Assembly: GCA_017992335.1 (NCBI GenBank)
Contig: JAGOOU010000001.1
Coordinates: forward strand, 1 to 28,399
Source: Candidatus Parcubacteria bacterium
GTDB lineage: Bacteria; Patescibacteriota; Minisyncoccia; Minisyncoccales; Minisyncoccaceae
Reading direction: 5' to 3'
DNA length: 28,399 nt
This document shows positions 1 through 28,399 of the stretch, piece after piece. Both the position numbers and the translations under genes were made by a program. The notes beneath the pieces are model-generated. The model had not been told where the DNA came from. It ran no database searches and saw nothing but the letters and a program-made list of their open reading frames with translations. Within the stretch, counting starts at the first letter, position 1, and every line of letters starts with the position of its first letter.

Positions 1-217
1 TTTTTTTCTTTATTATTTTTCTAAGTAATAATTGGATATCTCCTAAAACAAGGCCTTGTTTCCCAATAAAAATATTAGCTTCTTTTGTTTTTATATTTAC
101 AATTAAAGATTCCTTGTCTTGTTCTTTTTCTGTATATATTTTTTTAATCTCTGCCTCTGCTCCAGCCTTTAAGAAAAATTCTTTAATTATATTTGTAATT
201 TCTTCTTTTTCTTCCAT
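1..217 (-). CDS. jag: Jag/EloR (KhpB)-like KH/R3H RNA-binding protein, N-terminal part (runs off the window start)
   Basis: Not in the ORF track. Hand translation from ATG at 217 gives MEEKEEITNIIKEFFLKAG...EANIFIGKQGLVLGDIQLLLRKIIKK, a KH-type IGKxGxxLxxLQxL motif. It sits in the canonical position directly after yidC. Confidence 0.8.
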   Translation of the reverse strand, partial: MEEKEEITNIIKEFFLKAGAEAEIKKIYTEKEQDKESLIVNIKTKEANIFIGKQGLVLGDIQLLLRKIIKKK

Positions 218-218
218 G

Positions 219-929
219 TTATTTTTTATAAATTCTCTTTTGTTGGATAACATTTAAAATTGTTGATAAGCACCAATAAAGACCTAGAGCAGCAGGCAAT
301 TTAAAAAGGACAAAAAAGGTTATTATTGGGGCCAAGAAAACCATTTGTTTCTGCATCATTTCTGCTGCTTGTTCCATGTCAGTCTTTTCCTCTTTATTAT
401 TTGGAGTAGAAGGAACCATTGTTTTTGTTTGAATGAATTGGGCTACAGCTGTTATAATTGCAATAAAAATATTAGGTTCTGCTAAATTAACTCCTAAAAA
501 ATAATAATTGATTGATTGCGGGATAGATATAAAAGAGTATATTGAGGGCGCTATTGCATTTAAATCTAGGTTGGTTTTAAAAACCATAAACAGTGCCCAA
601 ATAATAGGAAGTTGTAAGAATAAGACAAGAATCCCTGCGAAAGGATTAAAGTTTGCATCTTTATATAATTTTAACAGCTCTCTTCCTTGTTCCTCTTTGT
701 TATCTTTATATTTTTTCTGGATTTCTTTTATTTTAGGCTGAATTTCGGTCATCGCCTTTTGCGATTCTATAGATTTTTTATTGAGAGGATCTAAAATTAA
801 TTTAATAATTATTGTTAAAATAATTATAGATAAACCAAAATTTCCTAAAACATTATAAAGAAAAACTAAAGCATTTAGTATCGGCTTGTAAATTAGAATA
901 TTAAATATTGTAGAAAGAGATTCAAACAT
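219..929 (-). CDS. yidC: Membrane protein insertase YidC/Oxa1, short form without the large periplasmic domain
   Basis: Motifs NFGLSIIILTIIIKLIL.PL, QPKIKEIQKKYK, NPFAGIL...QLPI and LPAALGLYW; rnpA-yidC-jag synteny. Confidence 0.95.
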   Translation of the reverse strand: MFESLSTIFNILIYKPILNALVFLYNVLGNFGLSIIILTIIIKLILDPLNKKSIESQKAMTEIQPKIKEIQKKYKDNKEEQGRELLKLYKDANFNPFAGILVLFLQLPIIWALFMVFKTNLDLNAIAPSIYSFISIPQSINYYFLGVNLAEPNIFIAIITAVAQFIQTKTMVPSTPNNKEEKTDMEQAAEMMQKQMVFLAPIITFFVLFKLPAALGLYWCLSTILNVIQQKRIYKK

Positions 930-1254
930 TTTTTATTTTCTTAATCGTTTTTTCTATATCTATTTTTATTTCTTCAAGGGTTTTCTTTTTAATTCTAGGA
1001 GAGGAGATAATAACAATATCTAATCCTTCAAATTTTAAAAAGCCCTTCACAGATTCCCTTAACCATCTTTTAATTTTATTCCTCTCTACTGCTTTTGCTG
1101 AAACTTTTTTAGAAACAATAAATCCGATTCTTGTAAAAGGCTCTTTTGTTTTTAAAAACTTGAGATAAATAGACTCTCCTTTAATGCTTGTCCCGTTATT
1201 AAAAACATTCTCAAAATCTTTTTTCTTTTTTAGCCTATTTTCTTTAGGCAACAT
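922..1254 (-). CDS. rnpA: Ribonuclease P protein component
   Basis: [14 protein letters not shown] start, RIGFIVSKKV and the RNR-like motif AVERNKIKR; located between rpmH and yidC. Confidence 0.95.
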   Translation of the reverse strand: MLPKENRLKKKKDFENVFNNGTSIKGESIYLKFLKTKEPFTRIGFIVSKKVSAKAVERNKIKRWLRESVKGFLKFEGLDIVIISSPRIKKKTLEEIKIDIEKTIKKIKNV

Positions 1255-1394
1255 TAAACAGTGAGCTTTGCTCTTTTTTTATTTCTTCTTCTTTTAAGAA
1301 CCTTTTTCCCGCTTGGAGTTTCTGATCTTTTTAAAAACCCATGCGTTCTTTTTCTTTTCTTCTTTTTTGGCTTATATGTTGTTGCTTTTTGCAT
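1254..1394 (-). CDS. rpmH: 50S ribosomal protein L34 (46 aa)
   Basis: Not in the ORF track. Hand translation: [46 protein letters not shown]. Its stop overlaps the rnpA start (TAATG). Confidence 0.95.
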
Positions 1395-1421
1395 GTTAAT
1401 GATTATTAATCTAATAAATAG

Positions 1422-1450
1422 AATATATCAAAAATTAAGCTTCAGGTCAA
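1422..1450 (-). promoter_or_regulatory. Sigma70-type promoter of the rpmH-rnpA-yidC-jag operon
   Basis: Minus strand: TTGACC (1450-1445), 17-bp spacer, TG-A-TATATT (1427-1422). Confidence 0.65.
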
Positions 1451-1481
1451 TGTTTATTTTTCTAAACAATTTGTCAACCTA

Positions 1482-1490
1482 TTTTCCACA
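1482..1490 (+). promoter_or_regulatory. DnaA box with 1 mismatch in the rpmH/dnaA divergent region
   Basis: TTTTCCACA versus consensus TTATCCACA, at the usual autoregulatory position upstream of dnaA. Confidence 0.5.
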
Positions 1491-1524
1491 CCTCCTTGCT
1501 TTTCCCTTTATTTTACAAGACTCT

Positions 1525-1553
1525 TTGATTTGTTTGACTTTATTTAATATAAT
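1525..1553 (+). promoter_or_regulatory. dnaA promoter
   Basis: TTGATT (1525-1530), 17 bp, TATAAT (1548-1553), 28 nt before the ATG. No Shine-Dalgarno motif. Confidence 0.55.
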
Positions 1554-1581
1554 GTATTAGAAAAATAAAACCTTAAATCTT

Positions 1582-2943
1582 ATGGAATTAGAAAACCTTT
1601 GGCAAACGGTTCTTGCCCAAATACAATTAAATATTTCTCCGGCTAATTTTGCCACATGGTTTAATAATACTAAAATCATTTCTTTAGAAAAAGATGTTAT
1701 TACTGTTTCTGTGCCTAATTCTTTTTCAAAAGAATGGTTGGAACAAAAATATAGTAAGGATATTTTAAAAATTATTCACTCTATTGATGAAAATATAAAA
1801 AGCATTGTTTTTGTTGTTGATCCAGGAAAAACAAAAAAAATAACTAGTAGTAAAAAGACTGTTTCTAGAGAAGATATTTTAACAGAACAATTGGGCTTTA
1901 ATGAATTAGAAGTAAACAAAGAAACAAACCTTAATCCTCGCTATACTTTTGAGAATTTTATCGTCGGTCCTTTTAATGAAATGTGTTACGCTGCTGCTAC
2001 GGCAGTTGTAGAAGAACCTGGGAAAAATTACAATCCCTTATTTATATATGGGGGAGTAGGATTGGGAAAGACTCATCTTATCCAGGCTATAGGCAACAAA
2101 ATTAAAGAAGATAATCCTGATAAAAAAGTAAAATATCTTCCAGCAGAAAAATTAATCTCTATAATTGTAAACTCTATTAAAAATCACAACATAGAAGAAT
2201 TAAAAAAAACACTAAGAGAGTTAGATGTTTTAATTGTTGATGACATTCAATTTATTGCTGGAAAAGATAAAACTCAAGAAGAATTTTTCCATACTTTTAA
2301 TTCTTTGTATCAAAAAAATAAACAAATCATATTATCCTCTGATAGACATCCAAATACTATTCCCGCTATAACAGAAAGACTAAAATCAAGATTCAAAGGA
2401 GGGATGATCTCCGACATTTCTTCTCCTGATTATGAAACAAGAATTGCTATTTTGAGAAAAAAAACAGAAGAAAAAGGGGTTGATCTTTCTAAAGAAGTTC
2501 TTGATTATATTGCTAACAACATTCAGAGAAACATTAGAGAGCTTGAAAGTGGTTTAAATAGATTGATAATCTTTAAAAAAGCGAATAACAAAAATCCTTC
2601 TTTAGAAGATGCGAAAAAACTACTTAAAAACCTTATTGTTTCTCCTTCAAAGATAACGAATTATAAAAAAATAATACAATCGGTTACTGAGTTTTACGAT
2701 ATCCCCAATGGAAACATGTTTTTTACATCCAGGAAAAAAGAATTTTCCAAGCCAAGACAAATAGCAATGTATTTACTTAAAAAAGAACTGAAAATGTCTT
2801 ACTCTGAAATTGGGAGAAAATTTGGAGGAAAAGATCACACAACCGTAATTCACTCTTGTCAATTAGTTGAAAAAGAAGAGGAAGAAAATGAAAAAACTCA
2901 CCAAGAAATAGAATTAATTTTACAGAGAATTTACAGCAATTAA
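1582..2943 (+). CDS. dnaA: Chromosomal replication initiator DnaA
   Basis: LNPRYTFENFIVG, Walker A GGVGLGKTH, Walker B LIVDDIQ, domain IV RQIAMYL and DHTTVIH. Confidence 0.98.
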   Translation: MELENLWQTVLAQIQLNISPANFATWFNNTKIISLEKDVITVSVPNSFSKEWLEQKYSKDILKIIHSIDENIKSIVFVVDPGKTKKITSSKKTVSREDILTEQLGFNELEVNKETNLNPRYTFENFIVGPFNEMCYAAATAVVEEPGKNYNPLFIYGGVGLGKTHLIQAIGNKIKEDNPDKKVKYLPAEKLISIIVNSIKNHNIEELKKTLRELDVLIVDDIQFIAGKDKTQEEFFHTFNSLYQKNKQIILSSDRHPNTIPAITERLKSRFKGGMISDISSPDYETRIAILRKKTEEKGVDLSKEVLDYIANNIQRNIRELESGLNRLIIFKKANNKNPSLEDAKKLLKNLIVSPSKITNYKKIIQSVTEFYDIPNGNMFFTSRKKEFSKPRQIAMYLLKKELKMSYSEIGRKFGGKDHTTVIHSCQLVEKEEEENEKTHQEIELILQRIYSN

Positions 2944-3178
2944 CTGTTAATAAAATGAGGAAACATTGAAACAAAATTTGAGGACAAATAATTGATAAAA
3001 AATAATTTAAAAAAACAGAAAAAATTAATCAAAAAATATTCCTAAAAATCTTAACAAATTATCCACACTTATTTATCTAAAAAACAATTTAGAAATAAAG
3101 GAAAAAATATTTTATCCACAAAAAAATTAAAATTAAATATAATAATTAAAAATAAATTTAAATAAATATAATTAATAT
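2944..3178. other. Probable replication origin oriC (dnaA-dnaN intergenic region)
   Basis: Two perfect DnaA boxes TTATCCACA at 3059-3067 and 3112-3120, followed by a 59-bp stretch with no G or C (3120-3178) as candidate DUE. Confidence 0.8.
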
Positions 3179-4310
3179 GAACTTCACAATTTTAACAAAA
3201 GAATTTAAAAAAGGAGTAAGCATTACAGAAAAAATTACAGGCAAAAATTTAACCCTTCCTATTTTGGATAATATTTTAATAGAAGCTTTATCTAATTTTC
3301 TTAAAATTTCTGCTACGGATTTAGAATTAGGAATTCAATGGTGGGGAATGTGTAAAACAGAGAAAGAGGGGAAGATAGCTGTTCCAGCAAAATTGTTAAA
3401 CCAAATTACCGGCACTCTTTCCGATGAAAAAATTTCTGCAAAAGAAAAAAACAACACACTAGTAATAGATGGGAAAAATTACAAAACTCAAATTAAAGGA
3501 TTTATTGCTGATGATTTTCCGATTATTCCTAGTTTTTCCAAAGATATTTATATTGAAATAGATAGTAAGAAAATAAAAGAAGGACTTATGAGTGTTGTTG
3601 ATATCGTTAGTCTATCTCAAATCAAACCAGAAATTTCAGGAGTGTATTTTCTGTTTCAAAAAGATCTTATTAAATTAGTTGCTACAGATAGTTTTAGATT
3701 AGCAGAAAAAACAATTAGCTTTTCAGGAAAACAAGGATATAAAAACATGTTCAAAGAAGAGGTTGGGTTTATTGTTCCTCAAAGAGCTGTAAAAGAATTA
3801 ATTAATATTTTAAACGAAGAAGAAAAACCAATAAGAATATATTTATCAGAATCACAAGTTTTGTTTGAAACATTTTTACCAACAATAGATCATCCAGAAA
3901 TTAATCTTATTTCAAGACAGATTGAAGGAGAGTATCCTGCTTATCAAGAAATTATTCCTAAAACAGGAAAAACAAAAATAACAGTTAATAAAGAAGAATT
4001 TTTAAAACAAATTAAAACAGCAGGAATTTTTGGAGGAAGAACGAACGAGATTATCTTAAAAGTTTCTTCAAAAGAAATAGAGATTTCTAGTCAAGATGCT
4101 GAAATAGGAGAAGCTAATCTTAAGCTGCCATCTAAGACACAAGGAGAAGAAATCAAAGTATCTTTTAATTGGAAATTTTTAGCAGATGGTCTCGCTAATA
4201 TTAAGAGTTCTGAAATATTATTTGAATTCCAAGGAGATGACGGCCCTTCAGTAATTAGGCCGATAGGCGATAATAGCTATTTGTATGTAGTGATGCCAAT
4301 TAAAATTTAA
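3177..4310 (+). CDS. dnaN: DNA polymerase III beta sliding clamp
   Basis: ATDLE, VATDSFRLA, IEGEYPAY, SFNWKFLADGL and YVVMPI; directly downstream of dnaA. Confidence 0.97.
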   Translation: MNFTILTKEFKKGVSITEKITGKNLTLPILDNILIEALSNFLKISATDLELGIQWWGMCKTEKEGKIAVPAKLLNQITGTLSDEKISAKEKNNTLVIDGKNYKTQIKGFIADDFPIIPSFSKDIYIEIDSKKIKEGLMSVVDIVSLSQIKPEISGVYFLFQKDLIKLVATDSFRLAEKTISFSGKQGYKNMFKEEVGFIVPQRAVKELINILNEEEKPIRIYLSESQVLFETFLPTIDHPEINLISRQIEGEYPAYQEIIPKTGKTKITVNKEEFLKQIKTAGIFGGRTNEIILKVSSKEIEISSQDAEIGEANLKLPSKTQGEEIKVSFNWKFLADGLANIKSSEILFEFQGDDGPSVIRPIGDNSYLYVVMPIKI

Positions 4311-6190
4311 TAATTGTCTTCAATATATTTCTGCATTACTTTTCGCCAAATAGGAGCTGCTGATATTCCTCCCATTGCGCCTTGCATTGGAGTACGATCA
4401 TTATTTCCGGTCCAGGTGCCAATACAAACATCAGTAGTATATCCTATAGTCCAACCATCAACAGCATTGTTGGTGGTTCCTGTTTTTACAGCCACTTTAG
4501 GAGGCTCTTCAAAATACAAAACAGAATTCCATCCAAAAAGTGGAGCTCTAGCTGCGTTATCAGACAAAATATCCGTCATTAAATTACAGACATCTGTTTC
4601 TAAAACCTTTCTTGGGGTTTTTTTGTTTTTATAAATTATATTACCTTCACTATCTTCTATTCTTAATATCGGAGAAGGGTCTATTCTATACCCACCATTA
4701 GCAAAAACTCCATAAGCAGAAACCATGTCTAATAGCTTTACATCTCCAGATCCTAGAACTAAAGGAAGTCCATAAAAACTAGGTTCTTTATTAAGAGTAG
4801 TAATGCCCATTCTTTTAGCTAAAGCAATACTATCTTCTAGACCAGCTAAGTCTTTTAAAACCTTAACGGCAGGGATATTTAATGATTGTCCAAGCGCACT
4901 TCTGAGTGTTACTGGGCCTCTAAATAATCCATCATAGTTTTGAGGAGTATATGGATTTTGAGGAGTTCCAAAATTAGTATACTCATCTACAACAATAGTC
5001 ATGTCGTTATATCCTTTTCTGAAAGCTTCAGCGTAAACAAAAGGCTTGAAAGAAGAACCAGGGCCCCTGTTTCCTTGAGTAGCAACATTAAAGCTCGGAA
5101 CAAATTTACAATTAGTTGCTGGATCGCATCCTTTTGGTAAAGAATCTTCTTGAGGGTTAGCTGATCCAACCATAGCTAATATCTCTCCGGTTTTTGGGTC
5201 TATGGCCACTAGAGCAGCATTATATGCATTATAATTGGTTCTATTTGTGGCAACAACCTCTTTTACAGCATTTTCTGCGAATTGCTGAAGTTCCCAATCA
5301 AGAGTAGTATAAATTTTTAATCCTTTTATTTCTAAAAAATCAGAACCATACATTTGTTCTAATTGTTCTTTTACATATTCTGTGAAATGAATAGCTTGAG
5401 TTTTAGGTAATTTATTGAAAGTTAATTCTTGTTTTTGAGCTGCTTCTTTTTCTTCTTTAGAGATAAATCCTTCTTGCTCCATTCTTTCTAAAACTAAGTT
5501 TTTTCTTTCTAATAATTTATCAAGATTCTTTCCATAAGGAGAATAATAACTAGGAGCTTGGACCACTGCAGTTAAAAGAGCAGCTTCAGCTAAAGTAATG
5601 TCTTTAACTGGTTTTTGGAAATAAGTTAAAGAGGCTTCTTCTGCTCCATAAATATTAACACCAAAAGGAATCTGATTTAAATACCATTCAAGTATTTGAT
5701 CTTTTGAATATCTTCTATCAAGCTCTATTGCTAAAACCCATTCTTTTATTTTTCTTTCAACTGTTTTCTCATTGGTTAAAAAAGTGGAACGAATTAACTG
5801 TTGAGTAATAGTTGATCCTCCTTGATAAAGACCTTTAGAAATAATATTATTTCTTACCATTCTCAATATCGCAGTAAAGTCTATTCCAATATGATTATAA
5901 AAATTATCATCTTCACTTGCTACAACAGCTTTCTTGAGGATATCAGGCATTTCAGATAAAGGAATATATGTTCTTTTTTCTTCTCCATAAACGCTTGATA
6001 ATAGTATTTCTCCGTCACGGTCATATATTTTAGTGGCTTGATTAATTTCATTCTCTGTAAAAACTTCTGGGCGAGGGAGGTCTTTAACAAAATAAAAGAA
6101 AAGTAAAAATCCAGTCGCTAGAGCAAAAAGGACAATAGTTAGTATTGCTTTTTTAGGAGTTGAGAATAAACCTTTAATTTTCTTTTTCAT
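4307..6190 (-). CDS. Class A (bifunctional transglycosylase/transpeptidase) penicillin-binding protein, PBP1A family
   Basis: N-terminal TM helix; GT motifs EDDNFYNHIG, GGSTITQQL and RKIKE; TP motifs GSSFK (SxxK), SLN (SxN) and KTGT. Confidence 0.93.
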   Translation of the reverse strand: MKKKIKGLFSTPKKAILTIVLFALATGFLLFFYFVKDLPRPEVFTENEINQATKIYDRDGEILLSSVYGEEKRTYIPLSEMPDILKKAVVASEDDNFYNHIGIDFTAILRMVRNNIISKGLYQGGSTITQQLIRSTFLTNEKTVERKIKEWVLAIELDRRYSKDQILEWYLNQIPFGVNIYGAEEASLTYFQKPVKDITLAEAALLTAVVQAPSYYSPYGKNLDKLLERKNLVLERMEQEGFISKEEKEAAQKQELTFNKLPKTQAIHFTEYVKEQLEQMYGSDFLEIKGLKIYTTLDWELQQFAENAVKEVVATNRTNYNAYNAALVAIDPKTGEILAMVGSANPQEDSLPKGCDPATNCKFVPSFNVATQGNRGPGSSFKPFVYAEAFRKGYNDMTIVVDEYTNFGTPQNPYTPQNYDGLFRGPVTLRSALGQSLNIPAVKVLKDLAGLEDSIALAKRMGITTLNKEPSFYGLPLVLGSGDVKLLDMVSAYGVFANGGYRIDPSPILRIEDSEGNIIYKNKKTPRKVLETDVCNLMTDILSDNAARAPLFGWNSVLYFEEPPKVAVKTGTTNNAVDGWTIGYTTDVCIGTWTGNNDRTPMQGAMGGISAAPIWRKVMQKYIEDNY

Positions 6191-6196
6191 AGTCTA

Positions 6197-6224
6197 ATGC
6201 TAGCATTTTTTATTTTTTTTGCAA
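6197..6224 (-). promoter_or_regulatory. Candidate leaderless promoter of the PBP gene
   Basis: Minus strand: TTGCAA (6224-6219), 16 bp, extended -10 TG-C-TAGCAT (6202-6197), 6 nt, ATG at 6190. Confidence 0.5.
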
Positions 6225-6228
6225 TAAC

Positions 6229-6257
6229 TTGACTCTCTTATTGTAAAACTATACAAT
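6229..6257 (+). promoter_or_regulatory. Candidate leaderless promoter of tyrS
   Basis: TTGACT (6229-6234), 17 bp, TACAAT (6252-6257), 8 nt, ATG at 6266. Confidence 0.65.
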
Positions 6258-6265
6258 GATGTTAT

Positions 6266-7456
6266 ATGAAAAACATAGAAAAAATAGAGGAAATATTAAA
6301 TAGAGGGACCGAGGATATTATTGACAAAAAGCATTTAAAAGAAGCTTTGCTCTCAAAAAAGAAGCTTAATATTAAGTTTGGTATTGACCCAACTGGCCCA
6401 AAGATCCATTTAGGAAGAGCAACAGCATTAATGAAATTAAGGGATTTTCAAGAATTAGGGCATAAAATAACATTAATTATTGGAGATTTTACAGCTTTAA
6501 TTGGGGACGCTTCAGATAAGACAGCAATGAGAAAGCCTTTATCTTCTAAGGAGATAAAAGACAATATGAAAAACTATCTTCCCCAAATAGGAAGAATTAT
6601 TGATTTAAAGAAGGTTGATGTTAGATATAATAGTGAATGGCTTGATAAATTAAGCATTAAGGATTTAACTAGAATATGTATGAATTTTACTGCTCAGCAA
6701 ATGATTCAAAGGAGAAACTTTAAAGAAAGGTGGGAAGAAGGAAAGGAAATTGGATTGCATGAATTATTATATCCTGTTTTTCAAGGATACGACTCTGTTG
6801 CGATAAAAGCTGATATAGAAATCGGTGGATTTGATCAGTTATTTAATCTAAAAACAGGAAGAGACCTTCAAAGAATATTTAAACAAAAACCGCAAAACAT
6901 AATGACTTTAAAAATGATTTATGGTCTTGATGGAAGGAAGATGTCAACTTCTTGGGGTAATGTTATTAATATTTTAGATGATCCAAAAGATATTTTTGGT
7001 AAGATAATGTCTTTAAAAGATGAATTAATTTATGGATATTTTGAAGCATGTACAAGAATTCCTTTAGAAAAAATTAAAGAAATAAAAAAAGAAATAAAAA
7101 ATCCTAAAGAAGTAAAGAAAATATTAGGAAAAGAAATTGTTAAACAGTTTTATTCTGAAAAAGAAGCTGAAGCAGCTCAACGAGAATTTGAAAAGATTTT
7201 TGAGAAAAAAGATTTGCCAACTGAAATTAAAGAAATTAAGATTAAAGAAAAAGAATTAAACATTTTAGACTTACTCGTTTTGACAGGGCTTTCTAAGTCA
7301 AAAGGAGAAGCTAAGAGAGTTGTTGAACAGGGCGGAGTAAAGATTGTTAAAAAGGGAGTTTCTAGGGCTGAAAAAGACTGGAAAAAAATAATTACCATTG
7401 AAGAAATGGTAATCCAATCAGGGAAAAGAAATTTTATTAAAATTAAGAATCTTTAA
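6266..7456 (+). CDS. tyrS: Tyrosine--tRNA ligase with C-terminal S4 domain
   Basis: GIDPTGPKIHLG, IGDFTALIGD, YPVFQGYD, GGFDQLFN, KMSTS and the S4 segment SKSKGEAKRVVEQGGVK. Confidence 0.96.
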   Translation: MKNIEKIEEILNRGTEDIIDKKHLKEALLSKKKLNIKFGIDPTGPKIHLGRATALMKLRDFQELGHKITLIIGDFTALIGDASDKTAMRKPLSSKEIKDNMKNYLPQIGRIIDLKKVDVRYNSEWLDKLSIKDLTRICMNFTAQQMIQRRNFKERWEEGKEIGLHELLYPVFQGYDSVAIKADIEIGGFDQLFNLKTGRDLQRIFKQKPQNIMTLKMIYGLDGRKMSTSWGNVINILDDPKDIFGKIMSLKDELIYGYFEACTRIPLEKIKEIKKEIKNPKEVKKILGKEIVKQFYSEKEAEAAQREFEKIFEKKDLPTEIKEIKIKEKELNILDLLVLTGLSKSKGEAKRVVEQGGVKIVKKGVSRAEKDWKKIITIEEMVIQSGKRNFIKIKNL

Positions 7457-7934
7457 ATTTATAACTATCGAGATGATAAGCACAGCAGACAGCAATAGCT
7501 AATGCATCAGCAGCATCATCTGGTTTTGGAATATCTTTTAATTTTAAAATATGCTTTATCATTTTTTGAACCTGAGGTTTTGTTGCTCTCCCATAGCCAG
7601 CAACAGCAGTTTTTGCTTGAAGGGGAGTGAATTCTTTAATTGGTACATTTTTATTTGAAAAAGATAAAAGAATAACGCCTCTTGCTTGGCTTACAGGAAT
7701 AGCTGTTTTGAGGTTTTTAAAAAAATAGAGAGATTCAATAGCTGCTATTTTAGGCTCGTGTATTTTTATTATTTTTTCGATTTCTTTATTAATCGTTATT
7801 AATCTTTCTCCCATTTCTAACTTAGGGGAAGTTTGGATTGTTCCATAATCAATACATGTTAGTTTTTTTTGATGAGATCTAATAATGCCAAAGCCAGTAG
7901 TAGCTGTTCCTGGATCAATACCTATGATAATCAT
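7443..7934 (-). CDS. ruvC: Holliday junction resolvase RuvC
   Basis: IIGIDPG, AIE, QARGVI and DDAADALAIA; the acidic catalytic residues are present. Confidence 0.96.
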   Translation of the reverse strand: MIIIGIDPGTATTGFGIIRSHQKKLTCIDYGTIQTSPKLEMGERLITINKEIEKIIKIHEPKIAAIESLYFFKNLKTAIPVSQARGVILLSFSNKNVPIKEFTPLQAKTAVAGYGRATKPQVQKMIKHILKLKDIPKPDDAADALAIAVCCAYHLDSYKFKDS

Positions 7935-8653
7935 AAATTAAAGTTAGTATAAATATTCTGGACATCATCATTATCATCTAAAGTATCGTACAGCTTTTGA
8001 TTTTTTTCTTTAGTGTTTTCATCTATATCAATATTTTCCTTAGGAACCCATTCTAAAATATTAGACTCTAGTTTTATTTTGTTTTCTTCTAGGAAGTTTT
8101 TAACTTTATCTAATTCGTCTGGCTTTGTATAAATTACAAGGCCTTCTTCCTGCCAATCAAAGTTTTCTGCTCCAGATTCAATAAGCAAAAGCTCTAACTC
8201 TTCTTTATCTTTTATGTTTTCTTTGCTTATAATAATAACTCCTTTTTTTTCGAACATCCATTTTATTGCTCCTCCTTCAACCATTTTTCCGCCACTTTGA
8301 CTTAATATTAGTTTTATTTCTCCTAAAGTCCTGTTTCTATTATCAGTAATACCCTCTATAATTATAGCCGTATTGTTTGGTCCATATGCTTCTAAAATAA
8401 ACTCCTCATAACTACATCCTTCTATTTCTCCAGATCCTTTTTTAATAGCTCTTTCAATGCTTTCAGAGGTCATGTTGGCCAGTTTTGCTTTGTCAACAAT
8501 AGTTCTTAGTTTGGGATTAAATGTTAAATCAGCGCCTCCATCTCGAGCTGCTATTGAGATTTCTCTAGCTAATTTAGAGAATATTTTACTTTTTTTTGCA
8601 TCAGCTACTCCTTTTTTAAATCTAATAGAGTGCCAATGAGAATGTCCGCTCAT
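7931..8653 (-). CDS. yebC: YebC/PmpR family protein
   Basis: MSGHSHWHSIRFKKG, EAYGP, TDNRNRT, GGAIKWMFEKKG and LDDNDDVQNIYTN; ATGA overlap with ruvC. Confidence 0.95.
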   Translation of the reverse strand: MSGHSHWHSIRFKKGVADAKKSKIFSKLAREISIAARDGGADLTFNPKLRTIVDKAKLANMTSESIERAIKKGSGEIEGCSYEEFILEAYGPNNTAIIIEGITDNRNRTLGEIKLILSQSGGKMVEGGAIKWMFEKKGVIIISKENIKDKEELELLLIESGAENFDWQEEGLVIYTKPDELDKVKNFLEENKIKLESNILEWVPKENIDIDENTKEKNQKLYDTLDDNDDVQNIYTNFNL

Positions 8654-8684
8654 ATTTTATATATACTCTAAAAATATAAATATA

Positions 8685-9290
8685 TCAAGGCAATAACTTT
8701 TTAATAAAAACAAGAATACCTCCTGAGGCAATAGAAAGAATAAAAGAAAAAAGATAAGTATAGTTATTATTGTTTTCAAGGAGAGGTTTTTTAATTTCTA
8801 TTTTTTCTTCCTCAATAAAATAACTATTTTGTTTTTTAGGAGTTCCTCCTGTGTCCAAGCTTGTTTGCCAGCCATTTTCAATTTTTTCCATTGTCTGTTT
8901 AGTTTTATTATTGCCATATGGCCACCCTTGTTTAAAATCAAGAACTTCGATAACTGTGTTGTTATTAATTAATTCAATCTTTTCTCCATTATTGTTTAAA
9001 GCTTTATTAAAAAACAAATCTACTTCTTTCTGACTTTTGTTTCTAGAAAGAAGATAAAAGCCTTGAGAGGGAATATTGCCGGTTAACTTGATTATTTTTG
9101 TTTCAGAAATTCTTATTTCCCAATTATCAAGAGAAATGTTTTTATCAGAATTGTTGTATAATTCTATCCACTCATTAGAGCTAGAAGATTCGTCTCCCAT
9201 CCAACAAATTTCATTAACGAAAACACTGGCTTTTGCTATATCGAAAAGAAAGATTAAAATTAAAGCAAGTTTTGCTGATTGTTTTCGCAT
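8685..9290 (-). CDS. Exported lamin-tail-domain (LTD) protein with C-terminal membrane anchor
   Basis: Signal-like N-terminus; LTD-type motifs VFVNEICW, NEWIELYN, LNNNGEKIEL and GTP; hydrophobic C-terminus followed by KK. Assigned by motif recognition only. Confidence 0.7.
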   Translation of the reverse strand: MRKQSAKLALILIFLFDIAKASVFVNEICWMGDESSSSNEWIELYNNSDKNISLDNWEIRISETKIIKLTGNIPSQGFYLLSRNKSQKEVDLFFNKALNNNGEKIELINNNTVIEVLDFKQGWPYGNNKTKQTMEKIENGWQTSLDTGGTPKKQNSYFIEEEKIEIKKPLLENNNNYTYLFSFILSIASGGILVFIKKLLP

Positions 9291-10249
9291 TTTATTTTTA
9301 AATGCTTATAGGCTAATTCAGTAGCAATTCTTCCCTTGGATGTTCTTTTTATTAATCCTAATTGGATTAAATATGGTTCATATATCTCAAGAATAGCGTT
9401 TTTCTCTTCAGAAGTGGAAGCTGATAATGCTTGAAGCCCAGCTGGGCCACCATTAAATTTTTTAATAATAGTTTCCAAAATTTTAATATCTGCTGGTTCT
9501 AATCCTAGATCATCTACTTCTAAAAAATCTAAAGCTTTATCTGCTAAATTTTTTGTAATTACATTTTTATTTTCTATTTGGGCAAAATCTCTTACTCTCT
9601 TTAAAAGTTTGTTGGCAGTTCTTGGGGTAAACCGGGACCTTTTAGCAATTTCTTTGACTGCTTCTTCTTCGATCTCTGCATTTAAAATTTTAGAAGATTT
9701 TTTAATTATCTTTTCTATTTCTTCATCTTTATAAAAATTCAATTGTAAAACTGCCCCAAATCTACTTCTTAAGGGAGCTGATAAAAGATCTATTCTTGTT
9801 GTTGCTCCGATTAATGTAAAATGAGGAAGATTAATATCAATACTTTTAGCCATTGGTCCTTTTCCTAAAATTAAGTTAAGTTTGAATTCTTCCATTGCAG
9901 AATAAAGATATTCTTCTACAAAACGGTTGATTCTATGAATTTCATCAATAAAGAGAAAATCTCCTTCATTTAAATTGGTGAGAATAGCAACAAGATCTCC
10001 TGATTTTTCAATAACAGGGCCAGATGTTGTTTTTATTTCAGCTCCAGCTTCTTTAGCTACAAGATAGGCTAATGTTGTTTTTCCTAATCCAGCAGGTCCG
10101 TAAAGTAGAATGTGATCAGGGGATTCTTTTCTTTCTTTAGCTGCGTCAACAATCACTTTTAAGTGTTTTTTAATTCTTTCTTGGCCTATGTAATTATCCC
10201 AATTTTTAGGCCTTAAAGTAGATTCAATTAGCTCTTCGTTTAAGTCCAT
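9260..10249 (-). CDS. ruvB: Holliday junction branch migration helicase RuvB
   Basis: LRPKNWDNYIGQ, GPAGLGKTT, FIDEIHR, GATTR, FTPRTANKLL and YEPYLIQ. Confidence 0.97.
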   Translation of the reverse strand: MDLNEELIESTLRPKNWDNYIGQERIKKHLKVIVDAAKERKESPDHILLYGPAGLGKTTLAYLVAKEAGAEIKTTSGPVIEKSGDLVAILTNLNEGDFLFIDEIHRINRFVEEYLYSAMEEFKLNLILGKGPMAKSIDINLPHFTLIGATTRIDLLSAPLRSRFGAVLQLNFYKDEEIEKIIKKSSKILNAEIEEEAVKEIAKRSRFTPRTANKLLKRVRDFAQIENKNVITKNLADKALDFLEVDDLGLEPADIKILETIIKKFNGGPAGLQALSASTSEEKNAILEIYEPYLIQLGLIKRTSKGRIATELAYKHLKIKCENNQQNLL

Positions 10250-10256
10250 TTAGGTA

Positions 10257-10285
10257 TTGACAAATTTTAATAAGTGTGTTATCTT
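10257..10285 (+). promoter_or_regulatory. Promoter firing into the ruvB-pilB gap, where no + strand CDS exists
   Basis: Perfect TTGACA (10257-10262), 17 bp, extended -10 TG-T-TATCTT (10280-10285). Confidence 0.65.
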
Positions 10286-10296
10286 ATATATGTAAA

Positions 10297-10425
10297 ATGA
10301 TTCTTGAATTGGGGGTAGGGATTTTCTGTAGCTAATGGATTGTTTGGTTTTTACTGGACTTTTCCTCAGGAAAATTCTTGACTTTCAGCCCGAATGCTAA
10401 AGTTAGCCCCCAATTCAGGAATTAT
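10297..10425 (+). ncRNA. Candidate structured non-coding RNA (three-way junction); family not recognised
   Basis: 19-bp closing helix 10297-10315/10407-10425, 12-bp helix 10317-10328/10367-10379, 9-bp hairpin 10380-10404. Non-Watson-Crick pairs are G-U on the + strand. It is flanked by a + strand promoter and a + strand terminator. Confidence 0.7.
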
Positions 10426-10427
10426 TT

Positions 10428-10458
10428 AACTGCATCAATTTTTTTGGTGCAGTTTTTT
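10428..10458 (+). terminator. Intrinsic terminator
   Basis: Stem AACTGCATCAA/TTGGTGCAGTT with a T5 loop and a T6 tail on the + strand; abuts the pilB stop codon. Confidence 0.75.
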
Positions 10459-11758
10459 ATCCTGTAACTTTTTTAACTTCATCGAAACTAGTAACACCAT
10501 TCAATATTTTAATAAATCCATCTTGTTTCATTGTTGTCATGCCCTTTTCTTTAGCAAACTTTTCTAAAGCAGACGAAGAAGGAGAAGTTAGAATATAGTC
10601 TTCTGTTTCAGAATCAATAACTAATGTTTCAAAAAGACCAACTCTTCCTTTGTAACCAGTGTTATTACAATGCGCACAACCTTTTGGGTAAAATATTTTT
10701 GTGTTTTCATTTAATTCAGGAATTTCAACTTGAGAAGGCATATTTTTTAAAGTTTCTTTCATTTCTTCTAATATTTCTTTTGAAATAATTTTTGCTTCAG
10801 CACATTTAGGACAAATTTTCCTTATTAACCTTTGAGCAACAACCATATTTATTGCTGGAGCAATATTAACTGGATTTTCTCCTAAGGCAATAAATCTAGC
10901 AACAGTTCCCGCAGCATCATTTGTATGAAGCGTACTTAAAACAAGATGTCCTGTTAATGCTGCTTGGAGAGCAATGCTGGCAGTTTCTAGATCTCTAATT
11001 TCTCCAACTAATATTACATCAGGATCCTGTCTTACGATTGATCTTAATCCTGACGCAAAATCGTATCCCTTTTTAGGATCAACTTGAGTTTGGGATATTC
11101 CTTTTAAATGATATTCTATAGGATCTTCAATGGTGATTATTTTAATCTCAGGATTTTGCATTTTTTTAAGAAAAGCGTAGAGGGTAGTAGTTTTACCGGA
11201 ACCAGTAGGCCCAGTAACAACAATCATGCCGTTTGGTTTTTCGGTTTGCTGAACAAAAGTATTATAAAGATCTTTTCTTAGCCCCAAATCTTCTAGATTG
11301 ATTAAGTTTTTAGGGTTTAAAACTCTCATTACGATTGTTTCTCCGTATTCTGAAGGTAATGTAGAGACCCTGATTTCAATTTGTTCGGTTGTTTCTTTTT
11401 CCATTAAAACAGTAAACCTTCCATCTTGAGGCTTCTTTTCAACATTCAATTTCATGTATGATAAAAGCTTGATTCTAGAAACAATAGATTTATATTTTGA
11501 AGAATCAAAATTGCACACTTCTTGTAATATGCCATCCATCCTTATCCTTAATTTGCTTCCAGTCTCCTCTGCTTCAAAGTGCAAATCAGAAACATTCATT
11601 TCAATTGCTCCGGCCATGATTGTTTTTAATAGTACGCTTACTTCTTCATTCAAAAAAGCTTCTATTACTTGAGAAAAAGAAAGTATATTTTGAAATTTGT
11701 CTAAGTTTTTAGTTAAAAAAACATTATCTACATTTATCTCTCCGGTTATTTTTTCCAT
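10457..11758 (-). CDS. PilB/GspE-family type IV pilus/secretion assembly ATPase with shortened N-terminus
   Basis: SDLHFE, RIRMDGIL, PQDGRF, Walker A GPTGSGKTT, TIEDPIEY, RQDPDVILVGEIRD, GHLVLSTLHTN and the tetracysteine motif CPKC...CAHC. Confidence 0.93.
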   Translation of the reverse strand: MEKITGEINVDNVFLTKNLDKFQNILSFSQVIEAFLNEEVSVLLKTIMAGAIEMNVSDLHFEAEETGSKLRIRMDGILQEVCNFDSSKYKSIVSRIKLLSYMKLNVEKKPQDGRFTVLMEKETTEQIEIRVSTLPSEYGETIVMRVLNPKNLINLEDLGLRKDLYNTFVQQTEKPNGMIVVTGPTGSGKTTTLYAFLKKMQNPEIKIITIEDPIEYHLKGISQTQVDPKKGYDFASGLRSIVRQDPDVILVGEIRDLETASIALQAALTGHLVLSTLHTNDAAGTVARFIALGENPVNIAPAINMVVAQRLIRKICPKCAEAKIISKEILEEMKETLKNMPSQVEIPELNENTKIFYPKGCAHCNNTGYKGRVGLFETLVIDSETEDYILTSPSSSALEKFAKEKGMTTMKQDGFIKILNGVTSFDEVKKVTG

Positions 11759-12840
11759 AATAATGAAGACAGTTCCTTTTCAGCAGAAGGAAGGTTCTTG
11801 CTTTTAACAAGAAAGATTCCACCTTTGCCTTTATAAGAACCATTATAATTTGTTTTTATAACATCAATCAAAGAATCTTTTTCAGAATAAAACACACATT
11901 TAATTGATGTTGGGGAAGATTTCCCTTCCCATAATAGCATGAAAGAGGGAATAGAGAAATAGTTCTTCATTTTTTCAATAATAAAACTTAAATCAGAGGA
12001 AGAGCTTTCTAGCTCTTTGAAATCATTTTCAGATAAAGAAGAGATGTAAACTTTTTCCTCTTTTAAAAAGTTTAAATTTTTAATGATTTTTTCTAGAAGA
12101 GAAAGCTTTCTTTTTGTTTCAGGATTAATGTGATTAAAATAAATGTTTCCTCCTTGTTCGACAAGCCATTTTATAGTCGACATTGTTTCTGGATCACCTT
12201 TTTCATTTATTGAGTCTATTATTCCCCACAAAAGAAATCCAGCAGATTTTTCATCGACATTTTCCTGAATTGATTTTAAAATAGAGGACATTCTTTCAGA
12301 AAGAGACATATCTTCTTCAATAATATTGATCTCTCCATAATTTTCATTTTGAGAATTTTTATCAACATTAATTATACTACAATTATATATAGATTCAGGG
12401 CTTTCATTAAAATATTTTTCTAATTCAGAAAATGATTTAATATTAAAAGCAATAATTAAATCAAAAAAAGGAGGAAGGAAAAGAGGCATGTCCTTTTCTT
12501 CAGAAACTAATTTGCAAGAAAATTGTTCTGGTTTTATTTCGTTTCCATTTTTAGGGACAAGAGATAATTCTACGCTTCCATTTTTTCTTTCATAGGAAAT
12601 CTCAGAAACATCGCTTTTTAAAGAAATAATAATTTTCTTTTTTTGAGCTTCACCATTGAGGTATTTTATTAAATTTTCTGGATTTTTATCTTTTGGAAGA
12701 AAAATATTATGCTTATTTTTTAAAGCAAAAAAAACACCTAAAACAGAGGCGTAAACGTCTTCATCAGCGTTATTTTCAGTTACAATCACTATATTTCTAG
12801 CGCTTTCTATACTGTTTTTAATATTTTCGAATGAATCCAT
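11746..12840 (-). CDS. Degenerate DHH/NrnA-like phosphoesterase-fold protein, probably catalytically inactive
   Basis: Motif remnants IVIVTENNADED.YAS, DLIIAFN, IINVDKN..NENYGEINII and AGFLLWGII. Start moved to ATG 12840 because the track's TTG at 12879 coincides with a -35 box. Confidence 0.6.
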   Translation of the reverse strand: MDSFENIKNSIESARNIVIVTENNADEDVYASVLGVFFALKNKHNIFLPKDKNPENLIKYLNGEAQKKKIIISLKSDVSEISYERKNGSVELSLVPKNGNEIKPEQFSCKLVSEEKDMPLFLPPFFDLIIAFNIKSFSELEKYFNESPESIYNCSIINVDKNSQNENYGEINIIEEDMSLSERMSSILKSIQENVDEKSAGFLLWGIIDSINEKGDPETMSTIKWLVEQGGNIYFNHINPETKRKLSLLEKIIKNLNFLKEEKVYISSLSENDFKELESSSSDLSFIIEKMKNYFSIPSFMLLWEGKSSPTSIKCVFYSEKDSLIDVIKTNYNGSYKGKGGIFLVKSKNLPSAEKELSSLLWKK

Positions 12841-12850
12841 TTTTTTCTTA

Positions 12851-12879
12851 AAACTACTGTATTTTAGGGTAAAAGTCAA
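12851..12879 (-). promoter_or_regulatory. Promoter of the DHH-like/pilB operon
   Basis: Minus strand: TTGACT (12879-12874), 17 bp, TAGTTT (12856-12851), 10 nt, ATG at 12840. Confidence 0.55.
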
Positions 12880-12885
12880 TCAAAG

Positions 12886-12913
12886 TTGTTTTTCTTTTTA
12901 AATAAGATATAAT
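12886..12913 (+). promoter_or_regulatory. Candidate leaderless promoter of tsaE
   Basis: TTGTTT (12886-12891), 16 bp, TATAAT (12908-12913), 8 nt, ATG at 12922. Confidence 0.5.
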
Positions 12914-12921
12914 GTAAAATA

Positions 12922-13371
12922 ATGACAATAATTTCTAGCAATTCTTTGGAAACAAAAGAAATCGGTAGGATTTTAGGAAAGGAGATTTTAGCTTTTAAAA
13001 ATAAAGAAGCTGTAGTTATAAATTTAAAGGGCAATCTAGGCGCGGGCAAGACCACTTTTGTTCAGGGAGTTGCTTTGGGTTTGGGAATAAGGAGAAAAAT
13101 ATTAAGCCCAACCTTTATTATTTTTAATAAGTATAAAATAAGAAAAAAGTCTTTTTATCATATTGATTGTTATAGAATAGATAAAACTAAAGAGATGGAA
13201 GACTTAGGATTTAAAGAAATTATAAAAGATCCTAATAACATTCTTATTATTGAATGGGGAGAAAGGATTAAAAAAATATTGCCAAAATATACAGTAGAAA
13301 TTAAATTTAAAATTTTAAAAGATAATAAAAGGGAAATAAGTTATGAAGAAAGAAACATTTGTAGTAATTGA
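12922..13371 (+). CDS. tsaE: tRNA threonylcarbamoyladenosine biosynthesis ATPase TsaE
   Basis: LKGNLGAGKTTFVQG, SPTF, YHIDCYR and IIEW. Confidence 0.95.
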   Translation: MTIISSNSLETKEIGRILGKEILAFKNKEAVVINLKGNLGAGKTTFVQGVALGLGIRRKILSPTFIIFNKYKIRKKSFYHIDCYRIDKTKEMEDLGFKEIIKDPNNILIIEWGERIKKILPKYTVEIKFKILKDNKREISYEERNICSN

Positions 13372-14242
13372 CGGAAACTCAGTAATTCATAGGGCTTTTC
13401 ATGCTTTGCCTCCTTTAAAAAATAAAAAAGGAGAAGTAGTAAATGCTGTTTACGGATTTCTTTTAGTCCTGTTTAAAATTATCAAAGAATTCAATCCAGA
13501 ATACTTAGGTATTTGTTTTGATTTAGCAGAGCCAACTTTCAGAAAGCAAGCTTATAAAGAATATAAAGCTAAAAGGAAAAAAGCGCCTCAAGAACTTTAT
13601 GATCAGATTCCTAAAATCAAAGAAATTTTAAAAGTTTTTAATATTTCTATCTGTGAAAAATCAGGGTTTGAGGGAGACGATGTAATCGGAACAATAGTTA
13701 ATCAATTCTCTGATTTTAATAATATTATCGTTTCCGGTGATTTAGATACATTGCAATTGGTTAACAAAAACACAAAAGTATATTTTTTAAGTAGAGGAGT
13801 AAAAGAAGCTCTTTTATATGATGAAGAGTCGGTAAAGAAAAAATATATGGGATTAGATAAAGAAAAGCTAATTGATTTTAAGGCCTTAAGAGGAGATTTA
13901 TCTGACAATATCCCAGGAGTTAAAGGAATTGGAGAAAAAACAGCTATTGAATTAATTACGACATTTAAAAATATTGAAAATATATACGAAAATATAAATG
14001 ATCAAAACATATCAAACAGTGTTCGAAAGAAATTGATAGAAGGTAAAGAAAATGCTTTTCTAAGTAAGGATTTAGCTAAAATAAGAACAGATATATCGTT
14101 AAATTTATGTTTACAAGATTATAAATGGAAAAACTATAACCCAAAAGCATTGGAAAAGGCATTAGAAGAACATGGTTTTTCTAGTTTAGTTAAAAAAATT
14201 CCTGGGCTTAATAATACTGGTGAAAATTTAAAATTATGGTAA
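13343..14242 (+). CDS. Stand-alone 5'-3' exonuclease/flap endonuclease (Pol I N-terminal domain only)
   Basis: VIDGNSVIHRAFHA, NAVYGF, EGDDVI, SGDLD and GDLSDNIPGVKGIGEKTA; ends at 299 aa with no polymerase domain. Confidence 0.92.
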   Translation: MKKETFVVIDGNSVIHRAFHALPPLKNKKGEVVNAVYGFLLVLFKIIKEFNPEYLGICFDLAEPTFRKQAYKEYKAKRKKAPQELYDQIPKIKEILKVFNISICEKSGFEGDDVIGTIVNQFSDFNNIIVSGDLDTLQLVNKNTKVYFLSRGVKEALLYDEESVKKKYMGLDKEKLIDFKALRGDLSDNIPGVKGIGEKTAIELITTFKNIENIYENINDQNISNSVRKKLIEGKENAFLSKDLAKIRTDISLNLCLQDYKWKNYNPKALEKALEEHGFSSLVKKIPGLNNTGENLKLW

Positions 14243-14251
14243 AATATATTT

Positions 14252-15304
14252 ATGAATAACGAAAAAAATTCAATTAATATAGATAAAGATAAAATATTAA
14301 TAATGGTTAATAATTTTCCAGACGGCCTTTTGATTGTAGATGAAAAAGAGAATATCGAATTAATAAGTCCTTCCACAGAATATTTATTGAAACAAAAAAA
14401 GGAAAACATTGTAGGTAAAAATCTTTATAGAATTAGTTCAAGCGAAATTGATTTGAAGCCATTAATAAAAGTTTTTAAAGAAAAAGAAGAAAAAAATAAA
14501 GAAGAAGTTACTCTTAATAATCTCCTTTTAGAGGTTTCTTCTTTTAATTTTCAAAATAATAAAGGAAGATTAATTATTGTCCACGATGTTTCAAGAGGAA
14601 AATTAGTAGAAAAGATGAAAACAGAATTTGTTTCAATCGCTGCTCATCAACTTAGAACTCCGTTGTCAGCAATTAAGTGGTCTTTAAAAATGATTTTAGA
14701 CGGAGACGCAGGAGAAGTGAGTAAAGAGCAAAAAGAGCTTCTTGAAAAAACATATTCTAGTAATGAAAGAATGATTGGTTTAATTAATGATTTACTTAAT
14801 GTAACAAGGATAGAAGAAGGTAGATTTCTTTATAATCCCGAAGAAATGCAATTAGAAGAAATAATAATTAATACATTAAAAGATTTTGAAGAAATAATTA
14901 AAATAAAGAAAGTTGATGTTAAGTTTAAAAGTAAAGAAAAACAACTTCCACCATTAATTATCGATAAAGAAAAAATGACACTAGCAATACATAATTTATT
15001 AGATAACGCAATAAAATATACTGTTCCCCATAAAGGAAAAATCAATATTTTTTTAGAGCAAAAAAATAACGATGTTATTTTTAAAATTGAAGATAATGGA
15101 GTGGGGATACCAAAAGATCAGTACGAACGAATCTTTTCGAGGTTTTTTAGAGGAGATAACGTGATTAAAATGGAAACTCAAGGTTCTGGGTTAGGTTTAT
15201 ACACTACAAAGAATATAATAGAGTCTCATAATGGAAAAATTTGGTTTGATTCAGAAGAGGGAGAAGGCACAACTTTTTATTTCTCCATTCCTTTTAAAGT
15301 ATAG
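14252..15304 (+). CDS. Cytoplasmic PAS-domain sensor histidine kinase
   Basis: PAS-like NNFPDGLLIVDE, H-box AAHQLRTPL, N-box NLLDNAIKY, G1 DNGVGI, F-box IFSRFFR and G2 GSGLGL; no TM segment seen. Confidence 0.92.
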   Translation: MNNEKNSINIDKDKILIMVNNFPDGLLIVDEKENIELISPSTEYLLKQKKENIVGKNLYRISSSEIDLKPLIKVFKEKEEKNKEEVTLNNLLLEVSSFNFQNNKGRLIIVHDVSRGKLVEKMKTEFVSIAAHQLRTPLSAIKWSLKMILDGDAGEVSKEQKELLEKTYSSNERMIGLINDLLNVTRIEEGRFLYNPEEMQLEEIIINTLKDFEEIIKIKKVDVKFKSKEKQLPPLIIDKEKMTLAIHNLLDNAIKYTVPHKGKINIFLEQKNNDVIFKIEDNGVGIPKDQYERIFSRFFRGDNVIKMETQGSGLGLYTTKNIIESHNGKIWFDSEEGEGTTFYFSIPFKV

Positions 15305-15330
15305 ACAATATTTTAAATTTAATATACAAT
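15302..15330 (+). promoter_or_regulatory. Candidate leaderless promoter of the response regulator
   Basis: TAGACA (15302-15307), 17 bp, TACAAT (15325-15330), 6 nt, ATG at 15337. Confidence 0.6.
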
Positions 15331-15336
15331 TATAGT

Positions 15337-15702
15337 ATGAAAAAGGTATTAATTATAGAAGATGATAAGTTCTTGAGAGAGCTTCTGGGCAAAAAAATAT
15401 CTAGTTTAGGATATTCTGCTGTTTTAGCTATTGATGGGGAAGATGGGCTTGAAAAAATGAAAACCGAAAAGCCAGATATTATCCTTCTCGATTTAATTTT
15501 ACCAGGAATGAACGGTTTCGAAGTTTTAGAACAAGCCAAGAAAAATCCTACTATAAATGAAACTCCAATAATAATACTTTCTAATTTGGGCCAGAGCGAA
15601 GATATCGAAAAAGGATTAAGATTGGGAGCAAAAGATTTCTTAGTTAAGGCTCATTTTACCCCACAAGAGATTGTAAACAAAATACAAATGTTTTTAAACT
15701 AA
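15337..15702 (+). CDS. Single-domain (CheY-like) response regulator
   Basis: VLIIEDD, phosphoacceptor in ILLDLILP, IILS and FLVK; 121 aa with no output domain. Confidence 0.93.
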   Translation: MKKVLIIEDDKFLRELLGKKISSLGYSAVLAIDGEDGLEKMKTEKPDIILLDLILPGMNGFEVLEQAKKNPTINETPIIILSNLGQSEDIEKGLRLGAKDFLVKAHFTPQEIVNKIQMFLN

Positions 15703-15704
15703 AA

Positions 15705-16562
15705 ATGCCAGAACTACCAGAGGTAGAAACAATTGTAAGAGGGTTAGAAAAAAAAGTTCTTAATAGGACTTTTCTTAATATTTGGACTGACTCCAAAAAA
15801 ATATTTAAAGGTATCAGTTTTGAAGATTTTTCAAAAAAAATAAAGAATAAAAAAATTATTAAAATTAGAAGAAGGGGTAAAAACATTCTTTTCGATACGT
15901 CTCAAGGTTTTACACTATTGATTCACCAAAAGATTACAGGTCATTTGCTTATTGGTAAATGGAAAGAAAAAAATAATAAGTGGATTTCTTCTGAAAAAGG
16001 AGTCAAGCTTGAGGATCCAATGAATCAATCAATAAGAGTAATATTCTTTTTAGATAAAGATATGCAAATGGCTTTGTCTGATTTAAGAAAATTTGCCAAG
16101 ATTGAGCTTAAGACAACACAAGAAATAGAAAAAGAATTAAGTGTTCTTGGACCAGAGCCCTTAGATATTAGTTTTAAAGAATTTAAAAGCTTATTTTTAA
16201 AGAAGAAAGGCGTGATTAAGCAAGTTTTAATGGATCAAAATTTTATTGTTGGTATTGGCAATATCTATGCGAGCGATATTCTATGGGAAGCAAAAATCAA
16301 TCCTCAAAGAAGAATAGAGTCTTTAAAAGAAAAAGAATTAGAAAAGATATATAAATCAATGAAAGAAGTATTAAATCAATCAATTAAATTAAAAGGAGAT
16401 AGTTTTTCTGATTTTAGAACTATTTCAGGAGAAAAGGGAGGATATCACAATGTATCAAGAGTGTACGGAAAAGAAGGAGAGAGATGTAGGTGTGGAGGAA
16501 TAATAAAAAGAATAAAACAAGGAGGCAGAAGTTCTTTCTTTTGCCCAAATTGTCAAAAATAA
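15705..16562 (+). CDS. mutM: Formamidopyrimidine-DNA glycosylase Fpg/MutM
   Basis: MPELPEVET, RRRGK, LGPEPL, GIGNIYASDILW and a C-terminal zinc finger ...FCPNCQK. Confidence 0.96.
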   Translation: MPELPEVETIVRGLEKKVLNRTFLNIWTDSKKIFKGISFEDFSKKIKNKKIIKIRRRGKNILFDTSQGFTLLIHQKITGHLLIGKWKEKNNKWISSEKGVKLEDPMNQSIRVIFFLDKDMQMALSDLRKFAKIELKTTQEIEKELSVLGPEPLDISFKEFKSLFLKKKGVIKQVLMDQNFIVGIGNIYASDILWEAKINPQRRIESLKEKELEKIYKSMKEVLNQSIKLKGDSFSDFRTISGEKGGYHNVSRVYGKEGERCRCGGIIKRIKQGGRSSFFCPNCQK

Positions 16563-17455
16563 TGATTATTTTCCTTTTTGGAGAAGATACATATAGATTA
16601 AAAGAGAAGTTAAGCGAAATCAAAGAAGAGTATAAAAAGAAAAATACTAGTGGTTTTAATTTAAGATTTTTAGACGCTAAAGAAATACTTTTCGATGATT
16701 TTAAAAGTGAATTTTTGAGCGTATCAATGTTTAAAGAAAAAAAGTTAGTTGTTTTGTCTAATGTTTTTTCTAGCAATAAATTTAAAGAATCCTTTATGGA
16801 AAAAGGAGAAGCATTATTTGATTCTCCTAATATTATAATTATCTATGAGCCAGGTAATATTTCTTTAAAAGATAAACTAGTAAACTTTTTAAAGAAAAAA
16901 GCGAAAACAGAAGAATTCAAGCCATTAAGGTCAGATCAAGTTAAAAAATTTATTAAAAAGAAATTAGGAGAAAAAGATATAGATGAAGAAGCATTGTCTT
17001 TATTGATAGAATTTTCTTCGAGTGATTTGTGGAAAATATCAAAAGAAATAGAAAAATTGACGCATTATTCTAGAGAGAAGATAACAAAAAAAGATGTAGA
17101 GTTATTAGTTTCTCCTATTTATGATAATAATATTTTTGAAACAATAGATGCAATCGCAAGAAAAGAAAAAGAAAAAGCAATTAAATTATTAAAACGCCAT
17201 CTTGAAGAGGGAGACTCTGTCCCTTATCTTGTAACAATGATTGCTTATCAGTTAAGAAACATAATTAGTGTTAAGAGTTCAAACAATATTTCAATGAGTC
17301 CTTTCGTTTTGAGTAAATCAATGTCTCAAGCAAATAATTTTTCAATAGAAGAATTAAAGAAACTATATGAAAAAATAGCATTTTTAGATGCGGACATAAA
17401 AACAGGGCGAATAGACCCTGAATTTGCTTTAGACTTTTTAGTTTTTGATCTTTAA
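16562..17455 (+). CDS. holA: DNA polymerase III subunit delta
   Basis: MIIFLFGEDTY, KKLVVL, KEIEKL, NIFETIDAI and DADIKTG. Start set at the TAATG overlap with mutM rather than the track's 16490. Confidence 0.88.
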   Translation: MIIFLFGEDTYRLKEKLSEIKEEYKKKNTSGFNLRFLDAKEILFDDFKSEFLSVSMFKEKKLVVLSNVFSSNKFKESFMEKGEALFDSPNIIIIYEPGNISLKDKLVNFLKKKAKTEEFKPLRSDQVKKFIKKKLGEKDIDEEALSLLIEFSSSDLWKISKEIEKLTHYSREKITKKDVELLVSPIYDNNIFETIDAIARKEKEKAIKLLKRHLEEGDSVPYLVTMIAYQLRNIISVKSSNNISMSPFVLSKSMSQANNFSIEELKKLYEKIAFLDADIKTGRIDPEFALDFLVFDL

Positions 17456-17703
17456 GCTTTTTTAGCGATAACAGCCTTTCTCCTACTTCCTGTGTTTTTT
17501 TTCAAAACACCTGTTTTAACAGCTTTATCTATTGCTTTGTATATTTTAGGAAGCATCTTTGCTACTTCTTCTTTCTTTCCTTCCTTAGCTAAAATATTGG
17601 CTTGCTTTAAAAGCTCTTTCATTTCTTTTTTTCTTGAATCGTTCCCTTTCTTTCTTTTTAAACTTTGTCTAAGTTGTTTTTTAGCAGATTTTTTAATTGG
17701 CAT
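17452..17703 (-). CDS. rpsT: 30S ribosomal protein S20
   Basis: MPIKKSAKKQLRQS and AIDKAVKTGVLKKNTGSRRK. Second ATG chosen because TATAAT lies 6 nt upstream of it. Confidence 0.95.
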   Translation of the reverse strand: MPIKKSAKKQLRQSLKRKKGNDSRKKEMKELLKQANILAKEGKKEEVAKMLPKIYKAIDKAVKTGVLKKNTGSRRKAVIAKKA

Positions 17704-17780
17704 ATGCATATTATATACACTAAATCTTTAATTTATGCAAGGCCTTTTCTGAATTTACAAATAATGATATATTGAAGCCA

Positions 17781-18323
17781 ATGATTAGCTTTATATCAGG
17801 CAAAATAGCCTTAAAAGACGATAAATCAGCAATAATTGAAAGACAAGGCCTTGGTTTTGAGGTTTTTTTATCAAAAACCAATTTAGATAAGATAAATATA
17901 GGAGAAGAAAGGAATTTTTACACCTTTCTTTTTGTGGGAGAGAAAAACATGGAGCTCTATGGATTTTTGTCTTTAGAAGAATTGGAGCTTTTTAAGATTT
18001 TAAAAAATGTTTCTGGTGTTGGGCCTAAAACTGCAATAATTTTATCTTCTGTTGGTTCAATAGAAAAATTAAAAGATTCTTTAGAAAAAGGAGAAGTTCC
18101 GGTTAAGGGCATTGGAGAGAAAAAGTTACAAAAGATTCTTTTGGAAATTTCAGGAAAAATTCAAGAAATTAAAAAGCCAGTTAAAAAAGACGAAGTCTAT
18201 AAAGCACTGTCTTCTTTAGGATTTTCAAAAGAAGAAATAAGCGAAGCAGTAATTAATATCCCTGAAGAAGTAAAAGACCCTGAAGAAAGGATAAAGCAAG
18301 CTTTAAGGTTTTTAGGAAAATGA
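17781..18323 (+). CDS. ruvA: Holliday junction DNA-binding subunit RuvA
   Basis: MISFISGKI, GLGFEV, LYGF, HhH motifs VSGVGPKTA and KGIGEK, and ALSSLGF. ATG 17781 preferred over TTG 17772. Confidence 0.93.
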   Translation: MISFISGKIALKDDKSAIIERQGLGFEVFLSKTNLDKINIGEERNFYTFLFVGEKNMELYGFLSLEELELFKILKNVSGVGPKTAIILSSVGSIEKLKDSLEKGEVPVKGIGEKKLQKILLEISGKIQEIKKPVKKDEVYKALSSLGFSKEEISEAVINIPEEVKDPEERIKQALRFLGK

Positions 18324-19540
18324 TTAAAAAATTAATACCAGAATTTGTTAAAGACTATTATCATTTTTTTATTTCTTTTCTAGGAGCTTTTTTGAATGGT
18401 TTTCCTTCTAAGAAAATAAAAGTAATTGGAATTACCGGAACTAATGGTAAGTCAACAACTGTAAGTATTGTTATTAAGATTTTAGAAGAGGCTGGGTATA
18501 AGGTAGCTGCTTCTACTTCCATATTTTTTAAAGTAGGAGAAAAGATTGAAGAAAATAAATTAAAAATGACAATGCCGGGAAGATTTATTCTTCAGGGTTT
18601 TCTTAAAAAAGCAGTTCATGAAAAATGCGATTACGCGATTATAGAAGTTACATCAGAAGGAATTAAACAGCACAGGCATAGATTTATTGATTTTAAAACA
18701 GCTTTGATTACTAACTTAAATCCAGAGCACATAGAAGCCCACAAGGGTTTTGATAATTACAAAAAAGCAAAAGGAGAATTATTTAAAATAGTTAAAGATA
18801 CTCACATTATAAATATTGATGATGCTCATAAGGACTATTTTCTTTTATTTAAAGCAAAAAAGATAATTACTTATGGAATTGAAAATAAAGAAGCAGATAT
18901 AAGAGCAGAGGAAGTAAATGCTACTTATGAAGGAACTAGATTTAAAGTTCAGGGAATAGACTTTGAATCTAAATTATTATTTGATTTTAATGTATATAAT
19001 ATTCTTGCTGGAATAGCTATTGGTTCATCAGAAGGTATAAGTTTAGAAAAATGCAGATTAGGAGTTAAAAAAGTAGAACAAGTTCCAGGAAGAATGGAAG
19101 AAGTTGTTTCAAATCCTTTTAAAGTTTTTGTTGATTATGCTTTTACTCCTAATGCTTTAGAAAAAGTATATAAATTTTTAAAACCTAAAAATGGAAAATT
19201 AATCTGTGTTTTAGGAGCTTGTGGAGGAGGAAGAGATAAATGGAAAAGGCCAGTTTTAGGAGGCCTTGCAGAAAAATACGGAGATATTGTTATTGTTACT
19301 AATGAAGATCCTTATGATGAAAATCCAGAAGAAATCATTAATCAAGTTTCTGAAGGATCTCCAAAAGCAATTAAAATTTTAGATAGAAGAGAGGCGATTA
19401 AAAAAGCACTATCTTTTGCTGAAAAAGGAGATGTTGTTATAATCACTGGTAAGGGTTGTGAACCATGGATATGTTTGGCTAATGGTAAGAAAATTCCTTG
19501 GGATGATAGAAAAATAGTTAGAGAAGAGATGAGTTGCTAA
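18320..19540 (+). CDS. murE: MurE-type Mur ligase lacking the usual N-terminal domain
   Basis: VIGITGTNGKST, IIEVTSEG, TNLNPEHI, VPGRME, VDYAFTP, GACGGGRDKWKR and VITGKG. Confidence 0.85.
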   Translation: MIKKLIPEFVKDYYHFFISFLGAFLNGFPSKKIKVIGITGTNGKSTTVSIVIKILEEAGYKVAASTSIFFKVGEKIEENKLKMTMPGRFILQGFLKKAVHEKCDYAIIEVTSEGIKQHRHRFIDFKTALITNLNPEHIEAHKGFDNYKKAKGELFKIVKDTHIINIDDAHKDYFLLFKAKKIITYGIENKEADIRAEEVNATYEGTRFKVQGIDFESKLLFDFNVYNILAGIAIGSSEGISLEKCRLGVKKVEQVPGRMEEVVSNPFKVFVDYAFTPNALEKVYKFLKPKNGKLICVLGACGGGRDKWKRPVLGGLAEKYGDIVIVTNEDPYDENPEEIINQVSEGSPKAIKILDRREAIKKALSFAEKGDVVIITGKGCEPWICLANGKKIPWDDRKIVREEMSC

Positions 19541-19568
19541 ATATGTTTTTTTATGTTAATAAAAAAGC

Positions 19569-19940
19569 ATGCAGCTCATTGACAATGTAATTGAAGAGCT
19601 TGGAGAAAAGAGAAAAGTATATTTGAAAAAAGCTAATCAAATTAGTGAAACAATTGAGCAAGTCAAGAAAATAGACTTAGATCAAAGCATGTTTCGAGTT
19701 AAGATTTACAGTAATTTGGTTTGGGACGGAGGGAAAGACCTTACTTTCCAGAAAAGAGGAAAATTAGAAGACATTCTGAAAGAAGCAATAAGAAATTTTG
19801 AGAGAATCAATAAAGGCAGAGGCAGGCCTCGTATAATGAGATGTAAAATTTATCTTTTCCTTGATCAAAAAGGCGGAAAGATTATTAAAATTCCGATTAA
19901 CGAAAAATGTTTTGAACATATAATTGAGGCACAAAAATAG
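19569..19940 (+). CDS. Hypothetical basic protein containing an AT-hook-like GRGRPR motif
   Basis: 123-aa ORF co-oriented in the gap after murE. A weak promoter (TTGCTA-17-TAATAA) lies 6 nt before the ATG. No family recognised. Confidence 0.65.
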   Translation: MQLIDNVIEELGEKRKVYLKKANQISETIEQVKKIDLDQSMFRVKIYSNLVWDGGKDLTFQKRGKLEDILKEAIRNFERINKGRGRPRIMRCKIYLFLDQKGGKIIKIPINEKCFEHIIEAQK

Positions 19941-19996
19941 TGCTTTTTTTCTTTATTTATGCTACTATAAACATAGTAACTTGGAAGGTGGTAATT

Positions 19997-20284
19997 TTGT
20001 TAAGAATTGGATTAGTATCGCCTAGCAGACCGTCTTACAATAACCCAAAGAAAAATTATAATGAAAATGAAGACGATGAAGATGATGAGACAGAAGAATA
20101 TGGTTTAAAATTAAACCCAGAAGATATATTTTATTCTTTTTTTTGCGAATATGCTTTAAATGCAGAAGGATATATTGATAATACTGTAGACCACTTTTTT
20201 CTGCTAACAGGATTTAAGAAATTTTCTCAAAATACTAAACTTGGGAAAAAAGACATGAATACATATTTTGGCAATCAGTATTGA
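19997..20284 (+). CDS. Small hypothetical protein with an acidic tract
   Basis: Start moved to TTG 19997, which follows the SD-like GGAAGGTGGT and an extended -10 (TG-C-TACTAT, 19963-19968); contains ENEDDEDDETEE. Confidence 0.5.
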   Translation: MLRIGLVSPSRPSYNNPKKNYNENEDDEDDETEEYGLKLNPEDIFYSFFCEYALNAEGYIDNTVDHFFLLTGFKKFSQNTKLGKKDMNTYFGNQY

Positions 20285-20296
20285 TTGCCTTTTTTC

Positions 20297-20324
20297 TTGA
20301 CAATAAAAGCTTTTTAGGTAATAT
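20297..20324 (+). promoter_or_regulatory. atp operon promoter
   Basis: TTGACA (20297-20302), 16 bp, TAATAT (20319-20324). The leader begins with a small hairpin, TGGCA-GGA-TGCCA (20330-20342). Confidence 0.6.
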
Positions 20325-20360
20325 GTAATTGGCAGGATGCCAGATTATTTTTTTTAAAGC

Positions 20361-21068
20361 ATGAATGTACATATAGCTTTATCAGGAGAACCAATGTTAA
20401 ATATCTTGGGTATTGAAGTAACAAATACCTTTATTTTGAGCGTTTTAATAGGATTATTGATGATGATTTTTTTCTCCATGGCTTTTAGAAAAAAAGAAAT
20501 GGTTCCTAATAAAATACAGAATTTTTTTGAATGGATATTAGAAGCAGTGTTTAATTTGTTTGATGGAATTACTGGAGATAGAAAGAAAACAGAAGAAGTG
20601 TTCCCTTTGTCGGCAACACTTTTTTTATTTATTCTTTTTAACAATTTATTAGAAATAGTTCCAGGGTTGGGTGTTTTTCCGATTTTGAGATCTCCTAGCT
20701 CTGATTTACATTTTACTTTAGCTTTAGCTCTTTTCGGAATGGGTTTTGTCCATTTTTCAGCTTTAAAACAATTAGGGTTTTTTACTCACATGAAAAAATT
20801 CATTAATTTCAAAGACCCGATTATGTTTTTTGTAGGAATTCTAGAAGGAATAGGAGAATTTACAAAAGCTTTTTCATTGGGAGTTAGACTTTTTGGCAAT
20901 CTTTTTGCTGGAGAAGTCCTTCTAATGATTATTGGTTCTATGATTCCTTTTATTGCGCCCCTTCCTTTTATGGGATTAGAGCTTTTTGTTGCTTTTGTTC
21001 AAGCATTAGTGTTTTCATCATTAATTACAGTATTTTATGTCTTCCACACAGAAAAACACGAACATTAA
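20361..21068 (+). CDS. atpB: F0F1 ATP synthase subunit a
   Basis: PNKIQNFFE, RSPSSDL, the essential Arg in SLGVRLFGNLFAGE, and FVAFVQALVF. Confidence 0.95.
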   Translation: MNVHIALSGEPMLNILGIEVTNTFILSVLIGLLMMIFFSMAFRKKEMVPNKIQNFFEWILEAVFNLFDGITGDRKKTEEVFPLSATLFLFILFNNLLEIVPGLGVFPILRSPSSDLHFTLALALFGMGFVHFSALKQLGFFTHMKKFINFKDPIMFFVGILEGIGEFTKAFSLGVRLFGNLFAGEVLLMIIGSMIPFIAPLPFMGLELFVAFVQALVFSSLITVFYVFHTEKHEH

Positions 21069-21291
21069 TTTGAAATATGTGATTTTTTTAGGCAGCGAAT
21101 TAGGATTTTTGATTGCTTTGCCCTTAGTTGTTTGTATGTTTATAGGCTTGTTTTTTGATCAAAAATCTGGTAAGTTTCCATTGTTTACACTAGTATTTGC
21201 TTTTATTGGGATAGTGTTAACAATTATTGATGTATATAAGTTGGTATTGCCAATTATAGAAAAAGGTCAAATAAAAAATAATAATAAATAA
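21037..21291 (+). CDS. AtpZ/AtpI-family two-TM ATP synthase accessory protein
   Basis: ELGFLIALPLVVCMFIGLFFDQK...FPLFTL pattern. The alternative start TTG 21070 avoids the overlap with atpB. Confidence 0.75.
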   Translation: MSSTQKNTNINLKYVIFLGSELGFLIALPLVVCMFIGLFFDQKSGKFPLFTLVFAFIGIVLTIIDVYKLVLPIIEKGQIKNNNK

Positions 21292-21525
<234 letters not shown>

Positions 21526-21526
21526 T

Positions 21527-22012
21527 ATGGAAGAAGGACTAACAATAGATTGGAAAGTTTTAATAGGGCAATTAATTAATTTTGCAATTCTTTTCTTTGT
21601 TTTAAAGAAATTTGCTTATGGCCCATTTTTGGATTTAATGAAAAAAAGAAGAGAGGAAATAGAAAAAGGAATTAATAAATCCAAAGAAGCAGAAGAAAAT
21701 CTTAATAAAATTAGAGAAGTAAAAGAAAGAGCAGATAAAGAAAACGAAGAAAAAAGAAAACAAATTATTCTTGAAGCTGAAAAACAAGGTAAAGAAAAAA
21801 TTAATGAATCAATTGCCTTGGCTGAAAAAGAAAAAGAAGCAATTCTTTTAAAAGCTCAAAAAGATGCTGAAATAATAAAAGAAAAAGAAAAAGAAAAAAC
21901 AGAGAGAAATTTAATCGAAAATTCTTTTGTTTTAGCAGAGAGCATTCTAAAAGAAAATATTGACGAAGAAAAGAACAAGAAGATTACAGAGGAATTTTTG
22001 AGAAAGATATGA
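21527..22012 (+). CDS. atpF: F0F1 ATP synthase subunit b
   Basis: QLINFAILFFVLKKFAYGP TM segment followed by a long charged coiled coil. Confidence 0.93.
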   Translation: MEEGLTIDWKVLIGQLINFAILFFVLKKFAYGPFLDLMKKRREEIEKGINKSKEAEENLNKIREVKERADKENEEKRKQIILEAEKQGKEKINESIALAEKEKEAILLKAQKDAEIIKEKEKEKTERNLIENSFVLAESILKENIDEEKNKKITEEFLRKI

Positions 22013-22407
22013 AAAAAGAGAAAGAGGTAACATTTTTAGCAAGAGCATTATATTTATGCTTAAAAGAGAATCCAGAAAAAGGACAAGAATTTTTTTCTAA
22101 TTTAAAAAACATATTAGAAAAGAAAAAGGGTTTGATGTTGCCTGTTCTCAAGAAAACAGAAAGTATTTATAAAAAAGAAGAAAGAGTAGAAATAGTTTTA
22201 GCGAAGAATCTTAATCAAGATTCAAAAAGAGAATTAGAAGAAAAAATACAAAACATTCTTAAAGAAAAAAAAGAGATAAATTATTCTTTAGATGAAGGTC
22301 TTTTGGCAGGATTTAGATTAAAAACAAAAGACATCTTTATCAAAGCTTCTTTAAAAGATGTTTTGATAAAGATAAAAAAGAACTATGGACTTAATAGAAC
22401 AATTTAA
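22009..22407 (+). CDS. atpH: F0F1 ATP synthase subunit delta, shortened (132 aa)
   Basis: C-terminal delta-like DEGLLAGFRL...IKASLK; located between atpF and atpA. Confidence 0.8.
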   Translation: MKKEKEVTFLARALYLCLKENPEKGQEFFSNLKNILEKKKGLMLPVLKKTESIYKKEERVEIVLAKNLNQDSKRELEEKIQNILKEKKEINYSLDEGLLAGFRLKTKDIFIKASLKDVLIKIKKNYGLNRTI

Positions 22408-23896
22408 ACAACAATTAAAAGGTTTGGAGATTAGTCCTGAATTAGAAGAAACAGGAGAAGTGATTGAAGTTAAAGACAGTGTAGTAAAACTTTCTGGGTT
22501 AAAGAACGTAGAGAATTTTGAATTAATCGAATTTGAAGAAACAGGAATTTTAGGACTAGTTCTTAATTTAGAAGAATATGAAGTCGGAGCAGTGGTTTTA
22601 GGAGAGAGTAGAAGTATTAAAGAGGGAATGATTGCAAAAAGAACCAAAAAGGTTTTTTCTATTCCAGTTGGTAATTCTCTTTTAGGAAGAGTAATTGATC
22701 CATTGGGAAGACCACTTGACGGAAAAGGAGAAATAAAAGGAGAAGAATATTTACCTTTGGAAAGAAAGGGACCAGGAGTTATTGATAGAAGTCCAGTTTC
22801 AACCCCAATTCATACAGGAATTAAAATGGTTGATGCTTTAATTCCAATTGGAAGAGGACAAAGAGAATTGATTATTGGAGATAGAGGGTTAGGAAAAACA
22901 GCTGTTGCAATAGATGCAATAGTTAATCAGAAAAAAGAGAAGAATAGACCATATTGTATTTATGTTGCTTGTGGTCAAAAGAAAAGTAAAATTAAGAGAT
23001 TAATTAGTACATTAGAAAAGCAAGGAGCAATGGAGTATACAGTAGTTGTTTGTGCGGCAGCTGATGATCCATCTAGTTTTGTATATTTAGCTCCTTTTGC
23101 AGGAGCAACAGTGGGCGAATACTTTAGAGATAACAAAAAAGACGCCCTTGTTGTCTATGATGATTTAACCAAACAAGCTTGGGCATGGAGAGAGATTTCA
23201 TTAATTTTAAGACGTCCACCAGGTAGAGAAGCATATCCAGGAGATGTATTTTATTTGCATTCTCGTTTGCTTGAAAGAGCAGCCAAGCTTTCTCCTGAAA
23301 AAGGAGGAGGATCTTTGACTGCCCTTCCTATTATTGAAACACAAGCAGGAGATATTTCAGGATATATTCCTACGAACGTAATTTCTATTACTGATGGACA
23401 AATCTTTTTAAACTCAACAATGTTTAAAAAAGAACAAAGACCAGCTATTGATGTTGGAACATCTGTATCAAGAGTAGGTTCGGCAGCGCAACTTAAAGCA
23501 ATGAAAAAAGTTGCTGGTCGTTTAAAACTTGATTTAGCTCAATTTCAAGAACTAGAAAGGTTTTCTGAATTTACTGAAGAGTTAGACCCTCAAACAAAAA
23601 AAACAATTGAAAAAGGAAAAAGAATTAGAGAATTGTTAAGACAAGATGATTTAGTTCCAATGCCTTTTGAAAAAGAAGTTGTTGTTATCTTCGCAGGGGT
23701 CAATGGAGAATTAGAGGATATTCCTTTACAGAAAATAAAGGAATTTGAAAAAGAATTAATGCAGGAAATTGAAATTAATTACAAAGAAATATTAACTGAT
23801 ATTAAAGAAAAAGAAGATATTGCAGAAGAAACGCAAAAGAAATTATTAGAAGTAGTTAAAAAAGTCAAAGATAAATATGGATCTAAGGGAAATTAA
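22385..23896 (+). CDS. atpA: F0F1 ATP synthase subunit alpha
   Basis: LIPIGRGQRELIIGDR..GKT, RRPPGREAYPGDVFYLHSRLLERAAK and SVSRVG. Confidence 0.98.
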   Translation: MDLIEQFKQQLKGLEISPELEETGEVIEVKDSVVKLSGLKNVENFELIEFEETGILGLVLNLEEYEVGAVVLGESRSIKEGMIAKRTKKVFSIPVGNSLLGRVIDPLGRPLDGKGEIKGEEYLPLERKGPGVIDRSPVSTPIHTGIKMVDALIPIGRGQRELIIGDRGLGKTAVAIDAIVNQKKEKNRPYCIYVACGQKKSKIKRLISTLEKQGAMEYTVVVCAAADDPSSFVYLAPFAGATVGEYFRDNKKDALVVYDDLTKQAWAWREISLILRRPPGREAYPGDVFYLHSRLLERAAKLSPEKGGGSLTALPIIETQAGDISGYIPTNVISITDGQIFLNSTMFKKEQRPAIDVGTSVSRVGSAAQLKAMKKVAGRLKLDLAQFQELERFSEFTEELDPQTKKTIEKGKRIRELLRQDDLVPMPFEKEVVVIFAGVNGELEDIPLQKIKEFEKELMQEIEINYKEILTDIKEKEDIAEETQKKLLEVVKKVKDKYGSKGN

Positions 23897-24749
23897 AGGA
23901 AAAATATCTTCAGTTAAGAATATTTCCGAGCTTACTTCTGCTTTGGAGACTTTTTCAGCCTTAAAGATGAGAAAAACTCAAAAGAGATTTTTAGATTCAA
24001 AACCTTTTGCGCAAGAGTTAGCAGGTATTTTTAAAAAATTAGAAAAAGTTTTAATAGAAGGAAAATCAGTATTTTTAGAAAAAAAAGAAGTTAAAAAAAT
24101 ATTGGTTTGTGTTGTTGCTTCTGATAGAGGTTTTTGTGGATCATTCAATAGTAATTTAATTAGATTTACCAATAAAGAACTTTCTGAAATTGAAAAACAA
24201 GGAGAAATAGAGATAATGCCTATTGGCAAGAAAGCGATTAATACTTATAAGAATAAAAAAGGTTCTAATTATAGTTTTTCAGGTGTTGGAGATTATTGGA
24301 AGTTTACTCAAACAAAAGAAATTGCAGAATTATTAATTAAATTATTTTTAGAAAACAGATATCAAAAAATATATTTATCCTATACTCATTTCTTTTCTTC
24401 TTTTATTCAGAAGCCAACATTAGTTCAATTGTTTCCTTTAGAAAAAGAAACATTCGATAATTTTATTAAAAAAGAAGATATCAAAGAAGAGGCAGATTAT
24501 TTATTAGAGCCTTCTTCTAGCGAAATTCTTAATGAAATAATTCCAGTATTTGTTCAATATTTGATTTATCAATTTATTCTTTCAGCCAACACTTCAGAGC
24601 ATTCAGCAAGAATGATGGCAATGAGAAATGCTTCAGACAATGCTAAGGGATTATTAGAATTTTTAAGATTAGACTATAACAAAGCAAGACAAGAACAAAT
24701 AACTTCAGAGGTTTGCGAGATATCGTCAACCAAAGAAGCAATGGAATAA
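23877..24749 (+). CDS. atpG: F0F1 ATP synthase subunit gamma
   Basis: SDRGFCGSFN and SEHSARMMAMRNASDNA...YNKARQEQIT. Confidence 0.97.
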   Translation: MDLREIKGKISSVKNISELTSALETFSALKMRKTQKRFLDSKPFAQELAGIFKKLEKVLIEGKSVFLEKKEVKKILVCVVASDRGFCGSFNSNLIRFTNKELSEIEKQGEIEIMPIGKKAINTYKNKKGSNYSFSGVGDYWKFTQTKEIAELLIKLFLENRYQKIYLSYTHFFSSFIQKPTLVQLFPLEKETFDNFIKKEDIKEEADYLLEPSSSEILNEIIPVFVQYLIYQFILSANTSEHSARMMAMRNASDNAKGLLEFLRLDYNKARQEQITSEVCEISSTKEAME

Positions 24750-24752
24750 TAA

Positions 24753-26122
<1,370 letters not shown>

Positions 26123-26123
<1 letters not shown>

Positions 26124-26368
26124 TGAAATTAGATATTTTAACACCAGAGAAAAAAGTGTTTGATGGAGAGGTAGAAACAATTAATGTTCCCACTCCTTTG
26201 GGGTTTATAACAGTGCTGCCACACCATACTTCTTTATTATCTGCTGTTACTAAGGGGAAAATAAAGATTAAAACTCCAAACGAAGAAAAAATCATTTACT
26301 CTTATGGAGGAGTAATAGAAGTTTTTAAAAACAAAGCAGTCTTGTTGTTAAGAAGATATGAAGAATAA
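26123..26368 (+). CDS. atpC: F0F1 ATP synthase subunit epsilon, N-terminal beta-sandwich only (81 aa)
   Basis: ILTPEKKVFDGEV, GFITVLPHH and GGVIEV; stops before any C-terminal helices. Confidence 0.9.
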
Positions 26369-26394
26369 AACAAGGGGTTGACCCCTTGTTTTTT
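26367..26394 (+). terminator. Intrinsic terminator of the atp operon
   Basis: Perfect 11-bp stem AAAACAAGGGG/CCCCTTGTTTT with a TTGA loop and a T-tract, directly after the atpC stop. Confidence 0.88.
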
Positions 26395-26435
26395 CTAAAT
26401 ACCATAATTTCATATAATAATAGCGTCGTTCTGTC

Positions 26436-26464
26436 TTGACTTATTCCCCTAAATTATATATAAT
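26436..26464 (+). promoter_or_regulatory. Promoter of the AAA/DUF4143 gene
   Basis: TTGACT (26436-26441), 17 bp, TATAAT (26459-26464). Confidence 0.8.
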
Positions 26465-26485
26465 TAGGGGAATAGAATCCCCTAA
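26442..26485. promoter_or_regulatory. Operator-like array of three TCCCCTAA half-sites
   Basis: TATTCCCCTAA (26442-26452), its exact reverse complement TTAGGGGAATA (26464-26474), and GAATCCCCTAA (26475-26485). Confidence 0.65.
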
Positions 26486-26496
26486 GTATATAAAAT

Positions 26497-27627
26497 ATGG
26501 ACAATCTAATACAAAGAACAATTCAAAAACAAATAGAAGATAAGCTTTTTAAAGGAAAAGCCATTATCTTATATGGTGCAAGGCAAACAGGGAAAACCAC
26601 TATTGTTAAGCAGATACAAAATAAACATTCCGATACTTCTGTTTATTATAATTTTGACGAGCCTGATATTCGCAAGGAATTTCAAGAAGTGACATCTGAT
26701 TATCTTAAAAAAATAATAGGAGATAAAAAGCTTGTTATTTTTGATGAAGCGCAAAGAGTAAAAAATATAGGGATTACTCTAAAGCTCATAGTAGATAATT
26801 TTAAGGACATTCAAGTAATTGCAACTGGTTCTTCTTCTTTTGACCTGGCGAGTCAAACAGCAGAACCTTTAACTGGAAGAAAATATGAATTTTATGTCTA
26901 TCCTTTTTCTTTGGAAGAATTAAATCCAGAAAAAGATAAGTTAAAAATAGATAGGCTTTTAGAAAATAGAATGATTTTTGGAATGTATCCTGAAGTAGCA
27001 CTAAAATCAAAAGAAGAACAAGAAGAAACCATTAAAAACATAGCTAAAAGTTACTTGTATAAAGATGTGCTTCAATATCAGAATATAAAGAACCCTGAAA
27101 TTTTAGAAAAACTACTCCAAGTTTTAGCTCTTCAGATAGGCAATGAAGTTTCATATAATGAAATTTCTAATGTGCTAGATATAGACAAGAAAACAGTGAG
27201 TAGCTATGTAGAAATATTAAAAAAAGCGTTTATTATTTTTGATTTAAAACCTTTTAGCAGAAACATAAGGAAGGAAATTAAAAAATTAAGAAAGATATAT
27301 TTTTTTGACCTAGGAATCAGAAACGCTTTGATTAATAATTTTAATTTACTAGACCTAAGAAGCGATAAAGGGCAGATGTGGGAGAATTTTGTAATAAGTG
27401 AGAGAGTTAAATTAAATAATAATCATAGAATAGATTGCAATACTTATTTTTGGAGAACACATGATAAAAAAGAAATTGACTATATTGAAGAAAAAGACGG
27501 AAGACTTTATGCTTTTGAAATAAAATGGAGCAAGGGTAAAATTAGTGGGGCAAGAGAATTTATTGATAAATACAAAGAGTCGGAATATCAGATGATCAAC
27601 AAAGACAACTACGGAGATTTTTATTAA
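26497..27627 (+). CDS. AAA_14 ATPase with DUF4143 (winged-helix-like plus PD-(D/E)xK-like C-terminus)
   Basis: GARQTGKT, IFDEAQ, ATGSS, LTGRK, GMYPE, KIYFFDLGIRN, WENFV and YFWRT...EIDY...FEIK. Family recognised by motifs. Confidence 0.85.
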   Translation: MDNLIQRTIQKQIEDKLFKGKAIILYGARQTGKTTIVKQIQNKHSDTSVYYNFDEPDIRKEFQEVTSDYLKKIIGDKKLVIFDEAQRVKNIGITLKLIVDNFKDIQVIATGSSSFDLASQTAEPLTGRKYEFYVYPFSLEELNPEKDKLKIDRLLENRMIFGMYPEVALKSKEEQEETIKNIAKSYLYKDVLQYQNIKNPEILEKLLQVLALQIGNEVSYNEISNVLDIDKKTVSSYVEILKKAFIIFDLKPFSRNIRKEIKKLRKIYFFDLGIRNALINNFNLLDLRSDKGQMWENFVISERVKLNNNHRIDCNTYFWRTHDKKEIDYIEEKDGRLYAFEIKWSKGKISGAREFIDKYKESEYQMINKDNYGDFY

Positions 27628-27642
27628 AATAAAAGAATTTTA

Positions 27643-27672
27643 TTGACACTACCCATCGGGGGGGAGTATAAT
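27643..27672 (+). promoter_or_regulatory. Pilin promoter with a G7 tract in an 18-bp spacer
   Basis: TTGACA (27643-27648), CTACCCATCGGGGGGGAG, TATAAT (27667-27672). Confidence 0.8.
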
Positions 27673-27704
27673 ATTAAGCATAAAAGAGAAATTAAAATAG
27701 ATTA

Positions 27705-28399
27705 ATGAAATATTTGAAACAATCTTTCACTCTAATCGAAATTCTTGTCGTGATTATTGTTGTTGGAATTCTTTCTTCATTCATTCTTATTGGAATGAGT
27801 TCCATATCCAAAGATAGCAGAGATGCTAAAAGAATAGCGGAAATGGAAAGAATAAGAAATGCAATCTGGTCAGGATCTAACATGGGAATCAATGGCTATC
27901 CAGTAACTCCAGACCAAGGTTCTGGTTCAAGAGCAACTTGCTGTCTAGGAACAGGGGATACTACTAATTGTTCTCAAGTGGAAGCAGTCATAGGAGGAAC
28001 AATACCTAAAGATCCCTCATACACAGGAGTAAACAAAGAATGGTGTTATTCCTACAAATCAGATGGCTCTACTTTTGACCTATATGCCAAGTTAGAAGGA
28101 AAAGGAGCTATTTCTTTTTCAGAAACTAAAACAGCTTCAGTTAAAGAAACAGAAGACTGCGGTACAGGCTGGATTAACACTGGATTAGGATTCTGTGTTA
28201 TGCAGTATGAAGCAAAGATAACAGGAGATGATAATGGAAACCAAGCATACAACTCAGCTTTTGTTCCTGAAAGCAGGTCAACTGGAACTCCTTGGGTTAA
28301 TATCTCTCAAATTAATGCAATTGCAGAATGCAAATCAATCGGAGCTCATCTTATCAGTAATGCTGAATGGATGGCTTTAGCCAGAGATATTGAATCAGT
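27705..28399 (+). CDS. Type IV pilin-like protein fused to an FGE-sulfatase/C-type-lectin-fold domain (runs off the window end)
   Basis: Not in the ORF track; open to the window end. Class III signal MKYLKQS|FTLIEILVVIIVVGILSS, then SRDAKRIAEM and IPKDP, followed by CGTGW...FCVMQYEAK and PWVNISQINAIAECKSIGAHLISNAEWMALAR. Confidence 0.85.
   Translation, partial: MKYLKQSFTLIEILVVIIVVGILSSFILIGMSSISKDSRDAKRIAEMERIRNAIWSGSNMGINGYPVTPDQGSGSRATCCLGTGDTTNCSQVEAVIGGTIPKDPSYTGVNKEWCYSYKSDGSTFDLYAKLEGKGAISFSETKTASVKETEDCGTGWINTGLGFCVMQYEAKITGDDNGNQAYNSAFVPESRSTGTPWVNISQINAIAECKSIGAHLISNAEWMALARDIES

Follow-up and report, generated by a model that had tools for sequence, protein, structure and literature searches.

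Which kind of element fills the gap of 207 bp that separates ruvB from pilB, two minus-strand genes, in the genome of a Candidatus Parcubacteria bacterium? An earlier note on this window (the whole stretch of 28,399 nucleotides that was analysed) had proposed an unannotated structured RNA in the gap, transcribed from the plus strand under a promoter of its own, and had described it as a compact 6S-like RNA or a new family specific to the CPR. Judged from its sequence, the segment from 10257 to 10460 on the plus strand reads as a complete transcription unit and as a gene in its own right, encoding a structured small RNA. The unit and its two neighbours comprise the following features (positions in the window).

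9260 to 10249, minus strand: ruvB, the divergent neighbour, with its start codon 8 nt away from the −35 hexamer of the small RNA
10257 to 10262, plus strand: −35 hexamer TTGACA, from a consensus scan; 87/100 homologues have TTGACA at the equivalent upstream position
10277 to 10285, plus strand: extended −10 element TG-T-TATCTT (TATCTT at 10280 to 10285, after a spacer of 17 nt from the −35 hexamer)
10293 to 10428, plus strand: structured RNA core, from a covariance-model match and a fold z-score of −8.9
10295 to 10316, plus strand: 5′ strand of the closing helix P1, pairing with 10406 to 10427 in the MFE structure
10318 to 10327, plus strand: 5′ strand of the P2 lower helix, pairing with 10369 to 10378 in the MFE structure
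10328 to 10336, plus strand: 5′ strand of the asymmetric internal loop in P2, from class-level conservation
10337 to 10364, plus strand: P2 upper arm, with a GG/CC clamp, a variable helix, a G-C pair and the apical loop
10369 to 10378, plus strand: 3′ strand of the P2 lower helix, from MFE structure and covariation
10379 to 10405, plus strand: P3 hairpin of 7+3 bp with the loop CCGAAU, from MFE structure and covariation
10406 to 10427, plus strand: 3′ strand of P1, from MFE structure and covariation
10428 to 10460, plus strand: intrinsic terminator, an 11-bp hairpin (10428 to 10454) followed by a U6 tract, from a terminator scan
10457 to 11758, minus strand: PilB/GspE-type (T2SSE) ATPase of 433 aa, the convergent neighbour and the sole T2SSE ATPase in the genome

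The consensus scan of the gap detected a promoter and a terminator on the plus strand only. The promoter, TTGACA-17-TG.TATCTT, was found at the plus-strand position where it had been read before and is predicted to be a near-consensus promoter of the sigma-70 type; the previously described terminator, with its 11-bp hairpin and T6 run, was likewise recovered, again on the plus strand alone. Promoter spacing would place the start of transcription at about 10292. The RNA measures about 135 nt in its core and about 165 nt with the terminator. A promoter of the form TTGACA-17-TGnTAtAAT precedes 87/100 homologues from the order and the class, and in 28 related genomes its hexamers are among the best-conserved columns of the alignment. 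The terminators of relatives differ in sequence and are equivalent in hairpin form. No credible open reading frame, neither a small ORF nor a type I toxin, was found in the gap. In one 32-Mb run labelled as a metatranscriptome, 75% of the sampled words of the RNA were present, which is a weak sign of expression.

The plus strand folded with an MFE of −69.2 kcal/mol (z = −8.94), a value equalled by none of 200 shuffled sequences, while the minus strand reached −41 kcal/mol (z = −4.2). The three-way junction of P1, P2 and P3 that had been drawn by hand stood up in the MFE structure; P1, however, is longer than the 19 bp then given, with 22 bp. P2 consists of a 10-bp helix that leads through an asymmetric internal loop to an apical hairpin, and the junction is compact, with no more than 1–2 unpaired nucleotides in the MFE structure and one to three on its 5′ side (J1/2) by comparison. 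The excess of G-U pairs noted on the plus strand was borne out as well, although the MFE structure contains 12 of them, 11 within the core, where eight had been counted. A conformational switch, also suggested for this RNA, did not survive comparison: the competing hairpin TTTTCC-TCA-GGAAAA does exist here, but the order-wide consensus is unable to form it, and the complementarity between GCTAA and TTAGC is not conserved among homologues. A mutual-information scan recovered the nested helices together with three extra nested pairs, two of which fall in the upper arm of P2; it gave no pseudoknot and no loop-loop contact of the P2 loop with the P3 loop or J3/1.

Homologues were searched with models built on the family alignment (R1), on the order alignment (R2) and on the P2 arm only (R3). 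The window's own assembly of 515 kb holds a single full-length copy, and BLAST found one syntenic copy in each of 28 related genomes at 72–93% identity. With R1, 129 of the 151 genomes searched in the order were positive. Across the class, R2 matched 84 of 151 genomes and R3 matched 99 of 151, each with one match per genome. The phylum's other classes (144 genomes) yielded no match to R2 and one credible match to R3, in genome G444; this homologue consists of P1 and P2 only, without P3, and lies divergent from ruvB without pilB as a neighbour. Nearly all positive genomes carry one match. Genome G057 differs, since a second and nearly identical copy, complete with promoter, stands 2.6 kb from the first; it is not beside pilB and converges with an unrelated gene. 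The RNA was not found by R1, R2 or R3 in the whole families f12, f21, f85, f93 and f98, which include complete genomes, and this absence implies that it is dispensable, unlike a core housekeeping RNP. Most genomes of the order thus possess it, as do about two thirds of those in the class (Paceibacteria/Parcubacteria). The description as a CPR-specific family held with regard to the new family, but its range has to be narrowed to one class, with one credible outlier, and does not extend to the whole CPR.

Conservation and covariation in relatives, proposed earlier as a check, were both found across the order and most of the class. In the family alignment, made with MAFFT only, 20/48 pairs showed double changes, and 94.8% of positions were paired compared to 88.5% in shuffled alignments. 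Compensatory double changes affected 44/48 pairs in the order alignment (78 sequences; 93.2% paired compared to 76.2% shuffled) and again 44/48 pairs in the class alignment (90.8% compared to 63.8%); covariance-model alignments are biased toward the modelled structure, and both alignments made with MAFFT only agree with them. The second of these, which covers the P2 arm without any model fit, showed compensatory double changes in 18/21 pairs. When the partners in the order alignment were slid by one column, pairing fell to about 60%. Resolved by helix, covariation in the order alignment extended over 20/20 modelled pairs of P1 and 10/11 pairs of the P2 lower helix, and in both the order and the class alignment over 8/8 modelled pairs of P3.

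The two strands of the locus differ clearly in this respect. Among the pair cells, G-U made up 10.5% and A-C 1.7%, a ratio of about 6:1. On the window, R1 scored 146.6 bits (E = 9e-37) on the plus strand and 39.6 bits on the minus strand, and R2 scored 118.5 bits on the plus strand; overall, model scores of 118–147 bits on the plus strand compare with 33–40 bits on the minus strand, a factor of three to four. Because of the G-U excess, the higher model scores and the conserved promoter, all on the plus strand, the functional fold is that of the plus strand. Selection at the level of the RNA, which the earlier note had argued from G-U pairs that would be A-C on the other strand, is supported by this asymmetry.

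Against this background of changing pairs, some elements vary freely and others hardly at all. P1 is 16–28 bp long among homologues; the apical loop is of the UUCG type or variable, and the P3 loop and the junction nucleotides vary too. In other orders an extra 5′ hairpin between P1 and P2 turns the junction into a compact four-way junction. The base of P2 begins with a conserved G-U pair, kept in 67/78 sequences, followed by G-C. The internal loop above it, the only one in the RNA, has 6–9 nt facing 3 nt. Its class consensus is ..yAG plus 2–5 nt on the 5′ side, with the loop G 93% conserved, and a 3-nt UC(A/G) bulge on the facing side just 3′ of CC, where the U and the C are 93–94% conserved in the class. 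The GG/CC clamp beside the loop was identical in 72/72 sequences of the class alignment, as was the apical G-C pair of the upper arm (72/72), and the helix between the two covaries.

No described RNA family accounts for these features. The Rfam 15 scan of the window gave no family at its threshold, and relaxed scans of a 411-nt region and of 20 homologues gave weak and inconsistent matches only. AbsR25 (RF02607) reached 26.7 bits (E = 0.013) against a gathering threshold of 47 and was absent from the scan of the 20 homologues; manA-II did not recur there either, and all these weak matches, miRNA hairpins among them, were rejected as chance. The Rfam models do work in this lineage, as RNase P RNA, tmRNA and 5S rRNA were detected elsewhere. 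Both tmRNA and RNase P RNA lie at other loci of the same genomes and showed no match on the RNA, and 5S rRNA (RF00001), which is alike in topology, did not match it either, with a normal 5S found elsewhere in 4/5 genomes of the order. Riboswitches of any described class were rejected as well: none matched, P1 has 16–28 bp, the junction is variable and the gene downstream lies on the other strand. Bacterial Y RNA of the Ro RNP shares with this RNA a long terminal helix, a branched distal domain and a gene beside a particular protein gene, but no Y RNA model matched and the TROVE/Ro protein was not found in five genomes of the order.

SRP RNA was considered separately and rejected. The models RF00169 and RF01854 matched neither the RNA nor any other place in five genomes of the order, and the apical loop is UUCG-type or variable, in contrast to the GNRA loop of the conserved helix 8 motif in SRP RNA. 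Ffh and FtsY were not found; searches for the SRP_SPB and SRP54 domains in 5 genomes of the order, 151 of the class and 151 of the phylum were negative, the marginal matches being a Mur ligase and a uridine kinase. The window's genome contains no DTAGR motif. That Parcubacteria lack ffh and ffs has been reported before (PMC4508563; PMC8080830). The claim that SRP, tmRNA and riboswitch signatures are missing was thus confirmed by the absence of any matching Rfam model, and the suggested Rfam search, including a relaxed one for 6S RNA, returned no known family. In the literature on CPR and Parcubacteria we found no RNA of such a kind described. The RNA almost certainly represents a previously undescribed family that matches no family of Rfam 15.

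The gene also keeps a nearly constant position. In nearly all of the loci inspected (22 in the order, 24 in the class) the RNA is convergent with pilB and antisense at its 3′ end. The distance between the 3′ end of the RNA and the stop codon of pilB is mostly 0–60 nt and reaches 173 nt at a few loci. On the divergent side, ruvB is the neighbour at roughly half the loci of the order and at most of those inspected in the class. As the ruvB start is only 8 nt from the −35 hexamer in the window, a ruvB promoter could not fit outside the small-RNA unit, and inside the unit no convincing, conserved minus-strand candidate for one was found. Directly after P1, 53/124 homologues have a U-run, so that P1 itself is the terminator stem there, and in 46/124 the 5′ end before P1 is rich in A; these flanks, seen in about 40% of homologues, would give P1 the shape of a two-way terminator.

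Families without the RNA offer a view of the same locus in its absence. In f21 and f12, with genomes 94–100% complete, the orthologous pilB abuts the next gene without a spacer. This gene is a RuvB-sized ORF of about 336–359 aa, and so putatively ruvB, in three f21 genomes and an ORF of 226–238 aa in f12. The abutment in these lineages suggests that the RNA gene sits antisense inside an otherwise contiguous pair, apparently pilB-ruvB, and some lineages have lost the gene. From the geometry of the locus, overlap of the RNA with the pilB 3′ UTR or with a read-through transcript from pilB into ruvB is very likely.

What might such an RNA do? The most likely reading combines a protein-bound RNA with an insulator; a purely cis-acting element comes second, and a 6S-like RNA or a conditional terminator follow. 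We hold with moderate confidence that the gene encodes a stable RNA bound by a protein that recognises the P2 loop, and that its closing helix also terminates pilB. The RNA would be abundant and stable and act as a protein-bound particle, with P1 shielding both of its ends. The invariant P2 module, comprising the G-U/G-C base, the asymmetric loop ..AG../UCG and the GG/CC clamp, would be the recognition site for a conserved partner, for which the adjacent PilB ATPase is the first candidate and RNA polymerase the second. At the same time, the hairpin of P1 or the terminator might end transcription of pilB, and transcription of the small RNA might run head-on against read-through from pilB into ruvB, so that the RNA gene would insulate pilB from ruvB, a contiguous pair in lineages without the RNA.

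The two halves of this reading rest on different observations. Invariance in the helices and the P2 loop goes beyond structural need and would imply a conserved partner in trans, most simply a protein that reads P2; a cis-antisense pair would not yield such invariance, because both strands of one DNA co-vary automatically. The second copy of G057 away from pilB and the G444 homologue without pilB as a neighbour also argue for a partner in trans. For a trans-acting RNP function taken alone, our confidence falls slightly short of even. A real cis effect on pilB or ruvB seems evenly balanced between true and false; convergence with the pilB stop codon, the shape of a two-way terminator and the spacerless pilB of RNA-negative families may be counted as arguments in its favour.

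If the trans function is dropped altogether, what is left is a purely cis-acting antisense or insulator element, which would terminate pilB in both directions and whose RNA would do nothing elsewhere in the cell. Read-through into ruvB would then be blocked or tuned in two ways, by head-on transcription and by pairing of the RNA with the pilB 3′ UTR or with the spacer between pilB and ruvB, after which RNase III would cut. The position fits well, since the gene stands antisense at the 3′ end of pilB almost without exception in the order and the class, pilB abuts the next gene where the RNA is missing (the RuvB-sized ORF of the three f21 genomes), and any ruvB transcript must overlap a unit whose −35 hexamer is 8 nt from the ruvB start. 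Like known bidirectional terminators and cis-antisense RNAs, the element has A-rich and U-rich runs around its helix in about 40% of homologues, abuts a convergent stop codon and is complementary to any transcript from pilB to ruvB. It differs from them in an insert of about 95 nt that is conserved, covarying and equipped with invariant nucleotides, in a consensus promoter of its own and in selection on the fold of one strand. A cis element leaves unexplained both the nucleotides that are invariant class-wide in the helices and the P2 loop and the 6:1 asymmetry of G-U over A-C by which the plus-strand fold is selected; moreover, about half of the loci in the order have a neighbour other than ruvB, and G057 carries a copy away from pilB. 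We therefore regard a purely cis-acting element as unlikely, though the best placed of the alternatives.

The second alternative is the compact 6S-like RNA of the earlier note, which would bind up the sigma-70 holoenzyme as an open-promoter mimic and serve as template for short pRNAs. A gap in the inventory speaks for it: canonical 6S was not detected in five genomes of the order, whereas RNase P RNA, tmRNA and 5S rRNA were. As with 6S RNA (SsrS, RF00013), we are dealing with a stand-alone structured RNA, present in one copy per genome, driven by a strong housekeeping-type promoter that is predicted to be of the sigma-70 type, locked at both ends by a long closing helix and dispensable in some lineages, and its arms of about 20 bp (P1) and 25 bp-equivalents (P2) are of similar length to the respective arms of 6S RNA, downstream and upstream. 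The defining feature, however, is missing. Covarying P1 and P2 pairs reach right up to a junction that is compact in all lineages, which leaves no open central bubble, and the only internal loop has 6–9 nt versus 3 nt. The RNA is also shorter, at about 135 nt, and shares no covariance-model similarity with 6S: RF00013 gave no match in the window even at E ≤ 10 (411-nt search) and none in 20 homologues, and no other Rfam model reached its threshold on the RNA.

The only 6S score seen in the search of five genomes, 22 bits in G013, came from a different locus. The unit there has a TTGACG-17-TATAAT promoter, an RNA of about 125 nt that is rod-shaped with two internal bubbles, and a terminator. 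A homologue is present in the window's genome (G000:C32, about 2439–2590), and this rod-shaped small RNA is conserved in 13/24 genomes of the family, with 15/36 pairs covarying. It appears to be a better candidate for 6S than the RNA between ruvB and pilB, though an unproven one, and it lowers further the chance that the latter has a 6S role. Without a match, without a bubble and with a better candidate elsewhere in the genome, the 6S-like interpretation was abandoned as improbable.

A conditional terminator that works like a riboswitch seems about equally improbable. Here a ligand or protein bound to P2 or P3 would close P1 and cause termination, and otherwise transcription would continue and silence pilB by antisense. 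The architecture invites the idea, with P1 closing an aptamer-like three- or four-way junction ahead of a U-run, a conserved internal loop flanked by invariant G-C pairs, and the antisense strand of pilB as the only thing downstream. A closing helix of 16–28 bp is nevertheless much too stable for its closure to require a ligand, nucleotides at the junction vary, no riboswitch model matches, and the window's own family has a separate strong terminator after P1.

It is very unlikely that the functional molecule is instead made from the minus strand, as a structured spacer of a pilB-ruvB mRNA acting, for example, in processing or stability. pilB and ruvB are co-oriented and the minus-strand fold does beat its shuffles (z = −4.2); but the G-U excess is on the plus strand (10.5% versus 1.7% A-C), covariance-model scores are three to four times higher there, and consensus promoter and terminator are conserved there only. 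An accidental hairpin or a mobile repeat (MITE), suggested by the inverted repeat of 19–22 bp at the ends, has next to no probability and is refuted by copy number and covariation, with a single copy in its own genome, one match in nearly all others, a fixed syntenic position and compensatory changes in 44/48 pairs.

Returning to the protein-bound RNA with an insulating closing helix, two known systems help to place it. Orphan structured bacterial RNAs such as the raiA motif RNA are known only from comparative genomics. They resemble the present RNA in strong covariation, lineage restriction and a conserved gene neighbourhood, whereas the RNA described here has another fold and sequence, is confined to Parcubacteria and lies antisense and convergent to its neighbour, not upstream of it. 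The packaging pRNA of phi29-type phages, about 120 nt in size, is folded compactly around a three-way junction and works with a ring ATPase motor. The likeness lies in a compact three-way-junction RNA found together with the gene of a hexameric motor ATPase; in contrast to pRNA, the RNA matches no Rfam pRNA model, is cellular and class-wide, not phage-borne, and is encoded on the strand opposite to the ATPase gene. It is conceivable, though improbable by our estimate, that it is the RNA subunit of a Parcubacteria-specific RNP that either serves the single PilB-type ATPase of pilus and DNA uptake as a cofactor or regulator, much as pRNA serves the phi29 packaging motor, or assists a route of DNA uptake and recombination from PilB to RuvB. 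Were this true, the RNP would explain why the RNA gene is attached to pilB throughout the class.

The genomes of CPR/Patescibacteria are tiny and very poor in non-coding RNAs, and the others found in these genomes were rRNAs, tRNAs, RNase P RNA and tmRNA only. An RNA that occurs once per genome, is driven by a promoter of its own, covaries heavily and is maintained in most of the class likely has an important role for the group. Should it act as an RNP, it would add a class to the structured RNAs known from bacteria; should its role be confined to gating between pilB and ruvB, it would be a new form of antisense operon insulator. Boundaries, fold, invariant nucleotides and lineages with natural loss are defined, which makes the case a clean one for experiment, and cultivated relatives exist in the Minisyncoccus/Microsyncoccus co-cultures with methanogens. 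Judged by RuvB, the window belongs in Minisyncoccales/Paceibacteria (Parcubacteria), the closest named genome being that of Ca. Microsyncoccus archaeolyticus PMX.50, at 94% identity.

Two families of the same order, f21 (G056, G129, and G170) and f12 (G047 and G122), include complete genomes without the RNA, the structured sRNA encoded between ruvB and pilB. In all five of these genomes pilB directly abuts or overlaps the following gene, leaving zero spacer (loci L246–L250). This following gene is an ORF of about 336–359 aa in f21, similar to RuvB in length, and an ORF of 226–238 aa in f12. For the RNA, the f21 and f12 lineages provide naturally occurring deletion controls.

Where the RNA is present, conservation extends into its promoter. 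The spacer (window 10263–10279 and homologues) is conserved order-wide with the consensus AAAnnTTTcATAaTnTG, which is unusual for a promoter spacer; a search of it for an opposite-strand ruvB promoter gave nothing convincing.

Extra copies of the RNA are rare, and a single credible homologue was found outside the class:

G057:C5:5806–5940 (locus L243, 4607–4741), minus strand, second copy in this genome
G142:C33:8260–8398 and 8419–8551 (locus L178), two tandem copies
G444:C7:50009–50089 (locus L258), minus strand, sole credible out-of-class homologue

In G057 the two copies are 2.6 kb apart; the second, which is not the pilB-linked one, has a separate TTGACA promoter and is convergent with an unrelated 194-aa ORF. 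The G444 homologue consists of the closing helix P1 and the arm P2 with the same AG../CCUCGG module, while the short hairpin P3 is absent. It is divergent from ruvB and lacks a neighbouring pilB within 1.5 kb.

Words sampled from window 10290–10458 were sought in sequencing runs, and 75% of them were present in run X7, a wastewater run that carries the label "metatranscriptomic targeted capture" and comprises 32 million letters. X7 was not among the runs listed for the 2.5-kb flanking stretch. The presence of words of the RNA without a listing for the flank may reflect a high abundance of the RNA.

A second sRNA candidate, complete from promoter to terminator, was observed outside the window:

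G000:C32, about 2439–2590 (locus L261), minus strand, candidate in the genome of the window
G013:C2:132190–132317 (loci L038/L270), homologue

This candidate is about 125 nt long and rod-shaped, with two internal bubbles and an invariant stretch (AUUCCGAACA). Its promoter is TTGACG-17-TATAAT, and its terminator is strong. The candidate is kept as a single copy in 13 of 24 family genomes, and 15 of its 36 pairs covary. The match to 6S RNA was weak (22 bits) and confined to one genome; the candidate may be the 6S-like RNA of the lineage.

Neither Ffh and FtsY (SRP54 GTPase, SRP_SPB) nor SRP RNA was found in G000 and 300 sampled Patescibacteria genomes, using searches that were positive in 13–14 of 14 control genomes. 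This absence is in line with the literature on Parcubacteria (PMC4508563) and on many CPR (PMC8080830).

Two further genes neighbour the locus in the window:

11746–12879, minus strand, 377-aa ORF overlapping the pilB start by 13 bp
8685–9290, minus strand, gene for a 201-aa protein containing a Lamin Tail Domain (E = 2e-11)

Searched against Pfam and NCBIfam, the 377-aa ORF gave no match at E ≤ 0.001. The Lamin Tail Domain protein gene is flanked by ruvB and a YebC/TACO1-family gene (7931–8653).
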